Origin: a virus | Lineage: Duplodnaviria > Caudoviricetes | Virus record (IMG/VR): IMGVR_UViG_3300031867_000022 | Location: 1 to 64,000 of that record | DNA: 64,000 bases | Direction: 5' to 3' (one strand) | Shown: piece by piece, positions 1 through 64,000 of the stretch | Numbering within the stretch: position 1 is the stretch's first letter | Layout of the letters: each line of letters starts with the position of its first letter | Made by a program: the position numbers and the translations under genes | The notes under the pieces: generated by a model | The model's input: the letters and a program-made list of their open reading frames with translations, nothing else | Database searches by the model: none | Told to the model about the DNA's origin: nothing

Positions 1-1174
1 TGTTTAATGCTCCCTCTATATCTCCTGTTGTAGCAGCATAATCAGATAAACCGAACTTGTTGCTTATTACAAAATCACTAGGCCTGAGGGCAGCTAGTTT
101 AGTATCTTTATTGTTGGGTGTACCTGGTACTCTTGATACATACCCATCTTCAAAATTTCCTATGAGTTCTCCATTTGAAACTCTTGCGGTAGCTTTTCTG
201 CTTACTGGTCCAAATGCACTGTATACAGGGCGTTTACCGTATGCAGCTCCTACAGTTCCGTCACTTCCTCTACCGTAGAAAGAATTATATACATCTAGAT
301 CATATGCATCGGATCTGCGTTGTCTATTTCCCATAGAAGATACATCATTTGTAAGTTTTGCTTGTGCTAACATTTCATCTTCGTTGTCTCCAAATCCAAG
401 AAGACCAGCGCCAAGACCAAGAAGTCCTCCAACACCTGCGCCAATTGCAGTACCTAAAATAGGTACACTAGATCCGGCTAATGCTCCTATCGTAGCACCA
501 GCGGCTGCGCCTGTACCGATCGCTGTCGCACCAAAGTTGAATTGTTTACTCTTAGTATTTGCTCTTTCATATTCGAGTTCAGCCGCTGTATCAACTCCAC
601 CTTTTTCTACATACTAATTACCTCCGGCTGTAGTATACGTATTAGTAGTAAGTGTATTTCGCATATCAGCTGCCGTTCTATGAGTACCAGCGTTAGCTAT
701 CTAGAATCCCATATCGGTAAGACCGTACAATGTTCCCAATGCTCCAACAACAGTACCAGCGACTCCAGCAGCACTACTCGCGGCACCGCTACTAGCACTT
801 CCCGCCGCGTTTCCGGCAGAAGTTGCTGCATTTGCTCCAGACGCAGTTCCAGGTAATGCGTCAGGTAAAAATTGTGTAACAGCATCTCCAGCCCTCTTTG
901 CAGCAGATCTTGCAACAGACGATCCGATAGTACCTGCGACACCACCGGCACTATTCTAAAGCATCTATAATGCTGGATGTGAGTATTGTGTTAATTTACC
1001 TAAAGCTCCAGGAACAATATTCTACTGCATTGCTCTTACTTCCGGAGTTATATCTTCACCTCTCACACTAGTAAACTAGCCAGTGCCAATTCCATAGTTA
1101 GGCTAATAGCCAAGACTCGTTGGTTTTCTTGTACCGAGCCAAAATCTAGGTAGTTTCTTTTTATTCTTTTTCAT
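1..1174 (-). CDS. Virion cargo/ejection protein with Gly/Ala-rich glycine-zipper membrane segments (runs off window; TAG=Gln)
   Basis: ATG at 1174, MKKNKKKLPRFWLG...; frame open to the window edge if TAG is read through; GATAIGTGAAAGATIGALAG...GAGVGGLLGLGAGLLG; follows the muzzle gene, where crAss cargo proteins lie. Confidence 0.7.
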
Positions 1175-1175
1175 A

Positions 1176-4100
1176 TCAACTAAACGATTGTCTGAACTTA
1201 GTTATCATGTGAGATATAGTAAAGTACTCAGACGGATTATTATTCTTTATACCAACCTTCATCCATTTGCCACGTATTCTATTTCCATACGGCATGTTTT
1301 TATATCTTGGTACATTGTATATTATATTACCCTCTCTGTCTGTAAACGGTTCCATAGATACATCAAATGGTTTATTAATTAGATCTGTTTCAAACGAAAG
1401 TACTGTATCTGAAAGTATGTGCTTATAAGTCTTAAATCTATCCCTCTTTATAGGAACAAGCTACTAAGAATCGTATACCTTTGTTACAGATGCAGAAGGA
1501 TTTACTATAAACTCTAACATAAGAGGAGATAAATACTTCATATCTCCATACTATAAATAGTTATGTTTTGTTATATGTAAAATTTTATCTTCTATCTATA
1601 AACCGTATATATGATTCTTTATATATGCTATATCGTCATACTTTCTTGTATATATAGAAGTGGCTATATTATATTTCAAATTAAATACAATTTGATCGTC
1701 TCCAAAGCATTTACATAACAATTCATTGTTCTATAAATCATAATCGACTTTAGGTACGTCTGTTGTAATTCTATCGTTGATTATATTCTAAACACCAACC
1801 TATTCTCCATAGTTTGCAACTTGATTGCCATTTGTACCTACAACAGCTTTATTGTTTATGTCAACCCAATATATACCATTCTCAACACTAATTGCACAGA
1901 AATCATATAACCTCATTCCGTATTTAGTACTTAAATAATCGTATCTAGAGAGAATGCCGGCTTGACCAAGCATGATCGTATTGTTGTTCTAATCATTAAC
2001 AAGAGAACGTTCGTTTACACTAAACTTACCAAAAGCATGATCCTACCAGTAATACAACATATTTTTATCAGTAAGCATGTTTGTTATCTGTCCGTACTTG
2101 CTATCTACATCAATAAACGCGGCAGGTTTAAAAATTAAGAAATTGTCTATAAATTCTCCATTAGATTTTAATTCAGAATAATAAGCACGTTGTTTAAAGT
2201 TATTTGTTTCGTTTTCGTCAGTACTTATTAGAGTAAATATGTCATTGGAAGAATCATTGTCAGAGTATATCATGTTGTACTGATGTACAGGGCGTTCTTG
2301 TGTGGTAACACCGTCAATAGAACCTGGTTCATATAATAGATTTTCGCTCTACGTATTTATAAGATTCATACCGTAGTCGAAGAATGTATTTACTTTAGAT
2401 TCAAGAGGTACATAATTTGTAATCTAAGTAGACTAAAGTGTATCGACAGATTCAAAATTATACGTCTTGTACATTGTAGTAAACTCGTGAGGAGTAATAT
2501 AAATATCGCCATCAAATACAGTAAGATAATCTTTATCATCTTCTGTAACAAGTCTACCGTTTTCAACCTTTAAGTTGAAATAATTTCCAAAGCCAAAATA
2601 CTACTCATATTCTTCAGATTTTATATCTGCAGTTTTTGGTGTGTGTTGAATATTACAAATAGATGTATATAACTTGTTTTCGTACATTGGAAAAACAGAT
2701 GGTTCATCTTTAGTCGTAAGCAGGAAACAAGATGGCCCAGGACCAATAGGTCCTTTTCTTAACTTCATGTCATAATAATCATGCTCTAGCCACCACACAT
2801 AACTTTCAGACGTTCCTAAGAATTCCTAAACTTCTGCACTTCCATTATCGCCAAGATTTATGTTTGGAGCAGACGCAATTCCAGGTCTAAAATCATACTT
2901 TCCAAAAGATACCCAATTGTTATAAACAAAAGAATCTATGTTTGTAGTATAACTTCTGTATTTTTTTATACCGTCGAATACATTTTGATCAGAATCTCTA
3001 TTTATATTAGTAAACCCATCGTTCCATTGAGCCATTTTAACATCTTTTATGGCGTTTACTTTATGTTTTCCAAAATTAGAATGATCTGAAGTACTAGTAG
3101 TAAAGAAATTGTATATGTAATGGTTTGCCTGTTTTTGTTCAATTGTATCTTTATTTAATAGAGCTCTATCTATTACAACTCCTTCTTGCGAAGATACTTC
3201 TGCTTCATCAAAAATGGTTTTGTTGTACGATTCGTCTTTACTATTATTTGAATATTTTGCTAGAGTAGAAGATACGTATAATTTTTCTGATATATCTGCA
3301 TCAGATACATTCAATCTAGATAATACATCATCTCTTCTAAAATCAATCTCTTGTGAAAATATTTGATACAATTTACGCTCTTTTGTTCTTGCGTGCAATG
3401 CGTATTGAGCAGCTACTGGTATTACATACGTTAACCCACTACTAAAAGCATCACCTCTGTCTGGATGCGCATATGCATCATAATAATACGAAGGTTTGAT
3501 TACCATGTCGTTTACCTGCATAAATCCAGTTGGATAGAATGGAGATTTTTTTATAGTTTCTTCAGTAGTAGTATTCCATTGATCTCCGGTAACATTTAAA
3601 TCAAGCAATCCTTGTTGTATAGGTCTTGCCAACGCAACTTGTAACAATGTTTTCTAATAAACATCCGAAGAAGATCTTCTTACAATCTAACATCCTATTA
3701 TGTCTTCTGCGTTTGATATTTGAGGAATCTTGATGTCTACTCCAATAGGATGAGCTAATAATTTATCTGTACAAGTGAACGGTCTAGATTCGTCATAATC
3801 TGGAGTTTCTATTTCTCCTAGATTTGCTACATCAGTACGTCTTCCGTATTTATCATAAAATACAATAGCATATTTGTACGTTTCACCTCTACGTAAAGAT
3901 CTAAGTAGACTGGAAGTAATTATATTGTTGTACGATGCTGTTACATCCTACGGGTTTATTCCTCGCTGTTTAAGATAGTCTGTAACTGTGGTAGTAACGC
4001 CAGAAGTAGCTTTACTATGTTCTATAGTATTATATCGCTGCGAGTATTTAGTATTGCCTGGATTTGGTATATCTCCAGATATCTTTTCAGATAGAACAAC

Positions 4101-5231
4101 AGTAGTTTTTGCTATACTTATTCTATCCGTATCTTCATAATATGAATCTGGGATCTTTGAATCTCTTATAATAGTATCGTCTTTAACGTTAGCACAAAAC
4201 ATGTATTCTTGGTTTTGCTCTATAGTTTTTGGTATAAGTATTATACCAGACATCGCAGAGAACTCTTCTATAGAAAGCTCTTGTATAGGATCTATACCTA
4301 TATCGTTTAATACAAATTTTTTACCAATTTGAGGTTTCTTAATTTCACCATCGTATATTAATGCAACATGAGCATCTTCTCCAGGTTTTATATATTGAAG
4401 TCTATAAACCTGTAAACGCTCATAATGACCAATATATTTTTTAACATCTACAGAAAGTATAAAACCAATTGATGTTTCTGTATCTTCTGCGTTACCTATT
4501 TCTTTAGATCTAGAAGAATCTATTACTTGTATTTTATTAGTGAGCGGAGCAAGTTGTGTAGTATTACCATATTTATTATAATATCTATAAGTATACTATA
4601 CCTGCGAGGTAATGAGTCTACCGGAAGTAATACCTTCTATATATATTCTTTCTGTAGGAACTACTCTATTGCTAATAAAGTCGTCTACTGTAGTATTACT
4701 TGTTATATTCTTAATACCTTCGTCGTCTATTCTTATACTCATTACAGGGTGTGTACCTGTTGCGATATATAACTTTATTACATTATCTAGTTCTTTATAT
4801 AATACAGTAGATACCTAATCCGGTACATTGGTTGCGTCCCATATCACAGAAGACCATAATAAACGAAGTTCTTTTAGTTCGTTTTCGCTCTCATCTATTA
4901 TAAATCGATATATGTTTATATCTCCACTGCCTTCAGTATTACAAACAATAACTCCAATATTGTCTACTGTTTTTACTGATAATATCTTCTTCCCTTCAAA
5001 CGAAGGTTCGTTTAATAAAATATCTACAACATCCGCTCCTTGGACTACTGGAGTTACAATACCCTCGTGCAAGGAAGAATAATCCCCAGATCCGCCTAGA
5101 AGCTAGTTTTTTGTTATTCTGATATTCTAACCAAATACATATTGCTGATTTTCTATTTGGTCGTATGAAGTATCAGAATTCATTCCTTTTCCAAAAGAAT
5201 TTATCTGTGAATTATTCTCATTAATAACCAT
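1176..5231 (-). CDS. Tail muzzle / tail stabilisation protein (~1351 aa; TAG=Gln)
   Basis: Track ORFs 4815-5072, 3948-4253, 2826-3647, 2601-2798 and 2043-2273 share one frame and are separated by TAG; starts MVINENNSQINSFGKGMNSD, ends TKFRQSFS-TGA; size and position fit the crAss muzzle. Confidence 0.85.
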
Positions 5232-6105
5232 AGTAGTAGTCGTTATAAGTCAACTGTTCTTTATTTATGTGTTTAAAGAATGTATCATCACCATCCCAAT
5301 CTGGGATAAGCTTATTCCAATCATTCTTTATGTTTTGCATATCATCTGCAGTAGGCATCATAGCTTCTGCATAAGCTTGATTACGATAGAAGTTCCACTG
5401 TGACTGTGTATAGAAGTAAGTCTGTTGTGCATACTTCTGTGAATACTTAGAACTACCTGTAGTAAGTTTACCTGACATAAACTTAGGGAATGTAAGCTTC
5501 ATTACTACATACCAATATACAGCTTCTTGATAAGAAGTAAGATCTGGTATTAGAGGATAACCTCTTTCATCTACTGCAATTGCTTTATATGCAAGCTTAA
5601 TAAATCCATGCTTCTGATTTGTTACAATCCAACCAGGCTTGATGAAGTATTCAGGCTTGTTTACATTGCCGTCTATAAACCTCTTTGTATACTTCATGAA
5701 GTTGTTTGTATACAACTGTGATTGTGAAGTAGGAAGTTTATACATCATGGGTTGATGTGTAGGCGGTGGAATTAGCATAGGATGAGGCTTTCTCTTATCT
5801 TTAAAGACTCTAGTCATTGTGCTCATTGGGATCCAAGGACCTTCTGGACTCTCTGAATATGCCACAGCATCCAATACCTACAGATCAGAAGGAATGGGAA
5901 CTTGATAATCCTATATCTTCAATACAGGGGGATCTTCTGCTGATCCTAATTCCCTGCTGATATACTACATAGGGGCACCAATCTTATCAATGGCTTCAAA
6001 TATCCACTCTCGTATATCTGATGTACGCTATCTAACTTCTGTGGAATCTAAATCAGCCATGATCTTTGCTATGACTGATTCACACTTTGTATAATTGTAT
6101 ATCAT
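5221..6105 (-). CDS. Tail ring / tubular protein (P22 gp4-like; 294 aa; TAG=Gln)
   Basis: MIYNYTKCESVIAKIMADLD...; extends ORF 5221-5874 across in-frame TAGs; YKAIAVDERGYPLIPD motif; just upstream of the muzzle. Confidence 0.75.
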
Positions 6106-6523
6106 TTATGTCTATATAATCGTGTTTGTTGAATATCAATTGAGCTAATCTACGTTTATTCTGTCTTACTAGGTTTAGTTGGTACTTATACCTATCTGGG
6201 AACGTCTTAGGTAACTTAGACCAGTATAGTCTATATTTATACCCATCAGAGTGTTCGTTCAAGTGATATATACGCTTATCGTATTCTTTACTTGCTTTAT
6301 AATCTACAGATAGGGATTGCCCTGTCATCGTTTTAGGTCTATACTTCCCAACTTGAATAAAACCTAGCCCATAAGGCATTTTAAAGCCTTCTGAGCGCTC
6401 AAATACATATTCTAGAATAACTTTACACATCTCGTCTAAAATGCGCTTATAGAGGCTGTAATCGACCTCTACGGGCATTGTACGATACATGTCTCGGAAT
6501 GTTGTTGATTGTTTACTTCTCAT
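6080..6523 (-). CDS. IHF/HU-like protein of the crAss tail module
   Basis: FKMPYGLGFIQVGK beta-arm pattern; position between ring genes. Confidence 0.7.
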   Translation of the reverse strand: MRSKQSTTFRDMYRTMPVEVDYSLYKRILDEMCKVILEYVFERSEGFKMPYGLGFIQVGKYRPKTMTGQSLSVDYKASKEYDKRIYHLNEHSDGYKYRLYWSKLPKTFPDRYKYQLNLVRQNKRRLAQLIFNKHDYIDINDIQLYKV

Positions 6524-7256
6524 CCTCTCTTGGACCGTCTGGCTTTATTCCATCCAGCGTTGCGTTATTACTATCGTCGCTAGGTCTATTAAGCATAAAT
6601 GCAAGCTCATTGTTCATTATGAGCTTCTTGATGTCTGGGACCATCCATGTAGGAATCTTTATATCATCCTCATCTGGATCCTCTGCATCGTCTTCGTCTG
6701 AATTATCCTCAGGTTTCTCATATACTGCCAGAACATATATATGGTCAAGGAGACCTTGGTCTTGCAAGCCTTGAACATATACGTGTTTGTCATCCATATA
6801 GTAGGCAGTAAGTTCACCAAATGTGTACTTTCTATAGTACTGGTAATGTCTACGTATATGGTTCATATACTAAATGTTCTCGCCGGCTTCATCATGTACA
6901 GCGAGAATACTAGTCCATCTGTTATTGAATATATTCTCAAGAGTGTCTACTGTTCTCTTAGTGAAAGAATCCCTACCAGGATCATTAGAATCGACCTTTT
7001 CAAGCTCGTGGTACGTTTCTTTTAACTCAAGGTATTCATTGTCCACAAGGTCTTCTAAAGCGGCTCCTAGAAGCTCTTTTTCCTTAAGTTCGTCAAGGTG
7101 CTTCTTCCATAGCATTCTACGGTAATGATCTACCCAAGCTGCTATATGAGCTCTAGAGAAGTCTTCACTCTCGCTTATATTACTATTTCTGGCTATGAGA
7201 AGTATATCATCTATAATCTCTCTAAGAGATGTTTTAGCTGGTGAAATCTTACTCAT
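6513..7256 (-). CDS. Tail ring protein (247 aa; one TAG at 6870-6872)
   Basis: ORFs 6870-7256 and 6513-6866 fuse in frame across TAG; SLREIIDDILLIARNSNISESEDFSR N-terminus. Confidence 0.75.
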
Positions 7257-7257
7257 A

Positions 7258-7920
7258 TTATTTCTATGTAGATTCGACTATTCTTATGTTGTTACTTTTA
7301 AATAGTTCATTAGTATTATATACAGTATACTTATGTTTATCTATTTTCTTCCAGTCCCAAGTAAATAGTCTTTTAAAAAAGTTCTTTTTGTTTTTATACT
7401 CTCTAATAGTATATATGTACAGATACTGTTCGTTCTATATATCTAAACCTATATTAACAGTATCTCTACCAATAGTATAGTAGACGGTAGTAAGATCATT
7501 ATACTTTAATGAATCAGTATAAGTAGTATCTTTTAGAATAGTTACTAAGTCACCCCCTACCCCCTTACTATCATTAACGTTTAATACCTGAGATTGCGTT
7601 GCAGCTGTTAGAATAGATTTTGATTTAAGCTTTAATCTATCTCTTATACTATCTAGTTTATGCAACGTAATATCGTTCTAATTCTCTAATTCTTTGAGGT
7701 CTAGTCTTAAAACATTATTAGCCTACTAGGAGCTGTCTAACAACCCCTAATAGGCTTCAATGTTGTTCTGAGCCATTTCCAGCTCCTGTGAAAGCTTAAT
7801 ATTATTTTTGTGGGTATTTATACCCCAAAGCAATAAAAACGCAACAGAAGCCACGCAAATGCCTTTAACGACCTTCTTCCAATGGCTTTTCAGCCACAAC
7901 AGTGTCGTCAGTATGTTCAT
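7258..7920 (-). CDS. Membrane-anchored coiled-coil protein, putative spanin-like lysis protein (TAG=Gln)
   Basis: N-terminal hydrophobic helix then coiled coil; ORFs 7747-7932 and 7435-7665 are in frame; overlaps the holin 3' end. Confidence 0.55.
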
Positions 7921-8407
7921 TGTCAAAATCAAGTTCTATTCCGGTGTAGTCTTCTCCTTTTTTCTTCAAGAACTTACCGATTATTCTCCAAGGACCATTT
8001 GGATCAAGAGTATTCAGATTTTCTATAATAGACCAGAATTCTGTTAAAGCTATGATGGCTGTAACACCTCCGGTTAACAAAAATACACCAGTCTCGTCAA
8101 GTACTGCCCATTCTATACCATGTGCCATAGCTATCATGATAAATTCGTGCCATAACTTGGAGATTGTACCAGTCCAGTTCTTTCCGCTTTCTATTTTCCT
8201 ATTTTGTTTCCTAGCCACTTTAAAGCCGTAGATCATATCTACAACAGTTGTGACGAAACAAATACACAACAACCATTTTATAGGGGTTAGATAACTAACC
8301 ACAGCAGAACCTAATCCTATAAAAAACTTTCCTACTGCGCTACCGTCAACTATTGTATCTATCGTAGCGTACATGTGTTGTAATGTATTTGATAAACGCT
8401 GCACCAT
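7865..8407 (-). CDS. Phage holin (holin_4-like)
   Basis: Several TM segments; VVDMIYGF..., TEFWSIIENL motifs. Confidence 0.85.
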   Translation of the reverse strand: MVQRLSNTLQHMYATIDTIVDGSAVGKFFIGLGSAVVSYLTPIKWLLCICFVTTVVDMIYGFKVARKQNRKIESGKNWTGTISKLWHEFIMIAMAHGIEWAVLDETGVFLLTGGVTAIIALTEFWSIIENLNTLDPNGPWRIIGKFLKKKGEDYTGIELDFDNEHTDDTVVAEKPLEEGR

Positions 8408-8421
8408 AGTTGTTAATCATG

Positions 8422-9459
8422 TTAATCGTATGGAGCTTTTATTGTAAGATCAAATTCTCCAAACACATTGCTATCTATATCTCTTACAGTAATAGTGATA
8501 GTTTTAGCTCCTTCTTCCATGTCTGATGTATATAATGTACCATCTTTTCCAATGGTAAGACAATCGTCTTCTGGAAATTCAAATACAACAAATACAAGCT
8601 AATTATATTTCCAGTCCTGCGGATTATACAATATAGTACTGCCATCCTTTAAAGAAACGTATATATCATATTCTCTACCGTTCATATCCTGTTCACCAAT
8701 CTTTAATTGGTTGTTTGTAGTCATTGTATAACTTGGATGTTTAGTATAGATTCCTTCAAATACGTTTTCTCTTTTTCCGCTATTGTCTACATCTATTGTA
8801 ATAGCTCCAGATTCTCCTTTTTCGTTGTCTACAAGCTCAAATACATCTCCTTTATCTATAGTATATGTTCTAAGATTATTACTGCCACAACCCTGTTTAA
8901 ATACAGTAAGAACTACAACAAGCTTATATATACCGCACAGCTTTTGCTATACTGCAGGGAACATACAAGTTATGGTATTCTTTTCATTAAGTAGTTGAGA
9001 GTCAGCAAGATAATATGGATGATGTGGTTTTGCGCAAGAAGGAAAATGTGGTTCGCAATGATGACAGTAATCGTGCCAAGGTTCCCAGCATTCGAAACCA
9101 CAACAAGATGGCTTTGGACGGGGACCGTGTTGTATATGACAACAATGATCGTGGAAATGTTCTGGGTGCAGACCAAATCCTCTATAACCAGGCCACCAAT
9201 GGAAATCATGAAAGTCTGGTTCAAACCTATCATAATTACATAAATTTGCAGGACGCATATGATAGCTTGGGAAACCTGCATTGTTTATGTTGTTATGAGT
9301 AGGACGATAAAACTCAGGAAATCCAACGCGTAAGAACGGCTTAGGACGTGGTTTATCTTCACAGTATTCACAGAAACAAGTGTTAATCAAATAACACCTA
9401 AGCTGTTTTACATTAGACTAATCAAACTCGTCAATTTTGTCGATGCCGTTATTTGCAAG
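8422..9459 (-). CDS. Putative tail hub/fibre-attachment protein with a His/Cys-rich insert (345 aa; TAG=Gln)
   Basis: MRKIRIGNDIRLKLKI start; frame continues through TAG to ...DLTIKAPYD-TAA; follows the auxiliary capsid gene. Confidence 0.55.
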
Positions 9460-9535
9460 TTCATTCTTTACAATTTTGAGTTTGAGTCTAATGTCGTTTC
9501 CTATTCTAATTTTTCTCATATTGCAATATGTTAAT

Positions 9536-9575
9536 AAAAAAGGCTGAAGACGGGCGTAGCCCACCCTCAGCCAGT
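9536..9575 (-). terminator. Rho-independent terminator after the auxiliary capsid gene
   Basis: GGCTGAGGGTGGGC-TAC-GCCCGTCTTCAGCC followed by TTTTT on the minus strand. Confidence 0.75.
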
Positions 9576-9594
9576 TTTATATTTTGTTTTTAAA

Positions 9595-10644
9595 TCAACC
9601 GACGAAAGCGTCGAGAATATCCTTCACATCGCCAAGCTGACCAGTGAGACCATAAATCTCAACAGTCTGCTTTGTCTTGCGCTGGATGTCATCAGCTGCA
9701 CGATACATATTCTCAAACTCAAGAGTAAGAGCATCGTAGTGTGCATTAATGTTAGCCTCCATAGCAGGCTTGATGATAGGCCATGTGCCCTCACCACGGT
9801 TCAGGATACCCAGGTAACCCATAGCCTGAGATTCGCGGTCACGAACGAGCTTAGCTGAAGCTTCGTACTGCTTGCCAGGAACCTTATCAATGGTTACGCC
9901 GTCGGGGAAATGCTTGTTCTTAGACTCCCATCCGTCTGCAGCAGGATCGGTGTAGTAAACATTAGCATTGAAACGAACCTTATTGGCCCAATTGATTGTG
10001 TCATTAGCATCGTCATCGTCGTAAGGCAGAGCTGTCAGGATAACCTTATTTGCCTGAGAAATATCAGCAGATACACGAGCACGCTTCCACTCGAAGTTGA
10101 TCATGTTACCAATATTTTGAGCAATGCTAGCCTTAGTATCGCCTTCCTCCGTAACATACTCATAAGACTCAGTCCACTTGCGGAAGCGAGTAGGCAGATC
10201 CTTAAAAGTAAGACGAACGATGATGCGCTTGCCACCCTCAGAGAACTTGTTCTCAAGCTGAGCATTCAGACCAGAGAAGTCGATAGTAATCGTATCCTCT
10301 GTGTCAGCGGTATACTGAAGTGCGTTGAAACTCTTAATATCAGCAGCCTTAATCTCATTAGACCACTTAATGATAGGACGATACTCAACGCTACCATCCT
10401 GCTTACGAAGAACAGTGTTCTTCTTCGTTACGATACCAACCTTGATCTTGTTGATTTCGCCAGCGTTAGCAGCAGTAACATTGTACAGTTTGTCGGCAGC
10501 GACATCAGGATCGCAGTTCATAAAAATAAACTTGCCAGCATCTTCAGAAATGGCATTCATTGAAGTAGCCTTCCTAGGCTCAGTATTCAGAACAGCACCT
10601 GTAGCAAGATTGCTAACAAGCACAGTATTTACGTATGTAATCAT
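9595..10644 (-). CDS. Auxiliary capsid protein (by synteny; 349 aa, TAG-free)
   Basis: Intact ORF with MCP-like codon usage and its own terminator; lies after the ring genes. Confidence 0.65.
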   Translation of the reverse strand: MITYVNTVLVSNLATGAVLNTEPRKATSMNAISEDAGKFIFMNCDPDVAADKLYNVTAANAGEINKIKVGIVTKKNTVLRKQDGSVEYRPIIKWSNEIKAADIKSFNALQYTADTEDTITIDFSGLNAQLENKFSEGGKRIIVRLTFKDLPTRFRKWTESYEYVTEEGDTKASIAQNIGNMINFEWKRARVSADISQANKVILTALPYDDDDANDTINWANKVRFNANVYYTDPAADGWESKNKHFPDGVTIDKVPGKQYEASAKLVRDRESQAMGYLGILNRGEGTWPIIKPAMEANINAHYDALTLEFENMYRAADDIQRKTKQTVEIYGLTGQLGDVKDILDAFVG

Positions 10645-10720
10645 ATTATTAAATTAATTTTTTCTACTCCCCCTATATTTCTATGTCTAGACCTAACTAG
10701 CTGGGGTTTCCACGTTAAAA

Positions 10721-11407
10721 TTATTCTTGTGTTAATACTTCGTTGGTTATAGTTTTATATCTAGCATCAGATTGATTTTCTATATACATCTGAGCTGCTA
10801 TCTTAATTATTTCCAACCAAGTGTAATCTTCAAAGTCGACGTAATCGTGATTGATATCGTCGTCTTTAACTTCTTCCGGCACTTTAAGGTAACCTAAAGT
10901 GTAGGAGTATATATTATAGTTAGTATCCGTCAACAGACGAAATCCTTCCTTAGTTCTAACTCTAAGAGGTCTTGCTCTATGGTATTTGTAATGAAAGTCA
11001 GTAAGAGAGTTATTAACTCTGTACATAAAACTATCTGCTGTACATTCAAATACACAAGTATCCATCATATGCTTATTATTGTTGTCTGATATAACAACAT
11101 CTTCGTTTAGTACAAACATCATATCCGTAGGGTATTTGTACTCGTAAGAATCATACGACTTGCTAACTTTATAATTGATAGGTCGTAAAGATACTTCCTT
11201 GTGTAAGTTAATTAAATCTCTTGCTCGCTTTTCAGTTTCTTCATAACCAGTTCCTCTTGGAGCAGCACCGTTAAATCTTTCTTTTGTAAACTTAACGACT
11301 GCTTGATTTATCCAGAATAAAGAATCGTCTGTAAGCGGTTTTTCTAATGAGTTGTTGAGCTTATTTATTTCTAGTTCAAATGCCCCGATTAACTGATAGT
11401 TCTTCAT
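10721..11407 (-). CDS. Tail ring protein (228 aa)
   Basis: FELEINK..., GYEETEKRARDLINL, GYLKVP...EIIKIAAQMYIEN; paralogous to neighbouring rings. Confidence 0.8.
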   Translation of the reverse strand: MKNYQLIGAFELEINKLNNSLEKPLTDDSLFWINQAVVKFTKERFNGAAPRGTGYEETEKRARDLINLHKEVSLRPINYKVSKSYDSYEYKYPTDMMFVLNEDVVISDNNNKHMMDTCVFECTADSFMYRVNNSLTDFHYKYHRARPLRVRTKEGFRLLTDTNYNIYSYTLGYLKVPEEVKDDDINHDYVDFEDYTWLEIIKIAAQMYIENQSDARYKTITNEVLTQE

Positions 11408-12120
11408 TCTTGTTCATTCTTTTGGTTATTGCGCTGCTGTTGCGCTTGTTCTTGTTGTCTACGTCTATTAGCTTCTGCTCCAGATACGTATTGTACATAT
11501 AGGTCTACAGCACCCGATACAAGCTGCTCAAACATCTCCATAGGTAGTTCACATCTAGTAGATGTAAGAGGGTTCATATAGTTTGGTAACTTATAATATT
11601 CAAGCTGTATATTTACAGGCTCTGTATAACGATCATAGAGCGCTCCTAAGCCGTTTTCATCGGCTAGCCATACAATTGGACTCCTGAGGATTCTTAAGCT
11701 GTCCTAGGGCCTAGAAATAAGCTTATTTACATCTTTTACAGATATAAGCTCGTTTGGTATAGTACCAGCACCAGTTTCTCCGTTTAGCCTATACGATGAG
11801 CTAACTTTACTATAGCTTTTAATATACAAACCAAAATTTTGAGGTAGTTCGCATCTACATATAGGTCTAGTAGAAGAAGGAGTAAGCTAAGCTGTTTCCA
11901 TCATACTATTCAACAGAGTCTCTATGTATGTTTCAGCATTAGACGTAGGAATCTAATCTACGGTTCTATATAAATCGTGGATAAGCTTGTCTTGATATTG
12001 ATTCAAGAAAGAGTATATAGTCTCAGAATCAAGTTTCTCAAGTATTTCTTTTTGCGGGATCATCGTTTGAACCCTACGCTCAAACTCAATCCCTAGCTGT
12101 CTCGTTTCTTGTATCGTCAT
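11404..12120 (-). CDS. Tail ring protein (238 aa; TAG=Gln; missing from the ORF track)
   Basis: MTIQETRQLGIEFERRVQ...EYYKLPNYM...CELPMEMFEQLVSGAVDLY; ATGA overlaps at both ends. Confidence 0.8.
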
Positions 12121-12263
12121 GCCTCAAGCCCCCTCGTATTAAGTTTAGTATTAAGTCTCGTAGATTCAACATTTTCAAGTGCAAACGCAATAGCTAAGTT
12201 TATGAGTTCTTCTGCCATCTGATCAGATAACTCAAAGTCTACTGTATCGGAAAATGTTTTCAT
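12117..12263 (-). CDS. Separately encoded C-terminal helix of the split ring protein (48 aa)
   Basis: MKTFSDTVDFELSDQMAEELINLAIAFALENVESTRLNTKLNTRGLEA aligns with the C-termini of the paralogous rings; ATGA-coupled to the next ring gene. Confidence 0.75.
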   Translation of the reverse strand: MKTFSDTVDFELSDQMAEELINLAIAFALENVESTRLNTKLNTRGLEA

Positions 12264-12266
12264 AAT
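12250..12266. repeat. 17-bp direct repeat, copy 1 (GAAAATGTTTTCATAAT)
   Basis: Identical to 15810-15826. Confidence 0.9.
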
Positions 12267-12299
12267 TTATACCATTATATAAGTGCCTGTTGCATCTAC

Positions 12300-15200
12300 T
12301 TATAGTTTTACTATATTATCCTCATAGACATCTATAGCACTTGTAGCATCTGGTTCAGATGACCAAATATTGTCTTTTGCTACAATATAGCTTTCGGTAG
12401 AAGCTTTTGTTACATATATAGGTTTTATTACTTGACCGATTCTATTATTAGATATTATAAGTAATTGAATATATGAATTTTCTTGTATGTCTATACCTCT
12501 TCCATCAGGCGTATTTGGACAAGACAGTATATTATTCGATACAACTATATTCTTATATATTGGATCTGTTTGTAGATTATTATATTTAAAAGAAATACAA
12601 GCACTATAGTCTTGACCAGCATCGTTAATTAGAACATTATTATCTATAATGACATTCTAAAACATCTTAGCTCCAGCCACTTGTATAAAACCATGATTCC
12701 AATTACCTATAACACTTCCTTTAATATAGTTTCCTCTTATTTCAGAATCACATATTTGAGCACCTGAATTAAATATAAATGCAGCCTTTCCAAATACAGT
12801 ATTGTTATTAATCTTTAACTTCTTAATACCGGTAGACATCATTTCTATAGCCGACTCTGTCACCTTAAAATAATTATCATGTATATTAGCAATCGGATTA
12901 ATAATTGCTGATGAGTCATAATTCGCTATTCCTATACCCTTATATACTTCATAAAAATAGTTATGATGTATATTAAAATTGTCCACACCTGCGTCATGAA
13001 CCGCACAACTACCACTTGATACACTGACAATACTATTTCTTATTGTATTATTATAGAAATCTACATTAATACATTTTTGGATATAAGCACAATGTCTTGG
13101 AATGTTATCAAATACATTATTATATATTTTAATATTATTAGTTGGAGACGCAGAATCTGTATAATGACAGACAACTCCATATCCACCAGCACCATCGGCT
13201 CCAGGATTATCAAGACTTGTTGGAATGTATTTCATGTCTTTCATAATACAATTTGAAACAATTATGTTAGAACTTGTGGGTTCTATCATAACAGCTCCAG
13301 TAGCGTCAGAAAGAATACAATTATTTATAATAATATTGTTACATCCACCAGCTAAAGAACCTATATCAATAAGATAAGAAGCTCTTGCTGTTGTGGAATC
13401 TTTTTCAGGATATCCTTCTGCAACACCTTTGATGTTTAGATTTTCAATTACAACGTTGTTACTTGTTATCCAAAAGAAACGCAAAGGCTCATTAGAAATA
13501 AGATTTGCATCAAAACCTCTAATAGATGTTGGTTTTTCAATAGGGATGTATGACGATAATAGATATGTACCTTTATTAATTATTATATTATTAAAATATA
13601 TAACACATTTTTTTATAGCATCTGTATCATCAGTAGTTCCATCACCCTTAGCCCCAAACCACTCAGGATATGCTTCTGCAACGTTCCAAGTACCAGCAAG
13701 AGTAATATCAGTATCGAGTATCTTAATCAGACCAGCACTAATGCCTGTATTAGTACCAGTAATAGTATCATTACTACCACTTGCAGAAATACTACCCCCG
13801 TCAAACTCCAACACACAATTCTCAGGAATAGTAATATCTTCACCAAGAGTAAAGTCATATCGAATGACATAGACGGTGTTAGCATCACTAAAGTCCTCCT
13901 GAGTAAGAACATTACTGCCACCTTCTTTCAGTTCAAGTGTCTTCCTGCCGAGACCACTATGTGCAGTTGGGTCATAAGACCTATCAGGATTACCACCAAC
14001 ATTTTCAAGAGCTTCTGTAATGACCTTATTTTGTACAGGATGTGTACTTGTCTTAGAAAGGGTAGTATCTACAATTACACCTTCTGGAATTGTAGGTTTG
14101 TTTGTCAAATCATTATAGTCTCCACTAAACAATTGTGTATTAGCAGGTAATGCTCCAACTTCAGAAGCAGTATAGGTTGGTTTTGAAGCTTGTTTTGCCC
14201 ATGCAGGAACAGTTGGATCTGTCTCTGTAAAACTTTGAAGAGCGGTATCAGCTTTTCCTAACGAAGTTTGTACACTACTTGCAAGATCTGTCTTAGGAAT
14301 ACCGCCAGAAGGTTTGCTGTATGTTCCGGTATTTTTAGTAAATCCCCAATCAGAAACAGTACTTTCTGTTACGTTGTCGAGTGACGCAAGCTTTTCTTTT
14401 TCTGCAGTTGTGTAATCGTTTGTAGACAATCCTTTGCCACTAACTTTATCAACCTTAGTTGTATCGCTTGGGTGTCTATGATCTCCTCTTGCAAAAGCGA
14501 GTTCTGTACCTACAGATGCAGTACCATCCATCTTTGGAGTAGTTGTAGAAGCAGCTGCACCTTCAGGAATATCGCTTGTTGTTATATAGCCCTAATTTCC
14601 TACCCAAGTCTTAGTAGCCATGTCAGAAGTTGCAGTATTTATTCTTTGATCAGTAATAGTCTTATTATAGTACTATGTAGGATCAAAAGTTCCACCCTCG
14701 GCAACCTTTTCATCTATAGTTTGCTTATCGTATGTATAATTAGAAACGTATTGCTCAGATGCAAGACCTTCGATAGATGGAATTGTCGGTTTGTTTAGAA
14801 TTTTAGCATCCCCTGATGTAGCATTCCAATCTGCATTTACGTTTACATTTGCTCCAGCAGCTATACCAGCAAGTTTATTTTTTTCTGCAGTAGTATAGTC
14901 ATTAGTAGACAAGCTTTTTCCACTTACTTTATCGACTTTATTGTTTAGTTCTGTGTCGTATGCATCGTTGGCGTCGTCTATCTCGCTTTTTGTGTAATAA
15001 TTAGTCGGATCGAATGTACCTCCTTGTGCAACCTTTTCGTCAATGGTCTATTTATCGTAAGTATAATTTCTTACATACTATTCAGATGCTAGACCGTCTG
15101 TAGAAGGGATTGTAGGTTTATTAGACAAATCGTTATAAGATCCCGATGTAGCAACCTAAGCCAAATCTATAGAATTAGCTTTATTTGCAATTTCAGTATT

Positions 15201-15791
15201 TTGTGTCTGATTTATTGCGTCTACTTGTGATTTTGTATAATACTGAGTTGGATCAAAATTGCCACCTGCAGAAATCTTATTGTCTATTGTCTGTTTGTTG
15301 TATGTATAGTTAGCAACGTATTGTTCAGAAGCAAGACCGTCTATCGATGGGATAGTAGGTTTATTAGATAGATCGTTATAAGAACCACTAGTAGCAACTG
15401 TAGAAAGAGATGTTCTGTCTGCCTTTTTAGCTATTTCTAAATCCTACTATTGCTGCTGATTATCTACTTGCGATTTAGTATAGTAATTATTTAGATCTAC
15501 ACCACCTGTTACAAGGCTTTCAAGTTCGGAAATTTTATCTCGATTTTCTTCAATGAGATTTTCGTTTCCTATGATTCTGCTTTTGATTGTACTATAATCC
15601 TACTTTATTTCGTTCGCTATATCCTCTACTTGATCTGCTTTTTCCATAAATTTGCAGCAGCAACATTTATGTTTCTTGTATGGTTTTGCACAGCAGTTAC
15701 ATGAATCGTTATATTCGTTGCATTCTGTACAAAACAAAGGATTATTACAACACTGTTGTAATTCTTCACAAATAATATTATTTTCGCACAT
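12300..15791 (-). CDS. Tailspike/fibre with Cys-rich N-terminus, internal repeats and a C-terminal pectate-lyase-like beta-helix (1163 aa; TAG=Gln)
   Basis: ORFs 15600-15791, 14673-14912 and 12657-14531 are in frame; repeats SYNDLSNKPTIP and KVDKVSGKGLSTNDYT; PEWFGAKGDGTTDDTDAI followed by an Asn/Ile-rich beta-helix. Confidence 0.85.
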
Positions 15792-15809
15792 ATTTATATT
15801 GATTAATTA

Positions 15810-15826
15810 GAAAATGTTTTCATAAT
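15810..15826. repeat. 17-bp direct repeat, copy 2; starts the mini-ORF MKTFSN* (15803-15823, minus strand)
   Basis: Identical to 12250-12266. Confidence 0.9.
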
Positions 15827-15829
15827 ATG

Positions 15830-17737
15830 TTAAGCGGATACATTAGACGTATTAATATAATATTGTCCGGCCTACCAACTGGTGATAGTTTTTCCAGACA
15901 AGTTAAATAGACTGCTTGTTGTATCGAGTACCCACAACGAAACAGTATCTGTTTCGGATACATTTTCAAATTGTACTCCAGAAGATGTCTATGATAAACT
16001 TACTCCACCAAAGCCAGTTTTAATATTTACGTTTGGATTTATAATTGAAGATTTCTTATTCGGTATCGACAGCCAATAGTCTGCTCCATCTACATTTGAA
16101 ACTCTATAGTACACGTTTCCTGTATAGTTTGCACTACCATTAGTGTATGTACACCCTACATATTTAGAAACTGTAGCAATAAACACATCTTGATGGGCTC
16201 CAGAACCACTACTAGTATGGCGAACAAATACATTCTTCTAACCTTGAAGCTAGTATGTAATATTATTATCTGTAGCAAGAGTAGTTCCTGCCTAATTAGA
16301 GTAATATACTCCTGATGTATTATAATAATAATTACTCGTTTGTGTTACATCTGAGTCAGACAATATGTATCGTTTCAATGTATTGCTTGTGCCCCCAGAA
16401 TTAGCTACAGGGGCGAAATCGAAAAAATATTTCGGTGTATGTGTCTGAGGATTATATACAAGTCCGATTGGTTCTCCGTTTTGAATAGCACTTGCGTTGA
16501 GGTTTTCGTATCCAGCCCCTCTATACGCATCAGACATTGTTGTAAACACAATAGTAGGATTATTATTATCTATAACTTCAAATGATGTTGCTTTTACATC
16601 TCCTTTTACGGTAATATTTCCAGCTTCCATATCAGTTGCTGTAACATAACCATCTAAGTCTATTTTATCTGCACTAATTTTTACACTTCCACCATATTCA
16701 TTTACCTTTGCTATTACTGCAGCAGAAGTAAAATCATTAGCTGCCATAAGTTCTGCTGTTGCAGAATTGAGATCAGCTTTGGTAGTAAGACCTGCTTTCC
16801 ACGTGTTGATTCTATTTACAATGTTAGTTTTAGAATCCGATCCAGTTATAGAAAAAAGAATAGATGCTACATCATCGTTCGTCTTACTAATCTTATTAAA
16901 AATCTCAGTCTTTGCATTATTACTAGAAGCGCTAGCTTTAAGTCCGGCAATAGCTTCATCAACCTTTGCTTCCATAGATGCAGTAGCGACATATTCGCCA
17001 TTCTTTAATTTCTCAACATATGTACGAAGTTCTGCAATAGCAGAAGACAATCCACTTTTACCTGCAGATACAATTTCATTATACGACTTATCTGCAGAAG
17101 TAGACTGTTTTAATGCTGAATACATCCATTCTATAACAGTTTCAGCATTCTTTCTAGCATACATAGTAGACAAATCAAGACTTGCTACAGAATCTTCTAT
17201 CTTGGCGTTAATAGCAGCTTGTAGAGCTTCTTGATCAACGCCATTTTCAATAAGATTATTTACAGATGCTCTAAGACTATTTACATCTTGTGCTATAGTA
17301 GACCAGCCATAGGTAACCTATCCGTTATTTCTAGTAATAATACCGATCTATTGAAGATACGCATCCACATCATCATCGCCGAAATTGCTTTCTGATTGTA
17401 TTCCTTCTTTAAGTTCGTCTAAGAAGTCTTTATCGGTAAGCATTTCATTAACCTTATCTTCTACAGTATCGTTGATGTCGTCGATTACTCCATCAAGACG
17501 TTCTCTTTCTTCATTTGCAGTAGCATTAGCTCTATCAATGGCATCTTGTAAATCTTCTAATGCTTCTCTTATTTCTGAATCGTCGTATTGCGAACCTTCA
17601 CCAGATCCACTACCAGAACCGCCAGTATCAATTGAAGATAGTGCATTAATTATTTCGTCTATTTTATTTGAAATAGCATTTAGCTCAGCAGCAGTCAATA
17701 CTTGATTTTTTTGAAATACTTTATTTAATTTATTCAT
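15830..17737 (-). CDS. Fibre-like protein with an N-terminal coiled coil (635 aa; TAG=Gln)
   Basis: ORFs 17348-17737, 16292-17173 and 15989-16186 are in frame; KNQVLTAAELNAISNKIDE start; VKISADKIDLDG motif. Confidence 0.75.
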
Positions 17738-18408
17738 TGTATTCTATCTTCACTATTTAGTTGTGAAACATCTAATATAAAAACATCTTCTTCTGGATCA
17801 TAGTATGTAGGATCAGTAGAGCCTCCTGTACCATCGTCCACCATACATTCTACAAAACTTGCAGGTTTCTTTATGTATGACAAATGTACTTTACCGTTTG
17901 TATCTGGCTTATTGACAGGATCATATACTACAAATGCAGAGTTGCCTTCAATAAAGCTGACTGGGTTCTTAACCCAGGGCATGTTGTATGGAGTATTAAA
18001 GAACTTCTCTGCCATTTGGTGAGTAACTAGTTTAGTAGGCACTAATCTAGTAGTCTGACCGTCCATCGGTGTACCATTGACGTGTTGATTCAACGAAGAA
18101 GACACGTAGTACATTAGATCATCTGGTAGATAATACTTTACAATATTTGTAGCAGGAGTATCTGTACCCTAAAACAATTGAGGATCCGCATGTTTTACTA
18201 ATGGCGCAAGGTCTGCAATAGCTTTCTCATCATACTCAAATGGAACTCTACGAGGATTGTTACCTGTAAATTTCTAACCAATCAGTGCTAAGTAGGCTCT
18301 ATCAAGAAGCGTTGCAGCTTCATATTCTGTTAACGATGGATATGACGAAGTAACATTAGCTTTGTCGTACCCTATCAGGAATTTAGTATATATGTCTTTA
18401 TGCGTCAT
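17734..18408 (-). CDS. N-terminal part of a split tail ring protein (224 aa; TAG=Gln)
   Basis: MTHKDIYTKFLIGYDK...FTGNNPRRVPFEYD...SYIKKP, then an unrelated tail ending FILDVSQLNSEDRIQ; lacks the ring C-terminal helix. Confidence 0.8.
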
Positions 18409-18427
18409 ATCTCATTGTTATAAAGAA

Positions 18428-19180
18428 TTATTTATTCTCTACTTCGTTTATAATAGAAAGCTTCAGATCTTGATTCTTCTTACTGTCCAGGTAAGCGATT
18501 GCATCTTCAAGAGAGTCTGCAAACATGTCAGTACCGTAGAAGTAGTGTGTCTTATCCTTACGAATAACACCTTTCGCAATAGCATTCTCAAGCAAGAATT
18601 CTGTCTCCTTAGACTTGTTGTTAACCCACTTATCAAAGAACTTCTTAGGATTCTTATCTACCATAGTAAACAAAGTAGACTCAACAAGTTCATTAGACAT
18701 GCGATCTGCACTCATACCAAACAGACGTAAACACTTACGCATCTGCTCAAGACTAAGAGAATCAAACTCTTTAATTGCATCACGACGAAGTTTATTCTGC
18801 TTATTCTGTTCTACTGCCTCTGCTTCACGATTAATCAACAGATAATCTTTACCTGCATCAAGGTGATCAAGAGATGTAGCCACACGCTTATGACCACTAA
18901 GGAACTTAATAATCATAGCCTGACGAGGAATAGAATCATCAAGAATAAGTGTTCTAGAACCAATCTTTACACAAAATGTTGTCCAAAAGTCTGATGACTT
19001 AGCAAGATGACCTTCTGGGTAACCTAAAGCTTTTTCAAAGTATTTCTCATCTTCTGGGGTGAGACCCGTATATATCGACCCGGAACGAGTAAAATAAGGT
19101 GCAATGTAATCAAAACAACTCTTATACTTAATCAACCCTGCCCAGGGATTCTTCTTCTTAATTTTAAGTTCAACTACCAT
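18428..19180 (-). CDS. Conserved crAss protein immediately downstream of the major capsid gene
   Basis: Intact 250-aa ORF; synteny. Confidence 0.65.
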   Translation of the reverse strand: MVVELKIKKKNPWAGLIKYKSCFDYIAPYFTRSGSIYTGLTPEDEKYFEKALGYPEGHLAKSSDFWTTFCVKIGSRTLILDDSIPRQAMIIKFLSGHKRVATSLDHLDAGKDYLLINREAEAVEQNKQNKLRRDAIKEFDSLSLEQMRKCLRLFGMSADRMSNELVESTLFTMVDKNPKKFFDKWVNNKSKETEFLLENAIAKGVIRKDKTHYFYGTDMFADSLEDAIAYLDSKKNQDLKLSIINEVENK

Positions 19181-19200
19181 AATTGTATAATTAGTATGTT

Positions 19201-19244
19201 GTGATGCTGAACGCCCCAGCCCTTATGACTGGGGCTCAGACATC
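19201..19244 (-). terminator. Stem-loop after the major capsid gene (terminator or stability element)
   Basis: GCCCCAG...CTGGGGC inside TGATG...CATCA. Confidence 0.55.
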
Positions 19245-19263
19245 AATTATATTTTAAATGAGA

Positions 19264-20787
19264 TTACGCACCTACAGCGATACCACCGTTGTTAGAAATC
19301 TCTGTATCCTCAGCATCGCAGTACAGAATACCGCAAGACAGCGGGTTACGGAGCATAATACCCTCCTCACCGAGGAAGTGTACCTGATAACCATCACGGC
19401 TGTTAGAACGCAGAGTGTTGATGCTGTTACCGTAACCACTAGGAATTACAGAACCGCCAGTTGTCCACTGTACGAACTCACGACCCTTACGACAAACCTT
19501 AACGACGTTAGCCTGACCGTCACGTGAACCAAGGTCTACGAACAGGAAGGTGTAAGACATCAGAGGTTTACCTGTCAGAGGATGCAGCTGACGGAACATC
19601 TCCATGTTATCGAACATAGGACAACGCTTCAGAGTCAGCTCGATGCCGTTAGTCATCTTATAGGTAGTAAACTGACCACCGAGAGTCAGCTCCTGACCAG
19701 AACCAGTGATAAACTTAGTATCGATCAGGTTGAAGGTAGCAACCTTCTCCTTCAGGATACGGTCGAACTCACGAATACCCATCTCACCAGTCAGAGCGAT
19801 AAACTTACGCTCGTTGGTACCGAGGATGTTGTAGCAGAGGTCGAAGAGGTAGTCCTCAAGCAGCTCAGCTGTCAGAGTGGTGTAGTAACGAACGTTAGCT
19901 GGACTAATCTGCTCGAACAGACCGCTCATCGTAGGAGCAGGACGACCGTTTGTACCCTTTGTGAGGTATGTACCATCGCTCAGACGGTTACTCTTAGAGA
20001 AGAGCAGAGCCTTTTCCTCACGCTTCTTCCACTCACGAAGAGCAATCCAATACTGATAATCAGACCACAGATAAGATGTCTTACCACTCTCAGGATCCTT
20101 CAGAGCGATAGCAAGAACGGTGCTATAAGCATCACCAGTGATATCGTAGCTCAGACGGAGAGTCTGCAGGTGGTTACGCATCTTAAACGGAGTCTGATAG
20201 TTGATGATATCAGCCTCATCGCTGTACTCCTCGTAGGCAGAACCGATACGGCTCACCTGACGACCAGCCAGCAGGAACTCACCAGGAATATAAGCAGCCT
20301 GTGAACCATCAATCACATAGCACTCATATACCCAAGCGCTACCATCCTGATAGGGAACACCATTTACGCGAACCTGGAACTTATAATCATCGAAGCTAAG
20401 AATAGCACCTGGGCCATACCAACGCTCCTCAAGAGCGAGGTAGATAGGAGTACCATTCAGACCCGGAGTGATAGTAGCATAGTTAGCAGGAGTAACTTCC
20501 TGACCATTCCACTTAGCCCAACGGATATTAACAGCGTGCTCGCTGTCGATCATTACTGACCATTCAAATTCACGATTCTCGATAATCATTGTCTTGCCAA
20601 GACCACCGGTAATCATATCAATAGCGGTAGAAACACCGTCATCCTTTGTACCAAATACCAGTGAAAGCAGACCAGATACCTCATGAGGCTTGGTCAGCAG
20701 CGCATTAGAAATCATATTCTCATCTACCAGGTCGCTGAAACGACGTCCGCGATACAGCTGGAGATTATTAAGCAAACTATTATTCAT
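19264..20787 (-). CDS. Major capsid protein (507 aa, TAG-free)
   Basis: crAss-type MCP sequence (GSAYEEYS..., VHFLGEEGIMLRNP); biased codon usage; follows the scaffold gene. Confidence 0.9.
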   Translation of the reverse strand: MNNSLLNNLQLYRGRRFSDLVDENMISNALLTKPHEVSGLLSLVFGTKDDGVSTAIDMITGGLGKTMIIENREFEWSVMIDSEHAVNIRWAKWNGQEVTPANYATITPGLNGTPIYLALEERWYGPGAILSFDDYKFQVRVNGVPYQDGSAWVYECYVIDGSQAAYIPGEFLLAGRQVSRIGSAYEEYSDEADIINYQTPFKMRNHLQTLRLSYDITGDAYSTVLAIALKDPESGKTSYLWSDYQYWIALREWKKREEKALLFSKSNRLSDGTYLTKGTNGRPAPTMSGLFEQISPANVRYYTTLTAELLEDYLFDLCYNILGTNERKFIALTGEMGIREFDRILKEKVATFNLIDTKFITGSGQELTLGGQFTTYKMTNGIELTLKRCPMFDNMEMFRQLHPLTGKPLMSYTFLFVDLGSRDGQANVVKVCRKGREFVQWTTGGSVIPSGYGNSINTLRSNSRDGYQVHFLGEEGIMLRNPLSCGILYCDAEDTEISNNGGIAVGA

Positions 20788-20808
20788 ATATATTTATAAT
20801 TGTGTGCG

Positions 20809-21969
20809 TCAGAACATACCACTTACAATGTCTGTTACTGACTTTGTTTTATCATCGGCATTGTATGTGCTATGATTCTTTGCACTATGCCTTAATTTTT
20901 CCCTAAGTTTTTCAGTAGCGGATGTTTCTCCGGCATTCTTTGCACTATTGATTAAAGCATCAGCCTTCATAGTAAAGTAAGCAGATTCGATCAAATTCTT
21001 TGATAAATTCTTATTGAAATCTTTAGTATATTGTGACTGACCTGTCTGATCTACTTTGAAAATATAATCAAACAGAGCTTTACGATCTTCTTTAGGAATT
21101 GCAATACCGCGAATGTTAGTCAACGAATTGATGTCATTGGTAACCGTATTAAAGAAGGCTTTTGACTGCTCTTCTTGCTGTTTCGCTAGCTCTTCCTGCT
21201 GTCGTATAGCTTCTTCTACTTCTTGCTGTCTAAGCTGCTTCAATCTGTCCAAAGCATCCTCTGATTCCTCATACAACATATCGCTATCCTCATATCGCTG
21301 AATCTTCTTATTAATCTGTTCATCAGTATAGCCACTCTTCTGCATGAGTTCACGTACTACTGCTTTTTGATTACTCTCATCTTCAAGATCAATGTTATCA
21401 AGAGTAAGAGCCTGTTGCTGTTTAGCGTAGAAATCTTCAAACTTACCTCCGTTCTTTACATACTCATCGAGCGCCTGTATACGATCGTCTGCGTACTGAG
21501 GAACAGAGTTCTCATTTACGACATCTCGCATATAGTCTGTAAGTTGTTCTACTGTCAAAGGTCTATCTTTTTCATCAATCTCGTCCATATTCCACCCAAG
21601 TGATTGACCAAGAGCATCGAAGAAGAGACCAACTTGTTCAGCCTCAATTACATCTTCTTGGCTTGGTTCACCGTTTTCAAGACCACCTGTAGTAGGAGGT
21701 TCTTGAACTGGTGGTTCTGGATTGTTATTTACAGGAGGTTCCGGAGAATTATCCTCGTGTGCATTTGGATCCTGATTGTTAGGATCCTCTGTATCGCCGT
21801 CCTCAGGTTTCACTGGCGGCTCTGGATTATTATTTTCTTCAACGAGTGGTACGTTAGGTTCCATCAAGGCATTCATATCTGTTACACCTTCGCCTTGTTC
21901 GGCGTTGGAATAAATATTGCCGAGGATGTCCTCAAACCCACTCGGAATTGTATTCTTTTTCTTTGCCAT
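20809..21969 (-). CDS. Putative capsid scaffolding protein
   Basis: Acidic Pro-rich N-terminus plus coiled coil; directly upstream of MCP. Confidence 0.65.
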   Translation of the reverse strand: MAKKKNTIPSGFEDILGNIYSNAEQGEGVTDMNALMEPNVPLVEENNNPEPPVKPEDGDTEDPNNQDPNAHEDNSPEPPVNNNPEPPVQEPPTTGGLENGEPSQEDVIEAEQVGLFFDALGQSLGWNMDEIDEKDRPLTVEQLTDYMRDVVNENSVPQYADDRIQALDEYVKNGGKFEDFYAKQQQALTLDNIDLEDESNQKAVVRELMQKSGYTDEQINKKIQRYEDSDMLYEESEDALDRLKQLRQQEVEEAIRQQEELAKQQEEQSKAFFNTVTNDINSLTNIRGIAIPKEDRKALFDYIFKVDQTGQSQYTKDFNKNLSKNLIESAYFTMKADALINSAKNAGETSATEKLREKLRHSAKNHSTYNADDKTKSVTDIVSGMF

Positions 21970-22011
21970 ATAATTATATGTAAGTTAATTTGTACAGTTT
22001 ATTCTGTTATG

Positions 22012-23832
22012 TTATAATTCTATCAACGGATCAAATATCTTGAGATTACCTAGCTCATCAAATCCCATGTTTTTTTCGCCGAAATCTCCAACAAGATAAG
22101 GATATCCGCGCAAATTGTAAAACCCGCTTTTTACTGGATCTTTTACGTACCCTAGTTTATTTACGGTCTTGGAATCGTCGACGTATCTAATCCTAGATAA
22201 TTTTCCCTTTGTGATAGCTTTTCCGTTTGGTAGTACATGCGGTTTTGTAAATGCGCGCCACGGATCAGCAACTTTTTTCATAGGTATTACTTTTTGTTGC
22301 GAAAACCAAGGTATAAATTTGCCGCCATCTTCTATAAATCCTTCATACGACATTGGTACAGCACCAGGTAACTTGTTCATCTCCAATGCATATTCTACAG
22401 CTTCGTTCAACTAATCAAAATTAGTAATTGCATCTTCTGCATTAAGGCCGTTTCCGATCTTTATTACCCTGTTTGGGTTTCTACGATCCTCAAAAACGAC
22501 TCGTTCTGCGCCATGTCCTAAATATTCCCCCAACATTTGATCTTGTTGCTGAGATGTAAGTAAGTTTTCTTGCGGCGATTTATAATTTATTTTTATACCG
22601 TAATTATTACCAGAATTATACGTGTATCTATGAGTTTTCGGTACTTTACTAAAAGTTACAGGTTTTATTTCTGGCGAACCGAGATCTATTTTTGCAAATG
22701 GTTTTGATAATTGCTATATTGCGCGAATTCCGGACAATAAATCAAACTCTGGGTGTACTAATTCCAATCCTTTTTCATTTGTACCAGAAGACATAAACGG
22801 TTTCATCCAATCAGTACGATGTTGAAGATAATATGGAAAATTATTTAATGTATAACTGCCACGTTTAAGATCCGTCTTTTGTGGAGTCACATACATATCC
22901 TCAAACAGTTTGGTATAATCATCTGTAAACGTACCGTCGTCATTCATATTTGCGTGAGACACATTATGTCCAATCTTACCATCTTTATATCCAGGCAGCT
23001 TCCCATTCTTTAATCCTGGAAACCCAGGCTCCCATTCAGAGTCCTCCATCAACTCTATAAGATTAGGAAGTTGTACTCTAGGTCTGAGTTTAACCATCGG
23101 CTTACCGCTGATATAAGGACTTATTTTAGTATCGTATGCAGGTACTGTTTGTTCTGCAGGAATAGTAGGACGCACTGCAGTAGATACAGGTTTTGCGATA
23201 TAAGGAGACGGTTCTTGCGCAGGAACTTGTGGTTTTCCGTATTTATTATTTAGATATTCATATGCAAGTTTAGTGTAAGCTCTTCGTTTGTCTTGTTCTT
23301 GATATCCTATAACTTTTCCATTAGAATCTAATATTACAGGACGCTCATACAATTTCATCCATGCATCAGAAGCTTCGTCTGTAGATGCGTATCCTTTAGT
23401 TTTATATCTTCCAGAATTTGTCGCGGTGTGAGGTGAGTATTTTCCTTTCGTAATCCACTTTGCTCTAGTATTCCAATCGTGAATATACTGTCTTTGACTT
23501 GCAGGAGAATAATCTCCATATTGTTCAATAATAGCCTGTTGTATATTTTTATTATTCTAAAGAAGACCAGCGTATCCAGATTTAGATTTAGCGTTATAAT
23601 TCAACCCGCTTTCCTATAAACCATTTCCACCTATACCGGCAATAGACATTGTGTCATATCCTAAAGAGTTTCCCCATTCATACAACTCATCCAATGCCGC
23701 CTCTTGTGCTTTTGTCAAGCCCGGAGTACCACCTGCATATCTAGGAAGCCCTGCATCATATATTTCAGATACGGACTTACCGTTTTTATAAGCTTTAAAT
23801 CGCTCTCTAAATGCTGTTACATCTCTGCCCAT
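22012..23832 (-). CDS. Multidomain protein: phage tail lysozyme plus C-terminal protein-kinase-like domain (606 aa; TAG=Gln)
   Basis: ORFs 23614-23907, 22714-23358 and 22012-22410 are in frame; IAGIGGNGL(Q)ESGLN...AWMKLYERP; LGHGAERVVF...VIK...GDFGEKNMG...KIFDP. Confidence 0.7.
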
Positions 23833-23983
23833 ATCCATCCATTTTATTGCTAAGAAGATTAGCAATGACGTTGGTAATGAAATCATTACCTTCGTCATGC
23901 TAAACATATCTTAGTATAAGTTTTAATAATTGATTGTTCTCTCTAGTAAGCTCTAGGAGTTCTTTCTCTTCAGCGTGTGTCAT
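23795..23983 (-). CDS. Small hypothetical protein (62 aa; TAG=Gln)
   Basis: MTHAEEKELLELTRENNQLLKLILRYV(Q)HDEGNDFITNVIANLL. Confidence 0.55.
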
Positions 23984-24620
23984 AATTATCAACTATTTCT
24001 TGTAATTCTTCTTTAGAAAACGTCCTCTTTATAATTTTTACAAGTCGTTGTTTATCATCTACATATTTCCACACATATCCTTTATATGTCTTACGCCCAA
24101 ATTGATTAGTGCATACGCGTCTAATATATACTGTCGTAGACGCACCAAAACTTTTTGCAGCTTCTGACATGCTATTCCATATTTTGACAAGTTTACCATC
24201 TATAGTATACTAAGCAACTCTGCTTGATATCGCTTTCTATATTCTGGCGTTTCTTGTTCCGTGATTTGCATTTTCTTTAGAAGTAACCCACTCTAGATTT
24301 TCAAAACAGTTGTTTGTTTTATTCTCGTCTATATGATTTACTACATTACGATTGTTTGGATTAGGAATAAATGCTTGTGCAACAAGCCTATGTATCTTTT
24401 TTCGATAAACATTTCCTTTAGAATCTCTAATAGATACTACTAAGTAACCAGTAGAATCTTTATAAGGTTTTACCAACTTTTCATTATAAAAAGCAACTGT
24501 TTCATTTTGCTTTTGTATATTTGGTTTAACAGTCGTATAATGTTCATTCCTACGAACATTTCCGAAATTTGAAACAGAATACAAACCATCTGTCTCAGGT
24601 ATAGTTTTCCAAGTTTCCAT
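23970..24620 (-). CDS. Free-standing NUMOD4-HNH-NUMOD1 homing endonuclease (216 aa; TAG=Gln)
   Basis: METWKTIP...YSVSNFGNVR; IHRLVAQAFIPNP...VNHIDENKTNN...NLEWVT; (Q)YTIDGKLVKIWNSMSEAAK. Confidence 0.9.
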
Positions 24621-24629
24621 AGTTAATTA

Positions 24630-27116
24630 TTATTTCTCGCCTGCGACCTTGTTTGCCCTGGCCGTGGCGGCTTTTATTTTTTCTCTCTGAAGAGCAGCTT
24701 CATCTTTTTGACGTTGAAGTTCGGTTTCGTGCTTCATTCTATCACGCTCCAATTGAATCTTTTTATCTTCAATTTCTTTCTTTTGTCTTTGTTCGTAGCG
24801 TTTAGTGTATGTTTCTGACTGAATCTTTTGCTGTTCAAGAGCCTGTTTACCGAGTTCAAATGGATCAGGTATACCGTTGTTGTTAGCATCCTTCTCTTCT
24901 GTACCACGATATGCACTAATCTCAGCTACTGCAATCTTAGTCTGATTATCAGCATCAATCTTGTAACGCTCAAGCTCCATCTTAGCCTCTTCAAGCATAA
25001 GCTCTTGTTCACGCTGTTCGTTCTGCATCTGTTGCAGCTGTACAGCCTGTTCTTGCTCAGCCTGTTGTTGCTGTTGCATAGCCTGTTCTTGACGCTCTTG
25101 CATCTCCTTAAGCTTCTGCTTAATGATGTTGAAGTTGTCATTTGTAAGTACTTCAGCTGCTTCAAGTAAGCTAGCACCATTCTGCATAGCAGGTTGAATA
25201 AGCTGTTGTAACTTCTGGATATTCTCCATATCCTTAGAAGTATCACTTACAAATACATCCATATCCTCATAGTAGAACTTATCTTGAATATCAATATATG
25301 CACGTTCACCATTATCGAAGATATAACTAAGCTTCTACTTACCTGTCTGTCTCCATGCACCTTGTGCTGTATTTAGAAGCATATTGAGTGCATGACGCTT
25401 ACATTGATTGTGTGCCCAGAACAAAGGCTCTGTAATATGTGAAGACTGTACAACAGAACGTTCTACATTACCTACAAGCTCATTAGAACTGATAGCACCT
25501 TCACGCTGTTCTGTAATACCTGATATAGTACCAGCAAGCTGTTCGATCTTGTCCATTAGCTGAATATACTCAGCTATTACGTTCGACATAGTAAGATCGA
25601 GAGAAGTGATTTGATTAAACGTAGCAGGCTTGCCGCCTTCTCTTCCTGGTACATTCCAACCTTCTTCATAAGGATTAATAAAGTTTACACCTACAGAAGA
25701 CAAGTAATGCATCCATCTATCTGGAGTGATATTCATAGACTTAGGAATCTATGTAATATCCATATTGATTACTTTTCCTTTGTCTCTTGCTATAGCTAAT
25801 TCTAGTCTGTACCACAATACGATATACATGTATTGCAGAGGTTTAAGCACGCTTACTAGAGACCTTGGTCTACTGTTGGTATTACTATAGATACATCCAC
25901 AGTAGGGAAGCTTTTGAGAATTTGGGTTATCAATAGATATATGCTGATACTCAATAGGCTATATACCAAAATAAAGATCAGTTCCCGCACGATAGCCTTC
26001 CCAAACTTCTACAATCCAGTCAGGCTCTACGCTGATTTCTTGTCCTGTTTTCTTATACGACTCATCAGCTATTTCAACTTGTGCTTGTCCTGCTTCGTCA
26101 AAGTATGTGACATAGTATATCTTTTTAAAAGACTTCCAGCAACAATGCCAGACATTAATAGCATATCTAGTCTTCTGATCCATCAAAGGATTGTCATAGA
26201 TGTGCATCTAAATGCTGTTGAAATTGTCTACAGGATCCTTCTCACCTATATCATTAGAAGGACGCCCTGTGAGCATTTCGTTGAGCTTATTTAGGTCTTT
26301 CTCTGTAAGTTTGTCATAGTAGCGATCGTATATCTCTGCTACTGGCAACCTCATTCTACGACAGCACCAAGAACCGTCTTCTATAAATTCTAGATCGGGT
26401 GCATGATCGTATGAGAAATACATCGGGTTCACCCTCTCCATATAAGGCTCATCGTTCTACACGCCCACGTAGTATATCTCGGCACCAGCGATAAGAGCAT
26501 CTTTCCAACCTTTAATAAATTCATTGTCTAAGTTAAGTTTTTCCCTTAGGTATGTGAGAGTGTGATAAGCAGTGTTCTCTATAACATCTTTATAATCCTT
26601 AGTCATATATTTAGCTATAGCTTCGGGCGGCATTATTTCTCCACTCTAAAGCTGTTGCTAGAATTGTTGTGCTTCTTCAGGACTCATACGAGAAGTAATA
26701 GCTGCCATAACATATTGCATAAGCATCTCTTTCTCTTTGTCCATCAGTTCTGAAGCTGCTTCTTGCGATGTTCTCACTACACGGAAGTTCATAGGCCTCT
26801 TTGTCTCTTCACCTATAAGGAGGTCTACCTTAGGCCTTATTATATTGAAATCTTGAGGTGTAGCGGGGAATCCATCTTCAACCTTGAATGGATTCGTGAT
26901 TCGCTTGAAGTCCTTTTCATCAAATATAGAATTATAAAGGTTATAGTATGTCTATATCTCTCCGAATCGTGTCTTAGTCATTCCACCAGACACTACGTTT
27001 CCTTCGCCTATGATATAGTTTACACAGTCGTGCTACCACTATTCTGTCTTCTTCTTTAATGGTAGTTTCTGCTAAGGGAACGTTGCATTATATAAATTAT
27101 CTTCTACTCTAACCAT
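24630..27116 (-). CDS. Portal protein (828 aa; TAG=Gln)
   Basis: Four track ORFs are in frame across TAGs; FP(Q)QKLP start; C-terminal Gln-rich helical barrel; follows TerL. Confidence 0.9.
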
Positions 27117-27118
27117 TG

Positions 27119-29170
27119 TTAAAAGCTAAATAAAGGTATATCGTCTTGCACACCGTCATCTTCAGCATCCCAATATCTCTAACTGAATAGCGGTAATTCG
27201 AAGAGTTCAACCTGTTTGTTCTTTTCTTTTGCAGCGGACACTCTAACCTGGTATAGCTCTTCTCTATATATCATAACCATACATAGAGCAATAACACGGT
27301 CTACGTTTCTTACACCGTCTGTCTATATAAGCTCTTCTAGTAGAGGTTCGCTGTATATTCTTTCTAGATTAGGATGGCCTGGTTCATATTCTTCCATCAA
27401 CCATTCTAAGATTAATCCTTCTCCGTATGCCCTAATCTATTTAGTCATGTGACAGCCTTTACGGCGCTGTACTTTACTATCTTTAAATATCTCCGTTATA
27501 ATTTTATCTGGTTGATCAGCCAACAGGTAGTCACAATGTTTGTTTGTGAAGTAAGGGTAAATACCCTTACGTTCATTCTCAAACAAAAGACGTGCATTAT
27601 AGAATATCAATAATTTACGCACATTTTCATAGTATTCTTCAGCAGTATCTGGTCGTCCTGTATACTCCGCAACAATTACGTCGTTCCATGCTTCTCCCGC
27701 TCTAACTCTTTTAAAAATAAAAGTTGATCCTAAGGAGTTAGTGAATGACTCGTCGTGATCATACGGGTCGCAACCGCCAATGTATAATCCTAACGGTGGC
27801 TCTGCTACAGGGTACTCCCAGATGACTATTGATCCTCTTGGTTTGTCATCTTTCTTTAAAGGATAAGTAGTTATATCTCCAGATTTCTTTTCTATAGCTT
27901 TTACATTACCATTGCCATCCCACTCAAGATCTACTGTGTGTTTCATATTCTTGATCTTAGTGTTTGTACGTATTCTGGTTAATTGGTCTATTAAAAGCTT
28001 TTTAGGGAATATATTTTTTCCCAATTCCAAACACGCTTCTTGTGGTTTCATAGGACGCTCGGATATAAATCTATCTATAGCTTCCTAAGAAGCACCACCT
28101 TCGCGTATTTTATTTCTTTCTTCTAACAGACGCTCTATGGCGTCATTTTTTAAACTATTCCCGTCTTTATCTATATACTTCCCGTCTTTACTTTCTAAGT
28201 TCCAATAAGACGGAGAAAAGAATCCGCATTCAGTACCAGCAGCATTATCATCCCATATATTAGGAAAGCTTAGCACGTTGAATGCATCGGGATGGTAGAA
28301 CATATTCTTAAGACCGTCAAATGCTGCACCCTCAGTACCACCTGTACCAAATGCTACAAGTAAGCCGAATGCTACACCATCGTCAGTCTCTACTGCAGGT
28401 CGTTCAATCTGCCATGCTGTTTCTAACCCTGGGAACTTACCACCCTCCTCAAATAGTACTAGCTTACCACGAGTACCACGAAGACGTTCTGGGTCATTCT
28501 TAAGGGTTATACCTGTTATAGCAGACATGTAACCTTGTTCAGTTTCCTTACCAAACTCATCTTTAATCTTAAAACCAGCTACACGTTCCATACGAGTAGA
28601 TGTAAGACGTTGTTTAGACCATGCTGTATTCTTATCTATAAAGTCCATGATCTACCAAGCTTTAGTAAGGATTCCATCACCAACCAAGAACTTCTATTCA
28701 GATGCTACTGCAAAGTTCTTAGATCCTGGGATTAGTTCATAATTTCTAACGAGCATTGATGCCCCCTTAAACGAGTATCCTCTTTGTCTGCACTTTAGTA
28801 CAGCCATGTGCTTGCCCTACGTCTCTGCTTCTTCTATAGCATTAAAGTAGTAGTAATCGCCGTCCCAAAACGAAGGGAATTCAAATATACGATCTCGTTT
28901 AGTTCTTTTTACTCCGTACCTATCAGTATATTCTTCCTCGACAAGTTTCATGATAGGACAATAGTTTAAATAGAAGTAATGATAGCCTGTGATAGAGTCT
29001 CCATCTGGGGCTACATATCCATTTAAACACCGCTATGTCTCCCGCTCCCAATATTGTACATAATCGGTAGTACCTCTGGGAGCGAGAGTATAACAGCCAT
29101 TTTGTTTATAAAATATAGCTGCCTAGCGAAATTTGTCGGTCGATAGGATCTTTTTATTAAAGTCTACCAT
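27119..29170 (-). CDS. terL: Terminase large subunit (683 aa; TAG=Gln)
   Basis: KCRQRGYS Walker A, LVLFEEGG Walker B, FGTGG, IGGCDPYD nuclease motif; continuous frame with no intron or intein evident. Confidence 0.92.
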
Positions 29171-29176
29171 TGTATA

Positions 29177-29644
29177 TTATGATAATGTTACAGGGAAAGT
29201 ACCTGGGAATACCCAAGCTTTTTGTTCTTCGTCCCAAACAAAATAAATTGTGTTTTGGTCATATTCCTAAATAGCCGCATATTCGTCAGCTGTCAGAAAT
29301 ACATGATTAGGACCGCTAGATTGCGGATTATTTTCTAATTCTTCCAGTCTCTGTTCGATGTCACTTACACCAGATTCGATTTGACTTACTGTATCATCTA
29401 CTTCAGTTTTCGTATAAACCTAATCAAGTCTTTCATCAACCTAATGCAATTTATCTTCAGTTTCTTTAAAAGTGTCAAAAGCAAGACTGGCTCCGTTTAC
29501 AATCGTGTTAACAGTCTTGTTTGCATCCCATAACTCTCCAATAGGAAACTGCCCTTCATCCGAACAAACAACATTAGAAATTATCTCCTTTCGAATATTA
29601 TGGCCAGTATCTACAAGATTTTTAAGTAATACTTTCTTCTCCAT
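29177..29644 (-). CDS. Fibre-associated/adaptor protein (155 aa; TAG=Gln)
   Basis: VYTKTEVD, HVFLTADEYAAI..TIYFV and a C-terminal FPGTFPVTLS motif. Confidence 0.55.
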
Positions 29645-29654
29645 GTTGTATTTA

Positions 29655-30167
29655 TTACATTTCGTAGAGGCCTATAACACCTCCACCTTTAACTCTACCA
29701 GCCTCCAACTACTCAGCTTTAGCTTGTTTCATAGCTATATCTAGAGACTTAACTATATTACCAACATCTTTCAAGATACGCGTAACTTTAATTGCTGTAT
29801 CAATATCCATATTGCTCTACGAGTAGTCATTTAGAGCAGCTATGAGCCCCTCTGCTGCCATCTATGATGCGCTTAAAAGTCGGGTTCCAGGAGTCTCTTG
29901 AAACTCATTAAACCGCTTAATAAGTTCTTTCATTTCAGCAGTAGGTACATATTTTTCATCTCCGAATACATCTTTGCCTACAATAGAAGCCCTCTTGTCT
30001 ATAGGGTAAGCTTCGTATGGAGTATTCCACTTGTATAGCCATATTATGTATTCAATCTCCTTCACAGCCAAGGACTTGTCTTTCGCATTATTGTAGTAAT
30101 CTCTAAATGGCGGTATAGCCAAGTCCTCAGTTGCGAGAGATATCTTATTGCCTTTTATATCGAACAT
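29655..30167 (-). CDS. Conserved protein near TerL, possible terminase small subunit (170 aa; TAG=Gln)
   Basis: Extends ORF 29862-30167 to ...RVKGGGVIGLYEM-TAA; function inferred from position only. Confidence 0.5.
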
Positions 30168-30328
30168 ATGTCATACCAAATTGGATCAATGCCATTGTTA
30201 CTTCCCATCTCAGGGAACATCATAATTTTAGAACTTTCCATAAATTTGTTAATGTTGATATTGTTTTCACAATATATTAATGTTTGTTGTTGATAATCCG
30301 CATTGTACAGCGCGGGAACTGTGTTTGT

Positions 30329-30451
30329 TGTACTACTTTCTCACAAGACAGATGGTTAGATAATAGGGCGGCCTCGACCCGCTGATCTTACGAGTTAGTC
30401 TTATTCCTCGCTGCTCTTCCAGTACTGAGCTTTCTGTTATCAAGTAGTACA
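30329..30451 (-). ncRNA. Putative structured RNA closed by a 10-bp stem
   Basis: TGTACTACTT...AAGTAGTACA encloses internal hairpins; immediately 3' of a tRNA-like element. Confidence 0.45.
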
Positions 30452-30456
30452 TGTTG

Positions 30457-30532
30457 CGCGTGGCAGAGGAATCGAACCTCTGATTCTAGGGCCGCTAAGT
30501 CCGCTAGCGCTTTACCACTAAGTTAACCACGC
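30457..30532 (-). tRNA. tRNA-like element with an aberrant anticodon arm
   Basis: Acceptor GCGTGGT/GCCACGC, D loop AGTGGTA, T arm AGAGG-TTCGATT-CCTCT; anticodon arm CTAG-14 nt-CTAG. Confidence 0.65.
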
Positions 30533-30566
30533 AATCCCTGTGTTATACAGTTAGGGCTCTGTTATA

Positions 30567-31718
30567 TTAAGATGGTAATTCACTAATTCCTTTTATCTAA
30601 CTTTCATAATTACTATACCCAGTTGTAGCTTTATATGTAGCCAACGATTCATCTGGAACATATAATGTAGTTGATCCAGGTAACACCAATCCATCAGATC
30701 CTACAGTAGGAGGGGTTGTAGCTCTAAGAATAATAGTTCTAAGGCTTGTATTTCTAAACGGATGGTTTCCTAGGTCTATGGTTCTTGCAGGTAGTTCTAT
30801 TCTTGTTAATAGTGGAGTTGTATTTCCAGAAGCAATTATATTAGCACTATAATTAGTGCTTGTACTAAATGTAAGTCCTTCAGTACCGCCGTCTTCGAAT
30901 ATTACTTCAGATAATGAATTACATCCACTAAACGGAATATCTCCAATACGTGTTACAGATTTTGGTATAGTTATTGAAGATAATTTTGTATTAACAAATA
31001 CTTCATTTGCGATTGATTCAAGTGTTTCTGGAAGAATTATTGTTTTAAGCCCAGAATTCCTGAAACAATTAGCTTCTATTTTCTATACCTGTGTATTAGA
31101 CAAATCCATATGTTCCAATGAAGTACATCCGGCAAACATATACCATCCCATTCTTACAAAACCATTTGGTATTTTTACATATGTAAGCGACGAACAGTTG
31201 GCAAACCATCCATTCTATATGTCATACGTTTGTGGCTGGGATGTCACCAGATGTGATGGTAATTCACATCTTTCTAAAGATGTACAACCGTTGAACAACT
31301 TTAAATTTCTATTTGTACTAGCAGGTACTGCACCAATATTGGTAAAATATTTAAAACCGGTTGCATCTACAATATCTGTATTTTCTACAAAAGCTGAATA
31401 TGGAGAATAATCTGATACAGCTTCTAGATCTTCTCTAACTACTCCAACACCGTCGCCCCAATTAACTGCACAAATTCTTTCAAATTCTGGATCTCCTACG
31501 TTTAAATAATATTTACTTGCAGTTATATAAAACTCTGGATATTCTGTATGTAGCTCGTCTATATATTCCTAATATGTAGCAGTAGCATGAAGTCTTCCAA
31601 TAAGATTACTTGTAGCATCTAAATCTCTACTAAGTGCCAACTAATATAGTTTTTTTACAACAGAGGCGTCAACCTATTCTATTGTGCCGTTGTTCTATTC
31701 TATCTTTAAATGTGTCAT
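30567..31718 (-). CDS. BspA-type leucine-rich-repeat adhesin/receptor-binding protein (383 aa; TAG=Gln; missing from the ORF track)
   Basis: MTHLKIE(Q)NNGTIE(Q)VD...; repeats FNGCTSLERCELP, FAGCTSLEHMDL, ITIPKSVTRIG. Confidence 0.85.
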
Positions 31719-34700
31719 GATAAATTCATTATTTTAGCAAACGTTGTAAATGACTTATTATTAGGAATATTAACTAAATCGATAGAATCAATACTATTAG
31801 AAGAGTCCACTACAACATTAGTAGGATTAATGACGGTAGGATTAACAATTCTTATAGAAGTAGGTGTACCTAATTCGTATTTAGTAATCTTAGATCCATC
31901 TGGAATAATCACATTTACTGTAGTACCACTAGCATCAACTTGTTCTATATCAGTACAATCTGTAAGATCTATATCTTCTGTAAGTCCTGTACAACCTTGT
32001 ATAGATAAAGTCTTAAGAGCCTTCATATTAGAGAAGTTCATCTAATTCTTGTTACTTCCTACGAGAGATTGTACTTCGCTTGTAAGTTGTGTACAACCAT
32101 CGAGTATAATACCTTGACAATTTGGAATATAATCTAATAGATTTGTATTAATGTATGTAAGCAAATTGATCAGTTCTGATGCATACGGACTGAAATCAAT
32201 AGTTCCAGTAATAGCAAGAAGATCAATTTTATACATATTATTCTTTCCAATAGGACTACCGAACTGCGCTTCCCATGTTGTATTCAAAGGATTAAATATA
32301 GAAGCTTTTACGGCTGGTATAATAATATCAGAATCCTGCTGAATTACTATGTTTATAGACGCTGTTTGTTCATAACCAGAAACAAATACTGCCTTGGCTG
32401 TAAGCGTATAATAATTTGGATCATTTGGCATCGCACTGTCTACCGTAATCTTTATACCGTTTGTAGTAGTACTTTTTGCAAGCTTTATGTACGGATCGCT
32501 AAATGATGTAAGCCTAGAACCATCTTCACCGGTTGTGAACGACACACTAGCATTATCGGATAATCTAGTAAGTGTATATGTAGTAGATCTAATTGTACCA
32601 GTATACTCCTAATCAGATGTTATATAGAAACTAGCTGAAGCATATGTAGCAGGGAATTCCGTATACCCAGGAGCTGTTCTGAGAGATATATTGCTTTCTG
32701 ATTTAGAAGTCAAATGTAAATCGTTAGGATATGAAGCCGCTTTTACATGTATTGTTGTACTATATGGTACACCTGCAATCGCAGTATAAATCTTAGCATC
32801 GTAATCGTGTCCGACAGTAGACTATATTGATTGAATATAAGCAATACCATCAAGACTTTCAGAAGCTTGAATTATACTAAGGCCGTTATATCTACCAGAA
32901 GAATCATTACTTTCAACAGGACCTACAGACCACATGTAATCAGTAGAGTCATCTTCTGCAAGTGAGAATCTAGTAGCATTTAACGAAGCATTATTTCCTT
33001 CGACAATAGTAACTTCACCGAGTTCGTTTACTATTACATCGCCACCAATGTTAATCTGTACGTAGTTTCTCTTATGGTCTACTACAAGACCTGAAGAATT
33101 CTTAGTAAATACAGTATCACCAAACCAAGACTTAATCATATTCAGCTGTGCTGAAGTAAGCTCTTCTCCAGTATCTCTAAGTACAAGATAACCCTTAATA
33201 CTTGTCTGATTACCAAGCTGTGCAATCAAACTGAGTTCGTCATAAGTTAAAAGATTATTCTCACCTACAGTGGCATCAGACCAGTTAATCTTATCCATAA
33301 TCAGATTATACTGACTAAGATCTGCATTAGCTGCTACAAGATTAGCAAGCCAGCTTCTAACAAACTGAATAGAAGACAAGCTAGAACCGGTTGTACCAAG
33401 CAAAGATACATTATGTACAGTAGTAGGAATACCACTAATTGGACTTAACACAGCATTGTTGTTTTGATCTACAGTTGCATGCCAGAAAGACATATCACTC
33501 CAAGTAGAGTTATTCATCCATACAGTATATACTGTATCAGGAAGTTCTATATTGGTAAATATATTACCAGACTCAGAACTGTAGAAATTAGTAAGACCAG
33601 AACCCATTGCAAGAACTTCTTGCAGTTCACTGATATTATTATTATAAATCAGAGAGTTAAGATCTGTCTAATTAAGCTGTCCACGTATATTCAAAGATTG
33701 TAAACTCTATAGAGTATTTTTATTACCTTGAATTTGGCATCCTAACGATGCAAGTAGTGCAGTATAATTAGCACCTTCTTTGGTAATATTTACGCCTACG
33801 TTAAGTTTCTTCAAAGGAGATCCAAGGACTTCAGAATAAACACCATCGAGCAAAATACCATCGAGCCCATGAGCAATCTCGCTAAGATCAATTTCCTCCA
33901 TGAAGTTTGCACCATAGAAGTAAATTGGGTTCTTGGTTTGAGAACCAATTGCCATGTTAAACTCTAACGGAGCTTCCTTATCTACTTGTCTGGTTGTCTA
34001 AAGAGCTCCATCTTTTGTAACAGACATATACGTCTGCTTATTTGGAGTAATTCTTACATACTGATTTGAACCTTCTGTTACGTTAGCTCTTACATAAATA
34101 TAGTGGTTTTTATAATCACCGCAGAACCATTTAGCATCATAATAGTCCATAGAGTTACTCAACCACCAGTGACGGTGTGTCATACGAGAACCCTGCAACC
34201 AGCTAAGCCATGTTGAATCACCTCTACCGGATTGTATATATTTGAAGAATCCGCTTTCATTATACATGATTTCGCACCATTTTGCTGCGTAATCATCGTC
34301 AAACATAGACGATACTTCATTATACTTAAGACCGGCATCCCAAAGTGCATCTGCTACTTTTGGAACGATTGTATTTGCCCAATAACCCCAAGCCTCAAGT
34401 GCATCAAACAGCCAGTTAGAAGTAACTACATTACCTTGAGAATCCGCACTTCTACCAGAAATTGCATACGTTGTTACAGATCCTGGAAGTTTAGTATCAC
34501 GATTAATTGGAGGATTGTATGCAATACCGCCGTCGTTTTTATTACCGAGAGCAATATCCATATCCCAAGGCTCATAATGGAAGTGTACGCCATCGTAAGT
34601 CTTGATTTGAGCATTACGTTCAAGTGAGTCTACAAGGCCGAAACGAAGAACAAAGATGTAATAAGCAGCCATCTTATAAAGGTCAAGATGCTGTGCTGCT

Positions 34701-37700
34701 TCTGCTTCAAACTTTGCTTGATTGTTACGTGTACTTACAACCCATTCATGGAAATCCAAGAAAGGTTTTACTTTACGCATGTACTTAGAATTCGGATTGA
34801 ATTTATCAATACCGTTCTTAGCATCATCTTTTGCAATATCGTCCTCGTCTGGATAAATTACTTCAAATGCCTACTCCCAATTGTACATTCTTGTAACGTC
34901 ACCGGTAGACTCATTTTCTACTTCTACTATATCGTTGAAGTTTGCATGTGTCATATATGACGTAAATGGAACGTTAGAACCAACTACTTCCATTCGAAGT
35001 ACGTTCTTATTATCCCAAACACAATTTGCATCTGTATCTTCGTCTTTATGAGTATTGGTGAGACAGAATGGGTCTGCTGGTACTGCGTATATACTACGTT
35101 CTCCGTAACAGTAGTCGGATTTCTTATCGTCCATGAATACATACTGTCCAAGGAAAGTACGTGTTCTTGTGCCGTTTTCGTCGTAATAGAATACTGCGCA
35201 TGGGAATGAGTCAGGAGAAATACGGATATCGTATGGGAACTTCTGTGACGTTACGTCCCTCCACTACATCGTACTCTTTCCTTCTACATTACTATAACCT
35301 TCTACAGTACCATCTTCATGAAGTTGCTCGTTGTTGTGATGTACCAATTCGTTTGTAGTAAATAGCTGAGGCTCTGTTCTAAGTTTATACTCACCATCAA
35401 TATTTGCATTGAACCAAGTATACTGCATAAGTCTCTCAAGTCCACCATTGTGTACACCAGAAGAGTCTGCATAGTTTGCTTGAAGCACAAACTTATTTGC
35501 AGGAATAGAAGGCATGCCCTGATCGTCATATGCTTTCATTACATACCTATTCTTGTTCAAAAGAAGATCTCCTTGCTGTGTAGATTCGTATGTAGGAATA
35601 ACACCAGATTTAGACTTATTAAGCCAGAACTTCATAGAAGTAATAGGATAGTTCAATGTTGACTGACCATGCTTTCTAATCTGTACATTATTAATCTTGA
35701 AATTCTTACTTGAATCTGAAGGACAGAAGCGCTCTATTGTAACGTCTGTAGTAGAACCGTCTTTATCTGTTTGACCACTCAGGATATTAGAAAGGTTACC
35801 AGAAATAAGAATTGTATCAAGTTTATTCTTACACAAATCAAAACTGATAGTATTTGATGCATCAAGAATATCGTTGTTATTCGCAATCTGCACTTTATTA
35901 TCGCTATCGTATACATAGTTATTATATGCATCAGAATAGCTAATAGCGTAATTGTAAACTCTAATATTATATACTCTTACACCAGATTCAGATCCACCAA
36001 TCTTAATTCCACCGGTTGTATTAAACGATCTACCTGAAGCTGTAGCGGATCTTTCCAAAATACCGTTGTTTACAATATATGCAAGACCAGACTCAACAGT
36101 TCTAAGCGAGCTTTCTTCTGGGAAGCTATTTATGATAAATGCCAACTTAAGTCGTTCATTTGATTTATAGTTTGTATGAACAACTTCAGTATTACCGTTG
36201 TCGAACAAAGTAGCAGTATCTGGAGTAATCTCGATTCTCGCTCCATTAGGATTACCAATCGTTACTATAACGTCGCCTTCGTTTGATACCTTCTCTGATT
36301 CAAATTCTATTTCGATTGTTTTACCTGCAGAGAAATCAAACGTACTGAATGGATGAAAATCAATGTTTGCATACTCATTAACACCTACTGTGCGGAAGCT
36401 ATTATTATACCATCCAGAGTTTACATTCCATTGTATGTTTGTAAACGTAGTATTAACGTTTCCAGAAACATCATTCCATTGATCTCTTGTAGTACTATCA
36501 TTGGTTTTACCATAAGCAGACATTTTCATCTGATAGAACCCAGTCTCGTTTACAACAACTTTTGTGTTTCTTATAATATAGATTGGGAATTTATCAATGA
36601 GTGTATTATTATAATAGGCTGCAAGGTAAGTAGAATGTTGATCCTACGTGTATATTGTAGGAATGTAAGAAAGAGCTGCTGCCTTTTCTCTACTGTTTGC
36701 TGTAATAATACCAAGATCTGCAGTAACCTGATTATCTTGTTCGTCTATCAACTTCCATTGTACAGGTATTGACGTATTTGTCTGAAGACTGTCTGTATAA
36801 TAGCCCCATTGCAACTGTTGCGGTTCATACTGTGTTGCAGTAAGCATCAATTCGCTAAGTGGGAAGTTTCCATTATTGAACTGTGTAGCAATATTTATAA
36901 ACTTACCTGTACTACCTACAACACCAGACGCTACAGTAAACGTATAGAATAACAGATTACTATTTATCGTTACGTTTCCTTCGTTATACTTAGCTTCTGC
37001 CCAGATCTATAGAGTATGTGTACCTTCATCGAGGGACGTTAGTATATTCTATATTTCTGTTATTTTAGATGGTCCGTTTTCAATGACATCTTTGCTATAC
37101 AACTTATTGCCAATCCCATCGTCTACTCTAAAGTAAATCTTTGCTGTACCGAGCACATTGTTACGTTCAAATACATATGGAATTTGAATTGGGCTGTCTG
37201 CATATATAGGTTCGTAGAACTTAAACGTACTTGAAAGATTTATCTAAAGAAGCGATATTGTAAACGTCTTTGTGTTTCTAGCGCCTGTAGACGAACCTTT
37301 GGCTTCAATTGTAACTACATTTTCGCCAGGCTATAAGTATTCGTATATACTAAAATTAGGATCTGCGTCAGATCTATTGTACCATCTTGTAAATGCAGTT
37401 GAAGCTCCTGATGCACTGTTTACAATAGTATATGTCACAGACAAACTATCAGAAGACTCTCCTTCATCGTTATAAATGCTCCACTAGAATGCAATTCTGG
37501 TACCTGTACTAGATTCGTCACCATAACGTACAAACTTGTTATTAAACCCGTCACTATTTATTGCGACAAGATCAAGTTTGTAGTCACTCGGACGAACGAA
37601 ATTAAATAACTCAAGGTCGCTGTTGTCAGAAGGATTTTCTTTCCACAACGCATAAGAATCTTCGCTAGAAAACATTCGATACTTATTAGCGGCTTTATCT

Positions 37701-37858
37701 TCATACATATAGAATGGAGATTTGAGTTTTTTCTACAACAGTTCTCTAATAGATCCGCCAGACACCTAAAGGCCGTTTGTTACATTTTTTCCAGTAAACG
37801 AGTCTGTGCCGTTTATCCAGTCTACAAACTCGTTAATTTTTCCTTTATATGTTTGCAT
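31715..37858 (-). CDS. Giant fibre protein with LamG-like, CotH-kinase-like and LRR-like regions (2047 aa; TAG=Gln)
   Basis: Nine track ORFs share one frame and are separated by TAG; LRFGLVDSLERNAQ...YEPWDMDIALG. Confidence 0.8.
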
Positions 37859-37868
37859 TGTATTTTAT

Positions 37869-38042
37869 TTAATCGGTCCAAGGTGTATCATCTGTCCATG
37901 GGTGTTCGTCCAGCCAGTATCCGTTGTGGTAACAAGATTGTATTTCACTAGGCCATACTATATTATTACCTACATATACAGCAATTATTGGTTTTCTATA
38001 GAAGATTGCCTAAGGCTCTCTTCCATCTTTATATATACCCAT
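37869..38042 (-). CDS. Small Trp-rich fibre connector (57 aa; TAG=Gln)
   Basis: IAVYVGNNIVW...SCYHNGYWLDEHPWTDDTPWTD. Confidence 0.65.
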
Positions 38043-38055
38043 GATTTGATATTAA

Positions 38056-39063
38056 TTAGTTATTACTAGCCCAAGGGCCTTGATTATTTGTTTTAGCCCA
38101 GGCAATATATGTTACAATATCACCCCAAGTTACGTTCTTTTGAGCTTCTGTACCTTCTATAATATCATAGAAGTCATCAGCCTGTTTTACGTATTTCTTT
38201 GCATTTGTAGCAAGTTTTCCGTTTGGAGTATTATCGAAGATACCAGTATCATCAGTCTTGCCAGAATCCTACATGGTACGTGTAGCCATGAGGACTTTAC
38301 CATTCATATTAAAACGATACTCATCCGTAAACAAAGAAGACTTCTCAGTATTAAATGTACCGAATTCAAGACCGTCACCACCACCGTGCTCGAACTTAAT
38401 CTTGTTCATGTTACCATCGCCGTCATAACCCTTAGGTTGAATAGCTATGCCGCCATGATCTTCGCAACGAAGATCGATTGCATTAGCACGAAGCTTCAAG
38501 TAACCATACTGTCCGTTTGATGTAGTAGCTTTTTTTGCTTTTACACCGGTTTTGATTTCGAGATTTAGAATGTTGGCTTTATCTGCAGTATTATCTTTTC
38601 CTTCTGCAGTTCTAGCCTTATTCTTCTCACTAATATAAATACCTTTATCTTTAGTAGTAAGAGTAACGTTTGCAGCATTCAGCTGTAGATCTACAGGATA
38701 TTCGTCAATTTCTGCACTATCGGTAGCAGAAACTTCTGCGCCATTAAGAACCTTTACTGAGAGTTCTTCTTGATTACTTCTATGGTGTGAATACAGCGTG
38801 ATATCGTCACCTGGCTTTACCTGCAAATCACTAATAGGTTCTATGTTGATTTTGCCTCCTTTGACTTTATCGCCATCCATGTACTGATCTTCTGCAGTAG
38901 TTACAACGTTAAGGTTGTGTTTACCTTCAGAATCAAAGGACACGTGTGAACCACCTCCGTTTACTTCGTCTACAACTTCGTTCACATACCCAGTAAGACC
39001 ATTCCAATCAGAAGCACTGAGAGTATCTCCAGTTGTTTTTTGTATAAATGTTTGTTTTGTCAT
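38056..39063 (-). CDS. Fibre-like protein (335 aa; one TAG)
   Basis: KTTGDTLSASDWNGLTGYVNE N-terminal motif resembles that of 15830-17737. Confidence 0.6.
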
Positions 39064-39121
39064 ATTGAATCAATATTGTTGGAAGCATTATACTCCCAGT
39101 TATAACAAGTATATATACGCC

Positions 39122-39149
39122 AATAGGGGGCCTTGATAGGTCCCCTATT
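39122..39149. terminator. Stem-loop between dUTPase and the fibre genes
   Basis: AATAGGGGGCC-TTGATA-GGTCCCCTATT. Confidence 0.5.
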
Positions 39150-39238
39150 AACTTATTATATAAATATGATTAAATTTTCATGTTAGAGTGAGGTTTTGCC
39201 ATCCGATGTACGCCACCCCCGAAGCTTTTATTACGTAA

Positions 39239-39799
39239 TTATTGAGCTTCCTCAAGACTGTTTGTAGTCTCGCCGCTTGCTTCTGTTGCGGTCTCAGAGT
39301 TTGTAGGCTCGCCTTTTGTTTCCGGAAGACTCTGAGATCCCGTAGCCGCGCTGTATATTGTTTCGTTTCCAGTGGAACCATAACTGCCCTCTCCGCGTTC
39401 GGTTTCACTTAAAGTTTCAGATTCTTCAAACTGTACATCAGGAACTGGGAGAATGAGAATCTGTGCCATCCTTTCACCTTCTTTATATACAGAGGGTATA
39501 ACATCAGTAGTAGAAACCATCTTTATAGTAACCTCTCCTCTATAACCAGCATCTACTGTACCAGGAGCATTACATTGTCTAAGACTCTTCTTACTAATAG
39601 ATGAACGAGGTACTATAGCTCCGTAATATCCTTCTGGGATTTCAAGCGCAAGGTCTGTATGATATACTAGAACAAGCTGTCCACACTCGTTAATCTCTGT
39701 TGTTATTCGTGTACAAGTTAAGTCAAATCCAGCATCCGTACTATGTGCTTTAGTAGGTGCGATTGCTTTATCTGAAAGTCTTTTAAATTTAATTACCAT
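39239..39799 (-). CDS. dut: dUTPase (trimeric)
   Basis: DAGFDL, PRSS, GTVDAGYRGE, ERMAQ and RGEGSYGSTG motifs. Confidence 0.95.
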   Translation of the reverse strand: MVIKFKRLSDKAIAPTKAHSTDAGFDLTCTRITTEINECGQLVLVYHTDLALEIPEGYYGAIVPRSSISKKSLRQCNAPGTVDAGYRGEVTIKMVSTTDVIPSVYKEGERMAQILILPVPDVQFEESETLSETERGEGSYGSTGNETIYSAATGSQSLPETKGEPTNSETATEASGETTNSLEEAQ

Positions 39800-39824
39800 A
39801 GTTTATATATAAAGTTAGTAATAG

Positions 39825-39899
39825 TGGTCGCCCCACCATCGAGTCGAACCCGGACCTGGAGGGTTAGAGCCTCCCGTGCTACCGCTACACCATGGAGCA
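39825..39899 (-). tRNA. Amber suppressor tRNA (anticodon CTA), tRNA-Gln-like, CCA encoded
   Basis: TGCTCCA/TGGGGCG acceptor, GGTGTAGCGGTAGCAC D arm, GGAGG-CTCTAAC-CCTCC anticodon arm; irregular T stem. Confidence 0.88.
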
Positions 39900-40119
39900 G
39901 GTCCTAACCAGGGGAACGATCCCTGCAGTTTTGATATGCTGTGCCAACAGAAAGGACTCCAATCAACATTTTAACATTTTATGAAACACGTGGAATCGCA
40001 GGACCACGTAACCTGTATTGGCGCTCGTTCGCTGCTTGTTAGTTAGTCTTACGACCTTTCGCATACTATCCGCATTTCAGCGGCCATACGAGCCCTGAGC
40101 ATTTGCTCCCGATGTTATT

Positions 40120-40467
40120 TCACTTCTTCTTGCAGAAAGGTTTCTTAATCCAATTCCACAAGCGCTTGTACCAAGGTTGTTTCTTTTGTGTAGCCTTTAC
40201 AAGAACGTCAAGCAGATCTTTTGCAACTTTTTCGTCTTCTATTGTAGTTACATGACACTTTTCAAAAAGCTCAATATAATTATCAATAACTTCCATTGTA
40301 AGAACTGCACCGAACTTTACAAGCATCTTAGCCTCTTCTGTATCAATAACCATACCTGCACGTACCTTAGCAAGAATATACTCTACATATACATCCTCAG
40401 GACGCTCAATATTAGTATAGTCAACAATAAACTTAGGCTCTTTCTTTGTTTTCTTTGTAGTCTTCAT
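40120..40467 (-). CDS. Hypothetical protein
   Basis: Intact ORF with an amphipathic C-terminus PWYKRLWNWIKK. Confidence 0.7.
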   Translation of the reverse strand: MKTTKKTKKEPKFIVDYTNIERPEDVYVEYILAKVRAGMVIDTEEAKMLVKFGAVLTMEVIDNYIELFEKCHVTTIEDEKVAKDLLDVLVKATQKKQPWYKRLWNWIKKPFCKKK

Positions 40468-40487
40468 AATTCTATATTTATTTCTGA

Positions 40488-40865
40488 TTACGCTGCACAT
40501 TTGCATTCGTCACAACAATCGCAACAGGGAGTTTCTCCCTCAGCCTGTTTGGCTGCCCACTCTTCTTTTGCTTTCTGCTCCATCTTCTGTCGGTTCTTGA
40601 TATTATCCACCCAAGCCTTACATTTTACAGATGTCAGAATATGCTTAGCGAACTTATTATCATAGAACACAAATACAAGATCTCCTTTCTTAGCATCAAT
40701 TTCTTCATGCTTCTCACCGTACTCGTATACGACATGCATCGGCTCTTCCATATAAAAGACCTGACGAATATCATAACGATCTACATTATCGAGTCGTGTT
40801 ACTTCATTGGTCTCTGTGTCTACCGCAATGTTTGTACTACTAGCTGTTAAATATAAAGTCTTCAT
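40488..40865 (-). CDS. Hypothetical protein with a Cys-rich C-terminus
   Basis: Ends PCCDCCDECKCAA. Confidence 0.75.
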   Translation of the reverse strand: MKTLYLTASSTNIAVDTETNEVTRLDNVDRYDIRQVFYMEEPMHVVYEYGEKHEEIDAKKGDLVFVFYDNKFAKHILTSVKCKAWVDNIKNRQKMEQKAKEEWAAKQAEGETPCCDCCDECKCAA

Positions 40866-41077
40866 TTTGAACTGTATTCTTTAGATTTGTTTTCTTTGTA
40901 TCTACGTTTAAGCTTAAACTTGAAGAGTTGATTGAATAGTATATCTCTCGTATCTTCTTCATTTTTCATCTGATCAACAACGCATTTGAATGGATGTTTG
41001 CACACCGTAGCAACCAGATCTTTATCTAAGTCTAAACGCTTTGAAACTTCTTTTATTACTTTGTCTAATTCAATCAT
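40862..41077 (-). CDS. HU/IHF-like small protein
   Basis: VIKEVSKRLDLDKDLV helix pair; ILFNQLFKFKLK. Confidence 0.55.
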   Translation of the reverse strand: MIELDKVIKEVSKRLDLDKDLVATVCKHPFKCVVDQMKNEEDTRDILFNQLFKFKLKRRYKENKSKEYSSK

Positions 41078-41484
41078 GCCTCCATACCGAGGATATCGTA
41101 TAAACGAAGCAATCTGCTATCTTTAAGTAGATCGAATTGAAGTCCTGCAGCATCTCTAAAGATTACAACATCTCCAACTCTAATTTCAGAGCTTGTACCA
41201 ATTACATCACTACCGTTGTAGTAGAGTGGTCGTTTGAGGACTACGCCTCTGCGATAATCAGAATTAACTTCCTTTACCTCTGTTTCAACGTTGTCAAAGT
41301 CTTGTGCTTCAACACCATTTGCATCTTTTACGGGTGTACCAGTTGAAACAGGTTTACTAAACTCTTTAGTTACTTTGATCGGATCCAAGGGCTTTACGAG
41401 GAAAAAGTCAAGAAAATCATATTTGATCTTCGAGGCGACATCCTCAGCAAGTACTGATTGATCAATTGTCTCTTTATCTTCCAT
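41074..41484 (-). CDS. GroES/Cpn10-like co-chaperonin
   Basis: FLVKPL...RRGVVL...IRVGDVVIF...LLRLYDILG. Confidence 0.65.
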   Translation of the reverse strand: MEDKETIDQSVLAEDVASKIKYDFLDFFLVKPLDPIKVTKEFSKPVSTGTPVKDANGVEAQDFDNVETEVKEVNSDYRRGVVLKRPLYYNGSDVIGTSSEIRVGDVVIFRDAAGLQFDLLKDSRLLRLYDILGMEA

Positions 41485-41485
41485 A

Positions 41486-41902
41486 TTACTTCTTCAGGCT
41501 TTTGAGATGATTAAGCACCTTTACAAGATTGTTGAGTACTGTTGTGCGCTCAACCTTCAAGCATTCAGGAGCAGTTGACATATCTTCATCAATGTTATTG
41601 AGTTCATCTGTATACTTGTTATACAGTCTATCAATCTCATCAAAAACATTTACGAAGTTCTTAGACTTTGAACTTTCTGTGACTTCCTCAAGGTATCCCT
41701 CTTTAATGAGCTCCTTGGCATAGTCTTCAGAGATTGAGAAGTTTGAGTTGTAAGTAGAACGAAGCTCACTGTCAGCATCGTCTGTCTTATGAAACTCCTC
41801 ATTGTGTTCAAAAACATACATCTGTGTATCGTTATTGTACTCAAAAGTATCACCAATTTCCATAAACAGGAAAGAATCAGTTACACGTAATGTCTTTGCC
41901 AT
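41486..41902 (-). CDS. Hypothetical protein, first gene of the leftward operon
   Basis: Intact 138-aa ORF. Confidence 0.75.
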   Translation of the reverse strand: MAKTLRVTDSFLFMEIGDTFEYNNDTQMYVFEHNEEFHKTDDADSELRSTYNSNFSISEDYAKELIKEGYLEEVTESSKSKNFVNVFDEIDRLYNKYTDELNNIDEDMSTAPECLKVERTTVLNNLVKVLNHLKSLKK

Positions 41903-42163
41903 TTGTTTAATTTTTATCGTTAATTTGCTGCACTAACGTAGCAAAGTTGAATTTTGGTTGCAAAAATAATAAAATTTTTTAAAAATGCAACTTTTGTGCT
42001 GTTTTTCACGTTATGTGACTGTACTTGGGGGAAGAAGGGGGACTATAGGGGGTTATTAGGGGCCTAGATAATGTTCTAACTATATTATAAATATAATATA
42101 TACTGGCCCTTTCTCTTTGGTACTTTCTCTTTCCCCAGTAAATATTAACGTAATATTAGCTAA
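41903..42163. promoter_or_regulatory. Divergent intergenic region with an inverted repeat and a G-quadruplex motif
   Basis: Strand switch; GTTGCA...TGCAAC (about 41957-41991); G5-N5-G5-N6-G5-N6-G4 at 42027-42062. Confidence 0.6.
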
Positions 42164-42580
42164 ATGAAGAATAAAAAGAAAGCTAGAATAGATACATACA
42201 GCACTATCTACGACATGGATGTAGTAGTAGCTAACGAATTAGTTACTTTAAAGAAACTTAGAGAGCTGTTTGAATATACAGATGGTAAAGAATTAGAAGA
42301 TCTCTATACTGAATGGGATGTTGTCACAGCTCTTCTAAAACGCAAATCTGATGGAGCTTATACTGTACTTGTAAAATTCAATAAGATTTCTGACAGTTTT
42401 GTTTCAAGCGGAGACAAGCTGTTAGATATGATTGATATATGCTCTCATGAAGCTACTCATGTGGCATTGGATATATACAATAATGTATCAGCTAAAGTAG
42501 ATACAGAAAACCAAGAGAATTTTGCCTACTTTGTAGCATATATTGCAGAAAGAATAGCTAAAACACTATTAAACAAATGA
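42164..42580 (+). CDS. HExxH metallopeptidase-like protein
   Basis: SHEATHVA...QENFAY. Confidence 0.65.
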   Translation: MKNKKKARIDTYSTIYDMDVVVANELVTLKKLRELFEYTDGKELEDLYTEWDVVTALLKRKSDGAYTVLVKFNKISDSFVSSGDKLLDMIDICSHEATHVALDIYNNVSAKVDTENQENFAYFVAYIAERIAKTLLNK

Positions 42581-43101
42581 ATGAAATAGAACATAATGCC
42601 ATACTATTTTACGCAGACTTTTTAAGCTTGCAGCGTGAAAATCATCCAGTTACTGATAACTGTAAGTACTTCTTTATTCACGGATTTCCTATAAACAGTG
42701 CATATATAGTAGACATGGAGCCAGAATACGATATAAACGATAAGTATATAGAGTAGGCTTCATAGGAATTTCAAGCTATAAAAGATAAGTATGATGAAGA
42801 TGCAGCAATGACATTTATAGATGATATATGTAGCATAAGAGCGTGTGGTAGTGTTGATGCTGAGAGAATGCTGAAATGTATACATCAATTTAGCAATAGA
42901 TACGAAAAGAAATAGGCAATGAATGCCTACTATAATTGGAAAAAACAATAGTTTTACTCTCATATAACATTTGATGAAAATGGAGACCCCCAAACAAAAC
43001 AATGCACAAGATACGTCAAACACGCTGAAACGAGCCTTGCAAAACGAAAACTACATCAAGGCTATGAAAGTGATGATCCAAGCACACAAGAATGCTATTA
43101 A
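42577..43101 (+). CDS. Hypothetical protein (174 aa; TAG=Gln; missing from the ORF track)
   Basis: ATGA-coupled start MNEIEHNAILFYADFLSL; four in-frame TAGs; ends TAA. Confidence 0.75.
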
Positions 43102-43200
43102 AAACGGACTTTATTCTACTGATTATGAGTGAGTTACATGAAATTGAGCCTTACAACGACGATGACGAAGTAAAGCATACAGACGACGATTATAACAACT

Positions 43201-43686
43201 ATGAGTAAATTTAGTAATATATACGATATTGACGGTAATATTATCCGTAGAGCAGACCAAGGTCCGTTCACATTAGAAGAGACTGAGAAATTAGTAGACG
43301 AACTAACTAAGAAAGTACAAGAAAACCCTGACAATAAAGTATATAAAGTATACTTAAATAACGCCCAAAAGTGGCTTTTTAAGCTTTATAATGAGATGAG
43401 TAGGGAGGAATTGATGAATAGAATGTCATTTGTACAGAATAGTATAGACGAAGCTAAATCTGAAGCCTCAGAAGCTGAACAAAAGCAGCTAGAAGAGATT
43501 AACAATATAATGGAGGAGTTTAAGAAACAGTATGACAACGAGCCCGAAAATACCCCCACAGAGACCGAAGAAGGATCTGGAGGAAGAGGAGAGGATCCTG
43601 AACGAGTGGAACACGATATGGATCAACCTGATGCATCCAAACCAGTGGTGATGGACGAATATGTCGACTTTGAAGAAGTAAAATGA
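43201..43686 (+). CDS. Hypothetical protein with an acidic C-terminus
   Basis: Intact 161-aa ORF. Confidence 0.75.
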   Translation: MSKFSNIYDIDGNIIRRADQGPFTLEETEKLVDELTKKVQENPDNKVYKVYLNNAQKWLFKLYNEMSREELMNRMSFVQNSIDEAKSEASEAEQKQLEEINNIMEEFKKQYDNEPENTPTETEEGSGGRGEDPERVEHDMDQPDASKPVVMDEYVDFEEVK

Positions 43687-44207
43687 GACAAATAAAACGA
43701 ATATTCATACATTGTACTGCAGGTAATCAAAAGTAGACTAAAAATGACCTATTACGAGAGTTCAAAGCTAGAGGATGGAGCGCTCCGGGCTATCACTATG
43801 TCGTATTCCCGGATGGTAGAGTGGATTCACTCCTTGCCGAAGACAAGGTCTCTAACGGAGTCCAAGGGTATAATTCCACAAGTATCAACATTGCCTATGT
43901 TGGGGGAGTCGACAGTAAGCTTAAACCTATCGATAACCGTACACAAGCACAAAAAGACTCACTCTTAGACCTCTTAATATACTTAAAACAACAGTATCCT
44001 AGTGCCCATATAATGGGGCACAGGGATATCTGGGGTAAAAACCCTAAAAATTGGAAGAAATGGTGTCCTTGCTTTGATGCAGAAGCTGAATATGCCAATA
44101 TAGACCAGCTTATAAAGGCTTCTAAAGCTGAAAAAGCCCCAAAACCCATAGATCTTACTAGACCTGACAGACTAGAAAATATAAGAAAATTAGCCCCATG
44201 GAATTAG
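43683..44207 (+). CDS. Endolysin, N-acetylmuramoyl-L-alanine amidase (Amidase_2/T7-lysozyme type; TAG at codon 18)
   Basis: IFIHCTA, GYHYVV, SINIAYVGG, GHRD and KWCPCFD motifs. Confidence 0.92.
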
Positions 44208-44383
44208 AAGAACTAAAAAACTACCTTTATGTATCTATTATATCTGCAGATAATGAAGAATTTACAGAAGAACAAAAACAAGAGGTAATTAGTAGATACG
44301 AATTAACTAAAGATGACCCAGATTGGAGGTTTATACTAGAACCTGTAGATGAAACTGGGAGATTAGCAGAGTTATTTATATGA
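44198..44383 (+). CDS. Hypothetical protein
   Basis: Overlap-coupled ORF. Confidence 0.6.
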   Translation: MELEELKNYLYVSIISADNEEFTEEQKQEVISRYELTKDDPDWRFILEPVDETGRLAELFI

Positions 44384-44748
44384 AAGAAACAGAAGCAACA
44401 GATCAGTATTTAGAATTCTTAAGTAAAGCTATAGATAGAGTTCAAAAGAGCGACTCTAAATCGCTTATGAATATAATGGGAAAGTATGTCTTAGTAGACA
44501 AATATGAATACAAATCATTAATCGAAAAGGCAGATAGATACGATTATAAATGTATGGAAATAAAGTCCAAAATAGAAAACGACTATCACGAACATATTCA
44601 ATGTCTAGAGGATTCTATACACGAGCAAAAGCATAACTTTGACCAATTATCTAAGGATTACTATAAATTAGAAGATAAATATAAGAAGTTGGAAAAGGAA
44701 TTCGCCGCTTATAAAAATAGAGGGTTTTTTAAACGTTTATTTGGATGA
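44380..44748 (+). CDS. Coiled-coil hypothetical protein
   Basis: Ends RGFFKRLFG. Confidence 0.7.
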   Translation: MKETEATDQYLEFLSKAIDRVQKSDSKSLMNIMGKYVLVDKYEYKSLIEKADRYDYKCMEIKSKIENDYHEHIQCLEDSIHEQKHNFDQLSKDYYKLEDKYKKLEKEFAAYKNRGFFKRLFG

Positions 44749-44972
44749 TGAAAGAAACAGCTTTAAACGCGCAGATCGGTGGTTCACATTATAAAGATAT
44801 GGTTATACAGCCCGTAGAATTTATAGAGAGGAACAACCTAGGATTCTGTGTAGGAAATGTAATAAAATATGTATGTCGATATAAGAGTAAGAACGGCATA
44901 GAAGACTTATAGAAGGCTAAACACTATCTAGAAATACTGATAGATATGGAGAGTAATAAGGAGGGGTCCTAA
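44748..44972 (+). CDS. DUF3310 family protein (TAG=Gln)
   Basis: QIGGSHY...IQPVEFI...GFCVGNVIKYVCRYKSKNGIEDL(Q)KAKHYLE. Confidence 0.85.
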
Positions 44973-44993
44973 CAAGGGCTCCTCTTTTTTTTA
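44961..44993 (+). terminator. Rho-independent terminator ending the recoded plus-strand block
   Basis: GAGGGGTCC...GGGCTCCTC followed by a long T run. Confidence 0.8.
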
Positions 44994-45091
44994 TTTTTTA
45001 AAATTTTTTATTTTGTGCATGCAGAGAGATGAAACACCACACCACACACCCCCACACCCAACACAAAAAGGAAACCACCCCCACCCCTTTG

Positions 45092-45136
45092 TCGAATAAG
45101 CCTTCTACTACCGAATGCAATATTGCACAACTTAAA
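45092..45136 (+). promoter_or_regulatory. Repeated upstream element, copy 1 (putative early promoter)
   Basis: TCGAATAAGCCTTCTACTACCGAATGCAATATTGCACAACTTAAA; related copies at 45525 and 45963. Confidence 0.6.
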
Positions 45137-45147
45137 ATGTTATAACA

Positions 45148-45342
45148 ATGAAAGAGATTATCACATGGCAAGCCTCCGTCAAGGTGAATGGCGTTTGGCA
45201 CACAACTGAACCCAAGTCCGACTTAGCAGAAGTTACCAAGCTCGTAGAGCAAATGGTAACAAAACTGTCGTACAAGTACCTCGCGGTAACCTACGTTCGC
45301 AACGTAGCTATCGTGGAAGACAAAACAGTTGAGGCCAAGTAG
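45148..45342 (+). CDS. Hypothetical early protein
   Basis: Follows the repeated element; TAG stop lies within a terminator-like hairpin. Confidence 0.65.
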   Translation: MKEIITWQASVKVNGVWHTTEPKSDLAEVTKLVEQMVTKLSYKYLAVTYVRNVAIVEDKTVEAK

Positions 45343-45524
45343 GCCTCTTCTTGTTGTTTGGTTCGAATAAGGCGCGAGGTACATAGACTGTGTGATATCT
45401 CTTTTAGTGTGAGTACACCCTATATAAGAAGCATAAGTGTAATTGCGTAAAGCCTGAGAACCGCTCGAAGATGATTACAGTAGGCCAGTACCAGGAGGGG
45501 GTGTAACTCACACAAGTTGTGCTA

Positions 45525-45569
45525 TCGAATATTCCTTCTCCTGTCCATTGCAATATTGCACAACTTAAA
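45525..45569 (+). promoter_or_regulatory. Repeated upstream element, copy 2
   Basis: TCGAATATTCCTTCTCCTGTCCATTGCAATATTGCACAACTTAAA. Confidence 0.6.
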
Positions 45570-45580
45570 CGTTTTTAATT

Positions 45581-45928
45581 ATGAAAGTACAAAATGTTGA
45601 GAAGGAATGCGTGGCAAAGACAGGCATTTCAGTTGAGTTCAGTAACAGTGAGATTGACAGTATTACTCGTCTAGTGCTGCGGTTAGACAACGCAATAGAG
45701 GACAAGTGCCGAGAAGCACACACCTTCGTTGAAGCATCTGAAACCGGAGAAAAATACGAAGAGACTGACAAAATCCCTGTTGTGATTAGCCTCAAAGAAG
45801 CAATTCGTATTTCTTGGTTACTTGATGCCATTACTATGAGCAGAGCACGCAAGCCAAGCGACTTGTTCAACCAAGCAGATACAGATTATCTGGCCAAAAT
45901 CGACGAAATCAACAAGGTAGGGGAGTAA
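45581..45928 (+). CDS. Hypothetical early protein
   Basis: Intact ORF followed by the hairpin AGGTAGGGGA-GTAA-TCCCCTACCT. Confidence 0.75.
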   Translation: MKVQNVEKECVAKTGISVEFSNSEIDSITRLVLRLDNAIEDKCREAHTFVEASETGEKYEETDKIPVVISLKEAIRISWLLDAITMSRARKPSDLFNQADTDYLAKIDEINKVGE

Positions 45929-45962
45929 TCCCCTACCTTTCTTACTTCAAATAAGGCGGAAA

Positions 45963-46006
45963 TCGAATAAGCCTTTTACTATCGATTGCAGTAAGAAAAT
46001 TGCATA
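45963..46006 (+). promoter_or_regulatory. Repeated upstream element, copy 3
   Basis: TCGAATAAGCCTTTTACTATCGATTGCA...TTGCATAAC. Confidence 0.55.
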
Positions 46007-46035
46007 ACATTGTTCCATTTAAAACGTTTTAAAGT

Positions 46036-46653
46036 ATGAAGTACAATCTTGAAGACATTAAATTGCGCAAAGTTGCGGAAGGCAAGCAGAATGCAGGTGC
46101 ACTGTTCATTCAGGCCACAGTAGTCAACCCTGACGACATCTGGGAAGAGCCAGGACAGATGACCACGTTCAATGAACGTGTGGTCAAACAGTTTGGACAA
46201 TTCTTGCTTCCAGCACAGCCAGGTGGAAAAGACCAATTTGGTCGTGATGCATGGTTACCCAGTCAGTTGAAGGATGCTACCAAGCCAATTCCTGCCGAAA
46301 TGCTGGTGATGACTCACGCTCAGTTCGAGGAAGTTCCAAGCCCAGGCGGTGTTGAAATGGTTCGCCTCAACGACACTGGTGACGGTCCTGCCGTGAATCC
46401 AAAGAACGGTCAGTTCTATCGTCGTACATCCATTCTGGTGTTGACCAAGAAGGCTGTGGACAACGAGACTGGTGCAGAGCGTTATGCACGCGGTTGGAGC
46501 CCACAAGAGCAGGCCAGCGGAATCTGGAACAACCTGTATGCTCCTGCGTCACAGTTCGACACCAACGCTCAGGGCGGTGTAGCACTCCCAATAGGAGCAG
46601 AGGCACCATTAATAAATAGCGCTTCAGCACCTGGAGTAGCACCAGCAGTTTAA
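46036..46653 (+). CDS. Hypothetical early protein (205 aa)
   Basis: Biased codon usage; terminator AGGGTCGTGTC...GGCACGGCCCTTTT at about 46665-46693. Confidence 0.8.
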   Translation: MKYNLEDIKLRKVAEGKQNAGALFIQATVVNPDDIWEEPGQMTTFNERVVKQFGQFLLPAQPGGKDQFGRDAWLPSQLKDATKPIPAEMLVMTHAQFEEVPSPGGVEMVRLNDTGDGPAVNPKNGQFYRRTSILVLTKKAVDNETGAERYARGWSPQEQASGIWNNLYAPASQFDTNAQGGVALPIGAEAPLINSASAPGVAPAV

Positions 46654-46778
46654 TTCCGCAACGTAGGGTCGTGTCACAAGGCACGGCCCTTTTGCCTTCT
46701 GTCTCGGAGTAAAACAACACATCAGATAGCCAAAATGGAACGATAACCAAGTTTGAATCAATCAACAAAACAAGATAT

Positions 46779-47012
46779 ATGGAAAGAATGGCAATCGAGC
46801 TCACATTTGAGCGTTCAGGAAAAGAGTACGTAGAGCACTGTGAAAATTTCAAAATCACAAGTACTGGTTATGTGGCAATAGACTACTTTGACGGTGGTTA
46901 CAATTGTGTATACAAAGCCAATGAACTAAAAAGTGCAAAAATGGTACTCAAAAAGTCAGTATTCCCAGACATGGAATCGTATTTATACTGGAAAAATGCG
47001 TATAACATGTAA
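46779..47012 (+). CDS. Hypothetical protein
   Basis: Preceded by a TTGAATCAAT leader. Confidence 0.7.
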   Translation: MERMAIELTFERSGKEYVEHCENFKITSTGYVAIDYFDGGYNCVYKANELKSAKMVLKKSVFPDMESYLYWKNAYNM

Positions 47013-47109
47013 CATCTCTGTTTACCACAGACTACAGCTCTATCTCTTCCACAAGGATGATATCTGAAAATAGTCTGTGGTCTTTGTTTGAAATCAATTT
47101 GAACAACAT

Positions 47110-47439
47110 ATGCAAATCACATTTACAGACGTTCATTGGAGAAATCAAGATGACTCCAACGTGTTCAACATGCACGCCATCAAAAGCATGACACTGGACA
47201 CAACAACATCTATCCTCACTATAGAGGGTACAACGAACACATTCTCAGCACCGTTTTGTGAACTCACCTACGGAGGTGGAGTTACTCATTTTGAGTTATT
47301 AACCAAACATCCGTATGAAACAGGAGAGTACATAAATATTGCAGTGTTTGAATCTACAAATGTGGTATGTGTAGCACATCATTCTCACAACGTTCCTGCG
47401 TGGTTTGAGAATAAGTGCAAAACACATGTACACGTCTAA
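47110..47439 (+). CDS. Hypothetical protein
   Basis: Preceded by a TTGAAATCAAT leader. Confidence 0.7.
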   Translation: MQITFTDVHWRNQDDSNVFNMHAIKSMTLDTTTSILTIEGTTNTFSAPFCELTYGGGVTHFELLTKHPYETGEYINIAVFESTNVVCVAHHSHNVPAWFENKCKTHVHV

Positions 47440-47978
47440 AACGTAAAGTCCAGCCGCGTTAAAGAGCTGGACACTTGGTTTGAAATCAATCAACATATCA
47501 AGATATATGGATACATTAAAGTTATTTATCCCTGTAATACTAGGTCTATTACTCGGATGCACAGTTATTTACCTGTTATTCTATTAGTATATGACATACA
47601 ATAAGTATACTATAAATGTGGCAGGTAGAGACTATGTGAGGGAGATAACACGATGGGTAGGCCACAAGCACGTCGTTAATATCCCTGTAATGCATCCTGA
47701 GGATATCTAGTCCTCAAAACTCTCTTTAAAACTCTATTCATCATAGCCTATCAAAGGTTTGAATAGGAGTTTATGTGCAGCGATAGCACTATTGAGAACA
47801 ATTTGCCTATTACGAATGTCACGACCTCTCTTAGGCACGGGGCTTGCTGGATATCAGTGGCCCCATTTTATATGACTACTTCTATCATGATAAATATTGT
47901 TTAGGTTATACCTAGCCTCTGCTGGTCTGTGAAGATAGGCAGAGTTTTAATTGAAATCAATTCAAAACAACAAATATT

Positions 47979-48326
47979 ATGTATAATTATGAAACTTTCT
48001 TAAAGTTGGTAGGATGTTTAAAGCAATATGTTGGAAACCATAACAGCATAATGTGTTCTCCATATAGAATACAAAAACACTTACTACCAGGAATCTACTA
48101 TCAAGATGCTCAAGTGATTACACAACATTATCGTCTTTGTCTTAAAGATAGATATTCATTAGACAAATTGGTACTGATGATTATATTGTACAGATATGGA
48201 ATATATATGTTATTCGAAAATAGTAAATCTGAAGTAATTAGAACAAGAGATTTAGTCCCTATCGAACAATGGCATAGTATACAAAAATGTATAATAGCAT
48301 TAGAAAAATTCATGAAAAGATTTTAG
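47979..48326 (+). CDS. Hypothetical protein
   Basis: Preceded by a TTGAAATCAAT leader; TAG stop. Confidence 0.65.
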   Translation: MYNYETFLKLVGCLKQYVGNHNSIMCSPYRIQKHLLPGIYYQDAQVITQHYRLCLKDRYSLDKLVLMIILYRYGIYMLFENSKSEVIRTRDLVPIEQWHSIQKCIIALEKFMKRF

Positions 48327-48330
48327 CATT

Positions 48331-48525
48331 ATGAGACGTAGATTTAATCCGTGTGCTGTCGCTAGTAGTGATGGTACACACGTCATGGTTTCACATGACA
48401 CAAGACGCAGTGAACGCCCTCAACGCCAATTAAGGGAGTTTGCACGACTTGGTGCGTTAAAAATCCAGGTCACATCGATGCAAGCAGCGATGCTCGCGCC
48501 GTGCCAGAGAGTGGTACGCTTATAA
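48331..48525 (+). CDS. Hypothetical protein
   Basis: Short ORF in series. Confidence 0.55.
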   Translation: MRRRFNPCAVASSDGTHVMVSHDTRRSERPQRQLREFARLGALKIQVTSMQAAMLAPCQRVVRL

Positions 48526-48635
48526 TATATACAAGAGGAGAGAGGTTCGATTTGTTTTTCTTTAAGGAATTCTGTTAGAGTATTGAATGTATTACTTACT
48601 TATGCTACAGCGGTAGCACTCTCCTCTTCTAATAT

Positions 48636-48696
48636 AATACTGTCGGGATGTAGATGTCCCCTGATGAGTCGTTGCAAATTACGACGAAACAGTATT
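48636..48696 (+). ncRNA. Type III hammerhead ribozyme
   Basis: AATACTGT-C | GGGA..TCCC stem I, CTGATGA core, GTCGT/ACGAC stem II, GAA, ACAGTATT stem III; GUC cleavage triplet ends at 48644. Confidence 0.9.
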
Positions 48697-48720
48697 GTCT
48701 AACCAAATCATTTATCAAAA

Positions 48721-49074
48721 ATGGCAAAAAAGATTATCGTAGACGAAATTAAGAGAGCCTCAGCTGCTCTCAAAGATTTCCACATTGCTCATGTAATTGT
48801 CTCTTATAAAGACAAACATAGCATTGTTGTGTTGAATAAGCTATTTGAAGATGCCAAAACGGCAATTCAGACGGCTGACGTCAAGATTCTTAGTGTTCGT
48901 GGTGCTCGTCACTATGAGACACTTGCTCTCAATCACAGTATGTGGGAACCAATGTACGAACACAAATGTAAACATTGTGGTAAAACGTTCAGGTCTCCAA
49001 TTAAGGAACAAGTCTGGTGCTCTCATGCATGTAAGTGGGCTTATCGTAAACAACAAAAAACCAAAGCAGCATGA
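48721..49074 (+). CDS. Hypothetical protein with a C-terminal zinc finger
   Basis: CKHCGKTF...WCSHAC. Confidence 0.75.
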   Translation: MAKKIIVDEIKRASAALKDFHIAHVIVSYKDKHSIVVLNKLFEDAKTAIQTADVKILSVRGARHYETLALNHSMWEPMYEHKCKHCGKTFRSPIKEQVWCSHACKWAYRKQQKTKAA

Positions 49075-49186
49075 AACTAACAGAAAACGAGAAAAATGCA
49101 ATAACATGCGTACTGATTATGGTAGTATGCGCAGCCGTTGTCTTTTGCGCTGCAATTGTTTCTAGTTGTAACTCTTATTAATTTTT

Positions 49187-49411
49187 ATGACGATGACAGA
49201 CATTGAATTCCACATTTTAATGGTATGTGTTATAGGTGTTGTTATTGCAGTAAATAGTGTATTGGTAACAATCACAGTATTCTACGCAAAAAAGACCTAT
49301 AGATACATAAAGAACATCAGCGAGACTGTTCGCCGGATTCGGAATATAACAATTACCACTCTGGAACAAAACTATGAGAGAGCGGAATCAGAATCTTCCG
49401 CCACTTCCTAA
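49187..49411 (+). CDS. Small membrane protein
   Basis: N-terminal hydrophobic helix. Confidence 0.55.
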   Translation: MTMTDIEFHILMVCVIGVVIAVNSVLVTITVFYAKKTYRYIKNISETVRRIRNITITTLEQNYERAESESSATS

Positions 49412-49595
49412 AAAGAAGCGTGTGGATGTCAAGGGGAATGATAAACGCAGAGTATTTGTAAAGTCTGGCAATGCAACTATGATGCTTGCTAAAGGCCTAA
49501 CAAAGAATGCGTGTGATATTCTAGAGTCTAAGATTGTAAATGCAATTAAAGACCTAGGTGGTGAATGTACGTGTAACTTTTTAAAGTGGAAATAA
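49374..49595 (+). CDS. Hypothetical protein
   Basis: Overlapping ORF in series. Confidence 0.55.
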   Translation: MRERNQNLPPLPKKKRVDVKGNDKRRVFVKSGNATMMLAKGLTKNACDILESKIVNAIKDLGGECTCNFLKWK

Positions 49596-49775
49596 ACTAT
49601 GTTATATCTATTTATTACACTAATGATGATTGCGGTTCTATTGTTTGAATTTATAATATTCTACATAATTATAAATCGCGATGGAGACGACATGTACAAA
49701 TAACTCTACCCCTCCAGGATTCTGGATTGGATTGATTTTGATCGTTGTTATACTATTAATTCGTAATTGTTCAAC

Positions 49776-50177
49776 ATGAGAAAAGGCGATATCGTTAGAC
49801 AAATGATGTTCGATCGTGGAGGACTAATAGGTCCATATATGCGTATCGAATATATTGAGCATAATAGAGTATACTGTAGTGTGTTAAACTCGGATACTCC
49901 GAACAAATTGGTCTTGGGAAACAGACTTAGAAAGATTCCCAGTGCAGCCTTACAAGTGAGTGAAGATGCATTAAAATGGATAAAAGAACACATATTTGAC
50001 GACCAGTCAATATCCCATTCGGCAACAAAGACATGGCTGCATGTGCATGAAACAACACCAGCACCAAGAATCATTAAGCTTTACACAAACAAAGGAAACT
50101 ATTACTATGTTAAACTATTTTCGAGTAAGATGAGAAAATCTACACAGGAAATAGTTGTAGAAATAGAACGGTTATGA
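49776..50177 (+). CDS. Hypothetical protein
   Basis: MRKGDIVRQ...; ATGA-coupled to the next gene. Confidence 0.7.
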   Translation: MRKGDIVRQMMFDRGGLIGPYMRIEYIEHNRVYCSVLNSDTPNKLVLGNRLRKIPSAALQVSEDALKWIKEHIFDDQSISHSATKTWLHVHETTPAPRIIKLYTNKGNYYYVKLFSSKMRKSTQEIVVEIERL

Positions 50178-50362
50178 AAGTCATAAGACCTGGCCAGTGG
50201 ATCAAGCTTAATGGTACAATATATCGTGCAATGAAACGCACGAATGGCTGCAAAGGATGCATATTAGATGATATTATATTGTGTCCAAATATAGTTGACA
50301 GTCGAAATGGAACGCCACCATTAGACTGCGAACTAAACAATATCATATTAACAAAGCAATAA
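50174..50362 (+). CDS. Small Cys-containing protein
   Basis: GCKGC...LCP...DC. Confidence 0.65.
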   Translation: MKVIRPGQWIKLNGTIYRAMKRTNGCKGCILDDIILCPNIVDSRNGTPPLDCELNNIILTKQ

Positions 50363-50894
50363 CACCGTGAGGTGTGAAATGTTCATATGTTGTTATTTTT
50401 GAAGCCAGAACCTGCCTGTCGTGAGACACGCAGGTTCAATTTTATATTGCATAGAACTCGACTGAGATCAGGAAACCTCAAGCCCTGACAATCAGACTTT
50501 TTTGGGACGCCTTACTGTCTGAAGAACGAGGAGAGGGTGCAATTGCAACAATCTTGTGGTACCGAGGGGAAATCGGTACAAACTAGGACATATGTATACC
50601 TGTCCAACTAAGTAGAAATCGTGTAGAATCCAACACGAACAAAACTTAGGCTCAGTGGGTCAAACTGAGTACCCCACAGTACACAGTTGTAGGTGTAGGT
50701 GCGAAACCAACTGTGGGAACAACGTTGTGAAACGCGTTTGTCCATTGTAGTAGGCATTTTAGGTTAAATTAAAATGTTAATGCGATGTAGGGACGTTGTG
50801 AAACGTCTCTACATTTTCACAACAACAAATACATCCGAGGTGGTTGGAGGTCTAGCAGTAAGGAGCTTGCATACAGCTAGGGTAGGATGTAAAT

Positions 50895-50966
50895 GGTCTA
50901 TTCGTCTATCGGTTAGGACGACAGATTTTCATTCTGTAAAGAGCAGTTCGACTCTGCTATAGACTA
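50895..50966 (+). tRNA. tRNA-Glu (TTC)
   Basis: GGTCTAT/ATAGACT acceptor, CGTCTATCGGTTAGGAC D arm, ACAGA-TTTTCAT-TCTGT anticodon arm, AGCAG-TTCGACT-CTGCT T arm. Confidence 0.9.
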
Positions 50967-50986
50967 CAAACCACTAATTTAAAATT

Positions 50987-51172
50987 ATGTGTATATTAGA
51001 ATTTGAACCTGGAACTCCAACATTTCGAATGGTTGAAGTTCTTCACGATTTATTAGGTGTTCCTCTTAGAGACGCACGAGACGCAGTTGAGTTACATCGA
51101 GTAAAATGTCCAAAAGACAGACGTGAAGAATTTATTAAAACTATTGAGAAATACGGAGGAAAGGTAATCTAA
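50987..51172 (+). CDS. Ribosomal protein bL12 C-terminal-domain-like protein
   Basis: VEVLHDLLGVPLRDARDAVE...EEFIKTIEKYGGKV resembles the L7/L12 CTD pattern. Confidence 0.55.
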   Translation: MCILEFEPGTPTFRMVEVLHDLLGVPLRDARDAVELHRVKCPKDRREEFIKTIEKYGGKVI

Positions 51173-51242
51173 GGTCTTTTCCAAGTCTCCCTTAAAGACT
51201 GGATAATAACAAATGTTTAATCTTCTAATAAATTTATCAAAA

Positions 51243-51779
51243 ATGAAGAAGAAATGCAATCTTTTACAGCTCATCGTATGTGCAATGATTATCGTTGTAG
51301 CTGTTATTGGTTCCTGCAGCTTGTTAAGCTGTGGGAAAATGCCCTGGAGTAAAAAGGCTCCCTCTATGGAAGAGACTATTGACAGTCTCGTAAACGCTAA
51401 AGTTAAAAAGACAGTCAATCCTACATTCTATTCTGTAGATGAGGTGACAGTCTATCAAGAACTGACTCGTGATGGTAACAAAATCGACTCTGTCTTCAAT
51501 GCCATGCCATATGACATACTTAAGAATGTGTCACATGTTCTGATAAAGAAGAATGGTACTACGACAAAGAAGGAAATCGTTACAGAATTTACATCTCACA
51601 AAGACATCTACCCTAATTTACCAAAGATACCAGATCCTGTAACAGAGGACTCTGTAGTCAACGCAAAGGGGAAGAAGTCAGGTGTGTTTTCTACGTCGTA
51701 CAAGTATCGAACTGATACAGTAGATGGGATTCCGGTAAAAGTTCAGATAAAAGAGGAGGAGAGTTATGTCGAAGAGTAA
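51243..51779 (+). CDS. Membrane-anchored/lipoprotein-like protein
   Basis: Basic N-terminus, hydrophobic stretch, LLSC; TTATCAAAAATG start. Confidence 0.7.
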   Translation: MKKKCNLLQLIVCAMIIVVAVIGSCSLLSCGKMPWSKKAPSMEETIDSLVNAKVKKTVNPTFYSVDEVTVYQELTRDGNKIDSVFNAMPYDILKNVSHVLIKKNGTTTKKEIVTEFTSHKDIYPNLPKIPDPVTEDSVVNAKGKKSGVFSTSYKYRTDTVDGIPVKVQIKEEESYVEE

Positions 51780-52230
51780 TTTGCCACATGCCATTGTCAT
51801 CATGTATAATGGCTGCGATCTAAGTCCTGAAAAGTTTGCGGAAGTTTGCGGTATGGTTGTAGAATATCTGCAAAGAAACGGTATTGCTATCCCAGAACTA
51901 ACGAACGCAAAATGTTTTGATGCCAATGACATTGCAAACCTCATGGTTTCTGATGCCGATTTGCACAAGAACATGAACTCAGATCCTGTCGAGAATGCTC
52001 TAAAGTATCTCAGTACACGCTACTCTGAGTATTTGCGTGACAAGAACATGATTCCGCTTATTGTCAAATTGAATAAAGATATTCAGGAAGACAATGAAAT
52101 TTTGGTGACTGCTCTACAGATTATATGTGAGAAGATCATAACAGACAATCAGTTAAGAAAATATGGTATCTGCAATACCGTGATGAATACAATGCGACAA
52201 TGCTACAGGTATCACGTTCAGGGTAGTTAG
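51766..52230 (+). CDS. Hypothetical protein
   Basis: Intact ORF, TAG stop. Confidence 0.75.
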   Translation: MSKSNLPHAIVIMYNGCDLSPEKFAEVCGMVVEYLQRNGIAIPELTNAKCFDANDIANLMVSDADLHKNMNSDPVENALKYLSTRYSEYLRDKNMIPLIVKLNKDIQEDNEILVTALQIICEKIITDNQLRKYGICNTVMNTMRQCYRYHVQGS

Positions 52231-52390
52231 TTATGCACGGCTGTCAGAAAACCAAACCTGTTACGTACAGGGAGCGTCATAAGGCTGCCACGCCTTATAT
52301 TCGCAAAACAAAACACAGAGAAGACCTCCGTAAGGAGTATTCATAGTGAGTTACAAACATTTAGTTATTAATTTTTAACATTTATCAAAA

Positions 52391-53053
52391 ATGGCAAAAG
52401 AAAAAGAACAAAAGCAGAAAGCTGTTACACTTACAGCGAACAACGTAGTCGAAGAAGCTAAAAAAGGTAACATTCTGACCACCGAGTTGAAAGAGCGCAT
52501 GGACAAGGAGATCCAAGACGAGAAGGACAAACAGATCGTCTATGAGGTCAAGCGCCGTCACAGTAAGATAGGTTATATCTTAGGCATGTCTTTGGTTCAC
52601 AAACGCAAGATGAACCGATACAACGATCTTTCGACGTACAACGTTCGTCAGCTTGGCCGCCTTGAGCGATTCTTGTGTGGATTTACGGTAACTGACCAGA
52701 TCATCAACGAATTCGCTCGTACAGAGGATGACGTTCTCGGATTGGAAGTTCTTGACGAGAAGAAGAACGTTCTCAAGATCAAGATTGTGAAAGAGGACGG
52801 CAAGACTCGCGAAGAGAAGGAATTCAAGGTAGGCGACGTGGTGCCCGCTGTCATCGACTTTTCTGAGTTTGACAAAGGTACAGCCAAGCTGGAGGAGAAC
52901 CTCAAGAAGAAGCGTCAGGAGATCGAAGATCTGCATAAAGATGACGCAAAAGTCATTGCGCAGGCAGCTGGAGAGTACTACAGTACAGACTGGACATACA
53001 ACTTACGTATCGTAACCATGGATGGTCTCGATCGTTCTCATCCAGTGTATTAA
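52391..53053 (+). CDS. Hypothetical protein (220 aa)
   Basis: TTATCAAAAATG start; biased codon usage. Confidence 0.8.
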   Translation: MAKEKEQKQKAVTLTANNVVEEAKKGNILTTELKERMDKEIQDEKDKQIVYEVKRRHSKIGYILGMSLVHKRKMNRYNDLSTYNVRQLGRLERFLCGFTVTDQIINEFARTEDDVLGLEVLDEKKNVLKIKIVKEDGKTREEKEFKVGDVVPAVIDFSEFDKGTAKLEENLKKKRQEIEDLHKDDAKVIAQAAGEYYSTDWTYNLRIVTMDGLDRSHPVY

Positions 53054-53630
53054 GCAACTGTGACTAGTGATAGTCAAGTCAGCACATCATCCATAAAGCG
53101 AGAACCTAGAGTCAGTGCTTTATAAAACCCAAAATGTAGATTACAGATCAATAGTCCGTCTTTACACTATCGGTACACGTTTACAGATTAATTAAATGGA
53201 CGGTAGAGCACGACACTACATTTAATATAAGCAGAATTAACTGCAAGCAGTTAGAGTCTTGAGCCAACACTGTTAGGGTGATTAACACCGACCACACGGT
53301 GTAATAATATGTGGCCATTTGATCAAATAACTGCAATGTACGAGCCATTGAGTCGGTGCCACTGAGTGAGATGATATCAAAACTTAGACACTGCATTGTA
53401 TATCAAGAAATGCGGGTACAACCTATTCAGAACCTTAGAGTCAGCAATAGATCACTGTACCAAACTAAGGCCTTAAAAAGCCTCTCTAAGCGTTTCAAAT
53501 CCTTGAGTGGATTAGCTACCCATGATAGGGGGAGAAAATGCCTTAGAGAGGCTATAATACGGCTTAAATCGAATTCTGTGACTGATCATCACAGAGTTTA
53601 CTAGAGTGTACAACATTAAAATCAATTTAT

Positions 53631-53807
53631 ATGAAGTACGAAAATTCTATGCATCGATTCTTTCAAGTTAGTAGCGGAGTTTCCCTTATTATAGCAGGTA
53701 TAAGTATGCTAAAAGGCAATATGCAAGGTGCAACATTTGGTGTGCTTTTGGCCATACACTTAAACATGCTATCTTGGAATTATGAAGATTACGATGAGGA
53801 AGAATAA
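53631..53807 (+). CDS. Small two-TM membrane protein (58 aa)
   Basis: MKYENSMHRFFQVSSGVSLIIAGISML...FGVLLAIHLNML. Confidence 0.5.
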   Translation: MKYENSMHRFFQVSSGVSLIIAGISMLKGNMQGATFGVLLAIHLNMLSWNYEDYDEEE

Positions 53808-53829
53808 GAAATCTTAGCGTGTCCCAGGA

Positions 53830-54023
53830 TAAGTCGTTCGGACGGCGGTTCGATTCCGCCCAGGTCCACCTATATTAATAAATATGGGCTTGACTGGTTT
53901 AGACGGCGACAGAAAGTAAGACATCAAGCGCTTTGATATAAAAATTAAACGGCAACATAAACGTTGTTGACTACACGGGTCTCCAGGAGGCAGCGTGAAG
54001 TCGGTGAACCCTACCTAAGTGGG
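53830..54023 (+). ncRNA. ssrA: Circularly permuted (two-piece) tmRNA; outer boundaries approximate
   Basis: 3' acceptor half GGACGGCGGTTCGATTCCGCCCAGGTCCACC (53840-53870) precedes the 5' half GGGCTTGACTGGTTTAGAC (53886); G3.U70 pair; tag ORF GNINVVDYTGLQEAA* at 53951-53998. Confidence 0.88.
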
Positions 54024-54025
54024 GA

Positions 54026-54081
54026 GAGTGAGTAGCGTTAATTCGCCCAGGTACAGGTGGGTTCGAATCCCACACTCACTC
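54026..54081 (+). ncRNA. tRNA-like minihelix without an anticodon arm
   Basis: GAGTGAGT/ACTCACTC stem plus GTGGG-TTCGAAT-CCCAC T arm. Confidence 0.7.
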
Positions 54082-54171
54082 CTACGTCGTGAGACGCATT
54101 AGACTGTCTTAAAGGATAGTCTCTTTCGTGAATGGTAGGTGCAGGTGAAGTATAGTAGCCTGCACCGTAAT

Positions 54172-54340
54172 GGATCAATAGCTCAGTTGGTAGAGCAATA
54201 GAGATAAGCAAAAGATAGAGCTGTCACGGCTACATGGCTGATATAAACCGTGTAAAAAATGTGTAAAATTGATTTGTTTCAAACTATCATGGTGATTTGT
54301 TTATCTTTATAAGTCCCCGGTTCGAGCCCGAGTTGGTCCA
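54172..54340 (+). ncRNA. tRNA scaffold with the anticodon loop replaced by a 15-bp stem and an 83-nt insert
   Basis: GGATCAA/TTGGTCC acceptor, GCTCAGTTGGTAGAGC D arm, CCCGG-TTCGAGC-CCGAG T arm. Confidence 0.75.
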
Positions 54341-54354
54341 CAAACACATATCGA

Positions 54355-54846
54355 ATGAAAAAATCTGGATACAAGGAAATGTTGCGGGATAGATGTCCTG
54401 CAACAGTAAACTTTGCTCTTAAGTATTGCAATGCTAAAGAGCGTTGGATTGATCATGCTTACAATCAATTTATAAAGATATATGTAGATAATAATGAACG
54501 TAAACATACTACTCGTATTATCCTCGGTATTGCAAAATATTACAGAAACTTTATATTTGATAAAAGCATCGATTGGGAGAATCTCACCAAAGAAGAAGAA
54601 GCCTATTGGAAATGGGTATCAGCTTGGGTGAGGTGGTTCATGAAGAACTTTGCGTATATAGAAAATACGTATAAGATCTCTCGCTCTTGTGGAAAAGATG
54701 AATTTGACTGTAAAGTTGAAATCATCCAGAAGCACTTAAGTTCAAAGCTTCCTACAGAAGACGATGATGAAGAAACAAAAGCAAAAAAGCTAAAAGAAGT
54801 AAATAAACTTACCGATTATCTCGTCAAATGTATCAATGAAGTATAG
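54355..54846 (+). CDS. Hypothetical protein
   Basis: Intact ORF, TAG stop. Confidence 0.75.
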   Translation: MKKSGYKEMLRDRCPATVNFALKYCNAKERWIDHAYNQFIKIYVDNNERKHTTRIILGIAKYYRNFIFDKSIDWENLTKEEEAYWKWVSAWVRWFMKNFAYIENTYKISRSCGKDEFDCKVEIIQKHLSSKLPTEDDDEETKAKKLKEVNKLTDYLVKCINEV

Positions 54847-55285
54847 AATGTGCGTATTTTCCAATTATTTAGATCCTCTACGTGAGGAAAATCTGATTGC
54901 TCTAACGGACGATCCAAAGCCAAGTGAAGTTTATGACGCGTTGCGTATCGCATACAATCAAGGCGCACCGGGTATATTAGACAACACACGTATGATCGCT
55001 CCAATTAACGAAGAAGAAGATAATTATGATATTATAGAAGAAGTTTGGCGTAACAGTCATCTGCAATTCATAGTACGGTGGATAAATCGAAAGATTACAC
55101 TGTGTATAGGCATAGAAACATATCGAACCTTGGGAGTTCGTGTAAGAATTGCAACCAGTATGATAAATAAACTGGTAAATGAAGGTTATTTATCCAAACG
55201 AATGTCTATGAGAATTCATAGTTATCTTTGTGAGAACGTACGGAATGAATCTTCTTTAGTAGTAAATGAAGAACTTCCGTTCTAG
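54836..55285 (+). CDS. Hypothetical protein ending EELPF
   Basis: Intact ORF; SSB-like acidic-LPF tail followed by TAG. Confidence 0.75.
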   Translation: MKYRMCVFSNYLDPLREENLIALTDDPKPSEVYDALRIAYNQGAPGILDNTRMIAPINEEEDNYDIIEEVWRNSHLQFIVRWINRKITLCIGIETYRTLGVRVRIATSMINKLVNEGYLSKRMSMRIHSYLCENVRNESSLVVNEELPF

Positions 55286-55412
55286 TATCAGGGCTGTCCC
55301 TCAGAGGTAGTCTTTGATGACAACAGCCCACAACACAGCACCGTCTGTTATGTGAGTGACACACTAATAACCGGAACATAGTGCTAACGCACTATAGTTA
55401 ATTTGTTTGATT

Positions 55413-55976
55413 ATGTCCAAGAATCCTAGAATCACTTCAGAAGAAGTTGGGATAATCAAAAGAGCGCAAGCAGGTGATGAATCTGCTTTTAATATACTTT
55501 TTCACAAATACAAAGGATTTGTTGAGAATATACTGTTTCAGTATATCAAGGATATGGATGAAGCCAAAGATATGGCTAATTTCGTCTTCTTAAAAGTATA
55601 TAATAATCTCTCAAAGTTTACAAAGTACGACTCCTTCGGGGGTTGGCTAAGAATACTGACTAATCGAGTGGCAATCGACTATTTGCGTACAATGGAGAAC
55701 AAACAAGTAGCACTTGGTGATGATGTAGGCCGACTACCTACAAATGAAACAAGTAGCTCGTATGAAGACGAAATTGTCAATCGTCTAACATATAAGCAAT
55801 TGCTAAGTGAGTTCAACAAGCTTTCAGAAGATGCTCGTAAAATCTTCGAGCTGTACTATGAGAATCGAATGACAGTTGAAGAAATCAGTAAAGCGCTTCG
55901 AATCCCAACAGGAACTATTAAGTCAACGTTGTCAAGAACGCGTAAAAAGATTCAAAAACGTTTAAAAATTAATTAA
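55413..55976 (+). CDS. ECF-type RNA polymerase sigma-70 factor
   Basis: AQAGDESAFNILF, FLKVYNNL..SFGGWLRILTNRVAIDYLR (region 2); EEISKALRIPTGTIKSTLSRTRKKI (region 4). Confidence 0.92.
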   Translation: MSKNPRITSEEVGIIKRAQAGDESAFNILFHKYKGFVENILFQYIKDMDEAKDMANFVFLKVYNNLSKFTKYDSFGGWLRILTNRVAIDYLRTMENKQVALGDDVGRLPTNETSSSYEDEIVNRLTYKQLLSEFNKLSEDARKIFELYYENRMTVEEISKALRIPTGTIKSTLSRTRKKIQKRLKIN

Positions 55977-55977
55977 C

Positions 55978-56361
55978 ATGATGGACTTATTTCTGTTCGC
56001 TCTGATCGTGTTTGTTATTGGGTTGATAGCTCGCTACAACGAAAGTAACAAGCTCTTTTGGACACTGCTGACACCTTTTGTAGTGGCGTTCGCAGTAACG
56101 AAGATGGTCACAAAAGACTCATCTCCGAAACAGGATGAGACTGTCACTCTGCAGGTTAATCCCACACAGAGCGCTGTACTGACGTCAGATGCTTTTATGT
56201 ATCTTTTGGCAGGCGATTCAGTGTCAGGAACCAAGAAGGCAACTTCACCCTCTGTGGGTAAGGATACCATTCCTGCAGCAAAGGACACGATCATCCCAAG
56301 TAAGGCCACGGTTAACACCCGTGACCAACCAAACAAACAAAACTTTTTCGATACTTCATGA
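55978..56361 (+). CDS. Membrane protein (2 TM)
   Basis: Two N-terminal hydrophobic segments; abuts the sigma gene. Confidence 0.7.
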   Translation: MMDLFLFALIVFVIGLIARYNESNKLFWTLLTPFVVAFAVTKMVTKDSSPKQDETVTLQVNPTQSAVLTSDAFMYLLAGDSVSGTKKATSPSVGKDTIPAAKDTIIPSKATVNTRDQPNKQNFFDTS

Positions 56362-56428
56362 CTGGCTTAAACAACCAATCGAGAATGTAAAAAAGTAGTT
56401 ATTAACAATTTAAACCCGTTTATCAAAA

Positions 56429-57814
56429 ATGGCAAAAACAAAGCAAAACGCAGCACAGGCTGCAATGGAAAACAATGGCAACGCTCCTGAGACAAAAGAG
56501 GAGGCAAAAGTACTCACTCAGGTAATGGACGCTGCAAAGAGCAACCACCTGTCACAGGACAGTAAGGTTATGCTCGCTTACCTTACTCAGAAGCGCTGGG
56601 TAGAAAATCCAAATCTCCCCACGACACTGGTTGAAGGTGCAAATGTTATTACAGACGCCCTCATGGCCGATACTATCGTTACAAGCATCGCTAAAGGCGA
56701 TGAAGCATTTACAATGCTTATTCGTAACGACGAAAGCAAGTATATCGCTATCGCAGCGGCTCTGAATACCTTTGGTATTACCATGCCGGCATTCAAAGAG
56801 CTCCCCGCTCCTTCAGAAGACCAGCTGAAGAAGATTGGCGTTAAGCTTCTTCCTGCAGAAACCAAGGTTGTAACTGTAAACAAACAGAACATCGACAAGG
56901 CCGCCATCGAACAGAAGAAGAAAGAAGTAGCAGTGGTGAAGAAGAATCCCACGACCGATCCCACAAAGATCGAAAATGAGACTCAGCTTAAGGAAGCCCT
57001 TCAGTCTTTACTGATGAATATGAAGGAGACTCCTGACGGTCGTATTCAAAATGCTGTAGCTTTCTACCAGGCATATCTTGAGCTCCAGGCACAGAAGTCT
57101 GAAAACAAGGATGAAGAGATTAAGCGTATCAAGGATCTTTCCCGCCCTGTATTGCTGAAACAAATCTCTGAACTTCTTGGCAACTGTACCTATGCTCTCG
57201 ATGGTATGGGCAAGCTGTTCGCAAAAGCTGCCATAGAGTCTAATTCTCCAGTGGTCCCATTCAAGATGTACAAGACTGCATCAAAGAACACATCTGACGA
57301 GATTGCTGCAGAGATGGTTAAAACTCTGGTTGTGTGGACTTGTGAGTCTCGCATAAAGAACTGTCAAGACTACATAGACATGGCCGCTAAGGACAAGTCT
57401 AAGAAGGATGATGAGAAGCGTAAAGCTAACATCCGTACAGCAGAGGATTCTATAGCAGAAGCGCAGAATGCTATCAGCATCGTTACCAATCCTTCGTTCG
57501 ATAACGTTGACAATCTGATTGAGAACTACAAATCTGCAGACGTACAAAGTGATGCGTATCGTATCGCACACCGCATCGTCAGCAACATGAAGGATTTGTT
57601 CTACAAGAAGCTTGACATCGCCAAGGTTGGTATGGATGCATTCTTGCATAACTGTCAACAGCATGCAGGTATTATCACCAACCTTTTCTGCAGTACATTC
57701 AATCAGTCTATGGGTTACAGCACCGCTAACCTCATAGAACTGAAGGAAACTGAAGCTGCCGAAGGTGAAGGTGAGAAGACCGAAGAAAAGCAGGAAGGTG
57801 AGTCAAAAAACTGA
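56429..57814 (+). CDS. Hypothetical protein (461 aa)
   Basis: TTATCAAAAATG start; biased codon usage. Confidence 0.85.
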   Translation: MAKTKQNAAQAAMENNGNAPETKEEAKVLTQVMDAAKSNHLSQDSKVMLAYLTQKRWVENPNLPTTLVEGANVITDALMADTIVTSIAKGDEAFTMLIRNDESKYIAIAAALNTFGITMPAFKELPAPSEDQLKKIGVKLLPAETKVVTVNKQNIDKAAIEQKKKEVAVVKKNPTTDPTKIENETQLKEALQSLLMNMKETPDGRIQNAVAFYQAYLELQAQKSENKDEEIKRIKDLSRPVLLKQISELLGNCTYALDGMGKLFAKAAIESNSPVVPFKMYKTASKNTSDEIAAEMVKTLVVWTCESRIKNCQDYIDMAAKDKSKKDDEKRKANIRTAEDSIAEAQNAISIVTNPSFDNVDNLIENYKSADVQSDAYRIAHRIVSNMKDLFYKKLDIAKVGMDAFLHNCQQHAGIITNLFCSTFNQSMGYSTANLIELKETEAAEGEGEKTEEKQEGESKN

Positions 57815-57894
57815 TCATGTCTATAAAGAATAAAGTTGGTAGCTTTATAGACAAGGTTTTAAATACTGAACTGTAACCAACATTCATAATCAAT

Positions 57895-58350
57895 ATGAAG
57901 CAGATTAATACGTTCCTGTGTTGCTTCTTTATGGCATTAGCCGGTATCGGCTTTGCTATAGGAGTAAACAATGAGTCTACTAGCTCTAGCTACAAGACTG
58001 CGAACGCCGCCCCAGTCCTTAATTGGGCACAGGGTGTAACGTATCCACTTGATCTTCGTCTTACAGCGGAGAATAAGTACAAGAAAGACGATACTGAAGA
58101 ACCCAGAGTCTTATATGACACAGTTTACGTAGAAAAGACTGTGTATAAGTATCGTAAGCACAAAGCTAAGTCTACAAAGCCACGTGCAAATAGCAAACGA
58201 AAGGGCAAGAGCACTCCAGCTATTGTTCCTGATACTATTCCAAAGCCATTTGTAGATGTGGGTCGAGAGGAGAATCCCACAGACACTATTGGACCTTCTA
58301 AAGGATCCATTATCCTTGTTGTCGACGGCAAGGAAGTCTATAAGCGATAA
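57895..58350 (+). CDS. Membrane-anchored hypothetical protein
   Basis: N-terminal hydrophobic helix. Confidence 0.7.
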   Translation: MKQINTFLCCFFMALAGIGFAIGVNNESTSSSYKTANAAPVLNWAQGVTYPLDLRLTAENKYKKDDTEEPRVLYDTVYVEKTVYKYRKHKAKSTKPRANSKRKGKSTPAIVPDTIPKPFVDVGREENPTDTIGPSKGSIILVVDGKEVYKR

Positions 58351-58354
58351 TTAC

Positions 58355-60470
58355 TCCGGTGCGGGGGATAGACCAGGTCTGTCCCCCAGCCAGTTTGGCA
58401 GCACGTCAGCACGGTATAGATGGGTCTCATTAGCCCAGGTGGTGCGAAATATAATTTACTGGATCCGAGAATATGTTAGCCCTCTCAAAGGGTGAGAAAC
58501 TCAAAAGGTAGGATGGAAGATCGCAAGTGTGAAAAGCTTGTGGATATTAGGGTAAGCGTTGTATCAACCCTATTCTGGTCCCTGAGAACCGTCTGGTGAG
58601 GGTAGTCAAGAGAAGACGCATAAGTCGCAAAAAGCGCAAAACGAACCGTATCGAAAGATTTAGATTTCGAGTGATACATAGATCTGAAATCACGTTACAC
58701 GAGTTGAAACATTATAGTAAGCCAAAAACTATAATGATGTATCAATTTACTTTAAGCTGTAGTCTAGTGTTCCACGCAATCCAGGGCGTGTATGAAGGGA
58801 CGAACAATTACATGGAATAATATAAGCAATATCATAAGGGTAATACTTATGAGGCGTACCGTAACTACGTCGCTTTTTCGAACCCTTGCTGTTCGATTCA
58901 GCACAGCTCCGTTGAAGGGGTAAGCCAGGGATGAGGTATAGCTGATTGTGTTAGGAAATGTGACCGCCAGGCCTTAGTCGTTCATGCGGTATATAAAAGT
59001 AGAATGACATACTAGTCCGATGCAGGGATTAAATGCGAAGTAGGGCCTAGAGGCTTGAAGGCTACGCGGATGAAGTGCGCGGTGAAACACTATTTCAAAA
59101 AGGGAAAGCTCGGTAAGCGGAGTATGTAAAAGAACCTAGCGTTAAGATGTACCGGAGGAAATGCCGGAGTCGAAGGATGACAACCTGACAGTCAAAACCA
59201 ATTGTTTTAAAGTAGGTCGATTCAAAGCCTATACATTCCAGTATAGAGGAAGATCGCTTTCTTGTGCAGATAAAAGATAATATGAGATGTTACTGTTGTA
59301 CTATATCAGCGAGAGTAGTAAACTCGTGTGCGGTATGACTTAACTATGGTCACTCATATGAAAATATATTGAAACGAAACAATTAGAGAGTATTAACATG
59401 TTTAACAAAATTGATGTTCCCAGCTGGTAGAAGAAATAAAGACAACTTTGTATGTATGCGCTATCACGTCTGGAGTTCGAGTGCCAACCGTTCCTGAGAA
59501 GCAAGTAGCAAGATGGGAAACTAAGCGAAGCATAGACCGCAAATCTATGTGGGTGGATACCATGAAGCAATATACATGACAAATGAAGAAATTCAGATGC
59601 AAGGCAGCCTATCGTGAAACGAAGTATCACCTCCTTGTCTGGGAGGGGTAAAGCGACCAGGATGAACCTTATGTTTTATACATAAGTAGTAAAAATGGAA
59701 ACCGAAGAAGCGAATCTTTAGGTGGGTGATAAATCTAGATGTATGAGGTGGAATTCCTCCAGTATTCGTGCACTATAAACAATGAGGAAGTAAATCCAAG
59801 AGTAAAAACAACCGTACGTCCATGATGGGTTATGGAGCCCTAGACAGTTCGACAACAAAAGCGTTCCTCTTCACGCAAATACCAATTAGTTATAAAGAAC
59901 GAAGCCGGGTATTGATTGTTCTGACCGGAAAAAAGCATAGAACAGTGGCAGCTGTGCCTAATCAGTATCGCAAGACTGTACAACAGCAGAGTAGTTCAAT
60001 CAGCTTATAGGGAAAATACGCTGAAGAATTACGCAACTCTCATTTACGACCACAAACTGGGTTTAGTAAAACGTTCTACGAACATTAGTTGCGAAAGCAA
60101 AATTTTGCCAACGAACAAATGAAAACGCTCAGTTCATGAAAATTGAATATTAACATAGTTCCAAGTAATTTTATGTCTAATCACATAGTATCCAAGTTTG
60201 TACTTTTACTGAAGATAAAAGAATCCTCTAATGACGGGCATGGATGATTCTACCGTTGAATCCCCGACAGATGAAACAGTGTTCGTGCTGTGTAATCTGT
60301 CTAGCTAGAGAAAACTTTATTAACAGCAAAAACATTGCTCTCATGAGCACGCATAAAGATACAGAATAAGAAATTACCGAACACACGTTCATAGAGCCTT
60401 TGAGCCAGAACGCCACATTTCGAAACTCAAAGGTTACCCTCCCGCCAGAAGTGGAGGACATATTAATTCT
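58355..60470 (+). ncRNA. Putative very large structured non-coding RNA or RNA cluster
   Basis: About 2.1 kb with no credible ORF; dense hairpins, GNRA and T-loop-like motifs; strand inferred from context. Confidence 0.5.
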
Positions 60471-60515
60471 TATCGTTAGTTAATCAATAACGATATCAAA
60501 AAGGATAAGAAAACA

Positions 60516-61172
60516 ATGAAAACAATTGATGTAAACATCATGTCACCTGTTGTGACTAACAACGTCCAGCTGATCTCTAAGATTGGCTCGAATCTAGGTA
60601 CTCAGTTTTGTAAGGTAGAATCTCGCTTCGCTTGGCAAGGTGGCCAGGAAGGCTTTGAGCGTGACAAAAAGGCCATCGAGAATGGTGAGAAGAAGGGATT
60701 CATCCTCAATCGTAGTCCAAAACGGTTACTTGCTAAGAATTTCCTTATTGCAGGCACCGTGTTGATGAAGGACCCGATGAACGACGACGAAGTAGGAATT
60801 GCAATCAACCCCCACGACGATGGCTCGTGCGACTTGTTCCTCCCGATTACAGAGAATACTCTCAATACGATGGGCAAGACCACCGCAGAGGCTGTTGCAG
60901 AGGCTATCAAGGGTGAGCGTGACCACTTCTTCCTCGACGCCAAGACACTCGTAAAGATCCTGAACGACGCCATGCGCCGCGAGATTTCATATCTGGAGGA
61001 ACACATTCAGACCTGTCAGAAGATGCTCGTAACCCTCAAGGGTGACATCTCGAACAACGAGAACAAGGCAAAGATGATTGAGGATAGCTGGATCAACTCA
61101 GCGTTGAAGACCACGGTCGACATGCCTGGTGGTTCCGGTACAATAGTAACCGTCAACAAGACTGAGGACTAA
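60516..61172 (+). CDS. Hypothetical protein (218 aa)
   Basis: Intact ORF; biased codon usage. Confidence 0.8.
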   Translation: MKTIDVNIMSPVVTNNVQLISKIGSNLGTQFCKVESRFAWQGGQEGFERDKKAIENGEKKGFILNRSPKRLLAKNFLIAGTVLMKDPMNDDEVGIAINPHDDGSCDLFLPITENTLNTMGKTTAEAVAEAIKGERDHFFLDAKTLVKILNDAMRREISYLEEHIQTCQKMLVTLKGDISNNENKAKMIEDSWINSALKTTVDMPGGSGTIVTVNKTED

Positions 61173-61177
61173 TCGCT

Positions 61178-61768
61178 ATGACTCGGGCCCTTTCTGAAGG
61201 TGCATTGTGTCTAATGCAGCTCCTTATGGCTGATGAACGAATCGGCAATAAGGTAAAAACCGCAAATTGCGAGAAAGAGGGCAAATACGTCATTTACAGT
61301 ATCCGCGATAGCGGTACTGTAGTTCTCGGAGAAACGAAATACCGCTTTTGGAACCAACTTATCGGATGTCAGTATAAAATGCCATTTGAAAAGTGGGCTC
61401 TAGTGGTATGGGATGCCCTTGTAGACCTTTCTAAGGGAGCAAACGCAAAAGCTCTCGAAGAAGGTTTGAGTACAGAGATCGCCAAGAAAGCACAGCGGTC
61501 TGGAGACTATGAGTGGGTTGTTAAACGACTATATGACTGTTACGAACACGTATGCAATAACAAGAATGACGGCATGTCTTCTGCGGGAGACCGGGACAAT
61601 AATGGTTCAAATGCTAATTCTCGTACTGTATTAGTGGACGGACAGCCTGTAGTTGTCAACATAAATGCTGATGGTCTACGGAAACAGCTAAAATTTCCTG
61701 ACGCAACAGGTAGAGCATTTCTCAAGTTTGATGTGGGTATTGTCGGAGTAAATGTGGAAAAGAGTTAA
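61178..61768 (+). CDS. Hypothetical protein (196 aa)
   Basis: Intact ORF in series. Confidence 0.8.
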   Translation: MTRALSEGALCLMQLLMADERIGNKVKTANCEKEGKYVIYSIRDSGTVVLGETKYRFWNQLIGCQYKMPFEKWALVVWDALVDLSKGANAKALEEGLSTEIAKKAQRSGDYEWVVKRLYDCYEHVCNNKNDGMSSAGDRDNNGSNANSRTVLVDGQPVVVNINADGLRKQLKFPDATGRAFLKFDVGIVGVNVEKS

Positions 61769-62026
61769 TTGTGCTGCGGTACTTAGGTTTATACTATCGA
61801 GGTAGTTTAAACCAGCTTTTAGAAACAGATATAAAGATGACACTTAGTCTTATTTGAAGATGTATTTTTCATAAACTTATCCCATATAGCACCTGCGGGT
61901 GTTTGGAAGGCTAGAGCTGCGGCTCTACCTTCCAGGGGGTATTTTTAGTCTATAGAGGTGCGATTCCACTATAGATTACGTAGGTAGATGTTATTCGAGG
62001 TTAGTACTAACTTAAATCAAACGCAC

Positions 62027-62563
62027 ATGACGAAATCAATTAAGTTTAATCCGAAGAACATCATTAAGACTCGCGAGGAGATTACAACAAAGAAGCATGA
62101 TTACTGGATGAATATCCGTACTACTAATTTGCTCTCAGCGAAGCAGGCCAGTATGCGAAAGTACGACCTAAAGGCTCTGTATAATGAGATTATGCAGATG
62201 TCAGAGAAGCTCGTCTATATTAAGGGCGCACTTGCTGCAATCAATAATGGCGAGACGACATTCGATAAAGAAGCATTCAAGAAAACAAATAACTATAATA
62301 TCTTTATGGCCACCGAGTATAACGAGGCCATTGCTCAGCTGAAGATGGTTCCTACTATCGATCCTGCAACAAAGTCTAAGAAGGGCGGTGCTGCAAAGAT
62401 GGGTAAGAATGAGGTGTTTACATCTGCAAAGATTGCATCTCTGATTAAGGAGCTTAATCTTAAGGCTCTGACATTTAAGAATAATATGGAGGAGTTCAAC
62501 TCTAAGACGGAGATTGATATTTCTTCTATTTCTGATATGTTTAAGCAGGAGCTTACAGTATAG
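62027..62563 (+). CDS. Helical coiled-coil hypothetical protein
   Basis: MTKSIKFNPK...; TAG stop. Confidence 0.75.
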   Translation: MTKSIKFNPKNIIKTREEITTKKHDYWMNIRTTNLLSAKQASMRKYDLKALYNEIMQMSEKLVYIKGALAAINNGETTFDKEAFKKTNNYNIFMATEYNEAIAQLKMVPTIDPATKSKKGGAAKMGKNEVFTSAKIASLIKELNLKALTFKNNMEEFNSKTEIDISSISDMFKQELTV

Positions 62564-62571
62564 ATATTATA

Positions 62572-62616
62572 AGGTTAGTTCGCATGGGATATGGGGTTCG
62601 AATCCTCTCTAACCTA
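62572..62616 (+). ncRNA. tRNA-like minihelix (acceptor plus T arm only)
   Basis: AGGTTAG/CTAACCT-A; GGGG-TTCGAAT-CCTC. Confidence 0.55.
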
Positions 62617-62760
62617 CAAAGAAATAGCGCATAAAACTGCCGTTTAAGCCGTTTATTTCCCTTTGACGATTAACTATACCACCCCTAGCGCTAGAGTGGC
62701 TCAGATCGCCTTAAAATGGCTTTAAACGCAATAGTTTTAACCCTCTAAACTGTTATCAAA

Positions 62761-63147
62761 ATGGCTAAAGAGAAAACATTACGACAGGAAGACCTGCCAA
62801 AGCTCCGTAAGACTGTATTTTATGACGGAGAGAAAGAGAGAAAAGAAAATCGTGCTGCTAACAAGCATCGTAAATATAGAGTAAAGCGTATATGGAATGC
62901 CGAAACTCAGAAGTATGAGAAGGTAAAGGTGTATAAGCAAAGTACTACATTTACCAGAAAGGAGATGAAGGAACGCTTTAACACAAAGCACGTTGACATA
63001 GTGGTAATAAAGAAAACACCACCAGCACCAGTAGTCCATGCCAAGACTATAAACATAAAGCCTGTAACTCACCATTACATAGGAATTGAGTACAGACAGC
63101 GTCTTGACTGGGATTCTAAAACGCTTACTTACAAAGCAGCAGCATAG
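62761..63147 (+). CDS. Basic hypothetical protein
   Basis: TTATCAAAATG start; ends KAAA. Confidence 0.75.
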   Translation: MAKEKTLRQEDLPKLRKTVFYDGEKERKENRAANKHRKYRVKRIWNAETQKYEKVKVYKQSTTFTRKEMKERFNTKHVDIVVIKKTPPAPVVHAKTINIKPVTHHYIGIEYRQRLDWDSKTLTYKAAA

Positions 63148-63171
63148 TATTAACTTAAAAACATTATCAAA

Positions 63172-63972
63172 ATGAGTAAGAAGAATTTTAAGGTGGCAAC
63201 GACCGAAGACGGTAAGACCCCAAAGCAAAATACATCAAAAACAGATCATATCTTTGCAACAGCAAAGATTACAAAGAATAAAACTCCAACCGGTAAGGTT
63301 AAGAAGATAGAAGATACTAAGAAGCGTCGCGAAGCACGTGAAGAACAGTATCGTCAGTTCCGTATCAAGGCACTTATTCGTCGAGGACAACGTATGAAGC
63401 TTCCAGAGCAAGAGATAGAAGACTTGAAGAAGCTTCTGATCAAGCAGATGGATGAACCGAAGCAGTATACTATACTATGTCTATTCCCGACTAAGTCTCC
63501 GACAAAGAAAGGCGAGGCATCTATAGCCAATCTTGCTAAGCAGGCTATCCTGAATAGTAAGATAGAATACAAGCTACTCACCGATACGTACGCCTACATT
63601 ATTGGCGATGAGAAGGTTCTCGCTAAACTGCGTGAGATTCTTCCAGAAGGCGTAACTATTCACCCGCATGCAAAGAAGCAAGCTTCTGTATTCAACATAG
63701 TAGACAAGCCGAAGCAGGAAAAGAAGCCTTCTAATAACAATAAGAATGTAGCTGCCAAAGCTAAGGCTGCTCGTAAGGCTGCCAAGTTGGCATACTACAT
63801 CGATCGTCCTAACCACAAACGAGCAGGTAAAAAGGCACGCCGTGTAGAAAAGAATATAAAGCTTTCTGAGCGTCGAAATGCCCGCAAGGCTAAGATTGTC
63901 CAGGCTGTAAATAAAAAGCCGTCAGAGAGCCTTAAAAAGGCCTCTAAGAGCAATATGAAACAAGCAGCATAG
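63172..63972 (+). CDS. Highly basic hypothetical protein
   Basis: TTATCAAAATG start; Lys/Arg-rich; ends KQAA. Confidence 0.8.
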   Translation: MSKKNFKVATTEDGKTPKQNTSKTDHIFATAKITKNKTPTGKVKKIEDTKKRREAREEQYRQFRIKALIRRGQRMKLPEQEIEDLKKLLIKQMDEPKQYTILCLFPTKSPTKKGEASIANLAKQAILNSKIEYKLLTDTYAYIIGDEKVLAKLREILPEGVTIHPHAKKQASVFNIVDKPKQEKKPSNNNKNVAAKAKAARKAAKLAYYIDRPNHKRAGKKARRVEKNIKLSERRNARKAKIVQAVNKKPSESLKKASKSNMKQAA

Positions 63973-64000
63973 AAAGGAGGTAGCTATGATACGTAAAAAG

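Follow-up and report, generated by a model that had tools for sequence, protein, structure and literature searches.

No phages are more abundant in the human gut than crassviruses, and to our knowledge phicrAss001 is the only one whose structure has been solved; how receptor-binding proteins are attached is otherwise mostly unknown in this group. Klebsiella and T7-like phages carry anchor-branch receptor-binding systems, in which a conserved N-terminal anchor is combined with an exchangeable distal domain. In phicrAss001, ring protein R3 is gp35 and R4/R5 is gp34 (PDB 7QOJ; Bayfield et al. 2023, PMC10172136), and the fibres are attached through gp38 and gp39, separate hub proteins bound to R1 and R2 (PMC10172136). 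Podophages GP4 and A1002 possess fibre-dock or 'rope' proteins, the nozzle of A1002 is split, and the fibres are dimers bound by beta-sheet augmentation along the long rope (PMC13730344). Insertion can also divide a phage gene: nrdA of Aeromonas phage Aeh1 is split by insertion of mobE, and the tails created by the insertion are essential for assembly of the enzyme (Crona et al. 2011, PMC3045599).

Here we describe a gut crAss-like phage in which a tail-barrel ring gene is cut in two by fibre and tailspike genes, leaving a 224-residue body (ringA-N) and a 48-residue helix ORF (ringA-C). The features discussed below are listed in Table 1, with positions given for the window, by which we mean the whole 64,000-nt stretch of DNA that was analyzed. 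ORFs in the window were translated with TAG as glutamine; two TAGs lie in frame in the ringA-N ORF, which ends at a TGA, and the presence of a tRNA with a CTA anticodon makes the TAG-bearing late genes readable. Provided that TAG is a sense codon, the coordinates and sequences given in the first-pass annotation hold. So does its observation that both halves are ATGA-coupled to the next gene, with 4-nt overlaps at 17734-17737 (fibre gene) and 12117-12120 (ringB). From the break to the helix ORF the gap is 5,471 nt (about 5.5 kb), and it holds translated genes. The order MCP, 250-aa gene, ringA, ringB and ringC is kept in all sufficiently long relatives that were retrieved.

Table 1. Positions of the split ring gene, its inserted cassette and associated features in the window.
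Feature	Position	Strand	Description
ringC	10721..11407	(-)	Contiguous 228-aa ring paralogue; PF25710 at 32.4 bits
ringB	11404..12120	(-)	Contiguous 238-aa ring paralogue; three in-frame TAGs; synteny conserved
ringA-C	12117..12263	(-)	48-aa ORF, C-terminal ring helix; ATGA-coupled to ringB
17-bp direct repeat, right copy	12250..12266		ATTATGAAAACATTTTC on the minus strand; start of intact helix ORF
Tailspike	12300..15791	(-)	ORF, 1163 aa
Helix-ORF start remnant (MKTFSN, stop)	15803..15823	(-)	Six codons, directly after fib1
17-bp direct repeat, left copy	15810-15826		Within/at the MKTFSN remnant
fib1	15830..17737	(-)	635-aa fibre, ATGA-coupled to ringA-N
Tail motif FILDVSQLNSEDRIQ	17737..17781	(-)	ringA-N residues 210-224; proposed docking peptide for next-encoded fibre
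ringA-N	17734..18408	(-)	224 aa; N-terminal piece of crassvirus ring-3/4-type tail-barrel protein; PF25710
tRNA, anticodon CTA	39825..39899	(-)	Suppressor; lets TAG-containing late genes, including ringA-N, be read

The body of the ring protein is recognizable by profile. ringA-N matches the Pfam family PF25710 (CrAss_Ring_3_4) at 31.2 bits (cut-off 27) over profile positions 1-180 of 230, and the gathering threshold is passed by both ringA-N and ringC. A homologue search with ringA-N found 709 homologues, PHROGs gave no match for ringA-N, the 48-aa peptide, ringB or ringC, and a PDB sequence search with the ring profile returned chance-level matches only. Residues 1-186 (17851-18408) comprise three helices and a beta-sandwich; when ringA-N was modelled alone with AF2, the helices fell at residues 3-18, 28-48 and 61-70 and strands were predicted up to residue 180. 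The C-terminal helix is absent, and after ...SYIKKP the sequence departs into a tail ending in FILDVSQLNSEDRIQ and the stop codon. Residues 187-209 of this tail form a disordered linker that is acidic and proline-rich, and with a pLDDT of about 41-46 over residues 189-224 the tail is predicted to be disordered.

The absent helix had been assigned to the 48-aa ORF, and a search for unsplit orthologues bore this out: contiguous homologues of the N-terminal half exist whose C-terminus is the 48-aa peptide, with 73 of those classified ending in the ringA-C sequence. ringA-C aligns to the exact C-termini of these orthologues at 63-88% identity with E values down to 3e-22, a match far beyond chance. 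The peptide had also been aligned to the ends of both paralogues; this was reproduced for ringC (BLASTP E=4e-4, 37% over 38 aa) but not for ringB (E=1.5). In ringB, ringC and phicrAss001 gp34/gp35 the C-terminal helix likewise lies in one chain. An AF2 model of one unsplit orthologue, P0039 (pLDDT 87), places the C-terminal helix at residues 199-218, and ringA-C corresponds to this helix and the tail that follows. Foldseek matched the P0039 model to chains D, E and F of 7QOJ (E 1e-12 to 3e-10, TM 0.69-0.71) over about 227 of 233 columns, i.e., full length. This ring-fold match rests on the orthologue model and not on the split pair, and the ringA-N helices, modelled without the C-terminal helix, are less confident than in the P0039 model. 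The whole ring fold is not found in one polypeptide here, where the PF25710 member consists of two gene products.

The split is not confined to the window but recurs, with different inserts, in at least 10 independent assemblies drawn from IMG/VR, ENA, Logan and NCBI, and a split accompanied by a small helix ORF was found in L002, L003, L058-L061, L065, L071 and L038. On the strength of the conserved gene order and the recurrence across independent databases, the split is not an assembly artefact. The locus also has properties expected of genes-in-pieces, in that contiguous orthologues exist, the break coincides with inserted foreign genes, and both fragments are retained as ORFs under purifying selection. 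As far as these comparisons reach, the ring-gene split is old and maintained. A single origin is not supported by the tree of the first 150 residues, which needs 7 changes of the split state, at least three of them forced by well-supported branches; repeated gain, loss or transfer of the split appears likelier.

The inserted cassette begins with fib1, whose N-terminal module (residues 1-35, 17633-17737) is followed by a Gly/Ser linker and a coiled-coil-like region. The module profile has at least 209 representatives, nearly all aligned from residue 1, and apart from the fib1 module the genome of the phage contains no strong copy. A weak second match (38938-39033) was considered as a further module with an upstream motif and rejected, because the upstream gene ends without the motif. 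A region-limited homologue search with the fibre N-terminus returned only 4 near-identical proteins, and when PDB sequences were searched with the fibre N-terminal profile, the matches were at chance level only. When a degenerate DNA pattern for the fibre N-terminus was used, only one viral contig matched, and it was informative. The tailspike that follows combines an N-terminus rich in Cys with fibre repeats and a right-handed beta-helix; its score against PF13229 (Beta_helix), 24.3 bits, is just under the Pfam cut-off of 25.9, and it matches tail-fibre PHROGs. A tailspike homologue of 1715 aa with a different distal part occupies the same place in L071. In the window, the tailspike is bracketed by an exact 17-bp duplicate of the helix ORF start, and from this duplication we read the tailspike as having entered the beginning of the helix ORF in a second insertion. 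The variety seen at this site (a single fibre, a fibre with a spike, a covalent fusion, and domains inserted in frame) fits the earlier proposal that a ring loop has become a plug-in slot for receptor-binding modules.

Together with the linker, ringA-N has gained an invariant tail, F-x-L-[DN]-x-S-x-L, within a full 15-residue motif, F-x-L-[DN]-x-S-x-L-[DN]-x-x-D-[KR]-I-Q, and across 44 split N-terminal halves F210, L212, S215 and L217 do not vary. Such a motif ends 13 of 1,190 distinct ORFs (at least 80 aa, all locus DNA gathered), and all 12 of those with known downstream sequence sit directly before a fibre bearing the module 'KLNKTF...L-x-A-x-E-L-N...K-I-D-E'. No KLNKTF-type fibre was found in five complete genomes with unsplit ringA using the same profile, which detects fib1 at E 1e-22. 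The pairing of motif and module also appears in three or four contexts outside ring genes, where the motif is carried by proteins of 75 aa (L064), 361 aa (L066) and 307 aa (L068) and, as a Cys variant that entered the motif definition only after being seen, by a protein in L067. Of five module-bearing fibres outside ring genes, one (L069) directly follows an ORF that lacks the motif. Among the structural proteins of phicrAss001 none has the tail motif at its C-terminus, and the idea that the module is the hub-docking N-terminus of phicrAss001 gp22 was rejected as the sequences are unrelated. The suggestion of the first-pass annotation that the freed C-terminus docks the next fibre gains support from a strict co-occurrence that extends beyond ring genes; the new tail of ringA-N probably anchors the inserted fibre, although binding itself is inferred.

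The co-occurrence could have another cause, in that the split and the trans-complementation may be real and the motif may join the ring pieces or serve translational coupling instead of docking a fibre. Joining has a precedent in phage Aeh1, where split NrdA carries tails derived from the insertion (PMC3045599), and a coupling role would suit the last ringA-N codons, whose DNA overlaps the region where the fibre gene starts and is well conserved. However, the motif carriers in L064, L066 and L068 are unrelated proteins that are unsplit and have no helix ORF nearby, and each lies directly before a module-bearing fibre. The motif codons vary synonymously (pN/pS 0.30) for Leu, Ser and Asp/Asn, with Ser drawn from both codon families, which argues for selection on the peptide. 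A natural variant, L001, has furthermore lost linker, motif and fib1 together through a deletion joined at a shared ATG. We consider a role other than docking improbable, without setting it aside altogether.

Whether the 48-aa ORF is anything more than a dead remnant, with ringA-N working without the helix or being dispensable, bears directly on the two-piece reading. The phage has three ring-3/4-like paralogues, so redundancy is possible and ringB and ringC might suffice, and AF2 still folds the sandwich of ringA-N alone. The peptide does not evolve like a remnant, however. Among split loci its dN/dS is 0.03-0.40 at dS 0.3-1.6, far below 1 at near-saturated dS, and stand-alone homologues form 81 clusters with conserved length and start, mostly 46-50 aa long (39 exactly 48), of which most begin M-x-[TA]-F-S-[DN]. 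The C-terminal helix ranks among the best-conserved parts of the unsplit protein, and the alignment of the 44 ringA-N sequences contains 54 invariant columns. ringA-C has its own start codon in every split locus, an ATG in all loci except one. In six of the nine other split loci this start and the upstream stop share 4 nt (ATGA in five loci, TTGA in one), and in two of the nine it lies within 2 nt after it; the window alone has a gap, with the start 36 nt past the spike stop and no overlap. The ORF in the window is limited by a TAA two codons upstream. Judged by these substitution patterns, both gene pieces are kept by selection, and a dead remnant is very hard to credit.

Rejoining of the pieces into a one-chain ring protein by an intron, an intein or ribosomal bypass, with splicing and bypass having been raised in the first reading of this DNA, deserves next to no credence when judged from sequence alone. 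HNH/NUMOD4 ORFs inside capsid genes of relatives mean that self-splicing elements do occur in the group, but no Rfam intron family matched in 11000-19500 when E values as high as 1 were admitted. The insert is not in frame with the ring and has stops in the ring's frame, so it is not an intein; it holds two complete fibre genes, which have coupled starts of their own. ringA-N terminates at a stop of its own, behind a C-terminal motif that is under selection. The peptide ORF has retained a separate start in all split loci and the 81 clusters, which splicing would not need. Known bypass (T4 gene 60 type) crosses a short coding gap of about 50 nt flanked by matched take-off and landing codons, not 5,471 nt holding translated genes.

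A ring made from two polypeptides, the other possibility raised at first, is by contrast supported by the contiguous orthologues, the recurrent split, the purifying selection and the separate starts, with the association itself inferred. We consider it likely that the ring gene underwent insertional fission, that the helix complements ringA-N in trans, and that the new tail captures the fibre encoded next. The split, its ancestry, its recurrence and the purifying selection acting on both pieces and on the motif are established from sequence comparison, and binding and association are inferences drawn from them. In the ancestor, ringA was a contiguous ring-3/4-type gene immediately preceding ringB and ringC. 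The surface linker between the last strand of the beta-sandwich (...SYIKKP) and the C-terminal helix then received a receptor-binding cassette, so that three products, ringA-N, one or more fibres and a 48-aa microprotein, would now be translationally coupled in one late operon. The microprotein is inferred to pack in trans on the helices of ringA-N, completing the adaptor-like fold and giving a normal dodecameric ring, and the new tail is inferred to point outward and capture the N-terminal module of the next-encoded fibre. Fibres captured in this way would form an extra, exchangeable set on the barrel. In the window the slot appears to have been used twice, with the tailspike inserted later into the first codons of the helix ORF and 17 bp duplicated, and the conserved flanks (ring core on one side, helix and ringB on the other) may allow exchange of cassettes by recombination.

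If fission and capture occurred as proposed, a whole clade attaches an additional, exchangeable fibre set differently, via a tail grown on a barrel ring subunit, although binding is inferred. The cost of the cassette would be a cut ring gene whose last helix is kept as a microprotein. The locus would be a rare, well-supported case of a structural virion gene in pieces, with the association of the pieces inferred. A microprotein of 48 residues is easily missed by standard annotation, and small ORFs adjoining fibre genes are likely virion parts. The succession of a C-terminal motif and a fibre N-terminal module is a simple, testable rule from which the attachment of fibres and the exchange of cassettes might be predicted for uncultured phages.

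A broader reading, which we offer only tentatively and put somewhat short of an even chance, is that gut Bacteroidota phages share a general plug-and-socket code, of which the ring split is one example and by which any virion protein ending in F/L-x-L-D-x-S-x-L-D recruits KLNKTF...ELN..KIDE fibres. The ringA linker would then be a recombination hot-spot at which modules are swapped, fused and stacked. If such a code exists, exchangeable fibres may be bolted onto a barrel ring, a portal-adjacent protein or another fibre component, and accessory fibre sites and host-range switching in crassviruses would follow a rule that can be read from sequence.

The arrangement shares features with each of the described systems and departs from all of them. 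As in phicrAss001, the ring gene follows directly after the capsid gene and a gp33-like gene. By Pfam score its product belongs to the same family as gp34/gp35, the unsplit orthologue model has the same fold (TM 0.7), and the C-terminal helix shows the pattern [FC]-E-L-...-E-x-[LI]-...-A-[VI] of the phicrAss001 rings. The present lineage has five ring genes, compared with four in phicrAss001. The rings of that phage are single chains, whereas here the last helix is encoded as a 48-aa product of its own and the ring gene has fibre genes within it; fibre docking is proposed on a ring-3/4 tail instead of on hub proteins.

Like nrdA of Aeh1, ringA is an essential phage gene that was cut by an inserted gene and acquired new tails from the insertion, and non-covalent assembly, not splicing, is inferred to restore its function. 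What was inserted into ringA, however, is a receptor-binding cassette where Aeh1 has a homing endonuclease. The ringA product is a structural protein, one of its pieces amounts to no more than a 48-aa helix, and the arrangement is widespread with varying cargo. Whereas the Aeh1 tails join the pieces, the ringA-N tail appears to recruit the product of the inserted gene. GP4 and A1002 resemble our phage in that two gene products share a tail-core function and an extended core segment, in our phage by inference, docks separate fibres, but the sequences are unrelated, and the pairing in our phage is between one short C-terminal motif and a module at the fibre N-terminus. The conserved N-terminal module, highly variable distal parts and cassette-like exchange of the fibres recall the anchor-branch systems. 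Where those systems have an adaptor or gatekeeper domain, the socket proposed here is a tail of 15 residues, borne by a barrel ring subunit or by other proteins encoded upstream, and the cassette sits inside the gene of its own scaffold.

The window comes from a complete crAss-like phage record of 100,632 bp that has terminal repeats, and the late genes are on the minus strand. Translation with table 11 fragments these genes, and reading TAG as glutamine gives long ORFs. The capsid gene is intact here; in several relatives it is broken once or twice by ~0.9-kb NUMOD4/HNH endonuclease inserts (L002:3799-6185, L026, L060:6764-9132, and L061:5891-9107), which are probably self-splicing introns. 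In the early region, ARAGORN calls a permuted tmRNA-like gene (53776-54089, plus strand; tag peptide VVDYTGLQEAA); this could be a spurious call or a tmRNA carried by the phage.

Features of the window, with the ring, fibre, and tailspike genes in their order downstream of the capsid gene
Feature	Position	Source	Place
tRNA, anticodon CTA	39825-39899		
Crassvirus capsid protein	19264-20787	Pfam	
250-aa gene			First gene downstream of capsid gene, before ringA-N
ringA-N (ring body)	17734-18408		After 250-aa gene
fib1 (fibre)	15830-17737		After ringA-N
Tailspike	12300-15791		After fib1
48-aa helix ORF	12117-12263		After tailspike
ringB (contiguous ring paralogue)	11404-12120		After 48-aa ORF
ringC (contiguous ring paralogue)	10721-11407		After ringB
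Ring_2	6513-7256	Pfam	
Ring_1	5221-6105	Pfam	
Muzzle protein	1176-5231	Pfam	

The 224-aa ringA-N scores above the Pfam threshold for CrAss_Ring_3_4, but the match covers profile positions 1-180 of 230 only, and the sequence past ...SYIKKP is an unrelated tail. The first-pass annotation had proposed that this tail-barrel ring gene (ringA) is split by a ~5.5-kb fibre and tailspike insert, with its missing helix encoded downstream as the 48-aa ORF. This is borne out by contiguous orthologues that end in the sequence of the 48-aa peptide. Among the best 120 homologues of ringA-N are ~70 contiguous proteins (232-372 aa) whose last 40-48 residues show 63-88% identity to the 48-aa ORF (E to 3e-22). 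This match to orthologues is decisive, and alignment places the peptide as the C-terminal helix of the family, among its best conserved parts. Both ATGA overlaps reported for the two halves are present, and the alignment claimed between peptide and paralogues holds modestly for ringC (E=4e-4) but is not significant for ringB (BLASTP).

The ring fold consists of a beta-sandwich plus three conserved helices (Bayfield et al., PMC10172136). For the unsplit orthologue P0039, AF2 (pLDDT 87) predicts an N-terminal set of three helices, a beta-sandwich, and a C-terminal helix at 199-218, with the last 15 residues disordered; the model matches chains D, E, and F of the phicrAss001 tail barrel (7QOJ) over its full length (Foldseek, E 1e-12, TM 0.7). 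When ringA-N is modelled alone, the sandwich is retained and residues 189-224 are predicted to be disordered; the helices expected to pack on the missing helix fall at a confidence of 60-77, compared with 80-93 in the unsplit model.

All fetched relatives whose sequence reaches far enough have the same order of capsid gene, 250-aa gene, ringA core, helix, ringB, and ringC. Core and helix form one ORF of 238-790 aa in 48 loci, and eight loci (L002, L003, L058, L059, L060, L061, L065, and L071) are split as in the window, with ringA-N ending in the same terminal motif, F-x-L-[DN]-x-S-x-L. These split loci run from ringA-N through one fibre gene (149-834 aa) and a 47-54-aa helix ORF to ringB, except that the L071 insert carries a fibre and a 1715-aa spike. 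In five of the eight, the helix ORF start and the upstream stop share an ATGA; in L058 and L059 the start lies no more than 2 nt after the stop. These eight loci are drawn from IMG/VR, ENA, Logan, and one NCBI MAG, and the split is neither an artefact nor a one-off. Small peptide-like proteins form 81 clusters, most of 46-50 aa, with 39 at exactly 48 aa; the majority begin with M-x-[TA]-F-S-[DN], and a majority have RGLEA at the C-terminus. A ringA tree built on the first 150 residues needs 7 split/unsplit changes, at least 3 of them forced by well-supported branches, suggesting repeated gain, loss, or movement of the cassette.

Across seven split loci, the stand-alone helix ORF shows a dN/dS of 0.03-0.40 at dS 0.3-1.6. 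In 44 split-type sequences, ringA-N has 54 invariant columns, four of which (F210, L212, S215, and L217) fall within the new tail. Fission of the gene is real, and it is both conserved and under selection. A ring built from two polypeptides, as first suggested, agrees with selection on both pieces and with the lack of any sign of rejoining, their association being inferred. The alternative, that the halves are rejoined by splicing or ribosomal bypass, gains no support: a search of 11000-19500 against Rfam gives no intron family at E values as high as 1, and the insert is not an intein because the ring's reading frame meets stops in it and it consists of complete genes, each separately started. 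The stop and tail kept on ringA-N and the start codon kept on the helix ORF are required by two separate products and unneeded by splicing. As for bypass, we know of no precedent over 5.5 kb.

Every fibre gene following a split ring opens with a module whose consensus is approximately x-K-L-N-K-x-F, five residues, L-x-A-x-E-L-N, then K-I-D-E-[IV]-I. Its profile picks up at least 209 representatives, ranging in length from 42 to 2417 aa, and almost all of them match from residue 1. Across all the DNA collected, six-frame translation gives 1,190 distinct ORFs with a length of 80 aa or more; 13 of these end in the motif, and a module-bearing fibre is next in all 12 with known downstream sequence. 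Five module-bearing fibres outside ring genes were inspected. The proteins upstream of three end in ...LILDIGKLDINTLG (L064, 75 aa), ...YLTLDKSKLDVSKLK (L066, 361 aa), and ...FQLDSSNLDQSKLI (L068, 307 aa); that of L067 (123 aa) ends in ...FVLCSSELCGTNILI, in which Cys takes both Asp/Asn places, and the ORF directly upstream in L069 has no motif. The pattern was widened to admit Cys after L067 had been seen, so L067 is not an independent prediction. In L067, from another phage of ~103 kb, this protein (3619-3990) comes immediately after the portal gene and precedes a 1017-aa collagen-like fibre with the module. In the window, a 335-aa protein (38056-39063, minus strand) opens with a weak module variant (E 0.008) and is followed by a 2047-aa protein; upstream, where the preceding gene is dUTPase-like, there is no docking motif.

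The motif codons vary synonymously (pN/pS 0.30; Ser as TCN and AGT), which argues that selection acts on the peptide and not on an RNA signal. The module profile finds fib1 in the window's own genome at E 1e-22; in five 99-100% complete genomes with unsplit ringA it finds no fibre with the module, with E values up to 1 allowed. In L001, whose core is 98% identical to the window, linker, motif, and fib1 are all missing together: the ring ...GTGGACGATG runs straight into the sequence after the window's fib1 (L001:2203-3047), through a deletion whose two ends meet at an ATG common to both. The L001 ring piece that is left, 198 aa long, lies directly before the tailspike. The motif/module pairing, peptide-level selection, absence of the module with unsplit ringA, and joint loss in L001 make docking of the fibre on the freed ring tail, as the first-pass annotation had suggested, the best reading. 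Its comparative support is good, but physical binding remains an inference, and no expression, read, or binding data stand behind the split products or the docking.

A 17-bp direct repeat (12250-12266 and 15810-15826) brackets the tailspike and reads ATTATGAAAACATTTTC on the coding strand, the start of the helix ORF. The fib1 stop is followed immediately by a six-codon remnant, MKTFSN and a stop, with the tailspike start 11 nt later. Repeat and remnant together suggest an ancestor with the common one-fibre layout and a later insertion of the tailspike into the opening codons of the helix ORF. The fibre-plus-spike arrangement recurs in L071: its fibre is 88% identical to fib1 over the first 379 residues, and its spike stop overlaps the helix ORF start. 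The tailspike N-terminus (15645-15791, minus strand) is rich in Cys (~16 within the first ~48 residues, including CC and CCCC runs), and this start is kept in L001 (2811-3047) and in the 1715-aa spike of L071 (from 2225), the distal parts differing. The segment might act as an anchor, metal-binding or locked by disulfides, with no known attachment partner.

The insertion site is a slot used in several ways: for a fibre, a fibre and spike, a fusion, or an in-frame insert. At L038:2952-5308 the ring core carries an in-frame ~550-aa C-terminal extension (734 aa total), with the helix kept apart on its own 51-aa ORF. The unsplit 790-aa ring at L037:1498-3870 has a ~550-aa in-frame insert before the last strand, with repeated segments that appear Ig-like by eye only. 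Other unsplit ringA proteins have linkers of 0-140 residues at the same place.

We found no description of ringA fission in the literature searched, and we class it as genes in pieces combined with modular fibre attachment. By synteny, ringA occupies the position of gp34 (R4/R5) in phicrAss001. The phicrAss001 fibre gp22 and hub proteins bear no relation to the motif or module, so the ring-tail route would be additional to, or different from, the hub route. The closest precedent for split ringA is nrdA of phage Aeh1, which is split by mobE and reassembles non-covalently with the aid of insertion-derived tails (PMC3045599).

Follow-up and report, generated by a model that had tools for sequence, protein, structure and literature searches.

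The virus analysed here is a crAss-like phage from the cattle gut, and its predicted tail-barrel ring gene (CrAss_Ring_3_4) is in two pieces, with a fibre gene and a tailspike gene lying between them. The 17-mer ATTATGAAAACATTTTC occurs twice at this locus as a direct repeat. Judged by sequence, it is the start of the C-terminal piece of the ring gene (the C piece), the second copy being a 21-nt remnant of that start which now sits upstream of the tailspike gene. We consider it probable that the repeat is the scar of a recombination event at short homology, by which a tailspike module was placed behind a fibre module. Throughout, the window is the 64,000-nt stretch of DNA that was analysed, which belongs to a complete genome of 100,632 bp with direct terminal repeats. 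Its relevant features are as follows.

11404..12120, minus strand: 238-aa gene, found after the ring gene in all relatives; right-side anchor of the locus
12117..12263, minus strand: ring C piece, 48 aa, predicted to form the conserved helix at the C-terminus of the ring protein; stop codon overlapping the start of the following gene
12250..12266, minus strand: repeat copy 1, ATT followed by 14 nt that open the ring C-piece ORF (ATG AAA ACA TTT TC)
12267..12299, minus strand: spacer of 33 nt from the tailspike stop to copy 1; 3' end ...GTATAA
12300..15791, minus strand: tailspike-like gene, 1163 aa, nine in-frame TAG; Cys-rich N-terminus, SGSYNDLSNKPTIP-type fibre repeats, C-terminal sub-threshold Beta_helix match
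15792..15805, minus strand: tailspike leader TAATCAATATAAAT, 14 nt; identical in L003, L162 and L163
15803..15823, minus strand: dead mini-ORF MKTFSN*, putatively left over from the start of the ring C piece; homologous to copy 1 up to 15806 (19/21), then tailspike-linked sequence
15810..15826, minus strand: repeat copy 2, identical to copy 1 over the 17-mer; 3 nt past the fibre gene stop
15824..17831, minus strand: fibre module, 2008 bp, running from the tail of the ring N piece (..DVFILDVSQLNSEDRIQ*) through the fibre gene to CATATT; missing in L003 and L162
15830..17737, minus strand: fibre gene, 635 aa; its start overlaps the stop of the ring N piece (ATGA)
17734..18408, minus strand: ring N piece, 224 aa; residues 1-185 match Pfam CrAss_Ring_3_4 profile positions 1-180 of 230
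39825..39899, minus strand: tRNA with anticodon CTA, which supports TAG as a sense codon

The fibre and tailspike ORFs emerge only when TAG is read as a residue, as it is in the late genes. In support of this reading, the genome carries the tRNA with anticodon CTA, and one TAG of the ring N piece aligns with a nearly invariant Q. The same two-gene layout is found on independent contigs, namely those of run X3 and of the related locus L163, and so it is not an assembly artefact.

That the two outer ORFs are pieces of one ring gene is borne out by several comparisons. The N piece scores 31.2 bits against Pfam CrAss_Ring_3_4 (PF25710; cut-off 27), with the last ~50 profile positions missing, and in an alignment with 26 intact homologues the N and C pieces together are collinear with proteins of 238-403 aa, such as cr272_1 gp37 and L041. 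When an intact homologue was modelled (pLDDT 80.7), its structure matched the tail-barrel chains D, E and F of phicrAss001 (7qoj) with E-values of 3e-10 to 1e-9 and a target-normalised TM of 0.68-0.69; searches of PDB sequences with the ring protein, whether as a single sequence or as a profile, gave chance-level matches alone. Stand-alone C-piece proteins fall into 81 clusters of 33-81 aa, mostly of 48 aa, and some of them come from contigs of ~100 kb. The core (F/C)EL(S/N)D.(M/V/I)AEEL is found in all C-piece rows except two of 33 aa, which begin inside it. N pieces with a conserved tail occur in L004, L005, L034 and L007, and the tail motif F.LD.S.L..DRIQ is common to the window, L004, L005 and L034, so that this motif is old. 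The N-piece tree, which is midpoint-rooted and built from one short protein, places the split forms in one clade (window, L003, L004, L005, L034 and L007; support 100/99), with L036 as one independent case. Both N and C pieces are kept as ORFs across lineages, and we infer that the two join into one functional subunit. Among GenBank phages, 27 records hold a relative of the ring N piece at no more than 51% identity, with no match past residue 198, and megablast matches to the locus are confined to the region of a 250-aa gene in three records. We also considered whether the N-piece tail might have diverged from a duplicated C-piece start: MAFFT lays the two over each other, and ..EFQLN.. of L007 is similar to ..TFQLN.. 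of L045, but the identity was too low and the idea was rejected.

The two copies of the repeat are the only exact matches to the 17-mer in the complete genome, with no third match at up to two mismatches in the window or at up to one mismatch in the whole genome. Shuffles of the window gave a mean of 0.05 matches, with two or more matches in one of 100 shuffles, and the window holds six exact direct-repeat pairs of at least 17 nt where 100 second-order Markov simulations predict 0.29. Start to start, the copies are 3560 bp apart and enclose the tailspike-like gene. Copy 2 opens the frame ATG AAA ACA TTT TCT AAT TAA, which ends after six codons (MKTFSN*), and copy 1 opens the 48-aa ORF MKTFSDTVDFELSD... 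The earlier note had described this bracketing repeat, with a dead mini-ORF at one copy and the real ring C-terminal ORF at the other, and had predicted that a crossover from one copy to the other would delete precisely the tailspike gene whilst leaving the ring C-terminal ORF intact; our analysis bears this description out and yields the same predicted product. The likeness of the copies extends four bases beyond the 17-mer, with two transitions (CGAT vs TAAT), and the true length of the repeat is therefore 21 nt, of which 19 are identical. The GAAAA-CA-TTTTC core of the 17-mer reads as a small inverted repeat. Folding of the 91 nt of DNA around each copy revealed no significant structure relative to shuffles (z -0.16 and -1.45).

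Relatives vary at this spot in the way that the earlier note had anticipated, with all four combinations of the two modules represented, the intact ring included. Across 57 IMG/VR loci, 45 have an intact ring gene, one has an intact gene with a 500-aa in-frame insertion, six are without the C helix and five run off the contig; neither a fibre nor a tailspike gene is inserted in 45 of the 52 readable loci. The fibre gene is present alone in L004 and L005, the tailspike gene alone in L003 and L162, and both are present in the window, L163 and run X3. In all four of the tailspike-bearing sequences compared (window, L003, L162 and L163) a copy of the C-piece start lies directly before the same 14-nt leader. 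This left copy is intact in the window, and a single nucleotide is deleted from it in L003 and L162; the L163 form is two substitutions away from the L004-type start, one of which changes ATG to ATA. Left copies which differ, and which decay in three of the four sequences, show the pattern of an unselected remnant. The right end of the tailspike module is visible in the window alone, the relatives' contigs ending before it. A module ending in the site is thus seen in the window and in the fibre-only L004 and L005.

A degenerate 18-mer found 23 loci in IMG/VR, none of which (0/23) encodes any of eight neighbouring proteins by tblastn, and the exact 18-mer is missing from related IMG/VR contigs. 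The 20-mer of the tailspike leader found L003 and one unrelated giant-virus contig and nothing else, whilst the L004-type start found the contigs of L004 and L005 alone. The 33-nt spacer to the right of the tailspike gene may derive from the 3' end of an older fibre gene, its final ...GTATAA resembling the fibre-gene 3' ends of L004 and L163; in runs X2 and X3 this spacer carries a 23-nt insertion.

The order in which the modules arrived can be approached by parsimony on the N-piece tree. The tailspike-only L003 is sister to the window and nested in fibre-bearing lineages, and its fibre module therefore seems to have been lost secondarily. Of module losses, this one of 2008 bp in L003 and L162 is the sole traceable case; it connects 17832 with 15823, shows microhomology of at most 2-3 nt and did not use the 17-mer. 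For the contigs of four runs, from which rare variants such as excision products may have been dropped, none of the 15 joints listed at the locus links the two copies, 22 further joints lying outside that listing. One contig of X4 departs from the window at 15817, within copy 2, and one of X2 has its start exactly at 12250, and these ends are hints of other junctions.

In the scar reading, the tailspike module would have been joined by recombination behind a fibre module that was already present. The left crossover would have fallen in the opening ~20 nt of the C piece, its position marked by the exact 17-nt identity and the immediate divergence that follows, and the right crossover could have fallen at any point in the long stretch of homology that begins with the C piece and continues through the following genes. 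This would amount to homology-facilitated illegitimate recombination between co-infecting relatives, for which the phage's own general recombination genes would be the likely agents: the genome encodes an AAA_24 ATPase and a DUF3799/RecE-like PD-(D/E)XK nuclease, as well as two HNH-NUMOD endonuclease genes. Lambda Red is reported to recombine diverged sequences efficiently and has been proposed as a source of phage mosaicism (PMC2327257). The scar would be under no selection, would provide an accidental substrate for rare deletion of the tailspike gene, and might also aid movement of the module into other split-ring phages. Both this order of events and the enzymes involved are what we infer, and some observations sit less easily with a scar. 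The presence of a site copy before the tailspike module in all three left contexts would also fit a site-dependent insertion, the window's two copies, being identical at 17/17 positions, could represent an att core, and a crossover within ~20 nt is short for homologous recombination.

A more general scheme can be built on the same observations, though we think it unlikely. Here the opening ~20 nt of the ring C piece would be a portable landing pad: each receptor-binding module of the clade would end with a copy or acquire one, the general recombination system of the phage itself could stack, swap and drop modules between the ring halves, and the N-piece tail (F.LD.S.L..DRIQ) would serve as a docking peg for the adjacent fibre. 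If this were true, the locus would be an integron-like but recombinase-free array of host-range cassettes, one needing no integrase.

It is decidedly unlikely that the order of events was reversed, with the tailspike entering first into an unsplit or freshly split ring gene of the L003 type, the fibre module and N-piece tail arriving later, and copy 2 being the original C-piece start still in place. The site does directly abut ..VDD in L003 and L162, and intact L041 aligns collinearly with the N piece as far as ..VDD, followed by a single residue and the C piece. However, the N-piece frame of L003 and the frame of the site's ATG are one base apart, so there is no preserved intact junction, and both the nesting of L003 in fibre-bearing lineages and the age of the tail motif in the window, L004, L005 and L034 speak against this order.

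We regard it as improbable that the 17-21-mer is a dedicated att-like or integron-like site at which a phage or host recombinase inserts and excises receptor-binding cassettes, giving programmed host-range switching. Such a site would account for an exact 17-bp direct repeat enclosing one whole gene, for modules being present or absent among relatives with a site copy before the tailspike in four of four cases and three left contexts, and for the inverted-repeat core. Against this, the left copies differ and are degraded in relatives, the exact 18-mer is missing from related contigs, the flanks have no attC-like fold, the traceable module loss bypassed the 17-mer, and none of the 15 contig joints listed links the copies. 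Nor did a survey of known recombinase families identify a tyrosine or serine recombinase or a transposase in the genome: a six-frame search of all 100.6 kb with PF00589 gave no match, and integrase, resolvase and transposase domains were found in none of 70 ORFs of at least 90 aa, shorter ORFs and a 5047-aa ORF lying outside the survey. The absence of a visible recombinase, stated previously for the window, thus holds when extended to the whole genome.

A transposition-like insertion of the tailspike into the C-piece start, with the repeat as its target-site duplication, is very improbable. The inserted segment is indeed flanked by a direct duplication of its target (19/21 nt), but no transposase domain was found in the 70 ORFs of at least 90 aa, and no inverted repeats pair the ends of the tailspike module among the 25 longest of 167 inverted pairs. 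Furthermore, the 33-nt spacer that follows the tailspike stop resembles an older fibre-gene end and not the terminus of an element, and the duplication, at 21 nt, is longer than the usual footprints of transposases. Of the original proposal of a target-site duplication or att-like site, the duplicated insertion target (the first 17-21 nt of the ring C ORF) therefore survives, whereas an att-like or transposition-type origin is unsupported. Finally, we give very little credence to copy 2 being kept for expression, as a 6-codon upstream ORF coupling fibre-to-tailspike translation. The mini-ORF does follow the fibre stop and closes 14 nt ahead of the tailspike ATG, but its own ATG is lost in L163, and L003 and L162 read the same bases in another frame as a truncated N-piece end.

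With regard to the inserted proteins, the 'beta-helix' label of the tailspike-like protein is weakly based. Its match to Pfam Beta_helix scores 24.3 bits (E 2.7e-5), below the 25.9 cut-off, it has no match to PDB sequences or NCBIfam, and an AF2 single-sequence model of its C-terminus (pLDDT 40.7) is unusable. When the tailspike N-terminus was used as a query against IMG/VR, matches to the widespread SGSYNDLSNKPTIP fibre repeat dominated and no new context emerged, and a search there for relatives of the fibre found none. The fibre shares an N-terminal motif with the fibres of L004, L005 and L007. The L163 fibre resembles that of the window in its N-terminal and middle part (82% aa) and has a different C-terminus; likewise, the tailspikes of L162 and L163 have their N-terminus in common and differ in their distal domains.

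How crassviruses, which rank among the most abundant gut phages, switch between hosts is poorly understood. The locus described here offers a concrete route by which such change may occur, with receptor-binding genes placed in a split tail-barrel ring gene and differing between relatives by whole modules. The 17-bp repeat would record the addition of one such module, and would also mark a point of its possible loss or of its transfer to another split-ring phage. There is a lesson for annotation here too: under the standard code, and without comparison of relatives, the ring gene seems truncated and the 48-aa piece seems to be noise.

A literature search, with subscription journals outside its scope, did not turn up any account of a crassvirus ring gene interrupted by fibre genes, but related arrangements are known. 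Phages exchange receptor-binding (tail fibre or tailspike) genes as modules by recombination in conserved flanks, and conserved flanks likewise surround variable central or C-terminal parts here; the differences are that the flanks are two halves of one split structural gene, and that one homology arm is ~20 nt and has been left behind as a direct repeat. As with integron cassettes (attI/attC with IntI), promoterless genes stand in a row, a short site copy follows each and their presence varies; unlike those cassettes, the locus has no integrase, attC hairpin or conserved core, and its sites are pieces of coding sequence, so it does not qualify as an integron-cassette member. Another parallel is Aeromonas phage Aeh1, in which nrdA is split by the free-standing endonuclease gene mobE (PMC3045599). 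In both cases a phage gene is cut by an insert into two separately translated ORFs that are both kept, with extra terminal tails from the insertion, here ..F.LD.S.L..DRIQ on the N piece and the head M.TFSD on the C piece. Unlike in Aeh1, where a homing endonuclease gene is the insert, fibre and tailspike genes interrupt the gene of a structural ring protein here; the number inserted, one to two or more, varies between relatives, and the pieces are predicted to assemble. The ring proteins R3, R4 and R5 of phicrAss001 (PDB 7qoj; PMC10172136) have the same predicted fold and Pfam family, with three conserved helices and a beta-sandwich. In phicrAss001 itself the ring genes are undivided, and docking of the fibres takes place on separate hub proteins attached to R1 and R2 (PMC10172136), whereas in the present phage the last ring helix would be encoded by a separate gene and the fibre genes lie inside the ring gene.

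Under the standard code the locus appears fragmented, and long minus-strand genes emerge when TAG is read as a residue. Two results support this reading: a tRNA gene at 39825-39899 has the anticodon CTA, and in the ring N piece one TAG falls in a column where glutamine is nearly invariant. The inserted residue was assumed to be Q on the basis of this one conserved column. In-frame TAG is numerous in the minus-strand late genes of window positions 1-42000; the tailspike-like gene, for instance, has 9, a gene of 2047 aa has 16 and the muzzle gene has 21. So read, the locus has the following order in the direction of transcription.

19264-20787, minus: major head protein gene (PHROG match)
Between the major head protein gene and the 224-aa ORF, minus: 250-aa gene
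17734-18408, minus: 224-aa ORF, the ring N piece
15830-17737, minus: fibre gene, 635 aa, its start overlapping the N-piece stop
Between the fibre and tailspike-like genes, minus: copy 2 of the 17-bp repeat
12300-15791, minus: tailspike-like gene, 1163 aa
Between the tailspike-like gene and copy 1, minus: 33-nt spacer
12117-12263, minus: 48-aa ORF, the C piece, opened by copy 1 of the repeat
Downstream of the C piece, minus: 238-aa gene, then 228-aa gene

The two pieces are parts of a tail-barrel ring gene that is split immediately upstream of its last-helix region, with 5.47 kb and two genes between them. This assignment rests on the following evidence. In the related phage cr272_1 the 250-aa gene is followed by a single 294-aa protein, the N-terminal part of which resembles the 224-aa ORF and the last ~45 residues the 48-aa ORF; the 224-aa ORF matches Pfam CrAss_Ring_3_4 (31.2 bits, cut-off 27, profile positions 1-180 of 230); a predicted model of an intact homologue (pLDDT 80.7) matches the tail-barrel chains D/E/F of phicrAss001 (7qoj, E 3e-10 to 1e-9); and PMC10172136 describes ring proteins as having three conserved helices and a beta-sandwich. 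Pfam also finds R1, R2, a second Ring_3_4 gene and the muzzle gene close by.

Across 57 related IMG/VR loci the gene is intact in 45 (238-403 aa), intact with a 500-aa in-frame insertion in one (cr273_1), without the C helix at its end in six, and runs off the contig in five. A tree of N-terminal parts places the window with L003, L004, L005, L034 and L007 in one clade (support 100/99), and a second, independent split occurs on the same tree in L036. In a large protein collection the 48-aa piece has stand-alone homologues in 81 clusters, mostly of exactly 48 aa and certain of them on ~100-kb contigs. The split is not peculiar to this genome. At L036 (2952-5308), which groups with the intact loci L045-L049 outside the window's clade, an extension of ~540 aa continues the N part in frame, giving a 734-aa protein with no Pfam match, and a separate C piece of 49-51 aa follows. 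The ~500-aa insertion that sets cr273_1 (L032 1498-3870) apart from its sister cr272_1 (L033 10001-10885) consists of Ig-like domains of the InlB B-repeat (Flg_new_2) type and lies within a loop of the beta-sandwich, a site different from that of the fibre-gene split; this ring subunit would itself bear a large outward decoration.

The earlier note's observation that a 17-bp repeat brackets the tailspike-like gene held up in full. The window has exactly two copies of the 17-mer, ATTATGAAAACATTTTC, at 12250-12266 (copy 1) and 15810-15826 (copy 2), both on the minus strand, with no additional match at up to two mismatches and a mean of 0.05 matches in shuffled sequence. These are also its only copies in the parent record, a complete viral genome of 100,632 bp with direct terminal repeats, and a sequence search found the exact site in no other related IMG/VR contig. 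Exact direct repeats of at least 17 nt number six pairs in the 64 kb, compared with 0.29 expected from second-order Markov simulations, the remaining pairs being located in the early-gene region. There, an exact 19-21-nt repeat, (CA)TTTATCAAAAATGGCAAAA, marks the starts of three early genes (48709-48731, 52379-52401 and 56419-56438), and ARAGORN reports a tmRNA-like gene (53776-54089, plus strand, tag peptide VVDYTGLQEAA*) adjoining a non-coding stretch, a call which may be false.

Aligning the junctions identifies copy 1 as the true C-piece start (ATG AAA ACA TTT TCC GAT ACA...). Copy 2 is identical over 17 nt, continues with TAAT where copy 1 has CGAT, and then changes to TAATCAATATAAAT-ATG, the tailspike leader and start. 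All three other related-tailspike sequences (L003, L162 and L163), whose modules have only their left ends within contigs, likewise have this leader with a copy of the C-piece start ahead of it. In L003 (upstream DNA 98% identical) and L162 (91%) the site copy lacks one T and directly abuts a truncated 198-aa N piece, with no fibre gene; in L163 it lies downstream of a fibre gene whose C-terminus differs, and is two substitutions from the L004-type start ATGATTACATTTTCTGAT, its ATG having become ATA. The fibre-only loci L004 and L005 have one fibre gene between the N and C pieces, the C-piece ATG overlapping the fibre stop. The left copy thus behaves as an unselected remnant. All four module combinations (neither, fibre only, tailspike only and both) are seen at this one locus, as the note's expectation of presence/absence variation required, and together with the junction alignment they support its proposal that the repeat is a target duplication linked to module gain and loss. 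A 6734-nt contig of run X3, from another study, has the fibre-plus-tailspike layout and is collinear with 11525-18348. One X2 contig starts exactly at 12250, the outer base of copy 1, and one X4 contig matches 15525-15817 before 150 nt unlike the window; these ends suggest that other samples have different junctions at each copy.

The note's further reading, an att-like device for programmed excision of the tailspike gene, is unsupported because the left copy is remnant-like, no machinery was found and the sole traceable deletion ignored the repeat. Genome-wide, no integrase, resolvase or transposase was found among the 70 ORFs of at least 90 aa covered by a domain search, and a six-frame search gave no PF00589 match. 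DNA surrounding either copy folds no better than shuffles, and no terminal inverted repeats pair the module ends among the longest 25 of 167 inverted pairs. The 17-bp homology might still allow the tailspike gene to be lost on occasion; among 15 of the 37 joints in the run contigs, which hide rare excision products, none links the two copies.

The history that is most likely, being the simplest, has three steps, their order being a parsimony argument from a midpoint-rooted tree of ~200 columns. Tailspike-only L003 is sister to the window within a clade whose other members have the fibre and the conserved N-piece tail ..F.LD.S.L..DRIQ*. A fibre-bearing ancestor without a tailspike would have acquired the tailspike module at a left junction some 20 nt inside the C piece; the fibre module would then have been lost in the L003/L162 line. 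That loss removed 15824-17831 (2008 bp), joining ..GGACGATG to ATGAAAAC.. with microhomology of at most 2-3 nt and without use of the 17-mer. In the window copy 2 matches copy 1 exactly, whereas the remnant in L163 belongs to the other (MITFSD) type, a pattern that fits crossovers inside the site. The local C-piece start would supply the left part and the incoming module the right part, the other crossover falling within the long stretch of homology farther downstream. General recombination functions in the genome include an AAA_24 protein (G000 68624-69370), a PD-(D/E)XK DUF3799 protein weakly similar to exonuclease VIII (G000 73645-74688) and two free-standing NUMOD4-HNH_3-NUMOD1 homing-endonuclease genes (window 23970-24620, minus; G000 73131-73682, plus), one of which lies in the late operon, flanked by the portal gene and the gene for a 631-aa phage-lysozyme-like protein.

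The label 'beta-helix depolymerase' given to the tailspike rests on a sub-threshold Pfam match. Its gene contains internal ~243-nt repeats (14086-15380, minus; SGSYNDLSNKPTIP...YT.DKQTIDEKV units), and because the X2 and X3 contigs lack one unit (243 nt skipped, 15111-15355), repeat copy number varies among samples. At the tailspike N-terminus (15648-15791, minus) cysteines make up 16 of the first 48 residues, and a neighbouring 380-aa protein (8422-9564, minus) is rich in Cys/His clusters; these cysteines may build disulfide or metal knots that serve in attachment, and such putative knots would be reminiscent of the phicrAss001 barrel and hubs, which disulfides stabilise.

Genes arranged in series with a short site after each are reminiscent of integron cassettes, but three defining features of such cassettes were tested for and none found here. 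Tail-fibre and tailspike modules are commonly exchanged through conserved flanks, and the module traffic at this locus resembles such exchange. Phage recombinases are described as tolerating short or diverged homology (PMC2327257). No crassvirus ring gene interrupted by fibre genes was described in the literature searched; the closest match there, on zeta crAss-like phages (PMC12386605), concerns retroelement cassettes, not a split ring gene. The split can be likened to the genes-in-pieces nrdA of phage Aeh1, where PMC3045599 describes insertion-created tails as required to assemble the two polypeptides, but here the inserts are receptor-binding genes and not a homing endonuclease, and the N piece carries a conserved extra tail.

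Follow-up and report, generated by a model that had tools for sequence, protein, structure and literature searches.

A tRNA-like gene on the plus strand of a gut phage genome, at positions 54172-54340 of the window (the whole stretch of 64,000 nt that was analysed), was found to carry a 113-nt folded module, here termed type A, as its anticodon arm. We tentatively favour the reading, held with slightly less than even confidence, that this gene makes a non-decoding RNA of tRNA shape, whose body attracts RNase P and RNase Z and directs CCA addition, and whose arm is a swappable module. This reading is favoured because no consistent anticodon was found, the whole arm is replaced, and unrelated or distantly related inserts sit on the same body in near-identical phages. 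The preliminary description of the locus had likewise taken the gene for a tRNA used as a scaffold and not for an ordinary intron-bearing tRNA, a view which the same three observations favour but do not prove.

The virus record of which the window is part is complete, with 100.6 kb and terminal repeats, and the nearest GenBank relative of the phage is the crAss-like phage cr273_1 of the family Suoliviridae. The phage is a TAG-recoded crAss-like phage from the gut. Reading TAG as sense in the minus-strand late genes raised the ORF coverage from 0.57 to 0.86 and the longest ORF from 660 to 5,051 aa, and ARAGORN called a suppressor tRNA:

39825-39899, minus strand: suppressor tRNA(CTA).

Few viruses of the mammalian gut are as abundant as the crAss-like phages, and to our knowledge their non-coding RNAs are almost uncharacterised. 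The tRNA-like gene sits in a plus-strand early block of small ORFs that uses the standard code.

The body of the gene was examined by alignment to Rfam RF00005 (Infernal, relaxed filters). The stretch 54172-54340 aligned end to end, scoring 37.8 bits (E 3.5e-6; gathering score 29). The place of the anticodon loop, normally of 7 nt, is taken up by 103 nt. The stretch was called neither by the default gathering-mode Rfam scan of the whole window nor by default ARAGORN. The following parts were assigned, the D arm, variable loop and T arm by the RF00005 alignment (the D arm at high posterior probability):

54172-54178, plus strand: 5' strand of the acceptor stem, GGATCAA, with 7 of 7 pairs to 54333-54339.
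54181-54196, plus strand: D arm, GCTC-AGTTGGTA-GAGC, the same in the related contigs L123 and L124.
54311-54332, plus strand: variable loop AAGTC and T arm CCCGG-TTCGAGC-CCGAG.
54333-54340, plus strand: 3' strand of the acceptor stem, TTGGTCC, and discriminator A; CAA comes next and CCA is not encoded.

One of the seven acceptor pairs (GGATCAA/TTGGTCC) is a U.G pair, and acceptor positions 4-6 differ from those of the relatives' ordinary tRNA(CAU) (GGACTTA) with pairing kept or improved. The T stem of the window has one C50.A64 mismatch, whereas that of L123 is perfect; the T-stem pair 51-63 is C-G in the window and U-A in L123, both sides having changed. The cloverleaf body is maintained, with acceptor, D arm, T arm and conserved T loop giving an RF00005 score above the cut-off. 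The normal tRNA arms seen beforehand were thus borne out by a full-length match, apart from the one C.A mismatch in the T arm.

The anticodon arm is built from three parts:

54198-54212, plus strand: 5' strand of a 15-bp helix, its first 5 nt being anticodon-stem positions 27-31.
54213-54295, plus strand: inner insert of 83 nt with predicted stems, two copies of GTGTAAAA and a 7-nt bulge.
54296-54310, plus strand: 3' strand of the 15-bp helix, its last 5 nt being anticodon-stem positions 39-43.

The helix consists of 13 Watson-Crick and two G.U pairs and encloses exactly 83 nt, which reproduced the two lengths first given. In the inner insert TTTG words are abundant, GTGTAAAA occurs at 54250-57 and again at 54261-68, and the predicted fold leaves the 7-nt bulge ATGGTGA at 54289-95. 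The two internal stems proposed previously are both present as sequences, GATAG/CTATC at 54214-18/54284-88 and CACGG/CCGTG at 54225-29/54248-52; covariation support was found for neither, and the minimum-free-energy fold prefers a pairing that competes with the second. For the complete RNA a folding energy of -45.1 kcal/mol was computed (z = -2.77), which was not equalled by any of 200 shuffles. A mobile repeat or MITE was ruled out, as the insert occurs only once in the phage genome. The insert is real DNA and not an assembly artefact, because two independent ENA contigs of 77 kb and 104 kb carry the same arm with 94.7% identity and no indels.

The surroundings of the gene have a fixed order, from a permuted tmRNA through a tRNA-like minihelix and a conserved hairpin to the slot occupied by the tRNA-like gene and then a 163-aa ORF:

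53776-54089, plus strand: circularly permuted (two-piece) tmRNA, called by ARAGORN and by Rfam tmRNA_permuted at 71.1 bits.
54026-54081, plus strand: tRNA-like acceptor/T-arm minihelix, GAGTGAGT...ACTCACTC, lying with the permuted tmRNA in an arrangement that is the same in all relatives.
54138-54166, plus strand: conserved hairpin, GGTGCAGG...CCTGCACC, directly upstream of the slot and invariant in the window, L123, L125, L113 and L007.
54355-54846, plus strand: 163-aa ORF with 116 homologues, starting 14 nt past the tRNA-like gene.

The hairpin was unchanged regardless of which tRNA came next. The minihelix probably marks the 3' end of the tmRNA coding piece for processing. In relatives its acceptor bears full but variable tRNA-like bodies without a usable anticodon, and the phage tmRNA has the tag VVDYTGLQEAA. 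The 163-aa ORF gave no Pfam domain and no PHROG match, and PHROG annotation of nine neighbouring ORFs returned a sigma factor only. The locus uses other anticodon-less tRNA-like modules beside the tmRNA, and therefore non-decoding processing units of tRNA shape appear to be normal here.

In order to compare inserts among relatives, as the preliminary description had proposed, relatives were located with the downstream 163-aa ORF as an anchor (protein cluster P0001, 178 sequences) and the slot was read in about 60 metagenome contigs with the intron mode of ARAGORN and with Rfam. In cr273_1 and in most of the close relatives (90% identity or more in the downstream protein), the slot is filled by an ordinary 75-nt tRNA(CAU), and in more distant relatives by a tRNA-Gln or by tRNA(CAU) and tRNA-Leu. 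The tRNA(CAU) is annotated as Met, and from what we take to be a likeness to E. coli ileX its family is probably an AUA-reading tRNA-Ile2. The comparison yielded at least three insert types in this one slot, all of them minority alleles. Type A, with its 113-nt arm, was found in the window and in the two ENA contigs (L123 and L124; ERZ27280606, ERZ28612972). Type B has a 49-nt arm, a helix of about 13 bp closed by an invariant 10-nt loop AGGUGUAAAG, and was found in seven contigs as four sequence variants; its body also differs, with G3.U70 in the acceptor and discriminator A73. Type C (L136 and L281) has an 80-nt arm, in which three helices (4, 4 and 9 bp) surround an apex of 44 nt. The inserts of types A, B and C were found in no GenBank phage, and IMG/VR gave no match to exact patterns taken from the type A junction, the type B hairpin or the conserved leader hairpin.

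The body of type C is letter for letter that of the ordinary tRNA(CAU) of L113, and the differences are limited to positions 27-43, stem included, where the whole 17-nt arm is replaced by 80 unrelated nt. Judged from this comparison, type C is a cassette exchange and not an insertion, because the body is identical to the L113 tRNA and the entire arm including its stem has been replaced. Moreover, types A and C have a core in common that was found by local alignment:

54236-54258, plus strand: core common to types A and C, GGCTG-AT-ATAAACCGTGTAAAAA in one and GGCTGTATAATAAGCTGTTTAAAAA in the other.

The two cores match at 21 of 25 positions with two gaps (p = 0.0175, 2,000 shuffles), and the helix strands are also similar, although the bodies are different. 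The occurrence of this 25-nt core and of similar helix strands on different bodies suggests that the insert may be the moving unit, exchanged by recombination through the conserved D-arm and T-arm sequences. As a separate observation, in some relatives the tmRNA is separated from the slot by a further tRNA-like gene of 82 nt (L007:2736-2817; also in L128, L133 and L134); this gene has an irregular arm of about 33 nt that is nearly constant and holds no credible anticodon, and its acceptor and T stems vary by compensatory changes between lineages.

The insert could instead be an intron of an undescribed kind, similar to those of the Lak phages, that host enzymes remove to leave a working tRNA; we regard this as unlikely, although a serious alternative. 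Double-strand-specific or other endonucleases and then host RtcB could do so, giving Lys(UUU) in the window and Glu(UUC) in L123, and the anticodon, being interrupted until splicing, could be protected from anticodon nucleases. The tRNA body is kept in shape, which speaks for an intron, as do the tRNA genes with inserts that occur widely in viral contigs, many of these genes having a clean anticodon loop and the insert at 37/38. Lak phages, furthermore, show polymorphism for the presence or absence of introns between close genomes (10.1101/356790). The description of the Lak inserts fits the gene as an anticodon-region insert that is polymorphic between close genomes and is not a group I intron, in a family that is defined by description alone. 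The possible products of splicing were tested by making 7-nt loops from the first k and last 7-k nt of the arm for every k; U33 and a purine at position 37 were required. On the standard stem of 5 bp, types A, B and C had no split with U33 and purine 37, whereas a control tRNA passed, so that neither directly nor after removal of the insert does the gene have the loop expected of a decoding tRNA. With a shifted 6-bp stem, type A offered the candidate anticodons TTT/TTC, ATT/ATC, AAT/AAC and AAG/AAA (window/L123). All of these differ between the two phages, and a splice product read in this way would change its amino-acid identity between phages that are 95-99% identical in this region and 96-99% identical in the neighbouring genes. 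The intron mode of ARAGORN was able to draw a cloverleaf with a 94-nt intron, which favours the intron, and read one of the two phages as Lys, the other as Asp. A further point against an intron is type C, where even the anticodon stem has been replaced. Finally, a suppressor tRNA whose anticodon would be made by the last 7 nt of the insert (UUA in the window and UCA in L123, both stop-reading) was rejected for its U at position 37, which is almost never found in real tRNAs.

Known routes of removal were examined in the same way. A group I intron was rejected, as the insert has 103 nt against more than about 200 nt for the P3-P9 core and the Intron_gpI model had no match at E ≤ 10 in 53600-54600; the initial remark that the insert was too short for such an intron therefore holds. 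A bulge-helix-bulge intron (two 3-nt bulges around a 4-bp helix, usually at 37/38) was also rejected, with the junctions lying inside an unbroken 15-bp helix. Both results, as well as the lack of any match to a ribozyme model, count against an intron. The search of the region for small self-cleaving ribozymes (hammerhead, twister, pistol, hatchet, HDV-like) had no match at E ≤ 10, whereas it detected, as a control, a hammerhead elsewhere in the window. This type III hammerhead lies at 48637-48695 on the plus strand, in an intergenic gap of the early block (Rfam 49.8 bits, gathering score 48.5). None of the splicing enzymes searched for, namely the tRNA_int_endo splicing endonuclease (EndA), RtcB and Rnl2-type ligase, is encoded by the phage, which is a further point against splicing; RtcB was found in Bacteroides thetaiotaomicron, the search control and representative of the host phylum, a point in favour of removal by host enzymes.

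Membership in two known classes of tRNA-like RNA was rejected as well. The gene is not a tmRNA, since its acceptor has A3-U70, there is no credible tag frame, and the upstream gene is the only one called by ARAGORN and the Rfam tmRNA models. Neither is it a YrlA/Y RNA: RF02553 gave no match at E ≤ 10 and no TROVE (Ro60) gene was found in the phage. B. thetaiotaomicron, the control in the TROVE search, has Rsr, a possible partner in the host.

Selection on body and insert was assessed from the differences between the window and L123. The type A arm differs at 6 of 113 positions (5.3%) and its inner 83 nt at 2 (2.4%), as compared with 2-7% at third codon positions of three neighbouring genes, so that no purifying selection on the type A insert was detectable. 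The 5' strand of the 15-bp helix has one change in L123 (G to A), which keeps the pair, and the 3' strand has three, one of which turns a G.U into a G-C pair whereas two give A.C mismatches, affecting two of the ten extension pairs. Type B behaved differently. Its three variable positions are all helical (C-G to U.G, U.U to U-A, G.U to G-C), all three changes keep or repair pairing, and the loop never varies. The conservation of helices could be a survivorship effect, with unstructured inserts not being tolerated in the tRNA fold.

These data bear on another explanation, in which the tRNA body is punctuation for RNase P and RNase Z between the tmRNA transcript and the mRNA, decoding has been lost, and the insert is neutral or selfish palindromic filler. 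An insert that diverges no more slowly than synonymous-like positions, an extension helix that gains mismatches in L123 and a T stem with a mismatch in the window are what this explanation would predict. It also agrees with the highly variable content of the slot (tRNA(CAU), tRNA-Gln, tRNA-Leu, inserts) and with the anticodon-less minihelices that already serve as apparent processing signals in the locus. It would require, on the other hand, that three different long near-perfect hairpins arose or were imported at one place, and it leaves unexplained the core common to types A and C across different bodies, as well as the invariant loop and the exclusively pair-preserving changes of type B. 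A plain processing signal does not need 113 nt, and an insert that is unique in the genome is no spreading repeat. We consider the filler explanation unlikely, although as serious an alternative as the intron.

At the DNA level, the insert might act as a promoter cassette or as a recombination or replication hairpin, with the tRNA context being incidental. Extended -10-like words were seen by eye in the alignment of types A and C (TGATATAAA, TGTATAAT), and the insert is rich in TTTG. Against this, Bacteroidota promoters use motifs other than -10-like words. A consensus scan found no plus-strand promoter-like or terminator-like site between the tmRNA and the downstream ORF, and thus no such promoter inside the gene. 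The precise swap of one RNA helix for another, together with the pair-preserving changes in type B, points to selection on RNA, and an action at the DNA level appears very improbable.

Under the favoured scaffold reading, the gene would be derived from the tRNA(CAU) family of the slot by exchange of the anticodon arm (27-43) for a self-folding module of 113 nt. An early plus-strand transcript would span the tmRNA, the minihelix, the hairpin, the tRNA-like gene and the ORF after it. The intact acceptor/T-arm body would direct cleavage by the host enzymes RNase P and RNase Z, CCA would be added, and a stable RNA of about 170 nt would accumulate, with the module exposed at the tip of the 15-bp helix. 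The tRNA body would thus provide processing and stability, and the module would be the working part, exchanged from phage to phage by recombination through the D and T arms. Its likeliest class of function would be that of a decoy or sponge for a host factor in counter-defence. The divergence of the insert, the A.C mismatches in L123, the C.A in the T stem of the window and the ordinary tRNA in most relatives all weigh against the scaffold reading.

It had been proposed that the insert encodes a small RNA complementary to an early leader at 47086. The sequence GTTTGAAATCAATTT is present there, but its pairing proved to be within chance: the duplex of this site with the insert segment ranked 31 among 20,082 genome windows, and the leader region against the whole insert ranked 355 or worse of 4,008 and was unremarkable for types A, B and C. 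The suggested target prediction, run genome-wide, thus did not single out this leader. A perfect 12-nt complement of insert positions 54213-54224 was found at 47034-47045, 50 nt upstream of 47086, where it lies in the loop of a 10-bp hairpin (CCACAGACTA...TAGTCTGTGG, 47025-47080) in the gap before an ORF at 47110; about 1.2 such 12-mers were expected and three were seen, which corresponds to chance.

A likeness to CRISPR repeats was found by local alignment within the insert:

54269-54292, plus strand: likeness to the 5' half of type II-C repeats from Bacteroidota (TTGATTTG-TTTCAAACTATCATGG).

The stretch scored 24 against the published B. fragilis repeat (PMC6390457), with p = 0.003 from 1,000 shuffles in a comparison that was picked post hoc, and matched repeats from 120 genomic arrays at 22 of 24 positions at best (Chitinophagaceae repeats). 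The match spans 24 nt of the 47-nt type II-C repeat. The single-base gap of the alignment falls where the repeat:anti-repeat duplex naturally bulges, so that the core TGATTTGTTTCAAA (54270-83) could pair without interruption over 14 positions with the anti-repeat of the tracrRNA in Bacteroides loci; this site ranked 4 among 25,150 windows of the phage genome for duplexes with the anti-repeat. The 5' strand of the 15-bp helix contains GATAAGCAAA, which bears a loose likeness to the type II-C anti-repeat (GAAAGCAAA). The insert also has a direct repeat, TGATTTGTTT, at 54270-79 and 54293-302, by which the CRISPR-like stretch would seem to be a copy of the helix strand duplicated within the insert, a point that weakens the lead. 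Apart from AAGCAAA the insert had no significant similarity to Bacteroides tracrRNA, and full mimicry of an sgRNA or tracrRNA was rejected, the rest of the insert being unlike tracrRNA. Mimicry by types B and C was likewise rejected, as nothing comparable was found in them. Among 401 Bacteroidales genomes none had a closer host repeat (at most three mismatches), five genomes with type II-C systems yielded chance matches only in BLAST, and 120 type II-C loci contained no spacers against the phage. In Bacteroidota genomes the type II-C tracrRNA itself is conserved (L146:6301-6400, L195, L220, L173), with an anti-repeat (..TTTGAAGCAAATCACAAT) followed by AAGGATTATTCCGTTGTGAAAACATT and a terminator hairpin.

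It is a long shot that the type A module might be a tRNA-scaffolded RNA anti-CRISPR, in which TGATTTGTTTCAAA(CTATCATGG) would copy the 5' half of the host type II-C repeat. Such a module would pair with the tracrRNA anti-repeat without the natural bulge, and either the tracrRNA would be titrated or Cas9 would be loaded with a guide-less RNA. The tRNA body would give precise processing and high stability, and the other insert types would be cassettes against other host factors. Two kinds of RNA anti-CRISPR have been described, the Racrs, which are solitary repeat units (PMC10651486), and rAcrIIA1, an sgRNA mimic for Cas9 (bioRxiv 10.64898/2026.06.03.729762). In both, small phage RNAs copy the CRISPR repeat and misload or titrate Cas components, and the 24-nt repeat-like stretch of type A resembles them in this respect. 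Type A, in contrast, matches only half a repeat, and types B and C match none; moreover, no tRNA embedding has been reported for Racrs, whereas the type A stretch sits in a tRNA body.

Oversized or irregular tRNA-like genes were also observed elsewhere. On the minus strand of the window, a tRNA at 30457-30532 (Rfam 42 bits) has an oversized anticodon region CTAG-CGGACTTAGCGGCC-CTAG; default ARAGORN missed it, and the intron mode reads it as Ala(agc) with a 3-nt insert. Several IMG/VR contigs contain tandem arrays of 112-118-nt tRNA-like units (L326:3833-4185, L351:611-1269, L283:10101-10768, L320:11026-11137) with varied bodies. The anticodon loops of these units are replaced by a common module, which consists of an A-rich linker, a compensatorily varying hairpin and (U/C)UAACAGCAA..GUUAAA, and the arrays have a weak YrlA match across two adjacent units (33.7 bits against a gathering score of 69). 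Finally, viral tRNA-Ile(UAU)-like genes (IMG/VR L290, L292, L312, L334, L362, L372 and others) carry an insert of about 38 nt at the canonical position 37/38 that pairs with the anticodon in the style of archaeal and eukaryal introns.

If the RNA accumulates unspliced, it would be a natural counterpart of the engineered tRNA scaffold, with a display arm swapped as a cassette between near-identical phages, a pattern typical of arms-race genes. It would also offer a handle on the many oversized and unclassifiable "tRNAs" of phage genomes. If it is spliced, an undescribed route of tRNA splicing must exist in bacteria or their phages.

Among known systems, the Lak megaphages, which infect Prevotella, have "enigmatic" introns in tRNA genes, the removal of which was never demonstrated (Devoto et al., 10.1101/356790). 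The likeness extends to phages of gut Bacteroidota, an alternative code and short anticodon-region inserts that are not group I introns and are polymorphic between close genomes. The Lak inserts, however, leave a readable anticodon (Phe, Gly, Thr, Tyr), whereas here there is no consistent loop and the anticodon stem is swapped too. The tRNA-like domain of tmRNA, which the phage itself encodes 83 nt upstream, resembles the gene in having an acceptor/T-arm body whose anticodon arm has become a long helix leading to a functional domain. The gene differs from it by a full D stem and by A3-U70 instead of the alanine determinant G3.U70, which type B does have. In the YrlA-type Y RNAs of bacteria and phages (RF02553), a non-decoding tRNA-like module (D arm, T arm and acceptor-like helix) that is processed by tRNA enzymes is joined through its "anticodon" position to a long protein-binding helix. 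YrlA, in contrast, is the circular permutation, with a closed acceptor and with both ends of the RNA in the long helix, and its conserved GGGGAA/UUCCCC helix is absent from the phage gene. The closest parallel in architecture is man-made: in the scaffolds of Ponchon and Dardel, a lengthened helix bearing a cargo RNA reportedly takes the place of the anticodon stem-loop of a tRNA (Lys or Met). Such scaffolds are treated by the cell as a tRNA would be, in both processing and stabilisation; the phage gene, known from its sequence, has the same architecture and is natural.

Follow-up and report, generated by a model that had tools for sequence, protein, structure and literature searches.

Outside the ribosome, non-coding RNAs that are both large and structured are rare, and few examples are known from bacteria and phages: GOLLD, ROOL, OLE and raiA. 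All four are prime targets for new RNA biochemistry and for work on RNA-only assemblies. GOLLD and ROOL occur in bacteria, phages and prophages, their size is under about 1 kb, and both have reportedly been studied by cryo-EM.

Here we describe a candidate of this kind in a window of 64,000 nucleotides, the whole stretch of phage DNA that was analysed. Like GOLLD and ROOL, the element is a phage-borne, large, many-helix non-coding RNA recognised by covariation, and in both cases the stems covary around conserved loops and junctions. GOLLD and ROOL are found in regions with tRNA-type genes, and a tRNA and a tmRNA are located 4–7 kb upstream of the element (ARAGORN, Rfam). The element is limited to one crAss-like phage family, unlike GOLLD and ROOL, and at 2.1–2.4 kb it is much longer than either; it is several times the size of GOLLD, ROOL, OLE and raiA.

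The crAss-like Cellulophaga phage phi14:2 contains two separate lncRNA regions, which are expressed early and more strongly than most genes, and which persist (Drobysheva et al., bioRxiv 10.1101/2020.03.07.982082, section 4). The CDS-free stretch of phi14:2 (2905–4601, about 1.7 kb) is located upstream of replication genes. Both phages belong to the Crassvirales, and both have long CDS-free stretches that share their strand with the early-side genes around them; replication genes are presumably also close to the stretch in our window. Phi14:2 is a member of the Steigviridae, whereas the candidate RNA belongs to the Suoliviridae. No homology between the element and the g004–g006 region of phi14:2 was found with nhmmer, conserved-block motifs or the covariance model R1 described below, and the flanking proteins are unrelated to phi14:2 by tblastn. 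The phi14:2 pair is the nearest precedent, a non-homologous one, and the abundant early lncRNAs of crAss-like phages gain a family-wide counterpart that is defined in sequence and structure.

A non-coding locus in four Suoliviridae subfamilies

The locus extends from the stop codon of a 151-aa gene to the ATG of a 218-aa gene at 60516. Each stop codon is present in 4–21 copies in every one of the six frames, and the 3-base Fourier signal is 0.35, compared with 6.6–24 in the neighbouring genes. The gap stays closed when TAG is read as Q, TGA as W or TAA as Q. Single and double reassignments leave a longest run of at most 200 codons on the plus strand and open no frame; when TGA is the sole stop, the minus strand has a single run of 461 codons, which has no codon periodicity. 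None of the ORFs is conserved in position across 37 homologues, in which the median longest ORF is 100 aa. The stretch is truly non-coding, as had been proposed from its lack of ORFs. Several GenBank records have small ORFs in the homologous gaps; across an RNA locus such ORFs would be spurious, a case of routine mis-annotation.

Neither ARAGORN nor Rfam identifies a tRNA, a tmRNA or a cloverleaf inside the gap. The Bacteroidota −7 promoter motif TAnnTTTG is not conserved in the element, and sigma-70-like promoter sites and terminator-like sites are found at chance level only.

Full-length homologues number 73 (37 after removal of redundancy), with lengths of 2076–2410 nt. The homologous RNAs are 54–69% identical to the window in nucleotide sequence, compared with 25–31% amino-acid identity for the adjacent 461-aa protein, and blastn matches concentrate within the gap and thin out in the flanking genes. 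Judged by these comparisons, the gap is the best-conserved sequence of its neighbourhood, and purifying selection on the element is stronger than on the neighbouring proteins. Its blocks are collinear, with spacing and total length kept across the 37 non-redundant elements. Both the window and most of these elements contain the anchors CAAAAGGUAGGAUG, GACCGCCAGGC, AGUGCCAACCG, UUCGUGCAC and CGAUAUCAAAAAGGA in this order, the domain II anchors being absent from two. The 3' half is more plastic, as one sub-lineage keeps the 5' kilobase and has no domain II anchors. Loci that match the first 570 nt only were considered as modular variants and proved to be merely a more diverged sub-lineage.

The gap is preceded by a sigma factor, a small ORF, an ORF of about 460–510 aa and one of about 130–150 aa, and it is followed directly by two ORFs of about 170–220 aa. 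This synteny is found in the window and in 11 annotated records, which come from Oafivirinae, Loutivirinae, Boorivirinae, Uncouvirinae and Dulem virus 42. We defined the family by synteny together with a covariance model of the 5' core, R1 (136 positions, 25 pairs). R1 scores 113.6 bits on the window, which is a training sequence and contains no second copy, and 56.5, 48.5, 29.0 and 27.5 bits on independent loci. At each of these loci the match ranks first and lies on the plus strand, 100–260 nt into the gap, and nhmmer also detects family-wide homology at the same syntenic site. The element is single-copy and syntenic in the four subfamilies named above of the Suoliviridae, a family found here in human, pig and primate gut samples.

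The products of the two upstream genes (461 and 151 aa) and of the two downstream genes (218 and 196 aa) match no Pfam or PHROG family. AlphaFold2 models for the upstream side (pLDDT 79, all-alpha) and the downstream side (pLDDT 77) have no significant fold match. Searches of Pfam, PHROGs, a protein atlas, the PDB with Foldseek and VIA-align wide gave no hint of function for the flanking proteins, and the matches obtained are generic helical or coiled-coil ones with Z of about 6–7.

All 4227 families of Rfam 15 were compared with the gap using cmscan. No family matches at its gathering score, and at E<=10 there are three chance-level matches to unrelated families, consistent with the suggestion that the RNA might be new. 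The covariance models of GOLLD and ROOL have no match in the gap at either threshold. Group I and group II intron models do not match even at E<=10; the flanking ORFs are complete and their orthologues syntenic. The locus belongs to no catalogued RNA family, and we found no published description of it.

Covariation and strand of the RNA

Covariation was measured over the full length in 35–37 non-redundant homologues, using an anchor-segmented L-INS-i alignment that was not fitted to any structure. The consensus comprises 265 pairs, and 89.9% of their cells are paired, compared with a shuffle maximum of 77.3% and with 33–42% for slid partners. Both sides have changed in 175 pairs (shuffle maximum 128), and there are 1290 double-changed cells (shuffle maximum 441). 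Changed cells still pair in 66.6% of cases over the full length and in 84.5% within the well-aligned block A2; the lower figure is probably caused by misaligned variable hairpins. The 34 pairs of A2 are 94.0% paired, against 70.8% in shuffles, a level reached by 0 of 500. Both sides have changed in 27 of these pairs, the covariation score is 0.673 against 0.257, slid partners are 31–45% paired, and 381 of 451 changed cells still pair. In block A4 the corresponding values are 93.8% for 25 pairs and 81.8% in shuffles (0 of 500), with both sides changed in 18 pairs. Covariation among homologues, which had been put forward as a check on the candidate, exceeds both the shuffle and the slide controls.

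Mutual information, which uses no energy model, places 59 pairs that are at least 85% canonical among the top 150. The pair 59576/59740 is the sole long-range one among the 150 strongest APC-corrected pairs that is also in the consensus. Consensus pairs include 844 G-U and 238 A-C combinations, and this excess of G-U indicates that the RNA is on the plus strand. The consensus folding energy is −293 kcal/mol for the plus strand and −255 for the minus strand. The single-sequence folding energy of 58455–59410 is not better than that of dinucleotide shuffles (z −1.19 for the plus strand, −0.42 for the minus strand). Stems here are meaningful only through comparison with homologues; the hairpin density described initially is not above chance by single-sequence energy.

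A plus-strand RNA is under strong selection for a complex fold, with about 55–60 helices over 2.1 kb, and we regard selection on structure at the RNA level as close to certain. Many of the hairpins have invariant loops on covarying stems. The original prediction, one ornate RNA of large size and possibly of a new kind or else several clustered together, is supported by the covariation, the excess of G-U pairs, the lack of an Rfam match and the synteny in four subfamilies.

Pair support for domain II was taken from the L-INS-i alignment rather than from the MAFFT alignment A1, because MAFFT is out of register in the variable interior. Four helices proposed by RNAalifold (58511–14/58882–85, 58459–62/58466–69, 59494–96/59760–62 and 59415–19/60503–07) were dropped in favour of better supported local helices.

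Helices, domains and borders

The features of the locus are listed in Table 1.

Table 1. Features of the candidate RNA locus and its flanking genes, in window coordinates.
Feature	Position	Strand	Basis or remark
Upstream syntenic genes, 461 aa and 151 aa	56429..58350	+	same order in four subfamilies
Candidate large structured ncRNA locus (whole CDS-free stretch)	58351..60515	+	ORF, periodicity and covariation evidence
5' border: 11-bp hairpin with one U-G pair, then small hairpin GCCA/UGGC	58363..58399	+	
5' core	58456..58573	+	alignment A4, model R1
Seven covarying helices, conserved loops including GGUAUAUAAAA	58755..59036	+	alignment A2
T-loop-like hairpin, 5-bp stem UGCUG/CAGCA, 7-nt loop UUCGAUU	58887..58903	+	
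Distal strand UAACAUGUU of putative 9-bp long-range helix	59394..59402	+	partner 58470-58478
Domain II, about 295 nt	59480..59774	+	closing and nested helices
Conserved block GAC-N-GUYCGAUAA-N-GAAACG	59843..59864	+	near-invariant in 33 distinct sequences
Hairpin UUGC-GAAA-GCAA, conserved flanks UUAGU...AAAUUU	60085..60105	+	
3' hairpin cluster	60173..60353	+	87-99% paired, 2-5 covarying pairs each
3' border module: outer helix, inner hairpin, invariant GAUAUCAAAAAGGA	60469..60509	+	
Downstream syntenic genes, 218 aa and 196 aa	60516..61768	+	same synteny

The 5' border lies directly 3' of the upstream stop codon. Its two hairpins (58363–58387 and 58389–58399) are not followed by a U-tract. The longer one corresponds to the stem GGGGGAUAGAC/GUCUGUCCCCC noticed initially, and most of the homologues displayed have a long hairpin at this site with an entirely different sequence, so it is the structure that is conserved. 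In the 5' core, a helix (58460–66/58511–17) surrounds the hairpin GCCCU-CUCAA-AGGGU together with the unpaired, near-invariant stretches GAGAAUAUGUUAG and CAAAAGGUA, and two covarying hairpins come next. Among the stems first picked out by eye, UAGGG/CCCUA and UCAUAAG/CUUAUGA gain covariation support, and UCGAAA/UUUCGA is weakly supported (91% paired, one covarying pair).

The repeated T-loop-like motifs of the first reading fared unevenly. GCUG-UUCGAUU-CAGC is a real one; 25 of 35 sequences have UUCGAUU in its loop and 83% have UUCRA, its stem covaries, and it stands isolated as the only T-loop-like hairpin in the gap. GAGG-UGGAAUU-CCUC, at approximately 59745–59762 in domain II, is a covarying hairpin and by sequence no T-loop. 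GUUCGAC proved to be part of the conserved block GUYCGAUAA..GAAACG, and GTTCGAG and GTTCAAT show no conservation among the homologues.

Domain II is closed by the helix AGUGCC/G-GCACU (59480–85 with 59768 and 59770–74), which is 100% paired and in which G-C is replaced by A-U in three sequences and A-U by U-A in one. Within it are a nested helix at 59571–77/59739–45 (94% paired, five covarying pairs), a hairpin at 59530–36/59544–50 and two conserved junction strands near 59597–59610 and 59722–59736. The nested helices of the element span 165–290 nt, and at least one multi-helix domain is real.

Further 3', the stem and loop of the hairpin at 60085–60105 are variable and its pairing and flanks are retained; UUGC-GAAA-GCAA had been proposed as a stem, and it covaries. 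The hairpins of the 3' cluster are at 60173–86, 60236–65, 60246–62, 60266–302 and 60336–53, and 21 of 35 sequences share the conserved loop UACCGUU. The proposed stem CCUCCU/GGGAGG is a lineage-specific version of a hairpin whose stem is variable around a CUGUCU loop. At the 3' border the outer helix CUUAUC/GAUAAG (60469–74/60504–09) exists in at least eight sequence versions, all of which pair, and mutual information ranks 60469/60509 and 60470/60508 among its top pairs. The inner hairpin GUUA-AUCAA-UAAC (60479–91) has a covarying stem and an invariant AUCAA loop.

A putative helix between 58470–58478 (AAUAUGUUA) and the distal strand in Table 1 would enclose some 930 nt as a domain. Conservation is high in its two strands, which are 91% paired, and the single-sequence minimum-energy fold also contains this helix. 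Its changes are one-sided only: neither the 35 sequences nor the divergent Dulem and Loutivirinae members contain a compensatory change. There is therefore nothing to join the 5' kilobase and domain II to each other or to the 3' part as a single molecule.

Possible identity of the RNA

As a whole, the locus is best explained, with somewhat better than even confidence, as a stable folded RNA that is transcribed by read-through and acts in trans. No host-type promoter or terminator is conserved within the element itself, and read-through within the plus-strand gene arm would be the most likely source of the transcript. The RNA would fold domain by domain, and a stable, highly folded form would persist, possibly after processing at the structured borders. 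Its fold may then allow it to act in trans; the invariant loops and junction strands would be the places at which it makes contact, either with itself during assembly or with proteins of the phage or host. Such a model resembles the presumed behaviour of GOLLD and ROOL and would fit the abundant, persistent early lncRNAs of phi14:2. A trans-acting role in a scaffold, assembly or RNP, suggested by analogy, is possible at rather less than even odds. We consider the chances evenly balanced that one functional unit of at least 1.4 kb is present rather than several RNAs. It is doubtful that all 2.1 kb make up a single RNA molecule of defined three-dimensional architecture, working as an RNA machine, or as an assembly of RNA only or of RNA and protein, that is needed for infection. 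If it were, it would to our knowledge be the largest structured non-ribosomal RNA from any bacterial virus, and might serve as a scaffold, nanocage, ribozyme or decoy for host nucleic-acid-sensing defences.

Alternatively, a single precursor could be cut into a tight string of independent smaller RNAs, such as one for the 5' core, one for the hairpin cluster, one for domain II and one for the 3' hairpins. Proven long-range pairing reaches about 290 nt at most, the 930-nt closure has no compensatory support, the 3' half is semi-independent in the sub-lineage that has the 5' kilobase and no domain II anchors, and phi14:2 has two separate lncRNA regions (Drobysheva et al., bioRxiv 10.1101/2020.03.07.982082). 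However, collinearity, spacing and length are conserved in 37 elements, and the stretch contains neither a conserved internal promoter or terminator motif nor a known processing element such as a tRNA or ribozyme. We consider such a string unlikely, though it is the strongest of the alternatives.

The position of the 3' border module might point to a giant structured 5' leader, which would regulate the translation or stability of the 218-aa and 196-aa genes in cis. The module covaries strongly and encloses the invariant CAAAAAGGA, the distance from its end to the ATG is 6 nt in the window and 3–8 nt across all homologues, and there is no terminator between the RNA and the gene that follows. 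Against this, the module alone would suffice for translational control, the most conserved parts (5' core and domain II) are 0.7–2 kb from the start codon, and conservation of the RNA far exceeds that of the proteins under its supposed control (24–86% identical). No leader from bacteria or phages is known to us that requires 2 kb and some 55 conserved helices, and a leader of this kind is improbable.

A folded RNA acting in trans also accounts for the data better than a DNA-level element, such as a replication origin, packaging site or protein-binding array with incidental hairpins. A long non-coding phage stretch, presumably near replication genes and of unremarkable thermodynamic stability, might be expected of such a site. 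G-U is nevertheless tolerated 3.5 times more than A-C, so that selection on pairing is strand-specific and RNA-like; the stretch reads as unique sequence free of repeats (judged by reading), and GC skew has no turning point at the gap. We regard a DNA-level element as very improbable. Decayed, recoded or intron-interrupted protein genes, to which a suppressor tRNA with a CUA anticodon, minus-strand ORFs that appear fragmented under table 11 and the small GenBank ORFs might point, are effectively refuted, as recoding opens no credible frame, codon periodicity, position-conserved ORFs and intron matches are absent, the flanking genes are complete, and decayed genes would not be the best-conserved sequence of the locus.

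Conservation and covariation of the element

The element at 58351-60515 (+) is real: a large structured RNA locus of the + strand, strongly selected and undescribed. In a blastn search of 50,697 phage records it matches seven genomes of the Oafivirinae (Suoliviridae), and the matches are concentrated inside an intergenic gap; the gene order is common to 7/7 genomes, and the gap, 2.0-2.2 kb long, is CDS-free in each. A DNA pattern search of IMG/VR with three conserved blocks gave more than 100 loci, most of them on contigs near 100 kb in length. These include 73 full-length elements, 37 of them non-redundant (2076-2410 nt, median pairwise identity 0.57, anchors collinear). The nucleotide identity of the element is 54-69%, with blocks above 85%, and in the same phages the adjacent 461-aa protein is 25-31% identical.

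Hairpin density in the single sequence, on which the original prediction drew, does not exceed chance: 58455-59410 folds only 1.2 sd more stably than dinucleotide shuffles on the + strand, and the margin on the - strand is 0.4 sd. The case beyond chance comes instead from the comparison of homologues. RNAalifold was applied to a full-length alignment of 35 sequences (anchor-segmented L-INS-i, fitted to no structure), giving 265 consensus pairs in 59 helices, 28 of which are at least 85% canonical with at least two covarying pairs each.

Pairing in the full-length alignment and in two subregion alignments, compared with shuffles and slid partners
Alignment	Pairs	Cells paired	Shuffles	Slid partners	Both-side changes
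Full length	265	89.9%	maximum 77.3%	33-42%	175 (shuffle maximum 128)
A2, 58755-59036	34	94.0%	70.8 ± 0.8%, 0/500	31-45%	27 (0/500)
A4, 58455-58576	25	93.8%	81.8%, 0/500	35-51%	18 (0/500)

Over the full length, double-sided changes occur in 1290 cells; shuffles reach at most 441. The covariation score of A2 is 0.673 versus 0.257, and 381 of its 451 changed cells (84.5%) still pair. The full-length share, 66.6% versus 39.3% in shuffles, is below that of A2; this is attributed to misaligned variable hairpins and remains a caveat. A mutual-information scan that uses no energy model is in line with the covariation result: of the 150 strongest column pairs, 59 reach 85% canonical pairing or more, and 45 lie inside predicted helices. 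A cmscan search found no matching family in Rfam 15, consistent with an undescribed RNA; with covariation that beats shuffles, this supports the suggestion of a large, possibly new RNA or RNA cluster.

Architecture from 5' to 3'

Features of the element and other RNA features of the window
Feature	Position	Strand	Description
tRNA	30457-30532	-	Rfam 42.1 bits; absent from ARAGORN calls
CUA-anticodon tRNA	39825-39899	-	Would read TAG; ARAGORN label tRNA-Pyl; Rfam tRNA 31.7 bits
Type III hammerhead ribozyme match	48637-48695	+	49.8 bits, just above the Rfam gathering score of 48.5
Circularly permuted tmRNA	53776-54089	+	Rfam tmRNA_permuted 71.1 bits; ARAGORN tag peptide VVDYTGLQEAA
5' border	Starts 13 nt past upstream stop codon	+	Long hairpin; kept, with sequence wholly different between lineages
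5' core	58456-58573	+	Helix UUGAUCC/GGAUGAA enclosing covarying hairpin and near-invariant unpaired stretches
Domain II	59480-59774	+	Closing helix AGUGCC/G-GCACU, 100% paired
Conserved block GUYCGAUAA..GAAACG	3' of domain II	+	Followed by more covarying hairpins as far as 60353
3' border module	Ends 3-8 nt before next gene's AUG	+	Outer helix in at least 8 sequence versions, all pairing

The helix of the 5' core has the compensatory variants UUGGUGG/CCACGAA, UUGGUUC/GAACGAA and UUGGUCC/GGACGGA. The kilobase that follows is rich in hairpins whose loops are conserved over covarying stems (CAAAA 35/35, CAUU 33/35, GGGA 30/35, CUCAA 26/35, UUCGAUU 25/35 and GGUAUAUAAAA 20/35). UUCGAUU had been singled out beforehand as T-loop-like, a description that holds among the homologues, where its stem covaries. 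Lineage-specific hairpins of 60-70 nt are inserted between conserved helices in the homologous loci L005, L006, L015 and L118 (A2 columns 312-372), and these resemble the expansion segments of large RNAs.

In the closing helix of domain II, three sequences have A-U in place of G-C and one has U-A in place of A-U. Inside the domain are a nested helix (59571-77/59739-45), in which five pairs covary, and two junction strands that are conserved. In L005, an IMG/VR homologue, the junction strands GAUGCAAGGCAGC and GUGGGUGAUAAAUC (about 5930-6030) have exchanged sides of the helix, an arrangement seen in no other sequence. This is the behaviour expected of a discrete internal-loop motif, which here seems to have been turned over. 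Within the outer helix of the 3' border module lie the invariant GAUAUCAAAAAGGA and a hairpin whose AUCAA loop does not vary. A sub-lineage (L024, L090, L051, L052, L056, L077, L084, L092 and L105) keeps the 5' kilobase at about 70% identity and lacks the domain II anchors AGUGCCAACCG and UUCGUGCAC; the 3' half of the element thus shows greater evolutionary plasticity.

One RNA, several, or another kind of element

The most likely reading, which we hold with some confidence, is a multi-domain RNA: the element would be transcribed by read-through from the + strand arm of the genome, and the RNA would then work in trans by means of its fold. The main rival, distinctly less probable, is a series of separate RNAs. 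The 5' kilobase would be closed by a putative 9-bp helix (58470-78/59394-402), which is conserved and recurs in the single-sequence fold; compensatory change was not found in it, divergent members included. The element contains at least one true multi-helix domain, and all 2.1 kb as one molecule is putative and unproven, as no long-range helix yet ties the whole element together.

Sigma-70-like promoter sites and terminator-like sites show no excess over chance frequency, and the Bacteroidota -7 motif is conserved neither at the borders of the element nor inside it. Because these signals are null and a border module adjoins the start codon, we favour transcription by read-through within the + strand arm. 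That the element is a giant leader acting in cis on the downstream genes seems unlikely to us. For the syntenic flanking proteins, Pfam, PHROG, atlas and fold comparisons gave nothing more specific than generic helices.

G-U pairs number 844 versus 238 A-C, and the consensus folding energy is -293 kcal/mol on the + strand versus -255 kcal/mol on the - strand. Selection therefore acts on the + strand RNA, and a DNA element has very little to recommend it.

Hidden coding is the least credible of all. In the gap, 2165 bases without a credible ORF separate the stop of a 151-aa gene (58350) from the ATG of a 218-aa gene (60516). No frame is opened by reading TAG, TGA or TAA as sense, which matters because the phage carries a CUA-anticodon suppressor tRNA; each stop codon occurs in 4-21 copies in every one of the six frames, and the 3-base Fourier signal is 0.35 versus 6.6-24 in neighbouring genes. 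The stretch is therefore confirmed as ORF-free, as first proposed. Its + strand is purine-rich, with a GC skew near +0.2.

No position-conserved ORF was found among the homologues. GenBank places 'hypothetical protein' ORFs inside homologous loci (L009 3764-4270 (-), L011 3326-3808 (-), cr10_1 (L155) 10095-10280 (+) and Dulem virus 42 (L153) 9967-12082, the last with a dozen tiny ORFs on both strands), and the cr10_1 ORF, of 61 aa, overlaps the match of R1, a covariance model of the 5' core. These are probably spurious, because none holds its position across homologues.

Distribution, known RNAs and genome setting

Further Suoliviridae subfamilies were reached through the sigma factor. The gene order recurs in Loutivirinae (cr56_1), Boorivirinae (cr10_1) and Uncouvirinae (cr118_1), around a gap measuring 1.9-2.4 kb; in Dulem virus 42 tiny annotated ORFs occupy the syntenic gap. 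By sequence profile, Dulem virus 42 has a full-length homologue, and in cr56_1 the 5' core is recognised (E = 3e-11). R1, run without filters on both strands of 14.5 kb per locus, matches Dulem virus 42 (56.5 bits, E 2e-9), cr56_1 (48.5 bits, E 9e-8), cr10_1 (29.0 bits, E 7e-4) and cr118_1 (27.5 bits, E 1.5e-3). The match tops each Suoliviridae locus and lies on the + strand, 100-260 nt inside the gap; the E-values are rough, and the fourfold positional agreement is persuasive. By R1 the element is single-copy in the window.

Among the genomes of 185,579 prokaryote species a specific 28-nt block occurs in only five contigs, three phage-sized (about 100 kb) and two shorter (39.7 kb and 2.1 kb), which marks the element as phage-specific. 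The contigs (L157-L161) are binned with Segatella copri (L157, L161) and Bacteroidaceae or unclassified MAGs, which hints at the host or may be a binning artefact.

A full-text literature search found no published description of the element, and non-coding regions go without mention in Yutin et al. 2021. In the crAss-like phage phi14:2 two long intergenic regions are transcribed early, above most genes, and persist (Drobysheva et al., bioRxiv 10.1101/2020.03.07.982082). The phi14:2 lncRNA region (L128 2905-4601) is about 1.7 kb long, CDS-free, on the early-gene strand and upstream of replication genes; GenBank removed eight small ORF annotations from this highly transcribed stretch in 2020. 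We know of no covariation analysis of its structure. Sequence, structure model (R1 has no match) and flanking proteins reveal no homology to the element, and the region is its nearest precedent, an analogue rather than a relative. In kind, GOLLD and ROOL come closest: ornate, phage-borne RNAs, likewise large and without a known function, but unrelated to the element and much smaller.

The window covers part of the genome of a crAss-like phage. In its minus-strand arm (1 to about 41.9 kb) ORFs appear fragmented under table 11; TAG recoding of late genes would fit these ORFs beside the CUA-anticodon tRNA. The + strand arm, from about 42.2 kb, carries a tRNA-Glu, the permuted tmRNA, an ECF-type sigma factor and many small genes. 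In cr10_1 the syntenic position likewise has an annotated tmRNA (L155 4506-4891). The hammerhead match in the + strand arm could indicate RNA processing of early transcripts.
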